Positions 1 through 56,562 of a DNA stretch of 56,562 nt are shown here, piece after piece. The position numbers and the translations under genes are program-made. Every line of letters starts with the position of its first letter. Position 1 is the first letter of the stretch. The notes under the pieces were generated by a model. That model was not told the DNA's origin, ran no database searches, and saw only the letters and a program-made list of their open reading frames with translations. The stretch covers positions 1 to 56,562 of the IMG/VR virus record IMGVR_UViG_3300021959_000047. One strand, 5' to 3'. The DNA comes from a virus. Its lineage: Duplodnaviria > Caudoviricetes.

Positions 1-154
1 AACACTTTCAAGTGCAGCCATGTCAACAGTGAACCCACGTTGGTATATCTTTGCGAGGTGTACAGCCAACTGATTGGTTAAGTTGACCGTTGCTGCCAGT
101 GAACTGCATTCCTCGTATGATGTCTGCAAACGAAGGTACAGTTGCTGAGTAGCA
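1..154. repeat. Terminal overlap, copy 1 (circularity signature)
   Basis: Matches 56409-56562 except at positions 1 and 28, both synonymous third-codon positions in the polymerase frame. Confidence 0.97.
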
Positions 155-630
155 TGTAAGTCGTGGGAGAGGTACTCTGACAACTCTGCGTGAGGAATGT
201 CACGTACAGAGTAGCCCTGCTTGAAGTACTCCTTCAAGGTGTCCTGCTTCTTTGTGTCAAGGTTGTACCGTTCAGCACAAGCCTCAAGAGACAGGGGTTC
301 CTTCTGCCCACGTTGCAGCACGTACTCACCTAACATGGTATCAAAGATTGCACCTTCGTAGGTGAACCCCGACTCCCACAACCATATCAAGTCGTGTGCT
401 GCGTTGTGCATAATTAGAAGGGCGGTTTCATCCAAGTTCTTCTGGACAATGTACCGCCCCTCTGGTGTGGGTTGATGCTCAGAGTGATCAAAAGTAATAA
501 TGCTTTCGTTTCCAAGATCATCTAGCATACCCACTTGTACTAAGGTATTCTCAGGTTCAAACGGATCAAGGTGTAGCTTGCCGTTGCGTTTCACCACAGT
601 GTTTTCTACGTCAAGAGTGAGGTGTTTCAT
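1..630 (-). CDS. polA: DNA polymerase family A, N-terminal 3'-5' exonuclease part (continues across the junction at 56408)
   Basis: Translated by hand from ATG 630: MKHLTLDVENT (ExoI), MHNAAHDL (ExoII), FDTML, EYLSHDL (ExoIII); in frame with the 54987..56537 ORF via the overlap; full length about 683 aa. Confidence 0.93.
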   Translation of the reverse strand, partial: MKHLTLDVENTVVKRNGKLHLDPFEPENTLVQVGMLDDLGNESIITFDHSEHQPTPEGRYIVQKNLDETALLIMHNAAHDLIWLWESGFTYEGAIFDTMLGEYVLQRGQKEPLSLEACAERYNLDTKKQDTLKEYFKQGYSVRDIPHAELSEYLSHDLHATQQLYLRLQTSYEECSSLAATVNLTNQLAVHLAKIYQRGFTVDMAALESV

Positions 631-634
631 GGTG

Positions 635-889
635 TTACATATCTCCTTCGTGCCAATAATCCCAATCATCAAATACCTCATTGCCATATAGCTTGTCAAG
701 GTTATTGTTGAACTCTTTATCATTGGCATAGTTTTTCATTGCTTCCAATGCCTCAGTCAGTGTCAGGTTCTGACGTTTCATCTCTGCAACTAGGGATATG
801 GCATCACTTTCATCTATGTTCATGTTATGTAACTCCTTTTCTCTGGCACGATTTCTTTCTTCATGTGTCATTGGACGTATTTTCGTCAT
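635..889 (-). CDS. Hypothetical protein, 84 aa
   Basis: ORF packed in the minus-strand operon between neighbours. Confidence 0.7.
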   Translation of the reverse strand: MTKIRPMTHEERNRAREKELHNMNIDESDAISLVAEMKRQNLTLTEALEAMKNYANDKEFNNNLDKLYGNEVFDDWDYWHEGDM

Positions 890-1130
890 CGTTTACTCCA
901 AACTCATACTCTGTTAGTTCATCTTTCTCATACTTGATGTGATCCTCAATGAAGTCATACACTAATTGCATGTCCATCTTAGCTGCGGCACAATACAGTA
1001 CCAACTTCAAGCCTTCCTCTGCCAGTAATTTACGGGCATGTTCATCCATCTGTACAGTGTATGTTGCACTACCATCCTCATTTTCTTTTACTGTTTCAAC
1101 GCCCAGTATTCCTGCGTCTTTATCCATCAT
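861..1130 (-). CDS. Hypothetical protein, about 89 aa
   Basis: ATGA overlap with the thyX stop and an upstream GGAGG. Confidence 0.7.
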   Translation of the reverse strand: MMDKDAGILGVETVKENEDGSATYTVQMDEHARKLLAEEGLKLVLYCAAAKMDMQLVYDFIEDHIKYEKDELTEYEFGVNDDENTSNDT

Positions 1131-1855
1131 TCTTCCTCCAAACAAAATCCACAGAAGTCACCCTTAGATGGGTTGCCACATGACACACATGTTCTCCATG
1201 AGCCCTTCATCAGTGCTTTCCAACTCTCTGGGTACAGCTTCTCCATGTATTCATCTATCTGCATTGCCACCTCACGTGTCTCTTGCTGCGTGTCCTGTTG
1301 CATACGTAGCCCACACATCTTGGCGAATGCAAACACAGTACCAGACCAGTACCACTCTGTCATCATAGACTGTGGCAGTACCATACGTGCTTGCTCTGGT
1401 GACACCCCCTTGGCTAACAGGTAGTTGTAATTCTGCCGACAGTCCTCAACCATATTACGTGCAACTGAGGGACGTATATCATTTATCTCACCCTCACTGC
1501 CCTGCTTCTTGTCTTCACTACGTCCACGCCACACATCAGGCTGATAGAACTCTGGTTCATCGTCCACATATCTACGACTGATCTCGTTCCACGGCATGTA
1601 CTCGTGCTTCACAAGCTGACGTGCCACAAAGATCGGTGCCTTAACGTGAAACGTGGCAAACGTGTGGTTGAATGGTGACTTATGATTATGCTTGGCAAGG
1701 TAACGTATCAGCTTGGCATCCTTACCTTTCAGGATATTTGGCTCACCAGTATAGATGCGTTGATGCCATTCTGATTTCTTACCAAAGCTGACACGTGCAG
1801 CATTCACTACTGATAGATCACTACCCATGTGATCAATATACGTTACTTCAATCAT
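1127..1855 (-). CDS. thyX: FAD-dependent thymidylate synthase ThyX with a C-terminal Cys4 tail
   Basis: MGSDLSVVNAARVSF, HKSPF, APIFVARQLVKH..WNEISRRY, EQARMVLPQ, QQETR motifs. Confidence 0.93.
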   Translation of the reverse strand: MIEVTYIDHMGSDLSVVNAARVSFGKKSEWHQRIYTGEPNILKGKDAKLIRYLAKHNHKSPFNHTFATFHVKAPIFVARQLVKHEYMPWNEISRRYVDDEPEFYQPDVWRGRSEDKKQGSEGEINDIRPSVARNMVEDCRQNYNYLLAKGVSPEQARMVLPQSMMTEWYWSGTVFAFAKMCGLRMQQDTQQETREVAMQIDEYMEKLYPESWKALMKGSWRTCVSCGNPSKGDFCGFCLEEE

Positions 1856-3075
1856 ACCTGATACCTCGCAGTTTTATATTCCAGATCGCAGTGAACAACC
1901 CCGTGCCATCCACTTAGTTTATTCTTCACAACATTCAAGTGACGTTGTGTGTCCTCTTCCTCTTGCCCATCAACCACAGGGTTCTTGGCAATCAATACCA
2001 TAAGGTCAGCCTCCGCTGCCTTACCTGTACGTGAACCTTCCATCATGCTCTGGTTCAACAACACCTTACCCTCTGCATCAGCAGATAACTGAGACATGTA
2101 AAAGATTGCACAGTTGTGTGCCTTGGCAATCTGACGGGCATAGATCGCATTAGCTTTCAATGCTTCGTCGGGACGAGCATACCCACCTGCCTTGGCAAAC
2201 TTGTCACCCATGTCAAGGATAACGATGTCAGGTTTGTATGACTTACATACTGACTCCACCCATGACATGTCACGGTCACTGGCATCCTTGATCTTGATGT
2301 TGTCCTTGACCACAGAGTACAGATCACGAGCACGGGCAGGGTTATCCTTCACCTCTTGCATTGTCATGCCTGTAGCTGCAGTCAAGTACCGTGCACCAAC
2401 ACGGTGTGATGCTTCCTCGTTACACAGGATCACACACTTGGCACCCTGATGTGCAAACCCATTGGGTGCTGCAATCAATGATGCATGGAATGATGTCTTG
2501 CCTGTGTTAGGACGGGCACCTACTTCAATCAAGTGACCTGCATTCACACCCTCTACCTTACGTGTCAGAGTAGGGATGTTGAATGTCCACTGCGATTCCA
2601 GATCATTCTTTTCAAGCAGTGTGTCAATGTCAATGTCATCCCACTCAATACGTAGATCAGGTGTGAAGTCATCTGAATAACGTTCAAGTATGTCACGCAA
2701 TGGTTCAAGGCTACCCTTGGTGCCATTCACGTAATCGAATCCAAGGTTGGCTACATCCTCACCCACTACCTGTTGGAACAGCTTAGACAACACTTCTTGT
2801 GCTACGTCACTACCCATTGGTGACTCTTTCTTGATCTGATGAAACAGAGAACTGTAAGCTGATTTCTGTGCCGTTGTGAGGGTTGGATTGTTTGACATAA
2901 ACAATGCCTCAATCTCGTCAGGTGTTACGGTACGTTCGTAACGATCCATAGCTTTGTCGATTGACTGCTTGATCTTACGTACATCTTTACTGAACAGACG
3001 ATCAGGACACTTTGCTCCACGGTGGTCATCGTAGAACTCTTTGTCCATCAAGCTGCGTACAAGTGATAATTCCAT
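1852..3075 (-). CDS. Replicative DnaB-like (SF4) helicase
   Basis: Walker A GARPNTGKTS, Walker B IVILD, MSQL, GKAAEADL, VVKNK motifs; adjacent to primase. Confidence 0.9.
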   Translation of the reverse strand: MELSLVRSLMDKEFYDDHRGAKCPDRLFSKDVRKIKQSIDKAMDRYERTVTPDEIEALFMSNNPTLTTAQKSAYSSLFHQIKKESPMGSDVAQEVLSKLFQQVVGEDVANLGFDYVNGTKGSLEPLRDILERYSDDFTPDLRIEWDDIDIDTLLEKNDLESQWTFNIPTLTRKVEGVNAGHLIEVGARPNTGKTSFHASLIAAPNGFAHQGAKCVILCNEEASHRVGARYLTAATGMTMQEVKDNPARARDLYSVVKDNIKIKDASDRDMSWVESVCKSYKPDIVILDMGDKFAKAGGYARPDEALKANAIYARQIAKAHNCAIFYMSQLSADAEGKVLLNQSMMEGSRTGKAAEADLMVLIAKNPVVDGQEEEDTQRHLNVVKNKLSGWHGVVHCDLEYKTARYQV

Positions 3076-3869
3076 TATGTTTCTCCTAAGTGTTGTAAGT
3101 TTTCTAAGTCGGTAGGGTTACGATACTTCAGGTCATCTGTCAGACGCAAGACTTTTACATCCTCAACATAACCTCTTAATTCTTTTGCGAACTGCAACGT
3201 CTTTGGTAGGGCATCGGGGTCAAGTGCAATTACAACCGTTGTGAACCGTGACAAGTACTGCTTATGTGCCTCAGAGAGTGAGGTGCCCAACACTGCTACC
3301 CCGACATACACCTCACCCTCTGAGCATCCAGAACCGCCTGTCGCACCCACAATGGCTGCACTCACACAGTCCTCAACGACTACTGCAGTTTTACCATACC
3401 CGTAGACATACGGCAAGGGGTTTTTTCCATATCTTTTCCACTTCGGTAATTTTTTCCCTAGTGCTCTGCCTGTGGCATCCACCATGATATTGTTGTGTAC
3501 CACAGGAAATACCACACGGTCTTCACGAACATCATACAACAACCCAAGGTTAGATGGGTGTAACTCCCATTCACTACAAAAGTTTTGTATCATGCTGTAG
3601 TCTTTAACTATCCACTCAGGTTTCTGAAATGTGACTGCCTCTGTTTCTTCAGCCACAGTACCAAGTGACTTACGAATGTCATCACTGGTCAGATGTACAC
3701 GTGTGCCACCAGACACACGGCACCCTGCCTTGTAACAATTCCACATAAGTTGACCCATGTTATTGGTGGCTGTAAATGTTTTTACTCCCCCACATACTGG
3801 GCAGTTAGTACGTTTAGTCTCACCATTAACTAAGTCCATATCACTTATGTGTTCTTTTATATTAATCAT
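3075..3869 (-). CDS. DNA primase (zinc-binding domain plus TOPRIM)
   Basis: CPVC...CYKAGC zinc site, RVVFP, GRAL, VVVED, ALDPDA TOPRIM motif; start moved to ATG 3869. Confidence 0.88.
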   Translation of the reverse strand: MINIKEHISDMDLVNGETKRTNCPVCGGVKTFTATNNMGQLMWNCYKAGCRVSGGTRVHLTSDDIRKSLGTVAEETEAVTFQKPEWIVKDYSMIQNFCSEWELHPSNLGLLYDVREDRVVFPVVHNNIMVDATGRALGKKLPKWKRYGKNPLPYVYGYGKTAVVVEDCVSAAIVGATGGSGCSEGEVYVGVAVLGTSLSEAHKQYLSRFTTVVIALDPDALPKTLQFAKELRGYVEDVKVLRLTDDLKYRNPTDLENLQHLGET

Positions 3870-4989
3870 GTATATCACTTTCATTGTTACTCGTTACACT
3901 CGATTGTACTGACATGTCACGCAGTGTCAAGGCATTATTTGCACTATCAAATGTATGCTTCATGTATGGTTTCACAGATGCAACATGTGTATGCCCTGTA
4001 ACCGCCATGATTTGTGGCAATGGCACACCCTTGTCTACCATTTGTGTCACTCCAGTTCTACGTAAGTCCATAAGACGTAGCTCTTCGGATAGCTTTGCTA
4101 ACCGCATGACCTTGCGTCCAACCTTGGACAGTCTCTCCATTGCATAGGGTTGGAACCTACCATTGCGTGGTTGTGGGTGTGGTGCAACCCACTCTTGAAA
4201 ACCGAAGTCACTCTTCTGCTCTAACAACATGGCACACAGGTTGTCACTGATAGGCAGGAACACTTCCGACCTACGTTTACTCTGCTCCAGATACAGTTGC
4301 TGCTTCTTCAAGTCCAGATTATCCCAATGCAACATGCGCATATCACCAAGACGCTGACACCATTCATACGCCATGTGTACGATAAGTCCAATGTTACGAT
4401 ATTCAAAATCAGAATAAGCAACATCAAGAAATTTGACGACATCTCTGTGCTCCCATACTTTTTTCCTTTGCTTTTGTTGCTTTCGTTTTATCTTTGCAAA
4501 CGGGTTCTGTTCTGCATGCTCCATTTGTATGGCGTAGTTGTACACCCTACTGGCACACGTTGCCGCATGGTTTGCAAAACTTATACCACGTTCCACCCAT
4601 TTCTCATATGCTTGCTTTGCAACTTTAGGTGTAACATCTTTATACTTACGGCACCCAATTGTCTGGTGCACAATGGTTAAGAAGTACCTGTAATCTACTT
4701 TAGTTGAGTCACGCAACATATTGAAATCATTGGATTGATAGTAAAAGTTGATCAAGTCTGTGACCTTGCTGCTGGGTTTCAAGTTCACAACTTTAGCTTG
4801 TTCTTCACGGTACGTGTCTATGTCCTTGTTGTACTCACGTGCAATCTGTCTTGCAACTTTTGGATCACTCCCCAGTTCTTCACGGTCTACTACTCCTGCA
4901 TTCACCAGTGTCTGCGGTGGATTGAAACGATAAGAGATGTCACCCGAAGGTGACACTCGCTGTTGTACGTAACGTGGTAAGGTTCTCAA
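3862..4989 (-). CDS. int: Tyrosine recombinase/integrase
   Basis: Catalytic pattern WCQRLGD (R), QSKR (K), DLRRTG, TGH, KPY; NPF motif; TTG start. Confidence 0.88.
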   Translation of the reverse strand: MRTLPRYVQQRVSPSGDISYRFNPPQTLVNAGVVDREELGSDPKVARQIAREYNKDIDTYREEQAKVVNLKPSSKVTDLINFYYQSNDFNMLRDSTKVDYRYFLTIVHQTIGCRKYKDVTPKVAKQAYEKWVERGISFANHAATCASRVYNYAIQMEHAEQNPFAKIKRKQQKQRKKVWEHRDVVKFLDVAYSDFEYRNIGLIVHMAYEWCQRLGDMRMLHWDNLDLKKQQLYLEQSKRRSEVFLPISDNLCAMLLEQKSDFGFQEWVAPHPQPRNGRFQPYAMERLSKVGRKVMRLAKLSEELRLMDLRRTGVTQMVDKGVPLPQIMAVTGHTHVASVKPYMKHTFDSANNALTLRDMSVQSSVTSNNESDIHD

Positions 4990-5820
4990 TTATGCTGCCT
5001 CCAATTCAATGAAACGTTTGTCTGATACCCACTTGGATACCTCTTGCTCACGTGACCACATGCTGATGGCCTGTGTGTCGTTGCCTGTGTTACGCAGGTT
5101 AAACCCGTTACGTTCATCAGCATACGATGCATAGTTAGTGAACGCAGAATACAGTGCCCACTTGTTATGTCCACGTGTCGCTGCCTCTTGCAGGTACAGC
5201 ATGTACATTTTTTCTGCCTTACGATCTGATGAAATCATTTCGTCAAGCAGTGACTTGATGTCCACATACTTTGTGGATGTCTGTGCCCACACTTGCATCT
5301 TACCTGCCTCAGTGTAGAAGTCAGTACGAGCACGAGCCAGTTCATATATGAAACTCTCCATAGAGAAGTTTGCAGTGTTCTTCTTACGGATTTTATCATA
5401 CTCTCCACGAATACATCCGTTGGTGCAGAAGAAATCAATAGCACCGAAGTACACTTGGTTGCTGCATGAACCGTCAATACCATGTAATGATATGATACGA
5501 TTACCGATTTGTGTTTGGTGCTTCTCAGTTGTGATATCCACCTGCATGTCAGGCAGTTCAATGTCAAGCATAGACCATGCACCGTTACGTGCAGTCTTCC
5601 AGTTGAACTTAGCATTCATCAGTTCAGATGAAAGCAGTTCATCAGTCACAGTGTCCATGACACCACGATAAAAGTCACCGTGGGATGCACACTTGAATGA
5701 CTTACCGACGATACCAAGGTACTCACCAGTGTCTGCGTTAATGACGTACTTCTTATCATTAACCTTGGTAGGTTCAAATGCTACGTCGAAGTCTAAGTAA
5801 GTTGGAATATCAAATGGCAT
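4990..5820 (-). CDS. DUF932-like phage/plasmid protein
   Basis: YLGIVGKSF, SLHGIDGS, FFCTNG and NKWALYSAFTNYASY patterns typical of DUF932. Confidence 0.75.
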   Translation of the reverse strand: MPFDIPTYLDFDVAFEPTKVNDKKYVINADTGEYLGIVGKSFKCASHGDFYRGVMDTVTDELLSSELMNAKFNWKTARNGAWSMLDIELPDMQVDITTEKHQTQIGNRIISLHGIDGSCSNQVYFGAIDFFCTNGCIRGEYDKIRKKNTANFSMESFIYELARARTDFYTEAGKMQVWAQTSTKYVDIKSLLDEMISSDRKAEKMYMLYLQEAATRGHNKWALYSAFTNYASYADERNGFNLRNTGNDTQAISMWSREQEVSKWVSDKRFIELEAA

Positions 5821-5850
5821 AGTAGCCTCCTTTCAGTTGTTTACTTGGCA

Positions 5851-5879
5851 ACTGTACACTATTCATATAAGTAGTGCAA
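5851..5879 (-). promoter_or_regulatory. Sigma70-like promoter for the DUF932-integrase-replication operon
   Basis: TTGCAC-N17-TACAGT on the minus strand, followed by an AGGAGG RBS before ATG 5820. Confidence 0.6.
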
Positions 5880-5882
5880 CAG

Positions 5883-6275
5883 TTATTTATAAAAGATGTG
5901 TGCCCCGTGGGTCACAGTTTGTGTGTAGTGTTTGCGCCACCACGGTCTAACATAATTAGCATGGTAATGTGTCGCACCATCAGTGTTATCCTTGTGAAAC
6001 CCATGTATCACATTGTGTGCAACCACTCTGGCATACAGCCATTGTGTTTCGTTTTTAGGTACATCAGATTTACCATCACAGTACCAACTAAACTGACACT
6101 TGTGTTTGCCACGATGAAATCCCTGATACACTACCTTGCAAGCATCGTCAGGGAAAGCATCGTTTGCCACACGATTGAGCACCACATGTGCTACTGCATA
6201 CTTCCCTGCCATAGGTTCACTACGTGCCTCGTGATATATGTTGAGTGCGATACATGTCAGTGCTGCTTCAAGCAT
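5883..6275 (-). CDS. SleB-like cell wall hydrolase (Hydrolase_2)
   Basis: CIALNIYHEARSE, AVAHVVLNRV, CQFSWYCDGK, GATHYHA, HIFY; start ATG 6275 chosen by RBS spacing. Confidence 0.9.
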   Translation of the reverse strand: MLEAALTCIALNIYHEARSEPMAGKYAVAHVVLNRVANDAFPDDACKVVYQGFHRGKHKCQFSWYCDGKSDVPKNETQWLYARVVAHNVIHGFHKDNTDGATHYHANYVRPWWRKHYTQTVTHGAHIFYK

Positions 6276-6783
6276 ATACATTCTCCCATTGCCAATCAAA
6301 CCATGTGGGCTTGTTACGTTTACTCCAGACCATATCAAACCTATGCTGCTTGGTATGATAAAACTTACGGTAACTGTCTACAGGCCAGTGTTCCCCTGTC
6401 TTCAGGTGTGTATATTCACTGAAGCATTCAGGGTGTGGTGTTCTCTCACCACTAGGCACATATCGTGCACCGTCATATAGTGCTTCAGCAAAACGTTCTG
6501 ATGCATGGTGCCTACCGTATCGGTGAGTATACTCCATGCACATGGCTTCCCATAGGCAGTAAGCAAACATGTAGTTGGCACGTGTCTTACCTGCCCACAG
6601 TGTGCATGGGTGCTTGGCATGTGCTACACGGTACAGTTCATGCTCATCGGCATACTCTGGGTTAGCCTGACGCACTACAGTGCATAGCATCTGTGCTTCC
6701 TCCAATGGCATCTTGACCACATGCTTGTCACACAATGCCTGTGCAATCTCTTGCGGTGTATCAGCTATAATGAAACGGTTCAT
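6268..6783 (-). CDS. Pyrimidine-dimer DNA glycosylase / endonuclease V-like protein
   Basis: MNRF...CDKHVVKMPLEEAQML, HPCTLW, EYTHRYGRHH, SYRKFY...W..R..P.W pattern. Confidence 0.7.
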   Translation of the reverse strand: MNRFIIADTPQEIAQALCDKHVVKMPLEEAQMLCTVVRQANPEYADEHELYRVAHAKHPCTLWAGKTRANYMFAYCLWEAMCMEYTHRYGRHHASERFAEALYDGARYVPSGERTPHPECFSEYTHLKTGEHWPVDSYRKFYHTKQHRFDMVWSKRNKPTWFDWQWENVYA

Positions 6784-7019
6784 TACCAATCCTTTCTTGT
6801 TTTCCAGTAGACCCAACATGTGCAGCAATGTTCTTTGCCTAAGCATAGGTCAATTAACCACACGATGTTGGGCAGTTTATCTTTTTTCCATTGCCAGTTT
6901 CTGGCACTGAATGTTTGGTTATTACTCCCACCAAGCACGACATTCGTCAATACACTTAGGGCTATCAGAACTCGGCCTAGGTATCGGCCTATCTGACCAG
7001 TCATCACACGGGTCATCAT
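6783..7019 (-). CDS. Hypothetical membrane-associated protein
   Basis: Hydrophobic VLIALSVLTNVVLGG...TFSAR segment; coupled to both neighbours. Confidence 0.65.
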   Translation of the reverse strand: MMTRVMTGQIGRYLGRVLIALSVLTNVVLGGSNNQTFSARNWQWKKDKLPNIVWLIDLCLGKEHCCTCWVYWKTRKDW

Positions 7020-7360
7020 GCGGCATCGGTTTGTCGCACGATGTTGATGTAGATAAGGTATTCACCTTCAGCATCCTTCACGTTAGAGGTCAGGATCACT
7101 TCGTCACCTGCCTCTGCATATTGCTTCAGCTTCTGTATGCTAATGCGTTTGTCACCACGTTTACCTGTACGATAGAAACGTACATTGACACGTTCACCAT
7201 CGGCATATTCACCAGTGATAGCCAACCTGCCACGTTCCACAAAGAATGGATCGTCATACGATATTTCAAAGTCGTTATCCAGAAACTGCTGCACAGTTTT
7301 GTTGGCATCTATGATGCTCTTGTCTAGCATCGTTTTCGTTAGTTTGATTTTAGCTTCCAT
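7016..7360 (-). CDS. Stand-alone domain resembling the N-terminus of MvaI/BcnI-family restriction endonucleases
   Basis: LTKTMLDKSIIDA ... FYR...RGDKRISI..LKQYAEAGD pattern, recalled rather than searched; RBS present. Confidence 0.5.
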   Translation of the reverse strand: MEAKIKLTKTMLDKSIIDANKTVQQFLDNDFEISYDDPFFVERGRLAITGEYADGERVNVRFYRTGKRGDKRISIQKLKQYAEAGDEVILTSNVKDAEGEYLIYINIVRQTDAA

Positions 7361-7369
7361 GTTTACTCC

Positions 7370-7609
7370 TTACTGTATCATAAATGGTGCTTCATGTATG
7401 AAGTCATACTGTTTGTATTCTTCCATTTCAAATTCGCCACACTCCACAAAGTCAATTTGGTCTGCGTCTGGGTGTTCGTGTGCAGCCAAACGCATGGCAA
7501 ACTCTGTGGCACTGTGCCAATCATTGATTGCGGGGTAAGTGTCATCTAATTGGACAACACTTTCCACCCCGTCTATTTCAACTACGATTTCGTAGCCCAT
7601 TATTTTCAT
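7370..7609 (-). CDS. Small acidic hypothetical protein
   Basis: 79 aa with 19 D/E versus 3 K/R; ATGA coupling. Confidence 0.7.
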   Translation of the reverse strand: MKIMGYEIVVEIDGVESVVQLDDTYPAINDWHSATEFAMRLAAHEHPDADQIDFVECGEFEMEEYKQYDFIHEAPFMIQ

Positions 7610-8013
7610 GCACGTACTCCTTCTGCATATAGGTATGGTCTGTTTCTGTGATCGCCAACGACCATGCTTGGCTGTAGTTGTAGCATAGCACGTTTGGCTG
7701 TACGTACTGGTGTCGTGTCGTACACATCAACGAATGTGTCAAACTTGTATGGGTTGTATGACACAAGTGTGTAGTCCAGATAATCTGGATGATGTTCTGG
7801 ATCAAAGTCGTCAAAGTATGTGATCTCACCACGAACAAATGCATGAACATTCTTCTTGCCCTCACGCAGTACACGTTCACGTCCTGACTTACGGACTACG
7901 AACTGTGGATCACGAATGTGTACCTTGTCAGTGTGTAAGATTACTCTGCCAGTGGAACACTGACGGACAGACCATAGGTATTTGTGTAGGTTAAAGTAAA
8001 CTTCAACTCGCAT
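7606..8013 (-). CDS. Conserved phage protein (YFNLHK ... RERVLREGKKNVHAFV family)
   Basis: Recognisable phage motif; GGAG RBS 8 nt upstream of ATG 8013. Confidence 0.75.
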   Translation of the reverse strand: MRVEVYFNLHKYLWSVRQCSTGRVILHTDKVHIRDPQFVVRKSGRERVLREGKKNVHAFVRGEITYFDDFDPEHHPDYLDYTLVSYNPYKFDTFVDVYDTTPVRTAKRAMLQLQPSMVVGDHRNRPYLYAEGVRA

Positions 8014-8128
8014 AGTCATTACTCCTTTTTTAGACACTGCGTAAAGCCACACAAGGTAGTATCAAGATGGCATGGGAGAAAAGTAAAAAATACCGTTCTT
8101 GTGTAGCTATAGGCAATGTCTGGTGGGG

Positions 8129-8236
8129 TCAACGCCCCACCTTTGCATACTTCATTGCGATACGTTTGTTATGTGTGATGATGACCACACGATCATGATC
8201 ATCATACACAACCCATTTCTTTTTACGCTGCGCCAA
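8129..8236 (-). CDS. Small protein, 35 aa (MAQRKKKWVVYDDHDRVVIITHNKRIAMKYAKVGR)
   Basis: Manual translation, TTG start; fills an operon gap; below the ORF-track cutoff. Confidence 0.5.
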   Translation of the reverse strand: MAQRKKKWVVYDDHDRVVIITHNKRIAMKYAKVGR

Positions 8237-8558
8237 TCTCACTTAGTTTTGCCTCGACTGTTTTCAACTGCATACGCAACTCACGGCGTTGACGTAGCAG
8301 TGCAGTCTTGCCAGTGCGTTTGTCCTTGATGAAGTTAAGTGTTTTCAACACTTGAACACGATACTCAACACGTTCCTGATACTCATTCAAGTCCTGTGCC
8401 ATTTGTTTCATGGATTTAGTTGCCCAATTCTGTACGATGTAATCATCCATCGCAGCATAGTTGTATGTGAAAGGTACACATCTTTTCATGTGGAATGTGT
8501 GCTCTGCATACAATTCAGGGTTGGTTGCTTTAACGATTGGACGGATTGATTTAAACAT
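8223..8558 (-). CDS. Hypothetical protein, possible HTH plus coiled coil
   Basis: SMKQMAQDLNEYQERVEYRV is HTH-like; C-terminal heptad repeat; RBS. Confidence 0.6.
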   Translation of the reverse strand: MFKSIRPIVKATNPELYAEHTFHMKRCVPFTYNYAAMDDYIVQNWATKSMKQMAQDLNEYQERVEYRVQVLKTLNFIKDKRTGKTALLRQRRELRMQLKTVEAKLSEIGAA

Positions 8559-8591
8559 AATATTACTCCTTATACAGGTTACAGGTAGGGT

Positions 8592-8741
8592 TTATTGTGC
8601 AACTTTACGTTGCAGTTGCTTGTTCAAACGGGCAATCTTGCGTTGTCGTTTAACAACATCACTCCGTTTGGATTTCTGTCCAACGTTGGACGGTTTGTTG
8701 GACTTAGAAAACTTAATAAAGTTTTGCATTTCGTAACGCAT
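8592..8741 (-). CDS. Small basic protein, 49 aa (MRYEMQNFIKFSKSNKPSNVGQ...)
   Basis: Manual translation; AGGAG RBS; contains one palindrome copy. Confidence 0.6.
   Translation of the reverse strand: MRYEMQNFIKFSKSNKPSNVGQKSKRSDVVKRQRKIARLNKQLQRKVAQ
8678..8691. repeat. Palindrome GTCCAACGTTGGAC, exact copy
   Basis: Direct reading; inside the 49-aa ORF. Confidence 0.95.
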
Positions 8742-8865
8742 TTTGTTTCTCCTTCTTACTGAGTTTGCGTTTGTTGCCCTTCTTGGGCGGTACGACCTGT
8801 GGACTTTTGCGTTGTTGAAGCAAAGCTTTTGCCACAGGGTTCACAATTCCCACAGGTTTTTTCAT
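8713..8865 (-). CDS. Small basic protein, 50 aa (MKKPVGIVNPVAKALLQQRKSPQVVPPKKG...)
   Basis: Manual translation; GAGG RBS. Confidence 0.65.
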   Translation of the reverse strand: MKKPVGIVNPVAKALLQQRKSPQVVPPKKGNKRKLSKKEKQNALRNAKLY

Positions 8866-8866
8866 A

Positions 8867-9040
8867 TTACAATTCCTCTGTCACTACACGAAATGTGTAG
8901 CCTAGTTGTTTGATTAAGTTTACATCACGTTCAGTCAACGTAGTTGTACCTGCAATCTCAGCAAGTGTTCGTGATGTGCTGCACTTAGGGTACACTCGAC
9001 GTGTACCATAAGATGTTTCAATTGATACTAACAATTCCAT
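8867..9040 (-). CDS. Small phage protein, 57 aa (MELLVSIETSYGTRRVYPKC...IKQLGY)
   Basis: Manual translation; AGGAG RBS; exactly fills the gap. Confidence 0.7.
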   Translation of the reverse strand: MELLVSIETSYGTRRVYPKCSTSRTLAEIAGTTTLTERDVNLIKQLGYTFRVVTEEL

Positions 9041-9042
9041 TG

Positions 9043-9732
9043 TTATACTCCTTGTGCTACTGTGTCAGCTTTACGTTTACTGCTACCATGTGCAGGAAAA
9101 CCAACGATTGCATCACGTTGTTTTGCACACAGTTGGCATGTAGCACAGGACACATCGTCACGAACTGTGGCAGGGCATACAACTACTTTGCGTCCCTTTG
9201 GGGTCACAGTGTTGGTTGTCTGTGCCTCTGGCAATACAGTTGCAACAGGGCCAATGCCCAAGTCATACAATGCATCAGCATGTGTGACGTTGTTGGCAGA
9301 TAGATTGACGACAAAGCCCTTGTCATTCATACGTTTGACTACACGAGCATTATGCTTGTCAGTCAACACAGGGTAGTGTGTGTAAGTGAACCCACGTTTG
9401 CCAACATTGGCATCAGCAAGCTGATCGTTAGCCTCAGCATCCAGACGGTTGCCATCACCTGCAAGATCACCTGCTTGGTTGTGTCGCCACAACTGACCAT
9501 CCTTGAAGGATGCCACAGTGCTGATGAATGTGTCCCATGCATCACCACGTTCACCACTGGTCACTTTGGCCCAATGCATAGCAAGAGGGCCACCATTTGC
9601 ATAGCAACCACCTTCGTTGGCATTGTTAAATGGACAAGCACTAGGACAAGTGTCGGCACTTGTAGTGGTTACAGGAATAGGGCCGACTTTGCGGTTACCT
9701 GATTTGTGTGTAGTGTGTACTGTGTAAGTCAT
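9043..9732 (-). CDS. Gp88-like Cys-rich protein
   Basis: SGNRKVGPIP, TCPSACP..CYA, WRHNQAGD, FTYTH, CPA..SCATCQLC..VGFPAHG; start ATG 9732 after GGAG. Confidence 0.6.
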   Translation of the reverse strand: MTYTVHTTHKSGNRKVGPIPVTTTSADTCPSACPFNNANEGGCYANGGPLAMHWAKVTSGERGDAWDTFISTVASFKDGQLWRHNQAGDLAGDGNRLDAEANDQLADANVGKRGFTYTHYPVLTDKHNARVVKRMNDKGFVVNLSANNVTHADALYDLGIGPVATVLPEAQTTNTVTPKGRKVVVCPATVRDDVSCATCQLCAKQRDAIVGFPAHGSSKRKADTVAQGV

Positions 9733-9752
9733 AACGGTTACTCCGTAAAAGT

Positions 9753-9766
9753 GTCCAACGTTGGAC
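9753..9766. repeat. Palindrome GTCCAACGTTGGAC, exact intergenic copy
   Basis: Direct reading; lies just upstream of the Gp88-like RBS. Confidence 0.95.
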
Positions 9767-9774
9767 GGTTTCAT

Positions 9775-10011
9775 TTATGAACGTTCAGCTTGTTCAAGCC
9801 AACGTAGTGCTACATCTGTAGATGATGCACCGACAGACATACAAACGTCAACAGCTTTCTGTTGAACAGCTTGTTCCTCCGCAAGTTGGTATTCCAACTC
9901 ACGTTGAAGATACTCCACATGTTCAGCAGTAGGCTGAATACCACGTGGTCTGATGCCATGTACATCCTTATACAAATCACTGAAAAAATCTAAATCCATG
10001 TTAAACTCCAT
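9775..10011 (-). CDS. Conserved small phage protein
   Basis: FSDLYKDVHGIRPRG motif followed by a coiled segment. Confidence 0.7.
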   Translation of the reverse strand: MEFNMDLDFFSDLYKDVHGIRPRGIQPTAEHVEYLQRELEYQLAEEQAVQQKAVDVCMSVGASSTDVALRWLEQAERS

Positions 10012-10028
10012 TGTTAATGTCTATACAT

Positions 10029-10069
10029 GTTATATAACACTTTCACAAAGTATTCAAGTGTTATATAAC
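10029..10069. promoter_or_regulatory. 14-bp inverted repeat overlapping a minus-strand promoter
   Basis: GTTATATAACACTT-N13-AAGTGTTATATAAC; minus strand reads TTGAAT-N17-TATAAC. Confidence 0.6.
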
Positions 10070-10079
10070 TGTAAGACTA

Positions 10080-10250
10080 TTAAAGCTGACCATCACCGAA
10101 CCAAATTTGTGCTATTGCCATCATAGTGACAGGAACAAGCACTATAAGTGCTGATGGATCAATCCAAGCATTTGCAACTGCAAATATGATGAGTGTGAGC
10201 ATCTGCAAGATGATTGCCCAAGCACAAACGATCAATGTTTTACCAAACAT
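10080..10250 (-). CDS. Small two-TM membrane protein, 56 aa
   Basis: Manual translation MFGKTLIVCAWAIILQMLTLIIFAVANAWIDPSALIVLVPVTMMAIAQIWFGDGQL; AGGAGG RBS. Confidence 0.7.
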   Translation of the reverse strand: MFGKTLIVCAWAIILQMLTLIIFAVANAWIDPSALIVLVPVTMMAIAQIWFGDGQL

Positions 10251-10252
10251 TC

Positions 10253-10867
10253 TTATGCCTCCTTCTTAGCTTGCAAAGCAAGACGTGACTGTAGATCGGC
10301 AATAATGACCTCAAGGTCAAGGCCATTTTGTGTGCACTGCTCCACAATTGTATCCACAATTGCAGTGCGAGTAAGAGGCACTGAAACCTTAGTTTCACTG
10401 TGCTCAATCCATCCAGTGTCTGACACTAGACCATCAGACTGTCCAACGTTGGACACTTCTGCTTTAGCAGGTTTAGGTGCTTCCACTGCCTCTGCTTTAG
10501 CAGCTTGCTTCATAGCACGTTGAAGTGCAGTCAATGATGTAAATCCCTTACGGGATTGTTTGATGAACTCAACACACTCAGCTTGGTTCTCATAGAACCA
10601 TAGTGCCTCACTACGACGACGACGGTCAATGTTGTGAATACCATGTGTCCGAAGGACATGTGTTGGTATTTGACCACTATCCAGAGCACTTTGTGCTTTG
10701 AGTGTGGATAGCAGCTTGCCCAAACGAGTATCAAAGCCATTGGCTTTCGTGGACTGTTTCACATTGTTCAATGTGCTCCACATCTTGCCTAGGGCTTTGC
10801 CCTCTTTCACAAGAGCATCAATTGAAGTACCTTCAACTTTAACTGCTTTGTTTGCTGATTTTGTCAT
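10253..10867 (-). CDS. First early gene, 204 aa, putative DNA-binding protein
   Basis: Long ORF with RBS; basic IDRRRRSEALWF segment; carries a palindrome copy; function inferred only. Confidence 0.7.
   Translation of the reverse strand: MTKSANKAVKVEGTSIDALVKEGKALGKMWSTLNNVKQSTKANGFDTRLGKLLSTLKAQSALDSGQIPTHVLRTHGIHNIDRRRRSEALWFYENQAECVEFIKQSRKGFTSLTALQRAMKQAAKAEAVEAPKPAKAEVSNVGQSDGLVSDTGWIEHSETKVSVPLTRTAIVDTIVEQCTQNGLDLEVIIADLQSRLALQAKKEA
10441..10454. repeat. Palindrome GTCCAACGTTGGAC, exact copy
   Basis: Direct reading; encodes SNVG in the 204-aa protein. Confidence 0.95.
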
Positions 10868-10878
10868 CGGTCTATTCC

Positions 10879-10970
10879 TTACTATCTTATGTTACATTAA
10901 GAGAGTTTATTATACTCTCACTTAACAGTGAGTGTAATAAACTATCTATGTAACTATTATAAGATAGTAA
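10879..10970. repeat. Long AT-rich imperfect inverted repeat
   Basis: Arm pairs TTACTATCTTAT/ATAAGATAGTAA, GTTACAT/ATGTAAC, AGTTTATTA/TAATAAACT, CTCACT/AGTGAG. Confidence 0.85.
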
Positions 10971-11088
10971 TATAGTCAAGCTGTTTCTTCACGTGATCCT
11001 CTGCCCGTGCCGTTTCACGTGCGACTGCAGTAATCTAAGATTACGAAGTTCGTGCGCAAAACTTGTGTGCATGTGCGAGGCAATCACC

Positions 11089-11102
11089 GTCCAATGTTGG
11101 AC
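11089..11102. repeat. Palindrome variant GTCCAATGTTGGAC (1 mismatch)
   Basis: Direct reading; non-coding. Confidence 0.85.
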
Positions 11103-11534
11103 AGTTTTGTGATCACAGTTGACATGACCCTCACCCCTTATGGGGTGGTGTATAAATGTGCATCGACTCCGTTACACACCTTGTGATCACAAAATCACTG
11201 TGGTCATACAGTCTAAAGACTGGCAACTGATTCCATAACAGTTGTCTCACCATACTAAGTCACTGTTTTTGTTACAGTTCCTCGTGTGTTGGTGAATGTG
11301 TATGCATTATGTGTGTGCACCAACGTCACATATGTGTGTATAGCATGCAATGTGTGTGTCATGAGGGGGGCAGGCAGGGGCCACACGGGGGTAGTACGTA
11401 TATGTATACACGTAAATACACAGATCAGGAAAAATGGAGTGTTAACCACATTACATATATAGTGGTTTACATAGAACAGTGTTCCATAAAACGTGGGATT
11501 ACAAGAACAATGTTCTTATTTTATCTATTAGGGG

Positions 11535-11566
11535 TTGACATGTCTCACAGAATGTGTAAAACTATA
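11535..11566 (+). promoter_or_regulatory. Rightward promoter
   Basis: TTGACA-N16-TAAAACTATA. Confidence 0.65.
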
Positions 11567-11714
11567 ATAGTTAAAACTAAGATGACACTTAAAGTGTATC
11601 ACTTAGATGTTAATATAGTTAGATATAATTATACTTAACTTATATATCACTTAAATGTAACACTTACAATGTACCGCCGTTAGGCGAGGACTTTGTATTA
11701 TATTACGAAAGTTC

Positions 11715-11746
11715 TTGACAATGAGTAAAAAATCAGTAAAACTATA
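11715..11746 (+). promoter_or_regulatory. Second rightward promoter of the same pattern
   Basis: TTGACA-N16-TAAAACTATA. Confidence 0.6.
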
Positions 11747-11936
11747 TACTGACGATGTTCTTTCTGAGTTTTATAATCACGTACTCAATGGAACTATAGA
11801 TAGATTGCATATCCCTCATAGTGATGTATTCTATGTACGAGAAGCCGTACAGAACCACTATGGGAGGAAGTTTACGTTAGAACATGTAGAGTGGGCTATG
11901 CGTATGGAAGGATGGACTGACAGTGGCGATACCTGA
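11721..11936 (+). CDS. Hypothetical protein
   Basis: First ORF of the plus arm; start uncertain. Confidence 0.6.
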   Translation: MSKKSVKLYTDDVLSEFYNHVLNGTIDRLHIPHSDVFYVREAVQNHYGRKFTLEHVEWAMRMEGWTDSGDT

Positions 11937-12216
11937 ACGAGTTAAAACTAAAATGAAAGAGGAGGGGTTGACGGGAGTTAATAAGCCTAAGCGTACCCCT
12001 AAGCACCCTACTAAGTCTCACTGTGTGATGGCGAAGGAAGGTGACACCTACAAGTTTATACGTTTTGGTCAGCAAGGCGTTAAGGGTGCAGGTAAGAATC
12101 CTACATCAGCTAAAGATAAAGCACGTAAGAAGAGCTACTATGCTAGGCATAATGCTCAAGGTAAACCGACTAGTAAGCTGAGTGCGAAGTACTGGTCACA
12201 TAAAGTTAAGTGGTAA
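11923..12216 (+). CDS. Conserved basic phage protein
   Basis: NKPKRTP.HP.KSH.V.AKEG...IRFGQQG...SYYARH...YWS.KVKW pattern. Confidence 0.8.
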   Translation: MAIPERVKTKMKEEGLTGVNKPKRTPKHPTKSHCVMAKEGDTYKFIRFGQQGVKGAGKNPTSAKDKARKKSYYARHNAQGKPTSKLSAKYWSHKVKW

Positions 12217-12231
12217 ATAGGAGAAGTACCC

Positions 12232-12681
12232 ATGCTAACAAAAGCACAGAAAGCAGCTAAAGCCGCACGTAAAGCAGCACAGGCAGCTAAGACAGTTGAG
12301 AAGAAAGGTAGCATTGCTACACGTACAACTGTAAGTAAATCAGATATCCAACAAGCAAAGACTGCTCGTGAGTTGGACGCAATGCAACGCCGTATTGATA
12401 ATATGCAAGACGGTAAAAGTAAAGACATGATGCAGAACATGTTGGACAGACAACGTGCCAAGTTTGAAAAGATGCAATCTGATGAAGTCACAAGCCGTAC
12501 ACTAAAGAGTGCACGTGCTAAACCAAAAGAAGAAGTGACTCTACCAGAGATGCCTTTCAATAAAGGTGGCATGGCACCTAAGAAGTACAACAAAGGCGGG
12601 TACGCAAATTGTGGTGCCTCTATGAAGCCTGCACAGAAATCAAGTAAGATGGCATACGGCGGTATGGCACGTAAGAAGTAA
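12232..12681 (+). CDS. Basic protein with xxGG repeats
   Basis: RBS; K/A-rich; FNKGG, YNKGG, MAYGG. Confidence 0.75.
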   Translation: MLTKAQKAAKAARKAAQAAKTVEKKGSIATRTTVSKSDIQQAKTARELDAMQRRIDNMQDGKSKDMMQNMLDRQRAKFEKMQSDEVTSRTLKSARAKPKEEVTLPEMPFNKGGMAPKKYNKGGYANCGASMKPAQKSSKMAYGGMARKK

Positions 12682-12685
12682 TACT

Positions 12686-12874
12686 ATGTGGGTAGGAATC
12701 TTACTGGTATGTTTTGATCCTATGGCATTGTCCTGTAAGATTATAGCAAAACCCGAACCATTCTATACTGAACAGGCATGTTTAGAAGAAGCAGAACAAA
12801 TAGCAACCAACATAAGAGCAGGGGGTGCCTATGCCACACCACACTGCCATAAAGTTGAAGGAGACTCAGCATGA
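12686..12874 (+). CDS. Small Cys-containing protein with a hydrophobic N-terminus
   Basis: MWVGILLVC...C...F.TEQAC...C pattern. Confidence 0.65.
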   Translation: MWVGILLVCFDPMALSCKIIAKPEPFYTEQACLEEAEQIATNIRAGGAYATPHCHKVEGDSA

Positions 12875-13092
12875 AACCAGTACCAAAGGGAAATAAAGGT
12901 TTAGCTAAATTACCTAAAAAAGTTCGTAATCAAATGGGCTATATGAAAAAAGGTGGAATGGCATTTAAACTATGTAAGACATGTACTACACCTACAGCGT
13001 GTACAGCCTCACAGAAATGTGCCAAAGGTGCAAACGATTATCGTGTAGGCGGCATGGTGCTAAATACAAAAGATAATAGGAAGAAAAAATGA
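12871..13092 (+). CDS. Small basic protein with a Cys cluster and xxGG motifs
   Basis: GLAKLP..VRN.MGYMKKGG; CKTC....AC.....C. Confidence 0.7.
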   Translation: MKPVPKGNKGLAKLPKKVRNQMGYMKKGGMAFKLCKTCTTPTACTASQKCAKGANDYRVGGMVLNTKDNRKKK

Positions 13093-13415
13093 CACCAGAA
13101 CAAATGAATGACATCACGAAGCTAGGGTACATGGTCTTGGACAAAGGCAATGCCGTGATGGATATGAATACAAAAGAAATGGTACTCACTACAGATGCTG
13201 AAGGTAATCGTATTACAGAGGTAGCTGAGATCAAAGCTATTCTGGGTATGGATAAACCTAAGAAGAAAACTAAAAAGAAAAAAGCTGAAGAGACAGAACT
13301 TGTAATGGAACGTGCTCGTGATGAGAACGGACACTTTATTGCAGACGATCCTGACACCGAAGTAAACGAAGCATGGGTAGTCAAGACAGTTAAGAAAGTA
13401 TTTAAAAAGAAATGA
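13089..13415 (+). CDS. Hypothetical protein
   Basis: RARDENGHFIADDPDTEVNEAW motif common in marine phages. Confidence 0.75.
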   Translation: MTPEQMNDITKLGYMVLDKGNAVMDMNTKEMVLTTDAEGNRITEVAEIKAILGMDKPKKKTKKKKAEETELVMERARDENGHFIADDPDTEVNEAWVVKTVKKVFKKK

Positions 13416-13771
13416 CTTTAGTCACGCAGGGTAAACCCTCACGTAAACGTTCTGTGTGGGGCCACAATACAGGAACTACAACAGAAGACGTATATACTTG
13501 CCCTGCTAACTGTTCAGCAGAGGTAGTATATATTATTGTTAATAACTCTGGCTCTAGTACTAATAGTGTTAGTATTAAGTGGTATGATTCATCTGATAGC
13601 TATGCATCGGGTTTTGTAGAAGGTAAAAGTTTAGGTGCTGGTAACTTTTTAGAGTTTCAAGGTATAGAGCTTGTTTTAGAACCAGGAGATAAGATTCAAA
13701 TTATTCCAACTTCCGCAGGACACATAGACAGTATTGTTACTGTAGTAGAAACCTTTGTCCCTGTTGGTTAA
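13412..13771 (+). CDS. Putative virion structural beta-sandwich protein
   Basis: VYTCP...IIVNN...LVLEPGDKI pattern. Confidence 0.6.
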   Translation: MTLVTQGKPSRKRSVWGHNTGTTTEDVYTCPANCSAEVVYIIVNNSGSSTNSVSIKWYDSSDSYASGFVEGKSLGAGNFLEFQGIELVLEPGDKIQIIPTSAGHIDSIVTVVETFVPVG

Positions 13772-13783
13772 TGCATAACGGGG

Positions 13784-13816
13784 TTGCAATATTGTATGTA
13801 GTATGATATAACTATA
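13784..13816 (+). promoter_or_regulatory. Promoter upstream of the DUF1127 gene
   Basis: TTGCAA-N17-TATAACTATA, with a second TATAACTAT at 13822. Confidence 0.6.
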
Positions 13817-13870
13817 TATGGTATAACTATCTCTGGTAGCAAAAGTTACCGATAACAAAAGGAGATAGTT

Positions 13871-14134
13871 ATGTTAAAGAAAATATTTGTTGCATTGATT
13901 GAGGCACGTCAACGTCAAGCCAATGCTCGTATAGCAGAGATGCAACTGAACCGTATGTCAAATCGTGAATTGCAAGATATTGGCATATCACGTTGTGATA
14001 TTAAAAGAGTGATATATGAAGACCTCAACGAAAAGACGATCAAAAGCACCAGTGGCAAAAAAGAAAATGGCTCGTGGCGGCAGTACATCTACAGTAAACT
14101 CGGCTGGGAACTACACAAAGCCAACCATGCGTAA
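13871..14134 (+). CDS. DUF1127 (YjiS-like) small protein
   Basis: LNRMSNRELQDIGISRCDI signature; AGGAG RBS. Confidence 0.8.
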   Translation: MLKKIFVALIEARQRQANARIAEMQLNRMSNRELQDIGISRCDIKRVIYEDLNEKTIKSTSGKKENGSWRQYIYSKLGWELHKANHA

Positions 14135-14255
14135 GAATCTTTTTAACAAGATTAAAGCTGGTAGTAAAGGGGGCAGTGCAGGTCAATGGTCTGCACGTAA
14201 AGCCCAGATGTTAGCCAAGCAGTACAAAGCTGCAGGTGGCGGTTATAAAAATTAA
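14016..14255 (+). CDS. Conserved basic phage protein
   Basis: GNYTKP.MRK...IKAGSKGG..GQWSARKAQMLAKQYKAAGGGY. Confidence 0.8.
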   Translation: MKTSTKRRSKAPVAKKKMARGGSTSTVNSAGNYTKPTMRKNLFNKIKAGSKGGSAGQWSARKAQMLAKQYKAAGGGYKN

Positions 14256-14264
14256 GAGGGCGGC

Positions 14265-14726
14265 ATGGACCCCGTTACGATAATCTCAGGGGCCACAGTC
14301 GCCTTTAACGCATTAAAGAAAGGCTTTGCTGTAGGCAAGGACTTACAGGATATGAGCAGCCAACTTACGCAGTGGGCTGGGCATATGGCAGATTTAGGTC
14401 AGGCAGAAAAACAAGTACAGAATCCTCCGTGGTGGAAATCAATGGGCGGTTCCGTTGAAGCTGAAGCTATAGAAGTATTTGCAGCTAAACGTAAAGCCGA
14501 AGCTATGAGAGAAGAACTACGTAGCTATATTAGTTTTGTAATGGGTCCATCAGCATGGGATGAACTTGTAGCTACAGAGGCTCGTATTCGTAAACAAAAG
14601 AAAGAACATGAGTACCGTAAAGCTGAACTGCAGGAAGCGATAATAACATGGACATTATCAGGTTTGTTATTGCTTTCAGGTATTGGTGCTATCATATTCT
14701 TTGCATGGTTGACAGCAAATGGCTAA
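14265..14726 (+). CDS. Hypothetical protein with a C-terminal TM anchor
   Basis: MDPVT...; coiled region; hydrophobic C-terminus. Confidence 0.75.
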   Translation: MDPVTIISGATVAFNALKKGFAVGKDLQDMSSQLTQWAGHMADLGQAEKQVQNPPWWKSMGGSVEAEAIEVFAAKRKAEAMREELRSYISFVMGPSAWDELVATEARIRKQKKEHEYRKAELQEAIITWTLSGLLLLSGIGAIIFFAWLTANG

Positions 14727-14976
14727 AGCTAAATCACAAAAAAGTCTGGATAGATGGACTCGCCAGAAGTGGAGAACTAAAAGTGGTAAACCTTCTACGC
14801 AAGGCCCAAAGGCTACAGGAGAACGTTATTTACCAGAGGCGGCTATTAAGGCTATGTCTAGTTCGCAATATGCAGCGAGTAGTGCGAAGAAAAGAAAAGA
14901 CACTGCGGCTGGTAAACAATTTTCTAAACAGCCTAAAGGCGCAGCTAAAACGGCTGCACGTTTTCGGAGGACGTAA
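14719..14976 (+). CDS. DUF5872-like basic protein
   Basis: QKSLDRWTRQKWRTKSGKPS...GERYLP. Confidence 0.7.
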   Translation: MAKAKSQKSLDRWTRQKWRTKSGKPSTQGPKATGERYLPEAAIKAMSSSQYAASSAKKRKDTAAGKQFSKQPKGAAKTAARFRRT

Positions 14977-15296
14977 TGGTAGTTGACTTTGACGTAGACG
15001 GTGACGGTACGATCACTGAAGCTGAAGTAGCAATGAAAGAACGTATGCTTGAAATAGAGCTACGTGAAGAAAAAGCAGAATCACAAAAGTTTATGGCTTG
15101 GGTAGCTATGGGCATGATGATTATCTTTACTGTATTTCTGTTTACTCCCTTTATGTCAGACTCAAGAGTAAATGCTCTAGCAGATTTGCTAGGGCTATTT
15201 TATATTGCACAGACAGGCGTAGTTGCTGCATACATGGGTGCCACGGCATACATGGCAGGTAAGCCAATGGGCGGTAAAGCAAAGGATATGCGGTAA
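14976..15296 (+). CDS. Putative holin with an N-terminal EF-hand-like loop
   Basis: Two TM segments; DVDGDGTITEAE; directly upstream of the endolysin. Confidence 0.6.
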   Translation: MVVDFDVDGDGTITEAEVAMKERMLEIELREEKAESQKFMAWVAMGMMIIFTVFLFTPFMSDSRVNALADLLGLFYIAQTGVVAAYMGATAYMAGKPMGGKAKDMR

Positions 15297-15763
15297 TGGG
15301 ATTTAAACTAAGTAACAGATCATTGGGTAAACTTGAGGGTGTTCACCCCGATATGGTAGCAACAGTTAAACGTGCTATCGAACTGACATCCGTGGACTTC
15401 GGAGTGACGTATGGAGTCAGAACCCTTGAAGAGCAAAAGAAACTGTATGAGTCAGGCAGATCACAAACAATGAACTCTAGGCACTTGATTCAGGGGGATG
15501 GGTATTCACATGCCGTAGACCTCGTAGCCTATGATGGTCCAGATGTAATTTGGGAAATTAATGTCTATGATAACATTGCTGACGCTATGGCAGCAGCCGC
15601 TATGGAAGTTGGGTGTGCTATTAAGTGGGGAGCAGCTTGGTCAGTTGGAAATATTGCTCGTTATGACGGTACAATGGAAGATGCTATGAATGAATACATT
15701 GACCTACGTCGATCAGAGAACCGTAGACCCTTTATTGATGGCCCACATTTTGAACTTATGTAA
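15296..15763 (+). CDS. Endolysin, M15 family peptidase
   Basis: LEGVHPD, GVRTLEEQ, SRHL..AVD, WG, DGPHFEL. Confidence 0.9.
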   Translation: MGFKLSNRSLGKLEGVHPDMVATVKRAIELTSVDFGVTYGVRTLEEQKKLYESGRSQTMNSRHLIQGDGYSHAVDLVAYDGPDVIWEINVYDNIADAMAAAAMEVGCAIKWGAAWSVGNIARYDGTMEDAMNEYIDLRRSENRRPFIDGPHFELM

Positions 15764-16113
15764 TGCGTTGGCTGGTCCTGATCCTATTATTATCTAGCTG
15801 TGGTCTAACTAGTTTACCTTTTTTATCTGGTGGTAGTGGTACTAATGTAGCTGCCAATACACAATTAGGTAAAGAAAACAAACAAGCTGTAGTTACTTAT
15901 GAAGAAGAAGAAACAAACAACGCAGGACGTGACATCATCACAGAAACAAAAGAAGTAGAAGCAGGCCCAGTAGAAAAGCTAACTATTAGCAATCAGAACA
16001 TTCCTCCTTGGGTTATAATGTTATTACTACTAGGATGGCTACTTCCTACCCCGACACAAATAGGTCAATCAATTGCAAACTTTGTGCTTGCATTGTTTAG
16101 AAGAAAGAGTTAA
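15763..16113 (+). CDS. Putative unimolecular spanin
   Basis: Lipobox LLLSSC at residue 13; C-terminal TM and basic tail; follows the endolysin. Confidence 0.65.
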   Translation: MRWLVLILLLSSCGLTSLPFLSGGSGTNVAANTQLGKENKQAVVTYEEEETNNAGRDIITETKEVEAGPVEKLTISNQNIPPWVIMLLLLGWLLPTPTQIGQSIANFVLALFRRKS

Positions 16114-16114
16114 A

Positions 16115-16486
16115 ATGGCACGAGCATTAACAGAGAAACAACAGAAACTACTTGCAGTCTTATTTGACGAAGCAGGTGGTGACATTGTAGCTGCAAAGAA
16201 GATTGCAGGATATTCGGATGCTACTTCATCTACGGAGATCATTAACTCTTTAAAAGAAGAAATACTAGATGCTACATCTGCATACATGGCACGTAATGCT
16301 CCTAAAGCTGCAATGGCTATGGTAGGTGCTTTGTACGATCCAACTGAATTAGGCATTCGTGATAAGATGTCGGCAGCAAAAGAATTACTAGATCGTACTG
16401 GACTAGTTAAAACAGAAAAGATGCAAGTAGAAGCAAAAGGTGGTGTAATGCTAATGCCACCAAAACAAATGGATGATGATGACTAA
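16115..16486 (+). CDS. terS: Terminase small subunit
   Basis: LTEKQQK...AAKKIAGYS HTH; AAKELLDRTG; position upstream of terL. Confidence 0.75.
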   Translation: MARALTEKQQKLLAVLFDEAGGDIVAAKKIAGYSDATSSTEIINSLKEEILDATSAYMARNAPKAAMAMVGALYDPTELGIRDKMSAAKELLDRTGLVKTEKMQVEAKGGVMLMPPKQMDDDD

Positions 16487-16895
16487 ACCTCTGCAAAAGT
16501 GGAAGTTACCCCAACCAACTGACATAAAAGAAGACAACGAATGGATTCCTATTCCTCGTATATCTAGGACTATCCCATTCGGCTACGAAGTAGACCCCGA
16601 TGATCCTGATGTACTCTTGCCTGTTGAGCATGAACTTGATATGCTTGAGCAGGCTAAGAAGTATCTTAAACAATATTCATATCGTGAAGTAGCTAATTGG
16701 CTCACACGAAATACAGGTAGGGATATATCCCACGTAGGTTTACGTAAACGGTTGGACAATGAACGACAACGAAAAGACAAAGCTAGAAGCCTACGCAGAT
16801 GGGCAAACTATGCGAAAAAGGCAATCGCCAAAGCGGAAGAGATCGAACGCAACAGACTTGGAGCAAAAGCCCAAGAGAGTAGCCAAGAAGCCTAA
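16473..16895 (+). CDS. Putative DNA-binding protein (recombinase-domain-like)
   Basis: IPFGY...P...E...SYREVANWL....GR.ISHVGL. Confidence 0.6.
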   Translation: MMMTKPLQKWKLPQPTDIKEDNEWIPIPRISRTIPFGYEVDPDDPDVLLPVEHELDMLEQAKKYLKQYSYREVANWLTRNTGRDISHVGLRKRLDNERQRKDKARSLRRWANYAKKAIAKAEEIERNRLGAKAQESSQEA

Positions 16896-18336
16896 GCCTG
16901 AACCAGCAAAGATAGTTGAAGAGATTCCTATTGAGGAACAGCACAACGTAATCTTTAAACCTAATGCAGGACCACAGACAGAGTTCCTTGCTGCAGGTGA
17001 ACGTGAAGTCCTATATGGCGGCAGTGCTGGCGGTGGAAAAAGTTATGCAATGTTAGCTGACCCTTTACGTTACATGGGTCACCCTAGCTTTTCAGGATTG
17101 CTACTTCGTCATACAACAGAAGAACTTAGGGAACTTATATTTAAGTCTCAGGAAATGTACCCTAAGATTTGGCCTGGAATTAAATGGTCAGAAAGAAAGA
17201 TGCAGTGGACTGCGCCCTCTGGTGCGAGGTTGTGGATGTCCTACCTAGACAAGGAAGATGACGTTCTGCGTTACCAAGGTCTAGCATTTAGCTGGATAGG
17301 CTTTGACGAGTTGACTCAATGGGCTACCCCTTTTGCATGGAACTACATGCGATCTCGTCTACGGTCCACTGCACCCGATCTTCCTATATTTATGAGGGCA
17401 ACTACAAACCCAGGAGGCAGAGGTCACCATTGGGTTAAAAAAATGTTTATTGATCCATCTCCAGCAGGTAAGTCTTTTAATGCAACTGATATTGAAACAG
17501 GTGAAGAACTCAGATATCCTGCTGGTCATGAGAAAGCAGGAAAACCTTTGTTCAAACGTAGGTTTATACCTGCACGTCTTTCAGACAATCCTTACTTAGC
17601 AGAAGCAGGTGACTACGAGGCAATGCTCCTATCGTTGCCTGAACAACAACGTAGGCAGTTACTTGAGGGGGATTGGGATATTAAAGAAGGTGCGGCCTTC
17701 ACAGAGTTTGATCGTAATACCCATGTGATTGAGCCGTTTAAGATACCAAACAATTGGGTAAAGTTTAGGGCGTGTGATTATGGTTATGGTTCTTACAGTG
17801 CTGTGCTTTGGTTTGCCGTTTCGCCTGATGAGCAACTTATCGTATATAGAGAATTGTACGTCAGTAAAGTACTCGCCACAGACCTCGCTGATATGGTCTT
17901 AGAGTTAGAAGCAGAAGACGGAAACATTAAGTATGGAGTTCTTGACTCTTCTTTGTGGCATCGCCGTGGTGATACTGGCCCTAGTCTTGCTGAACAAATG
18001 ATTAGTCGTGGTTGCCGTTGGAGGCCATCAGATCGTTCCAAAGGTTCCCGTGTAGCAGGTAAGAACGAAATACACAGACGATTACAAGTAGACGAGTTTA
18101 CAGAAAACCCCAGACTAGTATTCTTTAACACTTGTACAAACATGGTGGCACAGTTACCTGCAATACCACTGGATAAGAAAAACCCAGAAGACATTGATAC
18201 TCATTCCGAAGATCACTTGTACGATGCATTACGATATGGTATAATGTCAAGACCACGGTTTAGTATATTTGATTACGATCCTAACGGAACTCCCTCAATG
18301 GGAATGAGAGTAGCAGACCGAACATTTGGCTATTAA
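16759..18336 (+). CDS. terL: Terminase large subunit
   Basis: YGGSAGGGKS Walker A, GFDELTQ Walker B, ATTNPGG, RACDYG and DHLYDALRY nuclease motifs; start uncertain. Confidence 0.95.
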   Translation: MNDNEKTKLEAYADGQTMRKRQSPKRKRSNATDLEQKPKRVAKKPKPEPAKIVEEIPIEEQHNVIFKPNAGPQTEFLAAGEREVLYGGSAGGGKSYAMLADPLRYMGHPSFSGLLLRHTTEELRELIFKSQEMYPKIWPGIKWSERKMQWTAPSGARLWMSYLDKEDDVLRYQGLAFSWIGFDELTQWATPFAWNYMRSRLRSTAPDLPIFMRATTNPGGRGHHWVKKMFIDPSPAGKSFNATDIETGEELRYPAGHEKAGKPLFKRRFIPARLSDNPYLAEAGDYEAMLLSLPEQQRRQLLEGDWDIKEGAAFTEFDRNTHVIEPFKIPNNWVKFRACDYGYGSYSAVLWFAVSPDEQLIVYRELYVSKVLATDLADMVLELEAEDGNIKYGVLDSSLWHRRGDTGPSLAEQMISRGCRWRPSDRSKGSRVAGKNEIHRRLQVDEFTENPRLVFFNTCTNMVAQLPAIPLDKKNPEDIDTHSEDHLYDALRYGIMSRPRFSIFDYDPNGTPSMGMRVADRTFGY

Positions 18337-18346
18337 GGAAAAATAA

Positions 18347-20491
18347 ATGGCAGAAGATAACGAAGTATTTATTGAAGATGATGCTGTTATTCTTGAAGAT
18401 ACAGAAAACTCTGTAGAAGAAGATGCAGATACATCTAAGATTATTCCATTCATCTTGGAAAGATATCGTCGTGCTGAAGACTATCGTCGTCAAGACGAAG
18501 AACGTTGGCTAAAAGCTTATCGTAACTACCGTGGCATATACGGTCCAGATGTTCAGTTTACTGAGGCTGAGAAGTCTCGTGTATTTATTAAGATCACAAA
18601 AACAAAAACACTTGCTGCATATGGTCAGATTGTAGATGTACTGTTTGCCAAGAATAGTTTTCCTTTAACAGTTGATCCTACAGAATTACCAGAGGGTGTA
18701 GTAGAGGATGTGCACTTTGACACAAACCCACAACTTCCTGACCAACTAAAGACAGACGAAAAGAATCAACCTGTAAGTCCATATGGTTTTAAGGGTGACG
18801 GTAGAGATATACCTAAAGGTGCTACAAGTAAAACATTACAAGAGTTACTGAACCCAGAACTACGTGAAAAGCTTGGTCCTATTGATGGGGTAAAAGAAGG
18901 TAAAGGTACAACACCTACTGCTGTTACGTTTAGCCCTGCCATGATTGCAGCTAAGAAAATGCAGAAGAAAATTCAAGATCAGTTAGATGAATCTTCTGCG
19001 TCTAAGCATCTGCGTAGTACTGCATTTGAAATGGCATTGTTTGGCACAGGTGTTATGAAGGGACCGTTTGCTGTAGACAAAGAGTATCCTAACTGGGATG
19101 ACGAAACAGGTGAGTACTCTCCTTCATTTAAAACAATACCACAAGTTAATCACGTATCTGTTTGGAACTTCTACCCAGACCCAGACGCAAACAATATGGA
19201 AGAAGCACAGTTTGTGATTGAACGTCATAAGATGTCTCGTTCACAACTACGTGCACTAAAGAAACGTCCATACTTCCGTGCCTCCGTAATTGATGAGGCA
19301 ATCTCTTTTGGTGAAAACTACAATAAAGAATATTGGGAAGATGACCTAGCAGACTATGCACCAGAGCATGGCATTGAACGTTTTGAGGTACTAGAGTACT
19401 GGGGTATGGTAGACGTTGAAATGCTAATCGAACAAGGCGTAGACATTCCCGATGAATTGCAAGAGGTAGATGAGCTACAGGCAAACGTATGGATATGTAA
19501 TGATAAACTTATTCGTATGGTACTAAACCCGTTCAAGCCTGCTAAGATTCCTTACATGGCAGCACCGTATGAACTGAATCCTTATTCATTCTTTGGTGTA
19601 GGTATTGCTGAGAATATGGACGATACACAAACATTGATGAATGGTTTCATGCGAATGGCTGTTGACAATGCTGTATTATCTGGTAACCTATTAATTGAGG
19701 TAGATGAAACTAACTTGGTTCCAGGCCAAGACCTATCAGTATACCCAGGCAAAGTATTCCGCAGACAAGGTGGTGCACCAGGACAGGCTATCTTTGGCAC
19801 CAAGTTCCCAAATGTTGCAGGGGAGAACCTACAGCTATTCGATAAGGCACGAGTACTTGCTGATGAATCTACTGGCTTTCCATCGTTTGCACATGGACAA
19901 ACAGGTGTGTCAGGTGTAGGACGTACAGCTAGTGGCATTAGTATGCTAATGGGTGCTGCTAATGGTGCCATTAAGAATGTTATTAAAAACGTAGACGATT
20001 ACCTTCTTCGTCCATTAGGCGAAGGGTTGTTCCGTTTTAATATGCAGTTTGATTTTGATCCAGAGATTAAAGGCGACTTAGAAGTTAAAGCACGTGGCAC
20101 AGAATCTCTGATGGCTAACGAAGTACGCAGTCAACGTTTGATGCAGTTCTTGCAGGTTGCATCTAATCCTGCGCTTGCTCCGTTTGCTAAGTTTCAATAT
20201 ATTATTCGAGAGATTGCAAAGTCTCTTGATCTTGACCCCGACAAAGTTACCAACAATATGAATGATGCTGCAATCCAAGCAGAGCTAATGAAAGGCTTTC
20301 AAGAGCAACAGCAGCCCCAGCAGGGAGGTCCAGCAGGAGCAAACCCAGCGGATACATCAGGAGCAGGTGGAGGTACTATAGGTACTGGACAGGCACCTAC
20401 TCCACAAGAACAAGGATTTAGTGGTAATGCAGGACAGGGAGCACCTGAACAAGCTCAAGGGTCTGGTCAGCAACCAGCCCCAATGGGATAA
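18347..20491 (+). CDS. Portal protein
   Basis: 714 aa directly after terL; LFGTG..K, NFYPDP, FFGVG, RTASG patterns; Q/G-rich tail. Confidence 0.88.
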   Translation: MAEDNEVFIEDDAVILEDTENSVEEDADTSKIIPFILERYRRAEDYRRQDEERWLKAYRNYRGIYGPDVQFTEAEKSRVFIKITKTKTLAAYGQIVDVLFAKNSFPLTVDPTELPEGVVEDVHFDTNPQLPDQLKTDEKNQPVSPYGFKGDGRDIPKGATSKTLQELLNPELREKLGPIDGVKEGKGTTPTAVTFSPAMIAAKKMQKKIQDQLDESSASKHLRSTAFEMALFGTGVMKGPFAVDKEYPNWDDETGEYSPSFKTIPQVNHVSVWNFYPDPDANNMEEAQFVIERHKMSRSQLRALKKRPYFRASVIDEAISFGENYNKEYWEDDLADYAPEHGIERFEVLEYWGMVDVEMLIEQGVDIPDELQEVDELQANVWICNDKLIRMVLNPFKPAKIPYMAAPYELNPYSFFGVGIAENMDDTQTLMNGFMRMAVDNAVLSGNLLIEVDETNLVPGQDLSVYPGKVFRRQGGAPGQAIFGTKFPNVAGENLQLFDKARVLADESTGFPSFAHGQTGVSGVGRTASGISMLMGAANGAIKNVIKNVDDYLLRPLGEGLFRFNMQFDFDPEIKGDLEVKARGTESLMANEVRSQRLMQFLQVASNPALAPFAKFQYIIREIAKSLDLDPDKVTNNMNDAAIQAELMKGFQEQQQPQQGGPAGANPADTSGAGGGTIGTGQAPTPQEQGFSGNAGQGAPEQAQGSGQQPAPMG

Positions 20492-20642
20492 CTTTGAAAA
20501 ATACTTAGACGTATTAATAACCCAACAACATCGTGTAATGGAACAAACCGACAATGTTCAGATATTACACAGGGCACAGGGTGCAATATATCAGTTACGT
20601 AGATTAAAACTACTACGGGATGAGGTACTAAAAAATGTATGA
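20427..20642 (+). CDS. Small conserved protein after the portal
   Basis: HRAQG....LRRL..LRD pattern. Confidence 0.7.
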   Translation: MQDREHLNKLKGLVSNQPQWDNFEKYLDVLITQQHRVMEQTDNVQILHRAQGAIYQLRRLKLLRDEVLKNV

Positions 20643-22809
20643 AAAACAAATGGAACTATTTGAAGATGGTGGATTAAAAGATCAAGGTCAGTCTATTGAT
20701 CCTGTATCTGGAAATGATGTACCTGTTGGAAGTACTAAAAAAGAAGTTCGTGATGATGTTCCTGCTATGTTAAGTGAAGGTGAATTTGTTTTACCTGCTG
20801 ATGTAGTTCGTTACATAGGGCTTGACAATCTTATGAAATTACGTCAAGATGCTAAGGTCGGTCTTGAACGCATGAATCAAATGGGACAGATGGGTAACTC
20901 AGAGCAAGCTACTATTCCAGATAATCTACCGTACAGTCAAATAAGTCCATTGGCAAATCCCCCTAAGCCACAAGTAACAAATCAAATGCAAATGCAGATG
21001 CAACCAAAGATGGCACATGGTGGCGTACTACATGCACAGTCAGGTGTAGACGTTACAGGATTTACCCAGTTGTCTGAGCAGACACCTTCTACAAGACAGC
21101 CAGCTAAGATTGAAAAAGATGCAAGTGATGTACTAGAGGGCTATGAGGCCATTATGTACATTAACCCTGAAACAAAAGACGTAATTAATATTCTGTCTTT
21201 AAACGGTGTTCCACAAGAAGAAGTTCCAGAAGGATATGTTCTGTATGACGAATGGGTAGCAGGCATGGATGAAACTGAAGTAGCCGATGCTGTATCAGAT
21301 GAAACTACTGAAGCTATCCCTACAGTAGTGCCAAGTGATGATGGTGGCGGTGGTCCTCCTGTAGACACACGTTCCGATTTTCAAAAAGCTGGTGGCTGGA
21401 GAATGGATACAGCCAGCGATAAATCAGGTAAACAACTACAGATGTGGATTGACGAGTTAGATAAAGTAGCCAACACTAATGCTCTTACTACTGGTATTGT
21501 TTCTGCTCTTGGTGGCGGTCTTATGGGTGGACTATTTCACTTAGCAAACAAACACCAGAAAAAAGTTGCATACGAAATGATTGATGCAAAAATAGAAGAA
21601 GCTAAGAAAACTCCTGTCAAAGGTCAAGTAGCAAAACTACGAGAACTAAAAGCACAGTTAGAAGGTACAGGCGAAAAGAAAACAATACTTGATAGTGTAG
21701 TAGATACTGTAAGTAGTATATTTGATTTTGGAGAAGAAGAAAAGAAAGAAGTAAAAAAAGTTGCCGCAGGAGATGCCAATAGTTCTCCAAAAGATACAGA
21801 TAAAAAAACATTAACTAGTGTTGGGGTAGACCCTGTTGTTCTTGCTGATGCTGGAATGGAAGTAGATGAAAAAGGAAATATAAAGCCTATTGATCCTACA
21901 CCAGAAATAGAAACTCCTGAAATTGAAAAACCTGAATTAGACATGGAGCAAGAAATGCTTGATGCTTCTGGTGCAGCAACCGCAACGTTTCCTTCTAAAA
22001 CGGATGACTTAGAAGAAACAGAAGTTAGCACTAAAGGTTCTCCAGAAATACTTGACAGAATTGGAGAAGAAATCCCAGTAGAGCTTGAAGTATTTATTGA
22101 AAAGCCTACAGTAGATGAGGGTACTAACATTGCACGTATTCAAGATGAACTTAAATCTTTGCGTGAGATTCCTCCAACCGATAGAACTAAAAAACAACAA
22201 GAAACTATTGAGAAAAGTGAAGAAAAGCTAGTGGAAGTAGGTGCTGCTGATCCTGCTATGGTACAACGGGTAGAGGCTCGTAAAGCGGTAGAAGCATTAA
22301 AAACCGAAACGCCTGATAGCTTTCAAAATAAACTAGATAATATAATTGCACAAACTTATGGGGTTAAACGAGGTACAAGAGAAACTTTAGCAACTGTAGG
22401 TGGTCGTCCTTACGTAAGTATGCAAAAAGAATATGAAGCACTTACTCCTGCACAGCAAACTATTGCCGCTGCTGCAGACGAACAAATAGTAACAAGTCAA
22501 GCAGTTATAGCTGGGCAAAGCAAAGACTATGATCCATTTGGCGTTAAGTCATCTACATCAGGACGAGAGGTATCTTATACAGATAGTCAAACAGGTCAAA
22601 CTGAAACAACACAAGTATTCCAACAAGGTGAAAGCCCAATGGAACAAGCTATCCAACAACAAGCGGAAGAGTATCAAGCAAGCGGTAAAAAGTTTGACAT
22701 GAATGATCCAACTACTTGGGGAGCAAATAAAGGCGGTCTGGCACGGCCTGTGTTTAAATCTTCACGAAAGCCAGACACAACACGTGGTTTAGCAGCACGT
22801 AAAAAGTAA
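20635..22809 (+). CDS. Acidic head-associated/internal protein, 724 aa
   Basis: DPVSGNDVP.G....EVRDDVPAMLSEGEFVLPADVVRY N-domain; between portal and scaffold. Confidence 0.65.
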   Translation: MYEKQMELFEDGGLKDQGQSIDPVSGNDVPVGSTKKEVRDDVPAMLSEGEFVLPADVVRYIGLDNLMKLRQDAKVGLERMNQMGQMGNSEQATIPDNLPYSQISPLANPPKPQVTNQMQMQMQPKMAHGGVLHAQSGVDVTGFTQLSEQTPSTRQPAKIEKDASDVLEGYEAIMYINPETKDVINILSLNGVPQEEVPEGYVLYDEWVAGMDETEVADAVSDETTEAIPTVVPSDDGGGGPPVDTRSDFQKAGGWRMDTASDKSGKQLQMWIDELDKVANTNALTTGIVSALGGGLMGGLFHLANKHQKKVAYEMIDAKIEEAKKTPVKGQVAKLRELKAQLEGTGEKKTILDSVVDTVSSIFDFGEEEKKEVKKVAAGDANSSPKDTDKKTLTSVGVDPVVLADAGMEVDEKGNIKPIDPTPEIETPEIEKPELDMEQEMLDASGAATATFPSKTDDLEETEVSTKGSPEILDRIGEEIPVELEVFIEKPTVDEGTNIARIQDELKSLREIPPTDRTKKQQETIEKSEEKLVEVGAADPAMVQRVEARKAVEALKTETPDSFQNKLDNIIAQTYGVKRGTRETLATVGGRPYVSMQKEYEALTPAQQTIAAAADEQIVTSQAVIAGQSKDYDPFGVKSSTSGREVSYTDSQTGQTETTQVFQQGESPMEQAIQQQAEEYQASGKKFDMNDPTTWGANKGGLARPVFKSSRKPDTTRGLAARKK

Positions 22810-22877
22810 CTGCTATATTTGTCTAGCTACCCATCCCCCTACCAACAGGCTACGGTGGCCCTAGAAAAGGAAATAAA

Positions 22878-23741
22878 ATGTCCGATACAATTATGGCTGA
22901 AGAAGTACAGCCAGAAAAGAAAGTAGCATTTGCAAATCGCAAGTATACAAACGAAGAACGAATCAAGCAAGAAGAAGAAGAGTTAGAGCAACTAATCGCA
23001 GAACAAAAAGGTGAGGTTGAAGAAGAACCAAAAGAAGCTGAACCTGATACTGCAGAAGAACGTAGCTTTAAAAAACGTTATGGTGATCTACGTAGACATC
23101 AACAACAAAAAGAAAAAGAACTTGAAGATAAGATTAAAGCACTTCAAGATCAATTGAACCAAGCAACTAAGAGTGAAATTAAACTACCTAAGTCTGATGA
23201 AGACATTGAAGCTTGGACAAAGAAGTACCCAGACGTAGCTGCTATTGTTGAAACTATTGCAATTAAAAAAGCAAAAGAACAATCAGAAAGTCTGGAAGCT
23301 CGTGTAAAAGAAATAGACGAGATGAAAGCTAATGCTACACGTGAGAAAGCAGAAGCTGAATTGATGCGACTACACCCAGACTTTGGTGAAATTCGTGATA
23401 GTGACGACTTTCATAACTGGGCTGAAGAACAGCCTAAGTGGGTACAAGACGCACTGTATGAGAATAATGAAGATGCTCGTTCCGCTGCTCGTGCAATTGA
23501 TTTGTACAAGGCAGATCGTAATATTAAAACAAAACGTTCATCTTCATCAAAAGATGCTGCACGTTCCGTAGGCGCACGGAATGAACGTAGTGCACCTCAA
23601 TCTACTGGCACTGCAGGTGCTATGTTAGAATCTGAGGTACAAAAGATGTCTGCACAAGAATACGAGAAACGATCTGATGAGATCATGGAAGCTATTCGCA
23701 CAGGCAACTTTATTTACGATTTATCTGGTTCTGCTCGGTAA
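22878..23741 (+). CDS. Capsid scaffolding protein
   Basis: Acidic coiled coil, FKKRYGDLRRH, HPDF; directly upstream of the MCP. Confidence 0.75.
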   Translation: MSDTIMAEEVQPEKKVAFANRKYTNEERIKQEEEELEQLIAEQKGEVEEEPKEAEPDTAEERSFKKRYGDLRRHQQQKEKELEDKIKALQDQLNQATKSEIKLPKSDEDIEAWTKKYPDVAAIVETIAIKKAKEQSESLEARVKEIDEMKANATREKAEAELMRLHPDFGEIRDSDDFHNWAEEQPKWVQDALYENNEDARSAARAIDLYKADRNIKTKRSSSSKDAARSVGARNERSAPQSTGTAGAMLESEVQKMSAQEYEKRSDEIMEAIRTGNFIYDLSGSAR

Positions 23742-23747
23742 ATAGTA

Positions 23748-23779
23748 TTGACATATTAGTTATTTATGATATAACTATA
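23748..23779 (+). promoter_or_regulatory. Capsid operon promoter
   Basis: TTGACA-N16-TATAACTATA. Confidence 0.7.
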
Positions 23780-23985
23780 TATAATGGTAGGTTAGTACAG
23801 CCCCAGTATGGATACCTGTACTAATCTCTATATTAGCAAACAACATATCCTTTCGGACAACCTAATCCCTCATGGCCCGTAGATTACAGTGTAGGCCAAC
23901 ATTGTAAGATACGCACCCTAGTAGAATTAGCCTTCGTATAAGTATAGTTAGTTTTGCATCTGTATTGCTTTTAAGGAGAAATATA

Positions 23986-25083
23986 ATGGCATTCGCAAAA
24001 GCAGCAGGTCACGGTAACTTACCAAACGGTAATTTCTCACCAGTGATCTATTCTAAACAGGTGCAACTTGCATTCCGCAAGGCATCTGTTGTTGAAGCGA
24101 TTACAAACTCTGATTATTTCGGAGAGATCGCACAAATGGGTGACTCAGTAAAAATCATTAAAGAACCTGAGATCACCGTGAAACAATACGAACGTGGTAC
24201 ACAAATCACACCACAAGATTTGGACGATGAGGATTTCTCATTGACCATCGACAAAGCGAACTATTTTGCTTTCAAGGTGGACGATATTGAAGAGGCTCAC
24301 AGCCACGTCAATTTCCAAAGTCTTGCGTCAGATCGTGCCGCATATCGTTTGGCAGACCAAATGGACCAAGAAGTTCTTGGCTACCTATCTGGTTTTAAAC
24401 AGTCTGCATTGCATACAAATGCAAACGCAGTAAACACAACTGTAAATGGCGACAAAGCTATTGATACAGCTTCAGACGGTGCTAACCTAGTTGGTGCGGA
24501 ACTATTGGCTTCTATGTCACTAGACGCATCTGACTTTACTAACACATCTGGAACAGCAGGTTCTGCAAATAACTCAATTGGTATTGAGGCACGTGCAGGC
24601 GGTGCTACTGCTGCAAAATCTACAACTGCGGGTAACGCATTCCCATTGCAGATTCTTGCACGTATGTCACGTTTGATGGACCAACAAAATGTTGATACAC
24701 AAGGTCGTTGGATCGTTGTGGACCCAGTATTTATGGAAGTCTTGAAAGACGAAGACTCACGCCTAATGCAGGCTGATTGGGGTGGTTCAGGTCTACAAAA
24801 TGGCTTGGCGGTAAACAACCTACATGGTTTCCGTGTTTACACTTCAAACAACCTACCTTCATTGGGTACAGGTGCGTCAACTGTTGGTGGCCCTAACGCC
24901 TCTAACTTTGGTATCATCGTTGCTGGTCATGATTCAGCCGTTGCAACTGCAGAGCAGATCAACAAAACTGAAACATACCGTGACCCTGATTCATTTGCTG
25001 ACATTGTTCGTGGTATGCACCTATATGGTCGCAAGATTCTTCGCCCAGAAGCAATCGTTACTGCAGCATATAACTTGGCATAA
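23986..25083 (+). CDS. Major capsid protein
   Basis: F.P.IYS, YFGEI..MGD.VKI, LTID, FKVDD, FADIVRG..LYG.K.LRPE; AAGGAG RBS. Confidence 0.9.
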   Translation: MAFAKAAGHGNLPNGNFSPVIYSKQVQLAFRKASVVEAITNSDYFGEIAQMGDSVKIIKEPEITVKQYERGTQITPQDLDDEDFSLTIDKANYFAFKVDDIEEAHSHVNFQSLASDRAAYRLADQMDQEVLGYLSGFKQSALHTNANAVNTTVNGDKAIDTASDGANLVGAELLASMSLDASDFTNTSGTAGSANNSIGIEARAGGATAAKSTTAGNAFPLQILARMSRLMDQQNVDTQGRWIVVDPVFMEVLKDEDSRLMQADWGGSGLQNGLAVNNLHGFRVYTSNNLPSLGTGASTVGGPNASNFGIIVAGHDSAVATAEQINKTETYRDPDSFADIVRGMHLYGRKILRPEAIVTAAYNLA

Positions 25084-25098
25084 GAGGAGGATTATACA

Positions 25099-25509
25099 AT
25101 GGCTAAATCTACTTCTTTGCTTTCAAAAGCAATCATGGTTGAAAAGGAAGTCGAACTTCCAACTACAACTGGTACAGTGACAGGTCCAACTGTTGGAGCA
25201 GGTACTCTTGTTCTAGCAGCAGGTGTTGAGTTGATTGATGCAATGGACTCAGCAGACTATGACGTTACAGTTACAGATGGCACAACTACATTTATGGCTG
25301 CTACAGCCGTAGACAGTGGTTCTGCAGGTGACTTCGCATTCGGTACTCAAACACAGGGTATCGTTGCAGCAGAAGACACAATCGACGTAACTGGTACTGC
25401 GACTGCTTCTCCAGCAGCAACAGTAACTGCTCGTGTATGGGCAATCGTTGTTGATGTTAACGAAGCAACACGTGGTGCGGCAGAAGTTGACCGTGACACA
25501 CTAGCATAA
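25099..25509 (+). CDS. Putative capsid decoration/minor head protein
   Basis: Thr/Ala/Val-rich beta protein between the MCP and a terminator. Confidence 0.6.
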   Translation: MAKSTSLLSKAIMVEKEVELPTTTGTVTGPTVGAGTLVLAAGVELIDAMDSADYDVTVTDGTTTFMAATAVDSGSAGDFAFGTQTQGIVAAEDTIDVTGTATASPAATVTARVWAIVVDVNEATRGAAEVDRDTLA

Positions 25510-25522
25510 TTAAAAACACTTT

Positions 25523-25546
25523 AAGGGGCTGGGAAACTGGCCCCTT
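25523..25546 (+). terminator. Intrinsic terminator-like hairpin
   Basis: AAGGGGCTGG-GAAA-CTGGCCCCTT; short U tract. Confidence 0.65.
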
Positions 25547-25570
25547 TAGGCTTATCTAAAGGATATTAAA

Positions 25571-26011
25571 ATGGCTATCACAACAGCAATGTGTACGAGT
25601 TTTAAAGCAGAACTACTTGGCGGTCTTCATGATTTAGATAGTGATGTTATTAAGATTGCACTTATTAAAGCTTCTCCTACAGGCACGTATGATGCTACAA
25701 CAACTAACTACTCAAACTTGACAGGTAACTCTGACGAAGCTTCAGGCACAGGCTATACTCCAGACGCAGAAACTCTGGCAAACGCAAGTATTACAACAAG
25801 TGGAACAACTGCTTATGTAGACTTTGGTACTGATCCAGAGTGGACTTCTGCTACTATTTCTGCAGACGGTTGTCTTATCTACAATGAAACAGCAGGGGAT
25901 AGAGCTATCTGTGTAATTGACTTCGGTGGAACTAAAACTTCTACTAACGGTACATTTAAAGTCGAGTTCCCAACTCCAGGTGCTTCTACAGCAATTATTC
26001 GCATCGCATAA
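25571..26011 (+). CDS. Virion structural protein
   Basis: MAITTAMCTSFKAELL...KIAL...GY...DFGG.KTS.NGTF family. Confidence 0.7.
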   Translation: MAITTAMCTSFKAELLGGLHDLDSDVIKIALIKASPTGTYDATTTNYSNLTGNSDEASGTGYTPDAETLANASITTSGTTAYVDFGTDPEWTSATISADGCLIYNETAGDRAICVIDFGGTKTSTNGTFKVEFPTPGASTAIIRIA

Positions 26012-26026
26012 TAAGGGGTTATCTTA

Positions 26027-29000
26027 ATGGCTTTTGTTGTAAAAGACAGAGTAAAACAATCCACAACTACTACTGGTACAGGTAGTATAGTACTCAATGG
26101 AACTGTATCGGGCTTTCAAACATTTGCTAATGCTTTGTCCGATGGTGACACTACTTACTATGCTATTTTTGAAGTAAGCACTAATGAGTGGGAAGTAGGT
26201 GTAGGTACATGGACAGAGAGTACAACTACTTTGGCTCGTACTACTGTGCTTGCTTCTTCTAACTCTAACAGTGCGATTGATCTGTCAGCACAAGCAGAAG
26301 TCTTTATTACGCAACCTGCAGGTAAGGCTGCTTTCTTTGATCCATCAGGTGACTTAACACTGGTGCAAGACCCCACGTCTAATTTACAAGCTGCGACAAA
26401 GCAGTATGTAGATACGATTGCTGCAGCAGGTCTACACTACCATGATCCTGTACGTGTTGAGCAAGAGGGTAACCTAAGTGCTACATACAGCAATGGAACT
26501 GCAGGTGTAGGAGCTACACTAACTAACAACAGTACACAGGCAGCACTGACAATTGACGGTGTTGCTTTGTCACTTAATGACCGTGTACTTATCTATGAAC
26601 AAACAAACGGTTACGAAAACGGTATCTACACAGTTACCAACGTAGGTTCCGCAAGTACTAACTGGGTACTTACTCGTGCTACAGATGCAGACAGTTATGC
26701 CCCATCTGATCCTGACTCACTAGGTCAAGGTGATGCATTCTTTGTACTTGAGGGTGCAGCAGGTGCTGGTGAACTTTATGTAATGAATACCTCTGGTACG
26801 ATTACCTTTGGTACAACTAACATTACATTTACTCAAGTTGCATCTACTGCTGTTTATTCTGCAGGTACAGGTCTAACTCTTACAGGTACAGAGTTTGCTG
26901 CTGATGGTGCAAACATAACAAACGTAGATGCTGTTACACTTGACGGTATAGACAGTTCACAATTCCTACGTAGTGATGTAGTGGACACTAAAACTGCAGG
27001 TAACCTAAACTTTAGTGATAACGTTAAAGCACAGTTTGGTGATAGCTCTGACCTACAGATTTACCATGATGGGTCAGAAAGTTATATTTTAGATAATGGA
27101 ACTGGTGGAATTAATATCCAAGGCTATCAGTTTATAAAAATTGCCAATGTAGATGCTTCTAAAACATCTGCGTCATTTAACGTTGCTGGCGCAGTGCAAT
27201 TAAATCACAACAACGCACTCAAGTTTACCACCACCTCCACAGGTATTGACGTAACTGGCAGAATTACAACAGATGCTATTACAGAAGATACTAGTGGCAA
27301 TGTTGGAATTGGTGCAACAAGTCCAGCAGCAAACTTAGACGTTGTAGGTACAACAGCAGGGTCAGGTACGGCAGAGACTGTATTTAGACTAGCTCAACCT
27401 GCATCTACTCTTAGTGCATATAATGAAATACGTTCTGGTGTCACATCAGGAACAGACCCATACCTTGCATTTGCTGTAAGGGAAGCCAATACTCCGTGGA
27501 ATACGGTAGAACGTATGATCATTGATAGTAATGGTCGAGTTGGAATTGGAACAAGTTCACCAGCATCAAAATTTCAAGTTAAACAATCTGCTGTTTCAGA
27601 TTTAAATGGCCTTGACGGTATTCGTATTGAGCACTCAAACGGCTCTACAACTGCTTATGGTGGCTTAGGTTTAACAGGAACTAATTTAACTATAGCCGTA
27701 GGTAGTGGAGGTACTACTAGCACTAACTTGATTTTTAGAACAGCGGCAAGCGGTGTAGAAGCAGAAGCCATGCGCATCGACAGCAGCGGTAATCTCTTTG
27801 TGGGTAAAACTACTGGCTCTCTTGGTACAGCAGGAACGGTCATCTACGGCGGTTCATATCCTGGTCTGATTGAAAGCGTTACCGACAACCTAAAAACAAT
27901 GACCCTCAACCGTAAGACATCAGACGGAGATATTATAGACCTTCGGCGTGATGGCTCTCAGATTGGTGGTATTGGGGTTACTGGTGGTGATCTTTATCTT
28001 GGAACGACTGACACAGGTTTAAGATTTGTAAATTCCACAGATTCAATAGAACCATTAAATACATCAACCCAAGCAAGGCGTGATGCGTCTATTGATTTGG
28101 GTTCATCTGGCTACCGCTTCAAAGACCTCTACCTCTCTGGTACTGCTTATTCACAAAGAATACAGTTTGCGCAAGCTGCTTCTCACATTTCTAATAATAT
28201 AGATTTGTGGGGCGGCAATGACGCACACTTAATTGGTACTGAAAGTTATTACAACAGGTATGGCCCAGATGGCTGGGGTACTGGTTCTAATACTATAGGT
28301 CACAGGTTTTATGGTAGAACTGGTCAACTTACTGCGCAATTAGGAACGGGTGGGGCATCTGGTAATTTAGATTCTAGTTTCTACGGTAATGTTGGCATCG
28401 GAACCACAAGTCCAAATACTGCACTAGAAATAAAACGAACTTCAGGTACAGCAAATCTAAGGTTACACGCAGATCATATCAGTACCCCACGTACTGCTAT
28501 AGAATTTATGCGGGGAACTACAGATACATTTGGCGGTGATGCCTATACTGATTGGAAGATAGGGCACGTAGGCTCAGACCAAGCTGACTTTGCAATTATT
28601 TCTCACGATACAACTAGAGGAGCAAATGAACGGTTAACTATTGAGTATAATACAGGTAACGTGGGCATAGGAACTACAAATCCAACACAAAAATTAACTA
28701 TTAATAGTGGATCATCTAGTGGTGGTTTGTTGATAAATGCAACTACTGCTGATTCTTTTGTTCTTTTAATGGAAACCGCTGCTAATAGAGGCTTCTATTT
28801 AAGTGTAGACGGCAATAATAATAGTGGATCAAACTATTCTTTATCGTTTGTTGAAAATAATAATGGAACCACTACCAACAGAATGATGATTACTTCTGGC
28901 GGAAACGTGGGCATCGGCACCACAAGTCCAAGTTATAAGTTACACGTAGATCATGGTTCAGCTACTTACAGTTCATTTTTAGATGGAGATGCAATTATTA

Positions 29001-31861
29001 GGTCTAATGGTCCTGGGTCTTGGAATGACGGACTAAATATCTTAGATAACAATGCAAATGGGTGGGCGGGAATTACTTTCCATAGAGGTGGTTCCATTAA
29101 TGGTGCTACTACCAATAAGTATTGGACAGGGTTAAGATCAGGCACAAACAACTATATTATGTTTGGTGCACCGTTTTCTGGCATTCAATCTGCATCTAAT
29201 ATATCTGCACCTCGTGATGATATAATATTTGAACATAAAGCTGGAACAACAGGTTATCCTTTTGAGTTTTATGTTCCTGTTAACTTTGGTCAAGAAGTTG
29301 GCATTGGTACTACCAGCACTACTAATTCTGGCTTGCGTGTTGCGAAAGGAACAATTGACGGTACGTCTGATCCTGATTTAGTGCTGCATTTTCAAATGGA
29401 TGTTGCAGATACCACTGTACCAAATAAAGGCATTGGCGATGTAACAGGAACAAGATTTGGCACTTATACAAATGTTGATGCTCCTGGTGGTCAAGGCATG
29501 GACACAGGTGGTAACCTAACAGGTATTGATTTAGGTGCTGCTCCTATTGAGGGTATCAGTAATGGTGATGATTTTACTATTTCGTTCTTCTGTAAATTAG
29601 ATACAACTTTTACTAATAGTTATGTTGGTCTTTTTACTTCTTGGAGTACGCCTAATAATTTCTGGTTTGGTTTAAGAAACGTAGGAGGTGAGTACGGATT
29701 CCACACCAATCAGCAAAATGGCAGTCAATATATAGACCTTACTGCCTCAACTATTGATCCAGGGATAGGTTCATGGCATCATTGGTGTCTAGTTAAAAAA
29801 GGCACAACTTTTTATGCATATTTTGATGGACAACTACATGCGTCAGGAACGGGCACAGGTTCTATAACTGGCTGGTACGATGGAACAAGCACTGGAAGTA
29901 CAGGTACAGGTACAGGAACCCGTTATCATACAATTAACGTAACAAACTACACTACGAGTTATGCTACAGACCATGCTTTAAGTGACTTTAGGCTCTATAA
30001 AAGAGGTTTAAACGCTTACGAGATTGCAGAAATTTACAAAATGACAGGTCGTCATGCTGCACCTGTTGAACCTCAAACTGGCAATATAACACTTCCTGCA
30101 GTTAAAGTTAAATCAAGTGCCGCCAATGTACCTGCTATTGCAATTCAGCAAGTACAGCCTGAAGGTGACACTATTATTTTTGCTGACTTTGAACCATATG
30201 TTGAATATAACATTATGGCAGATAACAGTGCCGATACAATTCTTTTCAACTCTGGAACATCTACAAATAGCCTTGGCTCAAGAACGGTTTACAACGGTCA
30301 AGGTACAGCTAGGACTGCTTACGCAAAAGTATCGGTAGAACTAAATACAGGTAATCTTATAGTTGGCGGTAATGTCGGTATCGGCACCACAAGTCCATCT
30401 GCTAAATTAGAAGTAGAGTCCACAGGACAAATTTTATTATTAGGCAATGTTAACTATCAAGATCAATATATGAGATTTAGAACTCAAAGTGATGGTATTG
30501 ATTTTGGACTAAAAACAGGTGTTGGATCAAATGGAGCTGCTGTTATCAAAACTGGCAATCTCAAAGGCTTTGGTGTTGCAGCTGGTGAAACAAATACAGC
30601 ATTTGGTAACTTAACAGATGCTAATATAGACTTTTTTATTAAAGATGATGGTAAAGTTGGTATTGGCACCACAAGTCCAACTTGGGCAGTAACAGTAAAT
30701 AATCAGTCAACTGCAAACTCCTCAACAGGTACTATGCTCATCAGTACTGCACTTAACGGATCAGGTGAAGGTGTTGTAATTGATTCGTCAACTAGAACAA
30801 CAAACGACAATGCAGTTGCAATGTTTAAAACAGTCAACAGAAGTGGTAATGTTGCATTCGAAGTTCAAGTTGATGGTAAAGTCGGCATAGGCACTACAAG
30901 TCCTCAAGAAGAGCTACATGTTAACGGAGATATTTATGTTGCAGAAAACAATGGTATTATAAGACCTGCTGAAACAACTAAATATGCCAACTTCCCTTCA
31001 GGACTTGTTTACAGATACTATAATAACCCTACCGCATCTGTACACCCATTAAATCGTTTTGATCTTACTAACAGAATTAAAAATAGTTCATCCTTATTAG
31101 AGTGGGGGGTAACTTCAACCGTAAACGGCTTTACTAAAAATAGTGATTATTATCAAGTAGAGTTTCATGGCTATTACTGGGCACCTACAGAGGGGCTTTA
31201 TGAGTTCGGTATTGACTCTGATGATGCTTCCGATTTCTTTATTGACGGTGTAAGGGTTGCTGATTTTTACCAAGGACACGGTGTAACTGGTACTTATTCT
31301 GGAGGTGCTTATGCTTATCAAAATTCTGGGCAAGCTTATCTTCAGGCAGGTTGGCATAGACTGTATGCGAGATTTTCAGAAAACAGTGGTGGCGACGAAT
31401 GTACTCTTTGGCACAAGGAGCCAACTGGAAGCTTTGAAATAATTCCTGCCGATCATCTTTACCATAGTGCAGAAGACCTTATAAGAGCAAGCACAGGCAC
31501 GTTTCAAATATATGGAACCACACAAATACATGATGGCTCTTTACAAGAAGAGTTTCGTGGACTTAGTGGAACCAGCGTAACGTGTGATCCCGATACAGCA
31601 GGTGCATTTGCTTTGATAATGTCAGGCAATACTACATTTACATTTGGTGGGACTTCTAGTGGATGGTCGTCTTCTTTTGTGTTACAACTGGTTGGCAACG
31701 CATCTACTGCTTATACTGTTACGTGGCCTAGCTCTGTTGTATGGTCAGGAGGTACAGTACCAGATGCGCCAGGAACTGGTGAATTAGACATGTATGTGTT
31801 CTACACAAGAGATGGTGGAGCAACATGGTATGGGGCACAATCACACGATGCTGCCGCATAA
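26027..31861 (+). CDS. Long modular fibre protein, 1944 aa, with LamG-like and PA14-like domains
   Basis: DRVK..TTTTGTG head; about 9 G.VGIGT.SP repeats; W.H..LV...YFDG LamG-like; YEFGIDSDDAS...IDG and L.AGWH..ENSGG PA14-like. Confidence 0.85.
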   Translation: MAFVVKDRVKQSTTTTGTGSIVLNGTVSGFQTFANALSDGDTTYYAIFEVSTNEWEVGVGTWTESTTTLARTTVLASSNSNSAIDLSAQAEVFITQPAGKAAFFDPSGDLTLVQDPTSNLQAATKQYVDTIAAAGLHYHDPVRVEQEGNLSATYSNGTAGVGATLTNNSTQAALTIDGVALSLNDRVLIYEQTNGYENGIYTVTNVGSASTNWVLTRATDADSYAPSDPDSLGQGDAFFVLEGAAGAGELYVMNTSGTITFGTTNITFTQVASTAVYSAGTGLTLTGTEFAADGANITNVDAVTLDGIDSSQFLRSDVVDTKTAGNLNFSDNVKAQFGDSSDLQIYHDGSESYILDNGTGGINIQGYQFIKIANVDASKTSASFNVAGAVQLNHNNALKFTTTSTGIDVTGRITTDAITEDTSGNVGIGATSPAANLDVVGTTAGSGTAETVFRLAQPASTLSAYNEIRSGVTSGTDPYLAFAVREANTPWNTVERMIIDSNGRVGIGTSSPASKFQVKQSAVSDLNGLDGIRIEHSNGSTTAYGGLGLTGTNLTIAVGSGGTTSTNLIFRTAASGVEAEAMRIDSSGNLFVGKTTGSLGTAGTVIYGGSYPGLIESVTDNLKTMTLNRKTSDGDIIDLRRDGSQIGGIGVTGGDLYLGTTDTGLRFVNSTDSIEPLNTSTQARRDASIDLGSSGYRFKDLYLSGTAYSQRIQFAQAASHISNNIDLWGGNDAHLIGTESYYNRYGPDGWGTGSNTIGHRFYGRTGQLTAQLGTGGASGNLDSSFYGNVGIGTTSPNTALEIKRTSGTANLRLHADHISTPRTAIEFMRGTTDTFGGDAYTDWKIGHVGSDQADFAIISHDTTRGANERLTIEYNTGNVGIGTTNPTQKLTINSGSSSGGLLINATTADSFVLLMETAANRGFYLSVDGNNNSGSNYSLSFVENNNGTTTNRMMITSGGNVGIGTTSPSYKLHVDHGSATYSSFLDGDAIIRSNGPGSWNDGLNILDNNANGWAGITFHRGGSINGATTNKYWTGLRSGTNNYIMFGAPFSGIQSASNISAPRDDIIFEHKAGTTGYPFEFYVPVNFGQEVGIGTTSTTNSGLRVAKGTIDGTSDPDLVLHFQMDVADTTVPNKGIGDVTGTRFGTYTNVDAPGGQGMDTGGNLTGIDLGAAPIEGISNGDDFTISFFCKLDTTFTNSYVGLFTSWSTPNNFWFGLRNVGGEYGFHTNQQNGSQYIDLTASTIDPGIGSWHHWCLVKKGTTFYAYFDGQLHASGTGTGSITGWYDGTSTGSTGTGTGTRYHTINVTNYTTSYATDHALSDFRLYKRGLNAYEIAEIYKMTGRHAAPVEPQTGNITLPAVKVKSSAANVPAIAIQQVQPEGDTIIFADFEPYVEYNIMADNSADTILFNSGTSTNSLGSRTVYNGQGTARTAYAKVSVELNTGNLIVGGNVGIGTTSPSAKLEVESTGQILLLGNVNYQDQYMRFRTQSDGIDFGLKTGVGSNGAAVIKTGNLKGFGVAAGETNTAFGNLTDANIDFFIKDDGKVGIGTTSPTWAVTVNNQSTANSSTGTMLISTALNGSGEGVVIDSSTRTTNDNAVAMFKTVNRSGNVAFEVQVDGKVGIGTTSPQEELHVNGDIYVAENNGIIRPAETTKYANFPSGLVYRYYNNPTASVHPLNRFDLTNRIKNSSSLLEWGVTSTVNGFTKNSDYYQVEFHGYYWAPTEGLYEFGIDSDDASDFFIDGVRVADFYQGHGVTGTYSGGAYAYQNSGQAYLQAGWHRLYARFSENSGGDECTLWHKEPTGSFEIIPADHLYHSAEDLIRASTGTFQIYGTTQIHDGSLQEEFRGLSGTSVTCDPDTAGAFALIMSGNTTFTFGGTSSGWSSSFVLQLVGNASTAYTVTWPSSVVWSGGTVPDAPGTGELDMYVFYTRDGGATWYGAQSHDAAA

Positions 31862-31884
31862 ATTTTAGCATAAAGGAGAAAACA

Positions 31885-32106
31885 ATGGCTAAAGAAAAAA
31901 AGGCTACTGTTATCACTATTGATGACGTAGATTACACAGAAGATCAACTTACAGAGGAACAGAAGGTACTGATTAATCATGTTGCCTCACTAGATCAAAA
32001 GATTAACTCTGCTAAGTTTAACTTAGATCAACTATCTGTAGGCAGAGATGCATTTATGAAAATGCTGCAGGAATCTCTTACTAAAGAAGAAGAAGCTGCC
32101 GCATAA
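31885..32106 (+). CDS. Small coiled-coil protein, fibre chaperone-like
   Basis: ITIDD..Y..DQL.EEQK...; AAGGAG RBS. Confidence 0.65.
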   Translation: MAKEKKATVITIDDVDYTEDQLTEEQKVLINHVASLDQKINSAKFNLDQLSVGRDAFMKMLQESLTKEEEAAA

Positions 32107-32116
32107 GGAGTAGCTA

Positions 32117-33202
32117 ATGGCCTTTTCACAAAATCCTTTTTCCGTAGCCAGCTTCGGTGAAAGCTATGAACAGGCCGATGTTACGATCACGGTAACTGGG
32201 TTTGCTGCTACATTATCAATAGCAGATGTAACCGTAACTGCAAGTGCTACCGTTGTACCTACAGCAGTAGAAGCTACAGGCAGTATCAATGATGATGTTA
32301 GTGTCACTGGTACTGCACTGTTCAGCATTACTGGGGTACAGGGCACAGGTGAGGTAGACACAAACTCTGTCGTTATAGCTGATGCACTAACAGTTATAAC
32401 AGATTCGTTTGAAGCTACAGCTACCGTTGATCCAAACTCTGTAGTCACTGCTGGTGCTACTGTTGTACCAACTTCAGTTGAAGCTACGGGTGAAATAAAC
32501 GATGCTCTGACCATTACTGGTACTGCATTGTTTAGCATAGTCGGTGTTGAAGCCGAAGCAATAACAGACGATCCTACAGTTAGTGGAGATGAAGTCACTG
32601 TTGATGCAGATGCATTAGTTGTAATCAGTGACTCGTTTGAAGCTACATTATCGTTAAACGGTAACGTTACAGTAACAGGTACTGCCGTTGTTGTACCAAA
32701 CGCAGTTGAAGCTACAGGTGTAGCAGACAACAATGTAACGGTTACGGGTACTGCACTATTTGATATAGGTGGCGTAGAAGGTACAGTACAGTTTAACGGA
32801 GACAACGTTAATGTCATTGCAAATGCTGACGTTGATCTTACAGGACAAAGTGTACTAGGCACTACCGCCGTAAACACTGTCACTGTTACTGCAGGTGCTA
32901 CCGTTGTAGCAAGTAGTGTGTCTGCAACATTAAGCACTAATGATGTAACAGTACTAACTACAAGATTTGATTATGCTGCACTAAAAGAACTTTACAGTAG
33001 AGTTCGTACTGCATACATAAAAGAACTAACAGACAATACTACAAGAACAGTATTTGTAAATGAGGTTCCCTATACCACAGTTTACGTTGAACCACAACCA
33101 TCAGAAGCAAGAACAGTTTATGTAGAAGAAGCACAGAATAGAACAGTATATATTGAACCCCAACCTTCTGAATATAGAACAGTATATGCCAGAGCAGCTT
33201 AA
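32117..33202 (+). CDS. Repeat-rich structural protein
   Basis: Internal repeats TGTALF.I.GV, ADAL.VI.DSFEAT, A.ATVVP..VEATG. Confidence 0.7.
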   Translation: MAFSQNPFSVASFGESYEQADVTITVTGFAATLSIADVTVTASATVVPTAVEATGSINDDVSVTGTALFSITGVQGTGEVDTNSVVIADALTVITDSFEATATVDPNSVVTAGATVVPTSVEATGEINDALTITGTALFSIVGVEAEAITDDPTVSGDEVTVDADALVVISDSFEATLSLNGNVTVTGTAVVVPNAVEATGVADNNVTVTGTALFDIGGVEGTVQFNGDNVNVIANADVDLTGQSVLGTTAVNTVTVTAGATVVASSVSATLSTNDVTVLTTRFDYAALKELYSRVRTAYIKELTDNTTRTVFVNEVPYTTVYVEPQPSEARTVYVEEAQNRTVYIEPQPSEYRTVYARAA

Positions 33203-33213
33203 AGGATAATACA

Positions 33214-33534
33214 ATGTCATTAAAATGGCCCAACAAAGACCCTGATGAAACACTTGATTACAGTATTGATTGGTCCCGTTTTCTTGGGGATGCAACTATA
33301 TCAAGCTATATTTGGTATGTAGATGCAGCAGATGGGACTAAGACACAACTTACAGATAGTGGACCATTAGTAAATGGCGTTCAGTTAGTTTCGTCATCTA
33401 ACACAAGCACAGTAGTTACTGCACACATTGGGTCAGGCACTAACAATAAACTGTATAAGTTTACATGTCAGATAACCGACAGCAATGGACTTACTGTAGA
33501 ACGAAGCATCAGACTACGTGTGAGGAATAAATAA
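33214..33534 (+). CDS. Fibre/tail adaptor protein
   Basis: KDPDETLDYSIDW motif. Confidence 0.65.
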   Translation: MSLKWPNKDPDETLDYSIDWSRFLGDATISSYIWYVDAADGTKTQLTDSGPLVNGVQLVSSSNTSTVVTAHIGSGTNNKLYKFTCQITDSNGLTVERSIRLRVRNK

Positions 33535-34253
33535 TGGCATATAATTTTCTTGGACTTGTAAATGAAATAAACCGTAGACTTAATGAGGTAGAGCTTTCAA
33601 GTTCTAACTTTGCTACAGCTACTGGGTTTTACAATACAGCTAAAGATGCAGTTAACTCTGCTATTCGACATGTCAATCACGAAGAATACAAATGGCCTTG
33701 GAACCATGTAACTGAAGAAGACATACTAACTACAGGCATATTGCGTTATGGATACCCTTCTGATGCTAAGTTATTAGACATGAATAGCTTCAGAATTAGA
33801 CGTGATGCAGACTTAAATGTTGAAACAATTAAATTAAAACCTATGGACTATCAAGAATATCTTGACAAATACATAGATTATGAGTATAACACTAGTAGTA
33901 GTAAACGTTCTGTACCAAAGTTTGTAGTACGTGCTCCAAGTCAAGAGTTCTTAATCCTGCCTACACCAGATAAAGATTATGAACTAGACTATGAATACTA
34001 TCGTAATCCAGTAGAGTTAGAGCTATACGATGATGTACCAAGTGTACCATTAGAGTTTAAACATATCATTGTAGATGGTGCAATGTTCTATGCATATCAG
34101 TTTAGGGGTGATGCACAGGCATCTCAAGTAGCACAACAAAAGTTTCAAGAGGGCATAAAGTATATGAGAAGTTTGTACATTAACAGTTACGACTATATTA
34201 GATCAACTGTTATACAAAAGAATACTTCTTACTTTACTAACATGAAAGTGTAA
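33534..34253 (+). CDS. Head-tail adaptor (tail tubular A-like)
   Basis: FL.LVN...RRLNEV, WPW, PTPDK.Y; size and position. Confidence 0.7.
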   Translation: MAYNFLGLVNEINRRLNEVELSSSNFATATGFYNTAKDAVNSAIRHVNHEEYKWPWNHVTEEDILTTGILRYGYPSDAKLLDMNSFRIRRDADLNVETIKLKPMDYQEYLDKYIDYEYNTSSSKRSVPKFVVRAPSQEFLILPTPDKDYELDYEYYRNPVELELYDDVPSVPLEFKHIIVDGAMFYAYQFRGDAQASQVAQQKFQEGIKYMRSLYINSYDYIRSTVIQKNTSYFTNMKV

Positions 34254-34257
34254 TACT

Positions 34258-35835
34258 ATGGCTACACAGTGGCAAACATTCCCAGTTCCTTTTACAGGTG
34301 GGTTAATTACAAACATCAGCCCCTTGCAGCAAGGTATGAATGCAGTTGGTTCTGCTGCTTTGTTACAAAACTTTGAACCATCACTAGATGGTGGATATAA
34401 AAAAGTTTCAGGGTACAATAAATTTATTGACAGTGCTGTTGCGGGTACAGGTGTTATACAGGCACTAGCTATTGTGCAAGATACAGGCAATCAAAAGGTT
34501 ATAGCTGCACGTAACGGTATTTATTATATTGCGGATGCCACAGACTCTACTCCCGCATGGGCAACGTTAGGCACTGCACCTAATACAACAATTACAAAAG
34601 TACGTCAGGCTCGTTATAACTTCACAAATGATCCTATTATGTGTTTTGTTGATGGTGTTAACTATCCTGCTTATTATGATATTGCAGATAATACACTAAC
34701 ATACTTAACTGCTTCTACTGACTCAGAGGGTAATGTAGTCACAACAAACATAAACACTCCTGTAGAGGGAGCAAGTCATGTGTGTATGTTTAAAAGTACT
34801 TTGTTCTTTGGGGTAGGTACTGAGTTAGTATTTACTGCTCCTTATACACCAGACGATCTTGATCCAGCTAATGGTGCAGGCAGTATTAGTATAGGATCAG
34901 AGATTACAGGACTAATTGTTTTTCGTGATCAGTTAATTATTTTTGCATACGATAAGATTGTAAGGTTAACAGGTGCTACTTCTGCTGACTTTGCACTGAC
35001 ACCAGTTACGGAAGACTTGGGTTGTCTTAGTGCTGACACAATTCAGGAAGTCGGTGCTGACGTTATGTTCCTTGGGCCAGACGGTCTACGTACTTTGAGT
35101 TCAACAGAACGTATTGGTGACTTTGGCATTGACGTTGCGTCTAAAAACATTAGACCTACAGTTGCGAGACTGCAAGACTATGCCACTGTATTCTCAAGTA
35201 CAGTAATTAGAAGTAAAGCACAGTATCGTTTGTTTGCTTATGTTTCAGGTGAACGTGTCAACGTTGCTAGGGGTGTGTTAGGAAGTAAATTTATTGACCA
35301 AGGTGGTCAGGGTTTTCAGTGGGCAGAACTAAAAGGTTTTAAGGTTTATATTGCAGACTCACAATTTATTGATGAAGATGAGTATAGAGTGTTTGCAAAT
35401 GAAGATGGTTACGTGTATAATATGGACACTGGAACAAGTAGGGACGGAGAAAACATAGATGCAATCTTTGAATCTCCCTATATGCCTATAACTGATCCAC
35501 AAATGCGTAAAACTTTTTATAAGCTTGATATGTACATCAAACCATTTGGTTCATTAAATATTGTTGCAGGTGTTAAATACAACCAAAACAGAGCAGACTA
35601 CATTCAACCTGCAAGTTTTAATATTACACAAACTGGAACTACAATTGGTATTTACGGGGATAACACAACGATATATAATACCTCAAAGTATGGTGCACCA
35701 AGAACACAAAGTTACATAAACCAGATAGTTGGATCAGGAGAAACTGTAGCTATACGAATAGAAGACAATAGTTCAGATGCTTCGTTTTTGTTAGATACTG
35801 CGATATTTGAGTATGCAGTAAACGATAGACAGTAA
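34258..35835 (+). CDS. Tail nozzle (tail tubular B-like)
   Basis: GGL...L.NFEP..GGY, ITGL..FRD.L, GC....IQE.G.D..FL..DG.R. Confidence 0.7.
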   Translation: MATQWQTFPVPFTGGLITNISPLQQGMNAVGSAALLQNFEPSLDGGYKKVSGYNKFIDSAVAGTGVIQALAIVQDTGNQKVIAARNGIYYIADATDSTPAWATLGTAPNTTITKVRQARYNFTNDPIMCFVDGVNYPAYYDIADNTLTYLTASTDSEGNVVTTNINTPVEGASHVCMFKSTLFFGVGTELVFTAPYTPDDLDPANGAGSISIGSEITGLIVFRDQLIIFAYDKIVRLTGATSADFALTPVTEDLGCLSADTIQEVGADVMFLGPDGLRTLSSTERIGDFGIDVASKNIRPTVARLQDYATVFSSTVIRSKAQYRLFAYVSGERVNVARGVLGSKFIDQGGQGFQWAELKGFKVYIADSQFIDEDEYRVFANEDGYVYNMDTGTSRDGENIDAIFESPYMPITDPQMRKTFYKLDMYIKPFGSLNIVAGVKYNQNRADYIQPASFNITQTGTTIGIYGDNTTIYNTSKYGAPRTQSYINQIVGSGETVAIRIEDNSSDASFLLDTAIFEYAVNDRQ

Positions 35836-35845
35836 GGAAAATAAT

Positions 35846-37663
35846 ATGGGTACGGGTTACACACGGACAGATACAGACAATAACATTGCCAATGGTAACG
35901 TTATTGATGCTGATGATCTCGATAATGAATTTAATGCCATTGAAGCTGCTTTTGATCAATCTACTGGGCATACACACGACGGTACGGCAGATGAAGGGGC
36001 ACCTATTACTGTTCTTGGTCCGACTCAAGACATTGTTTCTACAGCTTCTTTACTTAGACCTAAAACAAACAATGTAGTTAGCTTAGGTGAAGGTACAACT
36101 CCTTACAAGTTTAAAGACCTGCACTTGTCTGGCAATGCTAATGTTGCTACAAATGCTACAGTGGGCGGTACATTAGGTGTAACAGGTGCTACAACACTGT
36201 CTAACAACCTTTCAGTTACAGGTACAACTACTCTTACTAATACCCTTACAGCAAATGGCAACACTGTACTAGGCAGTGACAATGCAGATACAGTTACGGT
36301 AAATGCTGATATTGCATCTAACTTGTTGCCATCTGCAGGTGGTACGTATAATATTGGTAGTGCAACTGCAGCAGAAAAATGGCAGAACATTTATATTGAC
36401 GGTACAGCAAACCTTCCTACTGTAAGTTCAACTACTGCAACTATAGGCACACTTAGTGTAAGTACCTCTTTAACTGTGCCAGATAACTCTATTGCACTTG
36501 GAACTAAAACTACAGGTAACTATGTGGCTGCTGTTTCTGCAGGTGATGCTATTGACATTAGTGGTACAGCAGGAGAAGGTTGGACTGCTACAGTCAACCT
36601 TGATCTTAGTGAGCTTACAACATCTACTACAGATGGTGACGGTGATTACTTTGTTGTTGTAGATAGTGCAAATGCACAGAAAAAATTAACTAAAGCTAAC
36701 ATTAATCTTTCTGGATTTAATAATGATTTAACACTTACAAGCGGTACAGTTACATCTATTACTGGAGGAAGCTATCTTACAGGTGGAACTATTACCACTA
36801 GTGGTACACTTGCTGTAGATGCAACTTCAGCTAACACTGCAAGTAAAGTTGTAGCTCGTGATGCATCAGGCAACTTTAGTGCAGGCACTATTACAGCTAC
36901 ATTATCGGGTTCTGCCACATCAGTAAGCAGTACTCTTACTCGTGGTACATATTTAACAGGTAATAATTTTGACGGTTCGGCAGCTACTACATGGGCTGTT
37001 GATGCAACACCAAATAATACGGCATATAAAGTTGTTGCACGAGATGCTTCTGGAGCCTTTACCGCAAGTCAAATTACAGCTTCTTTTATAGGTAATGTAA
37101 CAGGTAATCTAACAGGTGATGTAAGTGGTAATCTGACAGGCGACACTACAGGTACTCACACAGGTGCAGTTAATGCTACTAACGTAACAGTAACAGGAGT
37201 TGTTACAGGCAACGTTACAGGTGATATACTTGGCGATGTAAAGGCTAATAATGGTACTGTTATTCTTGATAATGGGACAAATGGCACAGATGCAACATAT
37301 ACAGGCAATGTAGACGGAGTAAAGTATACTGATACGTACACAGCTATTAGTTCATCCAGTGGCACTGCTACACTTGACTGTGATTCAGGTAACGTATTTG
37401 CACTAACACTAACTGAAGATGTGACTACCTTTACGTGGAGCAATCCTCCTGCAACAGGTACTTCCTATTCGTTTACACTAAAAGTAGTTCAAGATGCTAG
37501 TGCCAGTGGTTACACAATTACGTGGCCTACATCAGTTGACTGGCCTAATAATGTACAACCAGCATTAACTTCTACAGCATCTGCAGTAGATCAATTTGTA
37601 TTCTATACGCATGATGGTGGTACTACTTGGTATGGATTTACGGCAGGACAGAATTTAGGATAA
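35846..37663 (+). CDS. Tail fibre protein, 605 aa
   Basis: GYTR...I.A...D.EF...GHTHDG anchor; G.VTG repeats; duplicated AVDAT..NTA.KVVARDASG.F.A. Confidence 0.8.
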   Translation: MGTGYTRTDTDNNIANGNVIDADDLDNEFNAIEAAFDQSTGHTHDGTADEGAPITVLGPTQDIVSTASLLRPKTNNVVSLGEGTTPYKFKDLHLSGNANVATNATVGGTLGVTGATTLSNNLSVTGTTTLTNTLTANGNTVLGSDNADTVTVNADIASNLLPSAGGTYNIGSATAAEKWQNIYIDGTANLPTVSSTTATIGTLSVSTSLTVPDNSIALGTKTTGNYVAAVSAGDAIDISGTAGEGWTATVNLDLSELTTSTTDGDGDYFVVVDSANAQKKLTKANINLSGFNNDLTLTSGTVTSITGGSYLTGGTITTSGTLAVDATSANTASKVVARDASGNFSAGTITATLSGSATSVSSTLTRGTYLTGNNFDGSAATTWAVDATPNNTAYKVVARDASGAFTASQITASFIGNVTGNLTGDVSGNLTGDTTGTHTGAVNATNVTVTGVVTGNVTGDILGDVKANNGTVILDNGTNGTDATYTGNVDGVKYTDTYTAISSSSGTATLDCDSGNVFALTLTEDVTTFTWSNPPATGTSYSFTLKVVQDASASGYTITWPTSVDWPNNVQPALTSTASAVDQFVFYTHDGGTTWYGFTAGQNLG

Positions 37664-37668
37664 CATAA

Positions 37669-39048
37669 ATGAGTAGTGGAAAAAAATTTTTAATGGCATC
37701 GGGTGGCAGCGGCGGCGAGTCTGGATGGATTAGAGTATTTGGAGATTCTGGTGATCGTAATTATTTTACTGATGTTCATGTAGATAGTAGTGATGATATT
37801 TATGCAGTAGGATATGCTGGATATAATTATCCCTCACAAACTTATTTTGAAGGATCGGTTGCTAAGTATGACACTGATGGAAATTTGCAATGGCAAAAAT
37901 TAATTGAGCATGACACTTCTCCTGATAATAACTGTATTCTTCACAGCGTAGCTGAAGCTCCCGCCAATAGCAATGTTATTTATGTTATAGGATACACACG
38001 CCAAGGATATTCGTCGGGAAACTCTATTATCGACAAAGCATTAGTAAGACGACTAAATAAATCTGATGGCTCTAGGTATAGTAATGCAAATACAACATAC
38101 TACTTTGGAACATCTGCAGACCCAGGAACTATAATCTATGAAAATGGAGTGTTTGACAGTAATAGCAATATTTGTTTAGTTGGAAGAACAGACGCAGGAG
38201 GTGGAAACACTGCGTTTTTTGCAAAGAAAATGGACGTTAATTTAAATAGTCTTTCAGGAAGTTTTAACAGCCACATACATGGAAGTTCTAACGATGAAGG
38301 GGAAGACATTGTTGTAGATAGCTCTAATAATATTTACATAGTTGGACAAACAGGCAGCGGAGGTTCAGGTAGCTACGATCAATTTATTGCAAAATACAAT
38401 AATGCTGGTACTTTACTATGGCAAAGGGCTATTGGGTATAGTAGCGGTGACTTGTGTTACGCTGCTACACTAGATAGTTCAGGCGACATACTTATGGCAG
38501 GGACGTTGCGCCCAGGAGCATTTGCAGCTTCTATAGTAAAAATTAACAGTAGTGGAACACTTCAATCCACTATTGCATACAGAGACACTGCAAACAGCGG
38601 GGCGTCTGCTTTTTATGACGTTGCTGTAGACAGTAGTGGTAACATATACGGCGTTGGAACAGATGGTGGAAGCGATGCATTGATAATGAAGTTTTCAAGC
38701 AACGGTACTTTACTATGGCAAAATTATTTTTATGCAGGAGGGGTAACTCATTTTAGTGGCATTAAAATCGACAGTAACGATCAGCCGATTGTATGTGGTT
38801 ATTCTAATGGAATTATTAATGGTGAATACCAAGCATTGCTTTTAAAGTTACCATCAGATGGTAGTGGTCATGGAACTTATGGTTATCATACTTATGCTTC
38901 CTCAAGTTTAAGCTCTATGTCATTAACTCCAACAGTAACTACAACTAGCTTAACGGTAGCAGCACTAAGTGTAAGTACTGCTAGTGATAGTACTATTGCT
39001 GAACCTAAAACTTCAACATACACTGAGTGGGCAGATTACGAAATCTAA
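37669..39048 (+). CDS. Beta-propeller protein, likely fibre tip / receptor-binding
   Basis: Repeats VDSS.NIY.VG ... KY...G.L.WQ. Confidence 0.7.
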   Translation: MSSGKKFLMASGGSGGESGWIRVFGDSGDRNYFTDVHVDSSDDIYAVGYAGYNYPSQTYFEGSVAKYDTDGNLQWQKLIEHDTSPDNNCILHSVAEAPANSNVIYVIGYTRQGYSSGNSIIDKALVRRLNKSDGSRYSNANTTYYFGTSADPGTIIYENGVFDSNSNICLVGRTDAGGGNTAFFAKKMDVNLNSLSGSFNSHIHGSSNDEGEDIVVDSSNNIYIVGQTGSGGSGSYDQFIAKYNNAGTLLWQRAIGYSSGDLCYAATLDSSGDILMAGTLRPGAFAASIVKINSSGTLQSTIAYRDTANSGASAFYDVAVDSSGNIYGVGTDGGSDALIMKFSSNGTLLWQNYFYAGGVTHFSGIKIDSNDQPIVCGYSNGIINGEYQALLLKLPSDGSGHGTYGYHTYASSSLSSMSLTPTVTTTSLTVAALSVSTASDSTIAEPKTSTYTEWADYEI

Positions 39049-39065
39049 ACTAAAAGGAAAAAACT

Positions 39066-39527
39066 ATGGTATATGCAAAAATACAAAATGGAGAAGTGTC
39101 GGTATATCCGTATTCTATCGCACAATTAAAACTGGATAATCCTAATACTTCTTTTCCAAAGTCTATTACAGAAAGTGTATTAGAACGTTTTGATGTTTAT
39201 CCTGTAACAATTGAAAGACCTGATTACACTATCAGAACTCAAAAATTGGTAGAGGATACTAATCCAACATTAGTAGAGGATGTCTGGACATTAAACTTTA
39301 ATGTGGTCAGTAAGACAGCAGAAGAGATACAGGCATATGACGATTTATATGCTGAAAGAAACAGAAACATACGCAATAACAAGATAGCAGAAACAGATTG
39401 GTGGGCACTACCTGACAGTCCTGCCATGACAGATGCACAGACAGCATATCGTCAAGCACTACGTGATATTACAACACACTCTAACTGGCCTCATCTTGAG
39501 GATTCAGATTGGCCCACCAAACCATAA
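39066..39527 (+). CDS. Tail fibre assembly chaperone
   Basis: R..RN..IAETDW...D......YRQALRDI...WPTKP. Confidence 0.8.
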   Translation: MVYAKIQNGEVSVYPYSIAQLKLDNPNTSFPKSITESVLERFDVYPVTIERPDYTIRTQKLVEDTNPTLVEDVWTLNFNVVSKTAEEIQAYDDLYAERNRNIRNNKIAETDWWALPDSPAMTDAQTAYRQALRDITTHSNWPHLEDSDWPTKP

Positions 39528-39537
39528 GATATAGCAA

Positions 39538-39792
39538 ATGTCCGACATTAAATTATCATCAGACGAGTTTGAAGAAATGCTAGATCGTGCAGCCAGACGT
39601 GGAGCTAAAGAGGCACTACGTTCTATTGGACTGTTAGATGACGATGCACATAGAGACATTACAGAGATGCGAAGTTTACTTGAAGCATGGAGAGATACTC
39701 GTAAATCTATATGGTCAACTGTAGTAAAATTATTCACTGTCGGTACACTGACATTTATTGCAGGGGCAGTGTGGATGACAATGGGTAAGTAA
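39538..39792 (+). CDS. DUF6127-like protein with a C-terminal TM segment
   Basis: RAARRGA.EAL..IGL.D..A..DI.E.RSLL.AWR. Confidence 0.65.
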   Translation: MSDIKLSSDEFEEMLDRAARRGAKEALRSIGLLDDDAHRDITEMRSLLEAWRDTRKSIWSTVVKLFTVGTLTFIAGAVWMTMGK

Positions 39793-39804
39793 AGGTATAA
39801 TACA

Positions 39805-42800
39805 ATGGTAAATAAAACCAACGGATACGATGCAGAAACAGGCACATATTATCATATGGGCAAAGCATTTGATAATGCAACAGACTATTCGGCATCTGTG
39901 CAAGCATTACGAACAAGCCTTGGAATGGATGGTACAAAGGAATCTGGTCAAGCTTCTTCTCAGTTGTCTGATGTAGAACAAAGATTAGTCAACGACTTTG
40001 GTTGGACAGATAATGGTAACGGCACCCTAACCGCAAAAAGTACAGGCAAAGTATATGATCACGAAGCGGGAACAACTTTTGCTGAACGACATGGATTATC
40101 ACAAGACTACTCTCCTGAAAGTGCATCTATAGATTTGGCTCAAACATCTACTGAAAGCTCTACGCAAAAATTAACTCAAAGTACTAATTCAGACATTGAA
40201 GTACCTACTATGCATGTTGAGTTTAAACGTGATGAAGCTGGCAACATTTTAAAAGATGCTGAAGGTAAAAATGTTGTTGAATCTTTTGGTGTAAAATATG
40301 CAGATGGCACCATTAGTTATACTGGTGCAGGCAGAGAGGGTGTCCTTGAAGCTGCAAGGCAACGTTCCCAAGCATTAGAATACAATAAATACATAAATGA
40401 TAATAGAACTCGTGAAGACTTTGCAAGTGATCAAGAGTATCAAAACCATATGATTGTTAAAAACATTCGTATTGGTCAAGGCGCATACAAAATTATAAAT
40501 AATAAAGATGGTACTAGTACTCTGTATGCTCCAAGTAATATTATTATAACGTCAGGAACTGCAGAGCAAATTAAAAATGAGTATCGTAGTCGGTCTAATA
40601 AACTTAATATGGCCTTGACTAGGGCACAGAAAGAACCTTCCATTACTCCATTTGGAGTACGGTTTATGATGGAGCAGCAAGGATATGCTACTGAAAAAGA
40701 TGTTTATAAAAAGCTGTACCAAGATTATAAAAACAGAGGACAAGACCTTAAAAATATTTTAAACAATTGGGGAAATTTAGCAGTAGACCAAAATCTTAAA
40801 GGTGGCCCAGAGTTTGCTAAAGGGGCTATGGGATATCTTAACAACATAGCATTTCCTACACAAACTACACAGTATGAAGATTTTGATACAGATTTTGAAA
40901 ACAATTATCTAAACTTTAAATCTAACTATACCCTTCAAGATGATCCATCCTATGCAAGCTATGATGACTTTTTGTTTGCTACTACAGGACAAGCTCCAGA
41001 AACTACACAAACTACTACGGGTACAGGTACATACGATACTAATAAAGATGTAGGCATTACTGGTGCGGGAACAACCACAGGCGGTGGCATGACAGGTACT
41101 GCAGGAACAGAAGTAGGTGGAACGGGTACAAGTCTTCCAACTTTAGATAACTTGCCTAGCACTATTCCTTTTGGTGACAATACAGGCATAGGTGGTACTA
41201 TGACAGGTACAGGAGGAACACAAGTAACAGGAACAGGTACTACAACTCAACAGTCTACGCCTACAAATTATAATCCATATGCAGGTACGTTTACCTATAC
41301 AGGCTCACCTACAGATCAAATGGCGGCAGGAGTATTTACTATGGGACAGACTCCTCCACAAGCAACGCAAGGTGGCATTGGTGGTGGTATGACAGGACAG
41401 GCAGGAACACCTGTAGGTCAAACAGAGGTACGTATGTATCGTAATGCTGCAGGTTTAACTGCAGGTATTACCTTTGTAAACGGTCAACCACAGACTCCAA
41501 TCCCTCAAGGGTTCTACCCAGTAAGTGCGCAGCCACAACAAGCTATGGGTAATACTTCTGTTGACATGTCTAACACACAGGTGCAAATGGCACAAGGTGG
41601 GGTTATATATGCACAGACGGGTGTGGATGTAACAGGGGCAACAGACTATCAGTCTACCTCTGATACTCTTGAAACTAAAGCTACGCCTACTACACTAGGG
41701 CAACAGTATGTTCCAATCCAACCTGAGATTGCTGATAATGCTGGTATTACTGACATTATGGAGTACCAAGCTAAAACCCCAGGGTTACCTGAAGGTGCCG
41801 CTGTGGTTCCTGCGGGTATTACAGAAACACAAGGGCAGTTTGTAAGCCCTAAACAAGGACAGGTAACTGGGGATGTAACAACTACGACTACAGGTGCAAC
41901 TACCACTATGGCAAGTATACCTGATCAGACAAATGCAAACCTAATGACTGCAGCACAAACTGCCCCTGCAGTAAACACTGCCGTAGAAGCTACACAAGCA
42001 GCCACACTTGCCCCTGAAGACTCTAAGGCACAGATTACTGCAGCACAGGCAACAAGTAGTTCTGTGTCCAACTTAGAAGCAGCTACAGGTAATCATATTA
42101 AACTTGAGAATCCTACTACCCGTGAGATCATGGACGGTGAGATTATCTCAGGTTCAGCAGATGCACAGAAAGCAGCTAAGTTTACAGAGCAAATACAAGC
42201 AGCAGAAGCTACACCATCTAAACAGGCTACAGTACAAGGTCAGTTAGAAGGTATGATGCAGCAGTTTGAAGGAGGTGCTACTCCTCCGTGGGCTGCAGGA
42301 GCAATGAGAGCAGCTACACAAACACTTGCTGCTCGTGGTTTGGGTGCCTCATCTATGGCAGGACAGGCTGTTATACAGGCAGCTATGGAATCTGCACTTC
42401 CAATCGCACAAGCAGATGCACAAACAATTGCATCTTTCGAAGCACAGAACTTGTCAAATCGTCAGCAACGTGCTATGCTTGCAGCACAACAACGTGCCGA
42501 ATTTATGGGACAAGAGTTTGACCAAGACTTCCAAGCTAAAGTATTTAATGCTACAAAGATTGGTGAAGTTGCGAACATAAACTTTACTGCTGAACAGCAG
42601 ATTGCTCTTGAGAACTCTCGTGCAGCTAACACAATGGAGTTGCAGAACCTTAACAACGAACAAGCTTTAGTAATGGCAGAGGCAGCAGCACTATCTCAAT
42701 TAGATGCAGCTAACCTAAACAACAGACAGCAAGCTGCAGTACAGAATGCTCAGAACTTCTTGTCTCTTGAAATGCAGAACCTGTCAAACAAACAGCAGAC

Positions 42801-43431
42801 AGAGTTGTTTAAGAAACAAAATCAGATACAGGCATTGTTTAACGATCAGGCAGCTATTAATGCTGCAGAACAATTCAATGCTACATCAGAGAATCAGACC
42901 GATCAGTTCTTTGCTTCATTAACTGCTGATGTATCTAAGCATAACTCTATCCAAGCTAATGCACAGGCACAGTTCAATGCAGGCGAAGCTAATGCGATGA
43001 CTAAGTTCACAGAAGAAATTAACAATCAACGTGAACAGTTCAACGCAAACAACCGTCTTGTTATTGACCAATCAAATGCACAGTGGCGTAGAGAGATTGC
43101 TACTGCAGACACAGCACAGGTAAACAGAGCTAACGAGATCAATGCATCTAATGTTCTTGGAATGAACCAAGCTGCTTACAATAACTTATGGAACTACTAC
43201 AGTGATAGTATGTCATGGGCATGGACATCTGCAGAGAATGAACGTGAACGTGCTGTTAACTTGGCTATCGAACAGCTAAGAGCAGACAGTAAAAAAGACA
43301 TTCAGAATATTGTCAACGACTACAACTCTTCCGCAAACTTCGGTGCAATGATTGGTAAAATTATGACAACTGACTTGTCTGGTAGTTTCTTAGAAGGTGC
43401 ATGGGATTCACTGACAAGCGTATTTGATTAG
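39805..43431 (+). CDS. Internal virion/ejection protein, 1208 aa
   Basis: T/G-rich middle; Q/N/A-rich helical C-half with PWA.GAMR..RGLGASSMAG. Confidence 0.65.
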   Translation: MVNKTNGYDAETGTYYHMGKAFDNATDYSASVQALRTSLGMDGTKESGQASSQLSDVEQRLVNDFGWTDNGNGTLTAKSTGKVYDHEAGTTFAERHGLSQDYSPESASIDLAQTSTESSTQKLTQSTNSDIEVPTMHVEFKRDEAGNILKDAEGKNVVESFGVKYADGTISYTGAGREGVLEAARQRSQALEYNKYINDNRTREDFASDQEYQNHMIVKNIRIGQGAYKIINNKDGTSTLYAPSNIIITSGTAEQIKNEYRSRSNKLNMALTRAQKEPSITPFGVRFMMEQQGYATEKDVYKKLYQDYKNRGQDLKNILNNWGNLAVDQNLKGGPEFAKGAMGYLNNIAFPTQTTQYEDFDTDFENNYLNFKSNYTLQDDPSYASYDDFLFATTGQAPETTQTTTGTGTYDTNKDVGITGAGTTTGGGMTGTAGTEVGGTGTSLPTLDNLPSTIPFGDNTGIGGTMTGTGGTQVTGTGTTTQQSTPTNYNPYAGTFTYTGSPTDQMAAGVFTMGQTPPQATQGGIGGGMTGQAGTPVGQTEVRMYRNAAGLTAGITFVNGQPQTPIPQGFYPVSAQPQQAMGNTSVDMSNTQVQMAQGGVIYAQTGVDVTGATDYQSTSDTLETKATPTTLGQQYVPIQPEIADNAGITDIMEYQAKTPGLPEGAAVVPAGITETQGQFVSPKQGQVTGDVTTTTTGATTTMASIPDQTNANLMTAAQTAPAVNTAVEATQAATLAPEDSKAQITAAQATSSSVSNLEAATGNHIKLENPTTREIMDGEIISGSADAQKAAKFTEQIQAAEATPSKQATVQGQLEGMMQQFEGGATPPWAAGAMRAATQTLAARGLGASSMAGQAVIQAAMESALPIAQADAQTIASFEAQNLSNRQQRAMLAAQQRAEFMGQEFDQDFQAKVFNATKIGEVANINFTAEQQIALENSRAANTMELQNLNNEQALVMAEAAALSQLDAANLNNRQQAAVQNAQNFLSLEMQNLSNKQQTELFKKQNQIQALFNDQAAINAAEQFNATSENQTDQFFASLTADVSKHNSIQANAQAQFNAGEANAMTKFTEEINNQREQFNANNRLVIDQSNAQWRREIATADTAQVNRANEINASNVLGMNQAAYNNLWNYYSDSMSWAWTSAENERERAVNLAIEQLRADSKKDIQNIVNDYNSSANFGAMIGKIMTTDLSGSFLEGAWDSLTSVFD

Positions 43432-43440
43432 GAGTTTTAA

Positions 43441-43644
43441 ATGTATAATCAAGCATACAAAGCATATAAAGGTCTTCCTAAAGTGGAGGATGCCCCAGTT
43501 AAAAAGGTTCGTAAGACAGGCTTGCTGGGACGTAGTGTTACACAAACTAATGAACAAGCTCCTGCACCCAAGGAACCAAAGGATGTAGTAGCTAACTACG
43601 TACACATGCTGGCAAAAGCAAGAAAGGCTTTTAAAGATGGCTAA
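43441..43644 (+). CDS. Hypothetical protein, 67 aa
   Basis: AGGAG RBS; operon packing. Confidence 0.65.
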   Translation: MYNQAYKAYKGLPKVEDAPVKKVRKTGLLGRSVTQTNEQAPAPKEPKDVVANYVHMLAKARKAFKDG

Positions 43645-44176
43645 GTTTAGTGAAGAGCAAATGATAGATGCCCCTATTCCTGGGCAAGCTTTAACGGGTA
43701 AGTTGGGAAACTATCCTTGGCAACAGCCATCACAGTTTAATACTGTAGAAGAGGCTAGTGAATTTTATATTAAACGAATTACAGATGAACAATTCCTTGA
43801 TGACATATTGGACAATATGGAGTTAGGTATTCCTCTAACAACTATGGCAAATGCTCTTCAGATTTCTGGAGTCATGCAGGGTAAACATACTATCGACGTA
43901 GGCATGTTGGTTATACCAGTGATTATGGAAACACTTGCATACGTAGGTGATATGTTTGACGTTGAGTATGACATGGGTACAGAGTTAGATAAAGATGAAA
44001 CACCATCACGTGGTGCTATTGCACTGGCTCTAAAGAAAGTCAAAAAGAAAATGGAAGGCATGGACTTAGAGAAAGCAAAAATGGAACGTGAGCAAGAAGA
44101 ACCTGTAGAAGAACCGATGCCAGAGGAAGAAACAGGTGAACCTGTAATGATTGGACTTATGGCAAGGAGAGTATAA
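43637..44176 (+). CDS. Conserved virion-region protein
   Basis: APIPGQ.LT...PWQQP; C-terminal GLMAR. Confidence 0.7.
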   Translation: MAKFSEEQMIDAPIPGQALTGKLGNYPWQQPSQFNTVEEASEFYIKRITDEQFLDDILDNMELGIPLTTMANALQISGVMQGKHTIDVGMLVIPVIMETLAYVGDMFDVEYDMGTELDKDETPSRGAIALALKKVKKKMEGMDLEKAKMEREQEEPVEEPMPEEETGEPVMIGLMARRV

Positions 44177-45258
44177 TGGCTTTTAATTTTGGTGCATTTG
44201 TTGGGGGCTTATCTCAGGGTGTCGTAAAGGGCATCGAAGATGAAGAACAACGTCAACATGAATTTGATAAGATGGCTAAGACAGAGGCCATGCGTCAAGC
44301 TGCTGCCTCTCGTGCCAAACGTGCACAGAAACAAGAGGCTCTTGAAGCATCTATAGGTGCACTAAAGTTTCTTGGATACAATGACCAAGCAGCAGCAGCT
44401 ATTGCTCAACAGGGTGCAGTCGCAGTTGAAATGGCGGTAGATGCTGGACAGAAAGCCATGCAAAAAGGCAAGAACATTAATACAATATTAAGTATGCCTA
44501 ATGTTGGTGAAGACATTGAGTCAAGTAAACCTGAGATTGACTCTACAATTGATGGACCAAAGAAACCTACCATTGGTATGTTTGATGCTCAAGCTTATAA
44601 AGGTTTGTATGAAGACCCAGACGAGGTGTCAAACTCTTATGGTGAACGTCTTGCAATTATATCACAGAAACAAGCTACACTTGCTGAAGATAGTACCGAG
44701 TATAAAAACTTGGAGTCTGAAAAAACTATCTTACTTAAAGATGTGGCGGCATACCATGAGGCACAACGTGAACAAAAAGGTGAGGATGCACCCGATCCTT
44801 CATTGTTTAACTTAGGCACTATCGAAGCAACAGTTAACTCAGTACAGTCTCGTGCTTTATCAGAGTTTAAGTTTGAGTTATCCGATATTGATCGTGCAAT
44901 TGCTAAACGTATAGACGGGGATGAGGGAAGATACGGTGTGGCTATGATGAAAGTAGCAGAGGAATTGCAAAGCACATACGGAAGTCTTGATGATGCATTG
45001 ATGAATGACAAAATAGAATTTCTTAGAGCAGAATCTGTAAAGAATTTAGACTTATATGCAAGGCAAATTGCAACTAAACCAGACTCAGCTTATCATGTAG
45101 CAAAAAGTTCTGCAGCAGAAGCAATGGCTGCAGTGCAACAGAAGCAGGTAAAAATAGGAGATGTAATTATTTGGCAAGAAGATGGTGTACAAAAGATTGC
45201 AGTGTATACAGGATATAATGATCCGATTGAAAATGTTCCTTTGATTATGGTGGAATAA
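44176..45258 (+). CDS. Putative internal virion protein, 360 aa
   Basis: FGAFVGGL N-terminus; helical; position. Confidence 0.6.
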   Translation: MAFNFGAFVGGLSQGVVKGIEDEEQRQHEFDKMAKTEAMRQAAASRAKRAQKQEALEASIGALKFLGYNDQAAAAIAQQGAVAVEMAVDAGQKAMQKGKNINTILSMPNVGEDIESSKPEIDSTIDGPKKPTIGMFDAQAYKGLYEDPDEVSNSYGERLAIISQKQATLAEDSTEYKNLESEKTILLKDVAAYHEAQREQKGEDAPDPSLFNLGTIEATVNSVQSRALSEFKFELSDIDRAIAKRIDGDEGRYGVAMMKVAEELQSTYGSLDDALMNDKIEFLRAESVKNLDLYARQIATKPDSAYHVAKSSAAEAMAAVQQKQVKIGDVIIWQEDGVQKIAVYTGYNDPIENVPLIMVE

Positions 45259-48200
45259 TGGATGACCTATCTTTACAGAACTTCTTTGGTGTGAGTGACA
45301 AGGATGAAGCTTTAGAGGAAATAACTCCAAAGCCTGTTACCATAGAACCTCCTGCTCCCACAGAAGATGATGCACTTAGTAACTTCTTTAATACAAGTAA
45401 AGCTACTGCTGATCCGTTTGTGGACACAGCACCTGATGTACCTGCACCTGTAGAGGTACAGTTTACTGAAGATGAAATGCTTTCCATACAGCTATCCCCT
45501 GAACCAGAAGTCACAAAGAAAACTATCCTTGAGTCTCGTGGAGTAACACCTACAGATGTCCAGACAGAGGACGTAACACGTCTTGAAAAACTCAATGCAG
45601 AGTATATAAACTTTGATGAATACTCTGATGAAGAAATGGCAGAGATAGGCAGTACAGTTGCAGACTTTATGCGTGACGATTTAAAAAAGACACGTGGTTA
45701 TTCTCAACAAGGTTTAATTGATCATGCTATTATCAAAGCAATAGATGGCAAAGCAGGTGGCACACGTGTACTGCTAAAGGCGGGTAACTTATTTGAAACA
45801 ATAACTGCAGGCACAGTAGATCAAATTGAAAATGGTCTAACAGAACTAAATGAAAGTGGCTGGCTTGGTTCCAAAATATATGGAATGATCAACAGTACAG
45901 TCAATCAGTTTGGACGAAAGGCTCTGTCTAAGAATGAAGGGCAGCTTGCAGAAGAGATTGCTGATGCTATTGGTGCAGGCTTTGAGTTCTCTGAAACATT
46001 ACCTGCATATGGACAGATACTTAATGCTGTAGGTCACGCAAACAGTGCTCGTAGGTTTGCTAAAGAAACACGTAAGACAGATAAGATAATTGAACGATAC
46101 AACAAACGCAGTGCTAAACGTGCTGAGTTAGTTAATCGTGAGGCAGCACAAGAAGCCTCATTACGTGCAGCACAAAAGGCTTCAGACAACCCTGCAGTCA
46201 CAGAGGATATGATTCTTACTTTTGAACAGAGACTGTCTGAACAAGCAGGACGTGAGATCAGTATATCTAAAGTCACAAATGGTAAGCTTGAACTTGATCC
46301 TGATAAGATTCGTAGTGTAGGTAATGCCGTTAACACTGAGGTTGCAACTGCTGAACGTAGAGGAGCAACAGATGTAGTCTTAGGCACAGGACGTGTGGAC
46401 TTCAACGAGTTTGCAGAACTGGCTACTGGTGATGAGATCATGATGCCTATACTCAAACCTGAAAAGTTTGATGGTATCGTAGCTGTAGCAACTGACCTAA
46501 AAGAAAAGCACCCAGACTTTTTCAAATCGGATAAACCTGTCATTGACCAATTGGTAGACCTAACTGTGAGTGGTGATCTTGATGGACAAGAGTTAGTAGA
46601 TATGTTAGATAACTACGGCCTGTCATTCGAGGATTACGTACTCAGTGTGGCAGGGTCTGGTAGCACTGCGGGTAGAATCCTTAACAAGTTATCACAGGTT
46701 AAACGTGCACGTCCTTCCTCTGTCAGAGAAGATGCCGCAAGTAAAGCTTTAGTTGAAGCACAAGGTAATATTCGTAAGGGTGTGATGCGAGTAGAGAATG
46801 TTCGTCGTGGTCTACTTGTTTCTCAGTTAGCTACTGCAGCACGTAACGTTCAATCGGGCGTTATCCGTGCACCTATGGAGGGGCTAGGAAACGTAATCGA
46901 CACCGCATTGTGGAAGTTTTCCAATGAGGGCATAGGCAATGGTGTGGGTGCCATGTTTAGTCCCAAGAACTGGAAGGGTAGCTTCAAAGGATTTACATAC
47001 CTGTTCGATGGTAGACCAGATGAGATCAAAGGTTTTGTAAATCTGATACTGGATAGACCAGAACTGTCAGATCAATTTGATCGTATGTTTAATAACCTAA
47101 ACGAGATACAGCAAGCCACAGGACGTGGCACAGGGACTGCCTTTGATAAGGTAATGTCTGGGTTAGAGGACGTGACAGACACACTCAATACTCCTAACCG
47201 TTGGCAAGAATATCTTATTCGTAGGGCCACATTCTTAGGTGAGCTTGAACGACTGACAGAACGTGAGTATGGTATTAACCTAATCGACACACTACAACAG
47301 GGTAAACTGAAGTCTCTGTTGAATGATTCGTCTGATGTAAAACCAGAGGGTGCTCGTAGCTTTATTGATCTAATTGATGACTCAGTTACACAGGCGTTAG
47401 ATATTACATATGCTAAACAGCCTGATGTTCCTGTGTTCAGGAGTACGTCTAACTTTATTGTACGTAACGGCCTAACAACTGTCATGCCTTTCCCTCGTTT
47501 CATGTTCAACTCTATGGAACTGATGGGGCAGTATGCAGGTGGGGCAATGATCCCACTGACACGTAAGATAATAGGCTTAGTGGATAGCACATACGCTGCA
47601 CCGTTAAGTAAAAAGGATAGACAACGTATCAGTCGTAACGCAGTAGGTGTCCTCGGTGGTGGAGGAACATTGTTCGCAGGCATGAGTGCACTAACAGAGG
47701 ACGATGAAGACCCTGAGTCACTACAGCAAAAGATATCCGATGCCTTTATGTCTATAGCTACAGTAGGTGCTGCATATCAGTACCGTATGGGGCATGCTGG
47801 TGAGGTGCCTGCTGACTACAAAGAAGTGTACACAGGTGATGACACGGTAATGGATACGTCACCACAGTTTCCATTGCGACAGTACCTGTACTTAGGTGAG
47901 GCAACCAAACGTTTGAATGAAGGAACATTCGGTGATTGGTTTAAAGCTCGTGAGTTTGTGGAGACATTTGCAGGTACAAACTTCCGTACTGGTACAGGTA
48001 ATGCTATCTTAGATGAGGTTGCACAACTTGCTTCAGGCACAGACTTAACTACAGGTGAACGTGTAGGTGAGGCAGCAGGGGATGCATTGGGCAATTACCT
48101 TGGTACATGGATGGTCCCTCTTGCGCAGGTGATTGAAGCACAACGTGCAACTGGTGAACGTGGACTTGAATACCGTGACGTAAGACAAGACCCTACGCTT

Positions 48201-48875
48201 GATGGTTGGGAAAGCTTTACTCAGTCTGTAGCTCGTGGGCCAAGACAACGTGGCATCACAATGACTGCTGAAGAAGAGGCAGATATGCCACTACGTGAGT
48301 TCATGTTTAACCCAGAGCCTACTCGTGTTAACCCACTGTCTCGTGTTCTGTTGGGTATGAGTCAAAGGAATGCCGATCCAGAATATGCGGAGTACTTAAA
48401 GAACCTAGGCTTCAATGAATACGATTTCCGTGTGTCTGATGTACCATCTGTTCAACGATTTGAAGTAGACTTCTTACAAAAAGAATTGCCTCTCATTGTT
48501 GAGTCTGCACAAGGGTACGAAGAACGATTACGTGAGCAGTATAAAAATAAAAGTGATGAGTACAAACGTAAAGTGTCTGAGGATAAACATGTCAACACAT
48601 ACGTTAAACCATTTATAAAGAGCCTGTATACTGAATCTAAAAATTCAATTACTGAGGTGGCAAAGAACACTGCCAATCTTTACATACGAGAAATGCTTAC
48701 CTACCGTAGGGTACCCAAGGATTACAGAAAGATTGCAACTGTGAAGTTCCTTGAACGGAATGGCAGGATGCCTTTGGAAATTGACACAGAGGGCATGACA
48801 GATGAACAAGTCATACGTGCCAAAGGTAAGGACTTAGCAGAGTTAATAGTGATAGCAGAGACATTTAGAGAATAA
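45258..48875 (+). CDS. Large internal virion/ejection protein, 1205 aa
   Basis: Last gene of the arm; PFPRF..N motif; size. Confidence 0.65.
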   Translation: MDDLSLQNFFGVSDKDEALEEITPKPVTIEPPAPTEDDALSNFFNTSKATADPFVDTAPDVPAPVEVQFTEDEMLSIQLSPEPEVTKKTILESRGVTPTDVQTEDVTRLEKLNAEYINFDEYSDEEMAEIGSTVADFMRDDLKKTRGYSQQGLIDHAIIKAIDGKAGGTRVLLKAGNLFETITAGTVDQIENGLTELNESGWLGSKIYGMINSTVNQFGRKALSKNEGQLAEEIADAIGAGFEFSETLPAYGQILNAVGHANSARRFAKETRKTDKIIERYNKRSAKRAELVNREAAQEASLRAAQKASDNPAVTEDMILTFEQRLSEQAGREISISKVTNGKLELDPDKIRSVGNAVNTEVATAERRGATDVVLGTGRVDFNEFAELATGDEIMMPILKPEKFDGIVAVATDLKEKHPDFFKSDKPVIDQLVDLTVSGDLDGQELVDMLDNYGLSFEDYVLSVAGSGSTAGRILNKLSQVKRARPSSVREDAASKALVEAQGNIRKGVMRVENVRRGLLVSQLATAARNVQSGVIRAPMEGLGNVIDTALWKFSNEGIGNGVGAMFSPKNWKGSFKGFTYLFDGRPDEIKGFVNLILDRPELSDQFDRMFNNLNEIQQATGRGTGTAFDKVMSGLEDVTDTLNTPNRWQEYLIRRATFLGELERLTEREYGINLIDTLQQGKLKSLLNDSSDVKPEGARSFIDLIDDSVTQALDITYAKQPDVPVFRSTSNFIVRNGLTTVMPFPRFMFNSMELMGQYAGGAMIPLTRKIIGLVDSTYAAPLSKKDRQRISRNAVGVLGGGGTLFAGMSALTEDDEDPESLQQKISDAFMSIATVGAAYQYRMGHAGEVPADYKEVYTGDDTVMDTSPQFPLRQYLYLGEATKRLNEGTFGDWFKAREFVETFAGTNFRTGTGNAILDEVAQLASGTDLTTGERVGEAAGDALGNYLGTWMVPLAQVIEAQRATGERGLEYRDVRQDPTLDGWESFTQSVARGPRQRGITMTAEEEADMPLREFMFNPEPTRVNPLSRVLLGMSQRNADPEYAEYLKNLGFNEYDFRVSDVPSVQRFEVDFLQKELPLIVESAQGYEERLREQYKNKSDEYKRKVSEDKHVNTYVKPFIKSLYTESKNSITEVAKNTANLYIREMLTYRRVPKDYRKIATVKFLERNGRMPLEIDTEGMTDEQVIRAKGKDLAELIVIAETFRE

Positions 48876-48877
48876 AC

Positions 48878-48907
48878 AAAGGGGGCCATTACAGCCCCCT
48901 CTTTTTT
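48878..48907. terminator. Bidirectional intrinsic terminator
   Basis: AAA-GGGGGC-N7-GCCCCC-TCTTTTTT between the convergent arms. Confidence 0.85.
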
Positions 48908-49272
48908 CACCGCTTGTCACCACTCCCTGAGATGACACCCCTTACCTTTCGGTCATGCAGCTTTCGCAAGTTACCTTTTGCTAACTCTGCCATGTCTACA
49001 TTTAGATCACGACACAGTGCAGCAATGTACCAGAGACAGTCTCCTACTTCATCTGCAATTGCTTCACGATCAAACTTCCCATCACGTAAAATCTTTTTAA
49101 CTTTATTGGCAACCTCACCTGCCTCTGCTGCCAACCCTAGTGCAGGGTAGATTACCTGATGTTCTGATTTGTAGATCGCAGTTTCTGATGCCATGTCTTG
49201 ATATGACCTGAAGTTTATATTCCCATATTTGCTTTCCATAAATGCTCTAGCCTCGTCCTGTAGCTTGTTCAT
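48907..49272 (-). CDS. mazG: MazG-like nucleotide pyrophosphohydrolase
   Basis: YPALGLA.EAGEVANKVKK, EVGDCLWY, N..KL..R..RG.I.GSGD.R. Confidence 0.88.
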   Translation of the reverse strand: MNKLQDEARAFMESKYGNINFRSYQDMASETAIYKSEHQVIYPALGLAAEAGEVANKVKKILRDGKFDREAIADEVGDCLWYIAALCRDLNVDMAELAKGNLRKLHDRKVRGVISGSGDKR

Positions 49273-49471
49273 ACTCCTTCACCCGTTTTAACTGCTCAAA
49301 GTAGGCTTGATTAAACCCACGTTCCCATTCCCTGTATTGCATTGTATCTTTGTGGAATGGGTTAACGACGACTCCACGTCGAAAATCTTTGTAACCTTTC
49401 TCGTGTTGAAATTTTAACGGTGCATCATATTTGCCAAGGCCACGTTGTTTGCGAGTTAGTTGTTTGTTCAT
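49247..49471 (-). CDS. Small protein, Rmf-like pattern
   Basis: EKGY.DF..G...NPF......REW.RGF. Confidence 0.55.
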   Translation of the reverse strand: MNKQLTRKQRGLGKYDAPLKFQHEKGYKDFRRGVVVNPFHKDTMQYREWERGFNQAYFEQLKRVKEYEQATGRG

Positions 49472-49482
49472 ATGCAATCTCC

Positions 49483-49929
49483 TTATGCTACGTTGATTAA
49501 TTCTGCTTCGGTGTATGGTATATGGTAGAACAGTTCACCCTTCAGGATGTTACGTCCATGTGCCTCACGTAGACGTTCCTCTGTCAGGCTTGTATCCTTG
49601 ATACGCCAAGCTTGCTTCATATCTTTACGGAAGATGTAGAAGTTAAGTACCCCATTCTCCCCCTCATATTTTGCAAGTAGTCTACCTTTACGTTCGGGAA
49701 TACGTATGTCCTTCCAGTGTGTGGGCCATTCCTCTTTCCATGCCAACTTAACTTCTGCTTCATTGAAGTAAGTATAATCGTTTTTCTTTGATACAATGTC
49801 TACATTGTAGTCCTCTTCTGCACTTTCAATTTCATGCCCCGCACTCTTGAGATACTCCATGAGTTTGTTTTTTGCAGGAGCATCATATGCATCGTACAGT
49901 GCACGGCTAAATTGTTTTCGTGTTCCCAT
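49483..49929 (-). CDS. Putative PD-(D/E)XK nuclease-fold protein
   Basis: VDI...EAEVK motif. Confidence 0.55.
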   Translation of the reverse strand: MGTRKQFSRALYDAYDAPAKNKLMEYLKSAGHEIESAEEDYNVDIVSKKNDYTYFNEAEVKLAWKEEWPTHWKDIRIPERKGRLLAKYEGENGVLNFYIFRKDMKQAWRIKDTSLTEERLREAHGRNILKGELFYHIPYTEAELINVA

Positions 49930-50110
49930 TATCTTTCCTCCATATTAGTTCAAATAAAAGTTTACGTTGTTCGTACTCTGACATTATACACCATTCACGT
50001 ATCTCGTCAATAGTCCTTTTGCACCCCACGCAAAAGCCATCATCGTCTATGCGACAGACCTTTACGCAGGGTGACTGAACAGTACCTAAGCTCTTACGAT
50101 TTCTACTCAC
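49907..50110 (-). CDS. DUF1289 putative Fe-S protein
   Basis: SPCVKVCRID...CVGCKRTIDEI.EW; GTG start assumed. Confidence 0.8.
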   Translation of the reverse strand: MSRNRKSLGTVQSPCVKVCRIDDDGFCVGCKRTIDEIREWCIMSEYEQRKLLFELIWRKDNGNTKTI

Positions 50111-51848
50111 ACTGACGTAGGCCAGTTGATGGATCGTAGTAGCAAGCACCACCTTCTTCTACGTAGTCTTGTGTTTCCTCGACTACTGGTTCTTCTGCAA
50201 CATCCTCAGAGTTGGATGCATTTAGAATGCCGTAACGTTTACCTGCAGCACGGAAGGTTGTACACCCCGATGCACCACCATCATATGCATCCATGTACAC
50301 TTTCTTAAACTCTTCCCATGTTACATCGTCACCTGTGTTACATGTCTTTGAGCATGCGGAGTCAACGTAACGGGAGGCAACGTTCAATACTTTAACGTGA
50401 TCAAACACAGACAGTTCATCTGCAGTCTTACCCTTAACACCAAACACACGATAGCCGTAGTCTTCTACTCGTTCAACCTTGGGTCCATCGAAGGTTTGGA
50501 TAGTTCTGTCGTAGTAATGTGAGAAGACAGGCTCGATTCCAGAGGATACGTTATCGGCTGACAAGCTGATAGTTCCTGTTGGCGCAACTGATAGAAGGTG
50601 ACTGTTACGAATGCCATGCTTGCTAATGAGATCACGAATATTATCAGGCAAAGACTTAGCAAAATCAGAACCAAGGTATGCCTGACTAAAGAGAGGAAAC
50701 GGACCTTTCTCAAGTGCAAGCTCAACTGACGTAGTATATGCCACATCTCTAATTACTCCCATGATTTCTTCAAGAGTCTGTAGAAACCGAGCACTACCAT
50801 ACTCAAATCCTAACGCCTCAATAGCATTGGCTACACCTGTAACACCAAGACCCATACGGCGTTTACTCTTGGCCTCTGTCTCTTGCTCTAACAGTGGGTA
50901 GGTTGCACGATCTACAACGTTATCCATAGCACGTACCACATGAGGTATGTCGTTACGTAGTTGGTTCATGTTGAAGACATTCTTACCGTCATGATCAAGT
51001 ACATACTTAGCTAAGTTGAATGAACCCAGCAAGCATGCTCCGTTTGGTGGTAGTGGTTGCTCACCACAAGGGTTAGTTGCTGCAATCTTTTCACAGTACT
51101 GTAGGTTATTCTTCTTATTAATACGATCAATAAATAGAATCCCAGGCTCTGCCCAATCCCATGTGCTTCGTAATATCTGATCCCACAGGGCACGAGCATT
51201 CACAGTTTTATATACACGTCCATCGAACTTTAAATCAAAGTCTTTGTCTTCCTTTACTGCAGTCATGAACTCGTCCGTCACACCCACAGAGATGTTGAAC
51301 TGTGTCAATGTATCACTGTTGTTTTTAGCTGTAATAAACTCTTCAATGTCTGGGTGGTCAACACGTAGCACCCCCATCTGTGCCCCACGACGATGCCCTG
51401 CAGATGCAATAGTCTTACACACGGCATCAAAGATACCCATGAATGACACGGGACCAGACGACTTACTGTCCAGTGACTTGATCAGTGTACCACGTGGACG
51501 TAGTGTACTGAAGTCATAGCCAATGCCACCGCCAAGGCGCATTGTCTCTGCCGCACGACGAGCAGCTTCCATGATACCGTCCATGCTATCTTCAATTGTC
51601 ATTGATACAAAGCAGTTGTATGGTGTTACACGACGAGGTGCACCCATTGCTGATTGTACTCGTCCTGCAGGAAGAAATCGTTGTTCGTACAAAATTGTAC
51701 GGAAGTTATTAAAATGTCCTTCGTTATCTTTTAGTGCTTCAGCCACACGTGTCATTGCCTCACGAAAGGTTTCTCCGTGGCTGCGGTATTTCATTGCGTG
51801 AATCTCCTCTGAGATTCCAAGTGTTGGTCCATAAGTTTCCATAAGCAT
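50103..51848 (-). CDS. nrdJ: Class II (B12-dependent) ribonucleotide reductase
   Basis: NCFV, GGGIG, RRGAQM, TNPCGEQ, APTGTIS; C-terminal Cys pair; no beta-subunit gene seen. Confidence 0.88.
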   Translation of the reverse strand: MLMETYGPTLGISEEIHAMKYRSHGETFREAMTRVAEALKDNEGHFNNFRTILYEQRFLPAGRVQSAMGAPRRVTPYNCFVSMTIEDSMDGIMEAARRAAETMRLGGGIGYDFSTLRPRGTLIKSLDSKSSGPVSFMGIFDAVCKTIASAGHRRGAQMGVLRVDHPDIEEFITAKNNSDTLTQFNISVGVTDEFMTAVKEDKDFDLKFDGRVYKTVNARALWDQILRSTWDWAEPGILFIDRINKKNNLQYCEKIAATNPCGEQPLPPNGACLLGSFNLAKYVLDHDGKNVFNMNQLRNDIPHVVRAMDNVVDRATYPLLEQETEAKSKRRMGLGVTGVANAIEALGFEYGSARFLQTLEEIMGVIRDVAYTTSVELALEKGPFPLFSQAYLGSDFAKSLPDNIRDLISKHGIRNSHLLSVAPTGTISLSADNVSSGIEPVFSHYYDRTIQTFDGPKVERVEDYGYRVFGVKGKTADELSVFDHVKVLNVASRYVDSACSKTCNTGDDVTWEEFKKVYMDAYDGGASGCTTFRAAGKRYGILNASNSEDVAEEPVVEETQDYVEEGGACYYDPSTGLRQCE

Positions 51849-52006
51849 TACTCCGTTATTATTTTTATTGCTTTGATTGACATACCGTCTATGTCATAAA
51901 TAAATTCCTGTAGACTTTGTTCGATTTCTTCATCAACTTCTCCGTCTACAGGAACTGGATATTCCTCTTCATCTATGTTCAGGGTTAAGAATACTTTAAC
52001 TATCAT
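51848..52006 (-). CDS. Small acidic protein, 52 aa (MIVKVFLTLNIDEEEYPVP...)
   Basis: Manual translation; fills the gap and is coupled to the nrdJ start. Confidence 0.7.
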   Translation of the reverse strand: MIVKVFLTLNIDEEEYPVPVDGEVDEEIEQSLQEFIYDIDGMSIKAIKIITE

Positions 52007-52211
52007 CTACTTCCTCAATAAGTTTGGTCAAATACCACTGTGCCTTCTTCAAGTCCTCTGCTCCATTCTTATATCGGTATCGCCATAGATACTTCATTAT
52101 ATTACCTTGAAGATAGTGTTCGTACCCATCACCAGTGGCAGCACGAATGGCATCAATGCATTCAATACCTGCTTGATTATAATGTGGTGGGTTGTTTACA
52201 TTGTCTACCAT
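51996..52211 (-). CDS. DUF3310 protein (T7 gp1.7 nucleotide kinase-like domain)
   Basis: VNNPPHY..IECIDAI..GNIMKYLWR...KNG.EDL.KA.WYL. Confidence 0.85.
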   Translation of the reverse strand: MVDNVNNPPHYNQAGIECIDAIRAATGDGYEHYLQGNIMKYLWRYRYKNGAEDLKKAQWYLTKLIEEVDDS

Positions 52212-52223
52212 TCGTTCTCCTTT

Positions 52224-52544
52224 CTAAAAGTTTACTTTAACTACGTTACCGTCACGTTCTTCAACCAACGGTTTGTTCATATCCAATTCATCTGCGTCAA
52301 TCTGATCAACTAACTTGAACAGTTTACGTCTTACGTCATGATCCTGCTCCATTAAAGGTATAGCAGCAATCAACATGTCCGTCAACACTTTCAGATGTGC
52401 AAAGTCGTCTGCTTTCATTGTGTTATCATCTGTGGTCAGCATACCAACAGAAAGTTCTCCTGTCCAATCTCCTTTGTCATCCACATCTGGCGAGATACGG
52501 ATAACGAAATCGTTAGGGTTAAAGTTTATTAGTGAATTTAACAT
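52224..52544 (-). CDS. Hypothetical protein, 106 aa
   Basis: RBS; operon packing. Confidence 0.7.
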   Translation of the reverse strand: MLNSLINFNPNDFVIRISPDVDDKGDWTGELSVGMLTTDDNTMKADDFAHLKVLTDMLIAAIPLMEQDHDVRRKLFKLVDQIDADELDMNKPLVEERDGNVVKVNF

Positions 52545-52545
52545 A

Positions 52546-52998
52546 TTAGCTCCTCTTTATTTTATCGTAAGGAAACTCTATCAGGTCTGGATGTGTGTCT
52601 TTACCTTTCTCTTTCAACCATTCCTCTGGAATAACCCTATCTGCATACAAGAATTTATTTCTCTCACACCATGTAGCATATGTACTCTTTGCTCCCTTAC
52701 TTAACTTACGTCTACTGTTTTCAAACACAAACCGTATGTCTAAGTTTGGGTGTTGCTTCTTTATTGCTACGTGTTTACGTCTATCATCTGATGTGAATCT
52801 CCCTTTCACCTCAATGATGATACCGTTCTGCAATATAAAGTCAGGAGTATAGGTGCGGTACATCAAGTCTTCCCATTCGATCTTAATGGCTTCGTACTTG
52901 AACTTGACTTTCTTCTCCTTCAAGTAGTCTTTGACTTTGATTTCTAACCCACTCCTATACCCATGCTTCATAGCAGCCATGAACTGCTTACCGTTCAT
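52546..52998 (-). CDS. T7 endonuclease I-like Holliday junction resolvase
   Basis: YRSGLE, YTPDF, IEVKG, DRRKH, DIRFVF, IPEEW. Confidence 0.92.
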   Translation of the reverse strand: MNGKQFMAAMKHGYRSGLEIKVKDYLKEKKVKFKYEAIKIEWEDLMYRTYTPDFILQNGIIIEVKGRFTSDDRRKHVAIKKQHPNLDIRFVFENSRRKLSKGAKSTYATWCERNKFLYADRVIPEEWLKEKGKDTHPDLIEFPYDKIKRS

Positions 52999-53204
52999 TA
53001 GATAAACGGATGCCAGTTTAAACGGCGTACTCCTAATGCCTTCAGTTCTTCACTCAGTAACTGATCGGCTTCCTTACGTGCTTTCATTGCTTTACGGACA
53101 CCCGCAAATCGTGCTTCACGTAATTCTTGTTTCATTGCCTCAAGGTTTTCTTCCATTGCCACAATTTCATTTTGTAAGTCTTCTATTTCTGCATCACCTA
53201 ACAT
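52998..53204 (-). CDS. Small coiled-coil protein
   Basis: Coupled ORF. Confidence 0.65.
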   Translation of the reverse strand: MLGDAEIEDLQNEIVAMEENLEAMKQELREARFAGVRKAMKARKEADQLLSEELKALGVRRLNWHPFI

Positions 53205-53206
53205 AA

Positions 53207-54058
53207 TTAATCCTCTATGTATGCCACCGTCTTGGGGTCTTTTGCTTTCGATACCCGTGATGGTTCTTCAACCATGTTGGGCCAACACTCGTATCTGTAA
53301 TCACAGAAACGACAGTTATCATTTAGTACCTTGTTCCCTGTGGGTTTGCCACGGAAGAACTCTGGCACTGGGCTGAAGCAACGTTTGAACTCATTCTTGT
53401 TTACTGCTTCAACCGTGTCCTTGATTTTATCAAGTTCTTTATTAAGGTCAAGACCATCGGCTGGTACATATTTAAACTCACCATTACCTTTGTTCACGAC
53501 CCACCATCCACCTACACGTTTGCCAGATGCTTTGGCATAACCTGCAAGCTGTCCTACGTATCCGAACCCGTCACCCTTGGCTAGTGTAGCAAAGGAATCA
53601 AACTTGTTCTGGTACGACCAAGGGGATGCCGACTTCACGTCATCAACGGCACCGTCTATGACAAGATCATAAGAGCCAGAAACCCTAGTATCATTAGTAT
53701 CTCCCACTTCAAGGCTAACTTTATCAGTGTCTTCAAACTCCACGTTAGCAGCTTTAAGCAGCCCTTTAAAAACAGCCTCAACAATATCTCCTATCATCAT
53801 GTTCATTACAAATGTCGTCGGCTTTGGTAATGCACTCTCAGGTTTATTCTTTTGAAACCAGAGTTGGCAAGTAGGACGCCCAATGTTGGACATCCTTAGT
53901 GTGAAAGCATCACGAGACTTGCCACTACCGAACTGACGAAGTACTGCATCAGCAACCTCTGTGCCAATATCCTTAGCCTGTTCATAAGTGAACGTGCTCT
54001 TTCCATTGGCAGCATCAGTCATAAACTGGTGCAGCTTTAGTTCAGCAGGATGGTTCAT
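53207..54058 (-). CDS. Cas4-like PD-(D/E)XK exonuclease
   Basis: RMSNIGRPTC, GSYD, DDVKS, Y..QL..Y, C.FC.Y..EC Fe-S-type cysteines. Confidence 0.8.
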   Translation of the reverse strand: MNHPAELKLHQFMTDAANGKSTFTYEQAKDIGTEVADAVLRQFGSGKSRDAFTLRMSNIGRPTCQLWFQKNKPESALPKPTTFVMNMMIGDIVEAVFKGLLKAANVEFEDTDKVSLEVGDTNDTRVSGSYDLVIDGAVDDVKSASPWSYQNKFDSFATLAKGDGFGYVGQLAGYAKASGKRVGGWWVVNKGNGEFKYVPADGLDLNKELDKIKDTVEAVNKNEFKRCFSPVPEFFRGKPTGNKVLNDNCRFCDYRYECWPNMVEEPSRVSKAKDPKTVAYIED

Positions 54059-54948
54059 TACACGAAATCCTCTTCGTCAATGTCTACGAATGACTCAACA
54101 GTATCTGTGTCTGTGTCATCATTCTTATATGCATTGTCATTCCAAGCACCCTTGATGTACTCGTTATAATTCTCAACCCATGCAAGGAAGTTTGCGAATG
54201 TCTCTTGCTCTGAGTCTGCCACGTCAAGTGTCTCGTTCAGATCAAGTGCCAAGGTTGGCAGGTAAAACGAATTGCCATTTGGCAATGAACGTTCTTCAGT
54301 TGCAGCTTTGATGTTATGCTGCACTGGCAAACGCCGCATCTTACCCAGCTTGTTGAACAGGGTTCCTGCAGTCTTGAATGCATCACGGTTCTCAATCTCC
54401 CAGATGAATGCCTGTGGCTCTAAGTCAACTGGGTTACCCTGTGCATCTGTAACATCATGCAGTTCTACTGTACCGAACATGACACGGACACGTTTGATCT
54501 GACGAATTAACTCTTGTGTTTTCTCAGGCAATGCTTTGAAGTCTTCAATGTAACCTGCAGGCTTACCACAGTTGAAGCCTCCGTCATTGTCCTTCATGTC
54601 ACTGTTCAGATCATTAGCCATCAAGGTTTTGACATAACGATTTGGTGTTGTGTCACTACCCTTGATGAAACGTTTGTACATAAATCGTTGTAGGTAAGGA
54701 CGAATAGTCGCAGTAGGTGCATAGTAGGTTGGCCCATCTGGGATTTCCAACTTGTATGTACCGCCAGATACAACTTCCATCTTTACCTTTTTGCCATTCA
54801 CTGTTTCCTCACCCATGATGGCTGAGTGATTAATGCGCAGCCGTGCAAGTGTGCTTGACTGTGACTTCTGAGTATTGTCAACGGACATGCCCATTGCCTC
54901 TGCCATTGCATTGAAGTTACCAGTGTTAATTGTTGCTACTTGATTCAT
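54058..54948 (-). CDS. Putative single-stranded DNA-binding protein
   Basis: Between polymerase and exonuclease; acidic C-tail ending DEEDFV. Confidence 0.6.
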   Translation of the reverse strand: MNQVATINTGNFNAMAEAMGMSVDNTQKSQSSTLARLRINHSAIMGEETVNGKKVKMEVVSGGTYKLEIPDGPTYYAPTATIRPYLQRFMYKRFIKGSDTTPNRYVKTLMANDLNSDMKDNDGGFNCGKPAGYIEDFKALPEKTQELIRQIKRVRVMFGTVELHDVTDAQGNPVDLEPQAFIWEIENRDAFKTAGTLFNKLGKMRRLPVQHNIKAATEERSLPNGNSFYLPTLALDLNETLDVADSEQETFANFLAWVENYNEYIKGAWNDNAYKNDDTDTDTVESFVDIDEEDFV

Positions 54949-54979
54949 ATAAAATCTCCTTTTCTGTTTGCGAGTTCTT

Positions 54980-55009
54980 AGTTATATCACGACACATCTT
55001 TTGTGTCAA
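54980..55009 (-). promoter_or_regulatory. Promoter for the SSB operon
   Basis: TTGACA-N17-TATAACT on the minus strand, overlapping the polymerase stop. Confidence 0.65.
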
Positions 55010-56562
55010 GCCAATTCGGACCAATCTTTGCCTCTAATAAAAGTGGTACATTGAAATCCAGTTTCCACTTCTTATTCACAATAGAAAGCAGTCTGTCGTT
55101 GGCTGCATTTATTATCCGTAATACTTTATCCTTCTCATTTGGGTGCACATCAATCACGATGGAGTCGTGTACGGTATTGACGATGCACGATTGCATTTGG
55201 TTTACCCCTAATAACTTGTCGATGTATATCAGAGATATGGGTACAATGTCAGCCGTGGCAAACGATTGTACAGGAAAGTTTTTAATCTGTGTGAAAAAGG
55301 TCACAGTACCATTAGCACGACGAGTGACATCAGGGAAAGAGAACTCACGACCTGATGGTGTCTTGATCTTACCCGTAGCCAGAGCCTCACGTGCAAGCTC
55401 TTTGTGCCACTTGCCTATACCTGAGTACTTCTTAGTGAACTGCTCGTAATACGCAGCCTCTGCAGGTGTACGACCAAACCCACTGGCACCATACAACGGT
55501 GCGAATGTGTGTGCCTTGGCTTCCTGACGTGACATGTTCTGCCCTGCATCAGTGATAACCTTTGCGGTGTATGAGTGTACATCAAAGCCCGTGGTCACCT
55601 CGTCAATAGCAGTCCTGTCCTGCGATAAGAATGCAGCAACACGAAATTCTAACTGCGCAAAGTCTGCTTCCATGATCTCACCGCCATTCCAACGTGATTT
55701 GAACACACGTTTAACTGGGAACGTACCACCACGTGGCATGTTCTGCATGTTGGGATCGGCACCAGACAGTCGGCCTGTGGCAGTGCGGTGTTGCAGTAAC
55801 CTGACGTGCAGCTTACCATCTTGTTTTACGTGAGTTGATATACCTTCCACAAAGCTTGAGAGATATGTGTCAACGGCAGACAAACGGCGTACTCGTTGTA
55901 AGAACAACACTGCGTCTTGCATATCACGTTGTCGAGCCACACCTTCAAGGTACTCAAGTTTATCTTTACTTGTGGCGAAACCGTTAGCTGAGGTCCATTT
56001 TGCTGTAGGTGCATTGAACTTTAATCCAGCGACCGAACTACGGATGTCCATAAAGACATAGCCAGTAGCATTACAAGTAATACATTTATTGGGTTTAGCA
56101 TATTGTGTTCCATCCTTCTTTGTTTTGTAGGTCTTGCCAGTGCCATTGCAAGTAGTGCACTGCTTTGCCTTTTGCTTATACAACCTGTCACTATTGTGAC
56201 GAACTGTGCTTCTGTAATCCGTATCTGTCATACGGAAGTCATCAAATAAATCAGCCCATACTTTCTTGTCCTTTGGCTTCTTGCTGTAGATAACCCAAGA
56301 CAATTGCTCTGGACTGTTCAAATTGATTGGACGATCCCCCATAAGTTCACGTACCTGTTCCTCAAGATCAGCGACCAACTGATCACGTTCCTGTTGAAAC
56401 TCATGACGCACACTTTCAAGTGCAGCCATGTCAACGGTGAACCCACGTTGGTATATCTTTGCGAGGTGTACAGCCAACTGATTGGTTAAGTTGACCGTTG
56501 CTGCCAGTGAACTGCATTCCTCGTATGATGTCTGCAAACGAAGGTACAGTTGCTGAGTAGCA
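54987..56562 (-). CDS. polA: DNA polymerase family A, polymerase part with DnaJ-type zinc finger
   Basis: TGRLSG..PNMQN, ADFAQLE (motif A), AKAHTFAPLYG (motif B), TVHDS (motif C); CTTCNGTG...CITCNATG insert. Confidence 0.95.
   Translation of the reverse strand, partial: ATQQLYLRLQTSYEECSSLAATVNLTNQLAVHLAKIYQRGFTVDMAALESVRHEFQQERDQLVADLEEQVRELMGDRPINLNSPEQLSWVIYSKKPKDKKVWADLFDDFRMTDTDYRSTVRHNSDRLYKQKAKQCTTCNGTGKTYKTKKDGTQYAKPNKCITCNATGYVFMDIRSSVAGLKFNAPTAKWTSANGFATSKDKLEYLEGVARQRDMQDAVLFLQRVRRLSAVDTYLSSFVEGISTHVKQDGKLHVRLLQHRTATGRLSGADPNMQNMPRGGTFPVKRVFKSRWNGGEIMEADFAQLEFRVAAFLSQDRTAIDEVTTGFDVHSYTAKVITDAGQNMSRQEAKAHTFAPLYGASGFGRTPAEAAYYEQFTKKYSGIGKWHKELAREALATGKIKTPSGREFSFPDVTRRANGTVTFFTQIKNFPVQSFATADIVPISLIYIDKLLGVNQMQSCIVNTVHDSIVIDVHPNEKDKVLRIINAANDRLLSIVNKKWKLDFNVPLLLEAKIGPNWLDTKDVS
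56409..56562. repeat. Terminal overlap, copy 2
   Basis: Matches 1-154. Confidence 0.97.

Follow-up and report, generated by a model that had tools for sequence, protein, structure and literature searches.

Systems with dispersed or intragenic sites

LacI/GalR operators (lac O1, O2 and O3; gal OE and OI) are dyads of ~20 bp, in the initially transcribed region. Auxiliary operators, upstream and in coding sequence, allow roadblock and looping; lac O2 and gal OI are intragenic. The iterons of phage lambda O lie in the linker-coding part of the O gene, as a tandem array of four beside an AT-rich region. Among related phages, their sequence and the N-terminal domain of O co-diverge. Other phage operators are RNA hairpins. 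Examples are lambda N-boxB, the MS2 coat operator and the T4 RegA/RegB targets, in which recognition is of loop and bulge bases, and these are conserved. Among marine viruses, HMO-2011-type phages rank with the most abundant. No account of their gene regulation is in print and, in a text search, the two main comparative papers mentioned no palindrome, inverted repeat, promoter or operator.

For KorB, Khare reportedly found in 2004 that the contacts which decide specificity are made outside the classical HTH. KorB of RK2 has 12 palindromic OB operators, and the domain layout and OB sites have been described (PMC5577506, PMC13768133). On these points, the locus analysed here is similar. Thus, one type of palindrome, the putative operator, has many dispersed copies on a mobile genome, at varying promoter distances. 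The candidate reader, a 204-aa protein (hereafter p204), is modelled as a helical domain, a disordered linker and a small C-terminal domain. As for KorB-type repressors, the sites are conserved in sequence and position among relatives. Unlike KorB, p204 lacks a ParB_N/CTPase domain, and no ParA partner is encoded in the genome. Furthermore, two helices make up the modelled C-terminal domain of p204, where KorB has a beta-barrel; the proteins share no sequence homology, and the fold similarity (Z about 5) is at noise level.

The locus also resembles the other systems in part. As with LacI/GalR, dyads of p204-encoding phages are in 5'UTRs, with extra copies upstream and in-gene. However, the protein family differs, copies are more numerous, many are between cistrons, and all are at a fixed distance from starts. 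As with lambda O, one site is within the linker-coding part of the p204 gene; unlike lambda O, this in-gene copy is single and other dyads are dispersed in 5'UTRs.

A palindrome clustered in the early arm

The window, a stretch of 56,562 nt, is a complete HMO-2011-type podophage genome. An initial annotation had described a 14-bp palindrome clustered in the early region. Scanning the whole window, we found the exact sequence GTCCAACGTTGGAC three times (8678-8691, 9753-9766 and 10441-10454), with one-mismatch copies at 11089-11102 (GTCCAATGTTGGAC) and 4116-4129 (GTCCAACCTTGGAC). There is also a two-mismatch copy at 53878. The positions and mismatch counts first given were therefore correct. Also readable in the sequence, as described, are the 20-mer TGTCCAACGTTGGACGGTTT, common to 8677 and 9752, the TTGGAC half-site at 8697, and the core variant TGCCAACATTGGCA at 9399. 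Chance had been considered an implausible source of three exact 14-mers, and we agree: the total of six matches compares with 0.13 expected (sd 0.34), and six or more were seen in 0 of 100 shuffles. For the 10-bp core, allowing one mismatch, there were 12 matches against 1.31 expected. The plus strand arm, scanned in the window, has no exact GTCCAACGTTGGAC copy, as had been noted for the structural arm. We use the term "dyad" for the form GTCC-N6(7)-GGAC. The sites and their host genes are as follows.

11089..11102, no strand: upstream dyad, GTCCAATGTTGGAC, in the divergent intergenic region (window scan)
10441..10454, no strand: in-gene dyad, in the part of the p204 gene coding for the disordered linker, peptide SNVG
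10253..10867, minus strand: p204, the 204-aa first early gene (AF2 model, pLDDT 85.6)
9753..9766, no strand: 5'UTR dyad, 20 nt before the DUF7227 ATG at 9732
9043..9732, minus strand: DUF7227 gene (Pfam match), with a dyad in its 5'UTR
8678..8691, no strand: ORF dyad, within a 49-aa basic ORF, peptide PSNVGQ
8592..8741, minus strand: the 49-aa basic ORF (p49), host of this dyad, absent from the original ORF list
4116..4129, no strand: look-alike GTCCAACCTTGGAC, inside the integrase gene, peptide LSKVGR

The 8678 dyad is kept at the same place in relatives. The 9753 dyad stands directly after the stop of a 78-aa gene, within a nominal 243-aa ORF; two copies in unrelated ORFs had been noted, both giving the peptide SNVGQ. 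Note that the opening ATG of this ORF is missing in relatives, and that the Pfam DUF7227 match begins at residue 18. Hence, the real start is the ATG at 9732, and the 9753 copy is in a 5'UTR rather than coding. A second coding copy does exist, in the 49-aa ORF, where the peptide is PSNVGQ. Two further matches stand apart. The 9399 variant probably arose by chance; the related contigs L020 and L021 have not kept it, and encode ANTG there instead of ANVG. The integrase copy was originally counted with the set. It probably lies outside because, although conserved among relatives, it stays A-type in a G-class genome (classes are defined below) and so does not switch with the dyads.

Dyads are placed with respect to translation starts

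The initial annotation proposed scanning HMO-2011-type relatives for the motif. We found clustered dyads in every relative with a p204 homologue, with 2-9 copies in each early arm. A-type or G-type dyads were present in 80/80 loci of one set and 34/34 of another; for the distant family members P0042, P0033 and P0069, no loci were found. Across whole genomes (five records), dyads cluster in the early arm and a reversed control pattern had no matches. None of 343 sites is more than 700 nt upstream of p204. There are 61 upstream dyads, and 64 in-p204 copies, in 68 loci. The GTCC/GGAC arms also occur in phages of both SAR116 and Roseobacter RCA hosts.

Most copies in relatives are in 5'UTRs, at a fixed distance from early start codons; from motif end to start codon is 19-22 nt for 118 of the 127 5'UTR copies. 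The distance between motif and -10-like hexamer varies from 7 to 50 nt. Hence, the element is tied to the translation start and not to promoters. Two promoter-like features are relevant in the window.

10909..10938, minus strand: sigma-70-like p204 promoter match, ATTACA-18-TATAAT, 10 of 12 (consensus match only)
10039..10079, minus strand: putative early promoter module, TTGAAT-17-TATAAC (read from sequence)

The first sits inside an inverted repeat (10900-10947). The 11089 dyad is ~150 nt upstream of this match, and ~220 nt before the p204 gene start. The second is flanked, or overlapped, by two GTTATATAAC palindromes and, in relatives, the same module is 18-31 nt upstream of many dyads. We rejected the dyad itself as a -35 box, sigma-54 promoter or MotA-box-like site, since there is no downstream -10 element at a consistent distance. 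We also rejected an intrinsic terminator; a scan flagged plus strand copies but the stems are 5-7 bp and coding copies have no T-run. Similarly, for a leader mini-ORF starting at the ATG of an ATGT centre, frame and stop are not conserved between lineages.

Such placement could suit an RNA element. In this scenario, early mRNAs would form a stem of 5 bp and a loop of 4-5 nt immediately 5' to the Shine-Dalgarno sequence, as an operator for a phage protein (p204 or another) controlling translation, processing or stability of each early cistron. We consider this unlikely, though a serious rival to readout on DNA. The rigid ATG spacing fits, as do copies directly after stop codons with no promoter, and copies in HMO-2011 itself adjoin the Shine-Dalgarno sequence. 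Like phage RNA hairpin operators, the dyads are short potential stem-loops beside early-gene ribosome-binding sites, and a hairpin is predicted in every fold. However, these hairpins are weak (z -0.3 to -2.6). In addition, the upstream copy precedes the only good p204 promoter match, and no ribosome-binding site lies close to the copies in the p204 and p49 ORFs. Nor is there support from Rfam: the whole window has no matches at the gathering score and, for 8400-11750 at E up to 1, matches were at chance level with none on a dyad.

Dyad arms are constrained at the nucleotide level

The sequences give a family consensus of A-N-Y-GTCC-R-NNNN-Y-GGAC-R-N-T. The arms are invariant, and GTCC/GGAC is kept even at ~30% p204 identity (L124-L127). 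The centres vary between ACGT, ATGT, ACAT, AGGT, ATAT and ACAG, with the 5-nt ACTGT in L126. Fixed arms with a variable centre fit half-site readout and not an RNA stem needed only for structure. Symmetry extends to the flanks, where 78-97% of non-ORF sites have A at -3 matched by T at +3.

The coding copies are under selection as nucleotides. In the p204 gene, codon S139 is TCC in 64/65 cases and G142 is GGA in 62/65. Codon V141 is GTT in 57 and GTC in six, the latter all being class G. Other conserved 4-6-fold codons of p204 have an entropy of 1.5-2.3 bits. Free disruption of the palindrome by synonymous changes had been named as grounds for dismissing it; instead, synonymous positions in the coding copies are frozen.

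These patterns also bear on the RNA operator. The sense-strand bias of 5'UTR centres (ATGT 109 versus ACAT 10) and the choice of a 4 or 5 nt centre are consistent with a loop. Furthermore, one stem pair covaries genome-wide, and this A-U to G-C change (A-T to G-C in DNA) keeps pairing. Conversely, the other four pairs never vary. Across such divergence, a stem needed only for its structure would drift by compensatory changes, yet there are no G-U-type intermediates (0 of 6 single-arm variants). A compensated stem with a conserved loop is typical of RNA families. Here, unlike the phage hairpin operators described above, stem sequence is invariant while the loop varies in sequence and length, and is flipped in one HMO-2011 5'UTR copy.

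Copies within one genome switch class in concert

Two classes are distinguished: A-type (GTCCA..TGGAC) and G-type (GTCCG..CGGAC). Among 69 loci that differ in p204, A-type sites alone occur in 60 and G-type alone in eight, and one is mixed. Thus, the copies of a genome switch together. The clearest case is L020 versus L021, which are 93.3% identical (7924/8496) and differ in class at all five orthologous sites. Two of the switched sites have nearly identical flanks, for 40 nt on each side. The in-gene peptide follows site class, being SNVG or SD[VI]G, and class has changed at least 5-7 times among close relatives.

All-or-none classes within a genome could also reflect adaptation to different hosts, with a host factor, either a transcription factor or a nuclease/modification system, reading the site; the centre does contain CG, with TG and CA variants. 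We view this as very improbable. The repeated flips are between close relatives, class tracks residues of a phage protein (see below), and the same arms occur in phages of SAR116 and Roseobacter RCA hosts. Moreover, the 22-mer cassette (the search covered this rather than the bare 14-mer) had 0 matches in 185,579 species genomes. Consequently, no prophage or host context was obtained; as regards lysogeny, an integrase is present in the window (Pfam).

Site class correlates with residues of p204

The initial annotation called for a check of whether palindrome and 204-aa protein covary. Our tree was built without columns 106-165, and 587 column/residue tests were made. Class tracks residues 113, 117 and 121, which take the first three ranks if the residue that the site itself encodes is set aside. 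Specifically, S113, K117 and A121 individually follow site class in 4/5 independent pairs, and never move in the opposite way, although five pairs are too few for a sign test to reach 0.05. The three residues lie on one helix face of p204. In the wider family, T113 is found in 14/18 SNVG proteins and S113 in 8/10 SD[VIL]G proteins, while L126 has R113 with G-type arms. There are exceptions: S113 occurs beside A-type sites in L021/L064, and P0006 is an SNVG protein that also carries S113. Note that only 55-85 nt separate the codons of residues 113-121 from the in-gene site; linkage within a recombination patch could hence mimic covariation.

Other candidates fared less well. We rejected p50 as the specificity determinant because it is 100% identical in L020 and L021; their DUF7227 proteins differ by one residue. 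The 111-aa and 77/89-aa proteins were discounted as readers since they are not universal among relatives. Conversely, p204 is present wherever dyads are, and carries the top covarying residues. It is therefore the best candidate, in keeping with its earlier designation as prime partner.

p204 has an all-helical N-terminal domain

The AF2 model has a helical N-domain (residues 16-129, all-helical, ~125 residues), a disordered linker (130-166) and two C-terminal helices (167-203). The family comprises 92 clusters in 1.84 billion representatives, and ESM Atlas matches are to unnamed viral clusters only. Searches of Pfam, PHROGs and PDB sequences gave nothing above cut-off that would place p204 in a known DNA-binding family; DUF1465 reached E 0.0013, below the gathering score, in 2-3 members only. 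Nothing in the PDB reached E <= 0.001 by Foldseek, with either of the two p204 models. The KorB DNA-binding domain (1r71_A) aligned over 87 residues with rmsd 3.3 and Z 5.2-5.3, tied with unrelated helical chains at noise level. However, this was the only fold match to span the whole N-domain, and was found with both models. We treat it as a lead only. Likeness to the Spo0J DNA-binding domain is weak (1vz0, Z 4.4), and the homodimer prediction scored 0.33 (mark 0.42), which is uninformative either way.

These fold matches touch on the first interpretation of the palindrome, as parS-like loading sites that organise or protect first-injected DNA. More broadly, loading sites of the parS or KorB type, or iterons of an origin, would seed a nucleoprotein complex with a part in organising, protecting, partitioning or replicating the DNA that enters early, and not in the control of promoters. 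We judge this quite improbable. Certainly, palindromes that are clustered and partly intragenic recall ParB-parS, one site in the reader's own linker-coding part recalls lambda O, the fold likeness to KorB and Spo0J spans the whole domain, if weakly, and the cumulative GC-skew minimum is at 8-10 kb. However, no PF02195 (ParB/Srx) match was found in six frames of the 56.6-kb genome, where controls matched in 11/14 genomes. Likewise, PF13614, the sole ParA model used, had no match in the genome (controls matched in 14/14 genomes), and the early-arm annotations of CRP-1 and CRP-345 include no ParA. All-helical p204 has no room for a CTPase domain, and the phage encodes an integrase, not functions for plasmid maintenance. 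Finally, dyads are single, 250-1100 bp apart and mostly tied to 5'UTRs; they are not a tandem iteron array. Intragenic position had been taken to argue against classical operators but, as lac O2 and gal OI illustrate, it does not.

A putative set of p204 operators

On balance, we think it somewhat more likely than not that the dyads are an operator set, read on double-stranded DNA by p204 in the manner of KorB or LacI. The dyads are most probably recognised by a phage-encoded, sequence-specific factor, most likely a p204 dimer on two GTCC(A/G) half-sites. They were first described as binding sites for a dimeric protein. Fixed arms that co-change symmetrically bear out a two-fold symmetric, sequence-specific reader; we infer the dimer, as well as p204 being the reader, DNA rather than RNA as its target, and the sign of regulation. 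In this scheme, p204 would be made first, from its own promoter. It would then occupy the dyads located between early promoters, or stop codons, and downstream ribosome-binding sites. The dyads upstream of its own promoter, and inside its own gene, would also be occupied. As a result, early-arm expression, including that of p204, would be tuned or shut off by roadblock and/or looping. Note that the 5-nt centre in L126 is easy for a hairpin to accommodate but harder for a rigid dimer, and that the reader gene could lie outside the ~9 kb compared.

Change of operator variants together with protein residues resembles heteroimmunity-type repressor-operator pairs. Hence, A and G dyads, with T113 versus S113 plus basic 117, may define orthogonal specificity ("immunity") groups, an idea that we find possible but doubtful. 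Diversifying selection would then repeatedly flip the site and protein pair, so that co-infecting or resident relatives are not cross-regulated. If so, a change of one or two residues, in a new DNA-binding fold, would reprogram A-T versus G-C readout. This would amount to a minimal switch of recognition code that arose naturally, in one of the most abundant phage groups of the ocean. More broadly, the data supply a conserved cis-element for HMO-2011-type phages, a candidate reader from an uncharacterised ~200-aa protein family, and a natural experiment, in the form of 93% identical contigs with all five sites switched. With a few oligonucleotides and one small protein, these data put protein-DNA co-evolution, early-gene control and possible immunity groups within reach of direct tests.

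Dyads and early gene mosaicism

Close relatives are highly mosaic in the early genes they carry, and every accessory gene bears a cassette of site plus Shine-Dalgarno sequence. The repeat might thus be a boundary, or microhomology, for gene shuffling with no dedicated reader, much as T4 PeSL elements, each a conserved promoter plus stem-loop, flank small shuffled early genes. We give this explanation hardly any weight. It leaves dyad symmetry, frozen p204 and p49 codons, and the concerted point-mutational switch within identical flanks, unexplained. Unlike PeSL, coding dyads are under nucleotide-level selection and, to our knowledge, no PeSL element has been reported to switch together with a protein. 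A role in shuffling may be a secondary effect.

Metatranscriptome contigs contain joints at 9773/10012, 9773/10439 and 10458/8707, with short sides (20-36 nt). We do not count these as evidence of recombination; they fit relatives with other gene content, or hopping of the aligner between dyad copies.

A clustered palindrome in the early region

The window has a CheckV completeness of 100% (IMG/VR virus record, 56,562 bases). With a 4-kb query from its early region, blastn places Roseobacter phages CRP-345 (75% identity, 57% covered) and CRP-1 (78.6%, 38%) closest, while Puniceispirillum phage HMO-2011 is more remote. The early arms of CRP-1 and CRP-345 are annotated with integrase, primase, helicase, thymidylate synthase and hypothetical proteins. 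The article text of the two main papers on HMO-2011-type phages (PMC9038755 and PMC6918029) mentions no palindrome, inverted repeat, promoter or operator. Nor does any such element appear in titles or abstracts of the HMO-2011-type literature searched.

A motif scan of the window located exact copies of GTCCAACGTTGGAC at 8678, 9753 and 10441, copies with one mismatch at 11089 and 4116, and one with two mismatches at 53878. The expectation was 0.13, and six matches were reached in 0 of 100 shuffles. Hence, the palindrome cluster described in the initial annotation is real and non-random; its remaining details were also seen, with corrections to two copies. The copy at 8678 belongs to the 49-aa ORF p49, and that at 9753, previously read as coding, sits in a 5'UTR. 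In the latter case, the upstream ATG of the long ORF is missing in relatives, and the domain begins at residue 18 of that ORF, so we place the start of the DUF7227 gene at 9732. Three copies are located as follows.

4116-4129: GTCCAAGGTTGGAC in the integrase gene (peptide LSKVGR), one mismatch to GTCCAACGTTGGAC
8678: dyad in p49, a 49-aa basic ORF read at 8592-8741, minus strand
9753: dyad in the 5'UTR of the DUF7227 gene, with the gene start (9732) set from relatives and the domain boundary

The DUF7227 protein (9043-9732, minus strand; E 9.5e-88) is cysteine-rich (CPSACPF..C..C..C) and aligns with the C-terminal half of a 529-position PHROG. A dyad always precedes its gene.

Dyads are a family-wide feature of the early arm

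We searched with p204, the 204-aa product of the first early gene (10253-10867, minus strand), and obtained 34 IMG/VR loci. The motif, at up to two mismatches, is in 29 of these, and in CRP-1 and CRP-345. It is replaced by GTCCGAYRTCGGAC in the remaining five (L018, L020, L022, L024 and L037); locus L009 likewise carries GTCCGAYRTCGGAC. HMO-2011 has five copies of GTCCGACAGCGGAC, one of them flipped and in a 5'UTR. We refer to the GTCC-N6(7)-GGAC set as dyads, with A-type (GTCCA..TGGAC) or G-type (GTCCG..CGGAC) arms, and assign each genome to the A- or G-class by its dyad type. A profile search found 153 relatives, and all of the best 80, which were kept, have A-type or G-type dyads. Across five whole records, dyads concentrate where the early arm begins, with 0 matches for a reversed control pattern. 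The palindrome is thus a property of the whole family.

A census gave 343 dyads at 68 loci with distinct p204; since the loci are interrelated, the counts are of non-independent events. Upstream of p204, the dyads extend no farther than 700 nt. In total, 61 are intergenic and upstream, 64 are in the p204 linker, and 127 are in 5'UTRs with a Shine-Dalgarno sequence and start codon, the motif ending 19-22 nt from the start codon in 118 cases. Another 56 occupy ORFs, read in the G|TCC frame, most often the p49 homologue; the remaining 35 are elsewhere downstream.

Close relatives have highly mosaic sets of small early genes (L004-L037 compared with window 7000-10250), with 78-aa, 57-aa, 111-aa and 77/89-aa genes variably present. 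An accessory early gene usually arrives with its own dyad and Shine-Dalgarno cassette.

Selection on the nucleotides of the dyad

No variation was seen in the GTCC and GGAC arms, and positions 5 and 10 are A/T or G/C. The centre is variable (ACGT, ATGT, ACAT, AGGT, ATAT or ACAG). Outside ORFs, 78-97% of sites conserve a complementary A at -3 and T at +3, so the dyad is about 20 bp long. The arms persist in distant members of the family. Loci L124 and L125, where p204 is about 30% identical, each have five copies of GTCCA-N4-TGGAC. Three copies of GTCCG-ACTGT-CGGAC, with a 5-nt centre, are in L126, and three of GTCC(T/C)..(G/A)GGAC in L127.

Of 65 sequences of the p204 linker, 64 encode Ser139 with TCC and 62 encode Gly142 with GGA. 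For Val141, 57 use GTT and six use GTC, all six from G-class genomes. Elsewhere, conserved Ser, Leu, Arg, Val and Gly columns take 3-6 codons, with a typical entropy of 1.5-2.3 bits. The encoded peptide also tracks class: A-class genomes encode SNVG, G-class genomes SDVG or SDIG. Free breakage of the palindrome by synonymous changes, which the initial annotation named as evidence against a binding site, is therefore not what we find: the three codons are near-frozen and the peptide follows the site. This codon usage indicates that selection is acting on the nucleotides of the in-gene dyad.

The integrase copy, previously grouped with the others, behaves differently. GTCCAAGGTTGGAC is retained in CRP-1, CRP-345, L010, G001 and G002, and, with about 15 nt upstream, is identical in several relatives of only 75-79% overall identity. 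In G001, a relative's whole record with an integrase 90% identical to that of the window, all six early dyads are G-type, yet the integrase copy (23196-23209) is A-type. Hence, in the sole G-class genome reaching that far, this copy has not co-evolved with the dyads, and it is probably not one of the set.

Dyads switch class in concert

Dyads are exclusively A-type at 60 of the 69 loci with distinct p204, exclusively G-type at eight, and of both types at one. The sole mixed locus type, L115/L116, has five A-type dyads and one G-type. Loci L020 (G-class) and L021 (A-class) are 93.3% identical over 8.5 kb (7924/8496 columns). None of the five orthologous dyads matches between them, positions 5 and 10 as well as the centre being changed, and the 40-nt flanks are near-identical at both 5'UTR copies. 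A stem conserved for pairing only would need no uniform pair across the copies of a genome. The comparison indicates that dyads are read by something sequence-specific, with a specificity that differs between the L020 and L021 phages.

One contig from an RNA library (run X20, consisting of contigs only; loose end at window 8704) has, at the position of the p49 copy, a G-type dyad (GTCCGACATCGGAC); DNA carry-over is possible. On this basis, A- and G-class relatives seem to co-occur in marine samples.

p204 is the predicted reader

In the region that L020 and L021 share, the 50-aa basic protein p50 is 100% identical, the DUF7227 protein has a single residue change, and differences in p49 are confined to its dyad. 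The folded N-domain of p204 differs at residues 79, 117, 120 and 121. Identity of the 77/89-aa protein is only 63%, and L020 lacks the 111-aa gene; neither protein is universal across dyad-bearing loci. On a p204 tree built without columns 106-165, site class changes at least seven times. In 587 column/residue tests, S113, K117 and A121 were the best class correlates after the site-encoded D140. Each co-changes with class in four of five independent pairs, with no change the opposite way; five pairs are too few to give significance. These residues are i, i+4 and i+8 on helix 112-129. In the wider family (70 representatives, drawn from 1.84 billion library proteins), SNVG proteins have T113 in 14 of 18 cases (the rest S, P, A or E). 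Conversely, SD[VIL]G proteins have S113 in eight of ten and T113 in none. R113 is paired with G-type arms in L126, and L021, with S113 and A-type sites, is an exception. The covariation between palindrome and p204 that the initial annotation proposed looking for is thus apparent, albeit in five pairs and with exceptions. Its suggestion of sites for a dimeric protein, probably p204, gains real comparative support from the class switch and residues 113, 117 and 121; p204 stands as the predicted reader. Note that a recombination patch could tie residues 113-121 to the in-gene site, 55-85 nt away, and that the reader could be encoded beyond the region compared.

Sequence searches found no Pfam, PHROGs or PDB-sequence relative of p204. 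The AlphaFold2 model (70-sequence alignment; mean pLDDT 85.6) has N-domain helices at 16-30, 45-59, 69-75, 82-93, 95-105 and 112-129, a disordered, dyad-hosting linker at 130-166, and two C-terminal helices (167-203). The models had no Foldseek match. In an exhaustive structural search, 1r71_A, the operator-bound DNA-binding domain of KorB, was the sole chain spanning the whole N-domain in both models (Z 5.2-5.3, 87 residues aligned, rmsd 3.3). This is a lead only, with a score tied with unrelated helical proteins.

The very basic p50 (8713-8865, minus strand) is the most conserved small early protein (64-98% identity in relatives, 50% in HMO-2011). It has no family match in Pfam or PHROGs, and its sequence pattern may resemble that of ArfA-type ribosome-rescue peptides.

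A proposed operator-regulator pair

The initial annotation also proposed that the sites are parS-like. This idea is not supported: the complete genome has no match to ParB_N or ParA-type (AAA_31) domains, both of which match control genomes, and modelled p204 has no space for a CTPase domain. Window 10990-11021 contains CACGTG (10990-10995) and GTTTCACGTG (11012-11021), which resemble half of the bacterial parS consensus; the genome encodes no ParB.

KorB has 12 dispersed palindromic OB operators, and comprises a DNA-binding domain, disordered linker and dimerisation domain (PMC5577506, PMC13768133). KorB is the functionally nearest known system, with dispersed palindromic operators and a similar domain layout; the likeness is one of function. 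The dyads and p204 are best described as a putative new operator-regulator pair, KorB- or LacI-like in action, with an uncharacterised protein fold and frequent concerted specificity switches.

Readout as DNA or RNA, and promoter context

Comparison of the sites makes readout of the dyads as double-stranded DNA somewhat more probable than not. The arms are invariant around a variable centre, the flanks are symmetric, one copy is flipped within an HMO-2011 5'UTR, and the six single-arm variants include no G-U-type change. Furthermore, some copies are inside ORFs, distant from any ribosome-binding site, and the upstream copy is about 150 nt upstream of the best p204 promoter match (a consensus match only). 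That the dyads act instead as an RNA operator is improbable, though several observations point that way: a rigid distance to the start codon versus a variable 7-50 nt to the -10-like hexamer, a sense-strand bias towards ATGT (109 versus 10), and the 5-nt centre in L126. A hairpin is predicted in every fold, but is weak (z -0.3 to -2.6), and there is no Rfam family match.

Hexamers resembling a -10 element occur within 75 nt upstream of 88 of 218 downstream dyads, so many dyads are in the initially transcribed region. The lac O1 operator is in such a region. Other dyads are between cistrons. An early promoter module, AGTTATATAACAC-TTGA(A/T)-N-GTGAAAGTGTTATATAACA, is conserved upstream of many dyads in relatives. 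It contains TTGAAT-17-TATAAC together with another palindrome, GTTATATAAC, in two copies, which might represent a further type of operator or, alternatively, UP and -10 elements. A comparable ATATATACTT..AAGTATATAT pair is present in HMO-2011. The promoter features of the window are as follows.

10039-10079, minus strand: early promoter module before the 78-aa gene; one GTTATATAAC abuts the -35 element and one overlaps the -10 element
10868-11714: divergent intergenic region, between leftward (minus) genes from 10867 and rightward genes from ~11715

Against a miRNA-precursor model, 10879-10970 was scored as a long hairpin on each of the two strands, far below the gathering score. The promoter-like site of p204 lies in an inverted repeat (arms 10900-10917 and 10930-10947, 89% complementary). 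Beside the upstream dyad, at 11105-11194, is a 13-nt inverted repeat, TTTTGTGATCACA / TGTGATCACAAAA, with 100% complementary arms 64 nt apart. It encloses a perfect hairpin, CACCCCTTATGGGGTG (11132-11147), lying in the spacer between TTGACA (11119-11124) and TATAAA, 26 nt further on. Both CACCCCTTATGGGGTG and the element TGTGATCACA are found again upstream of the dyad in relatives.
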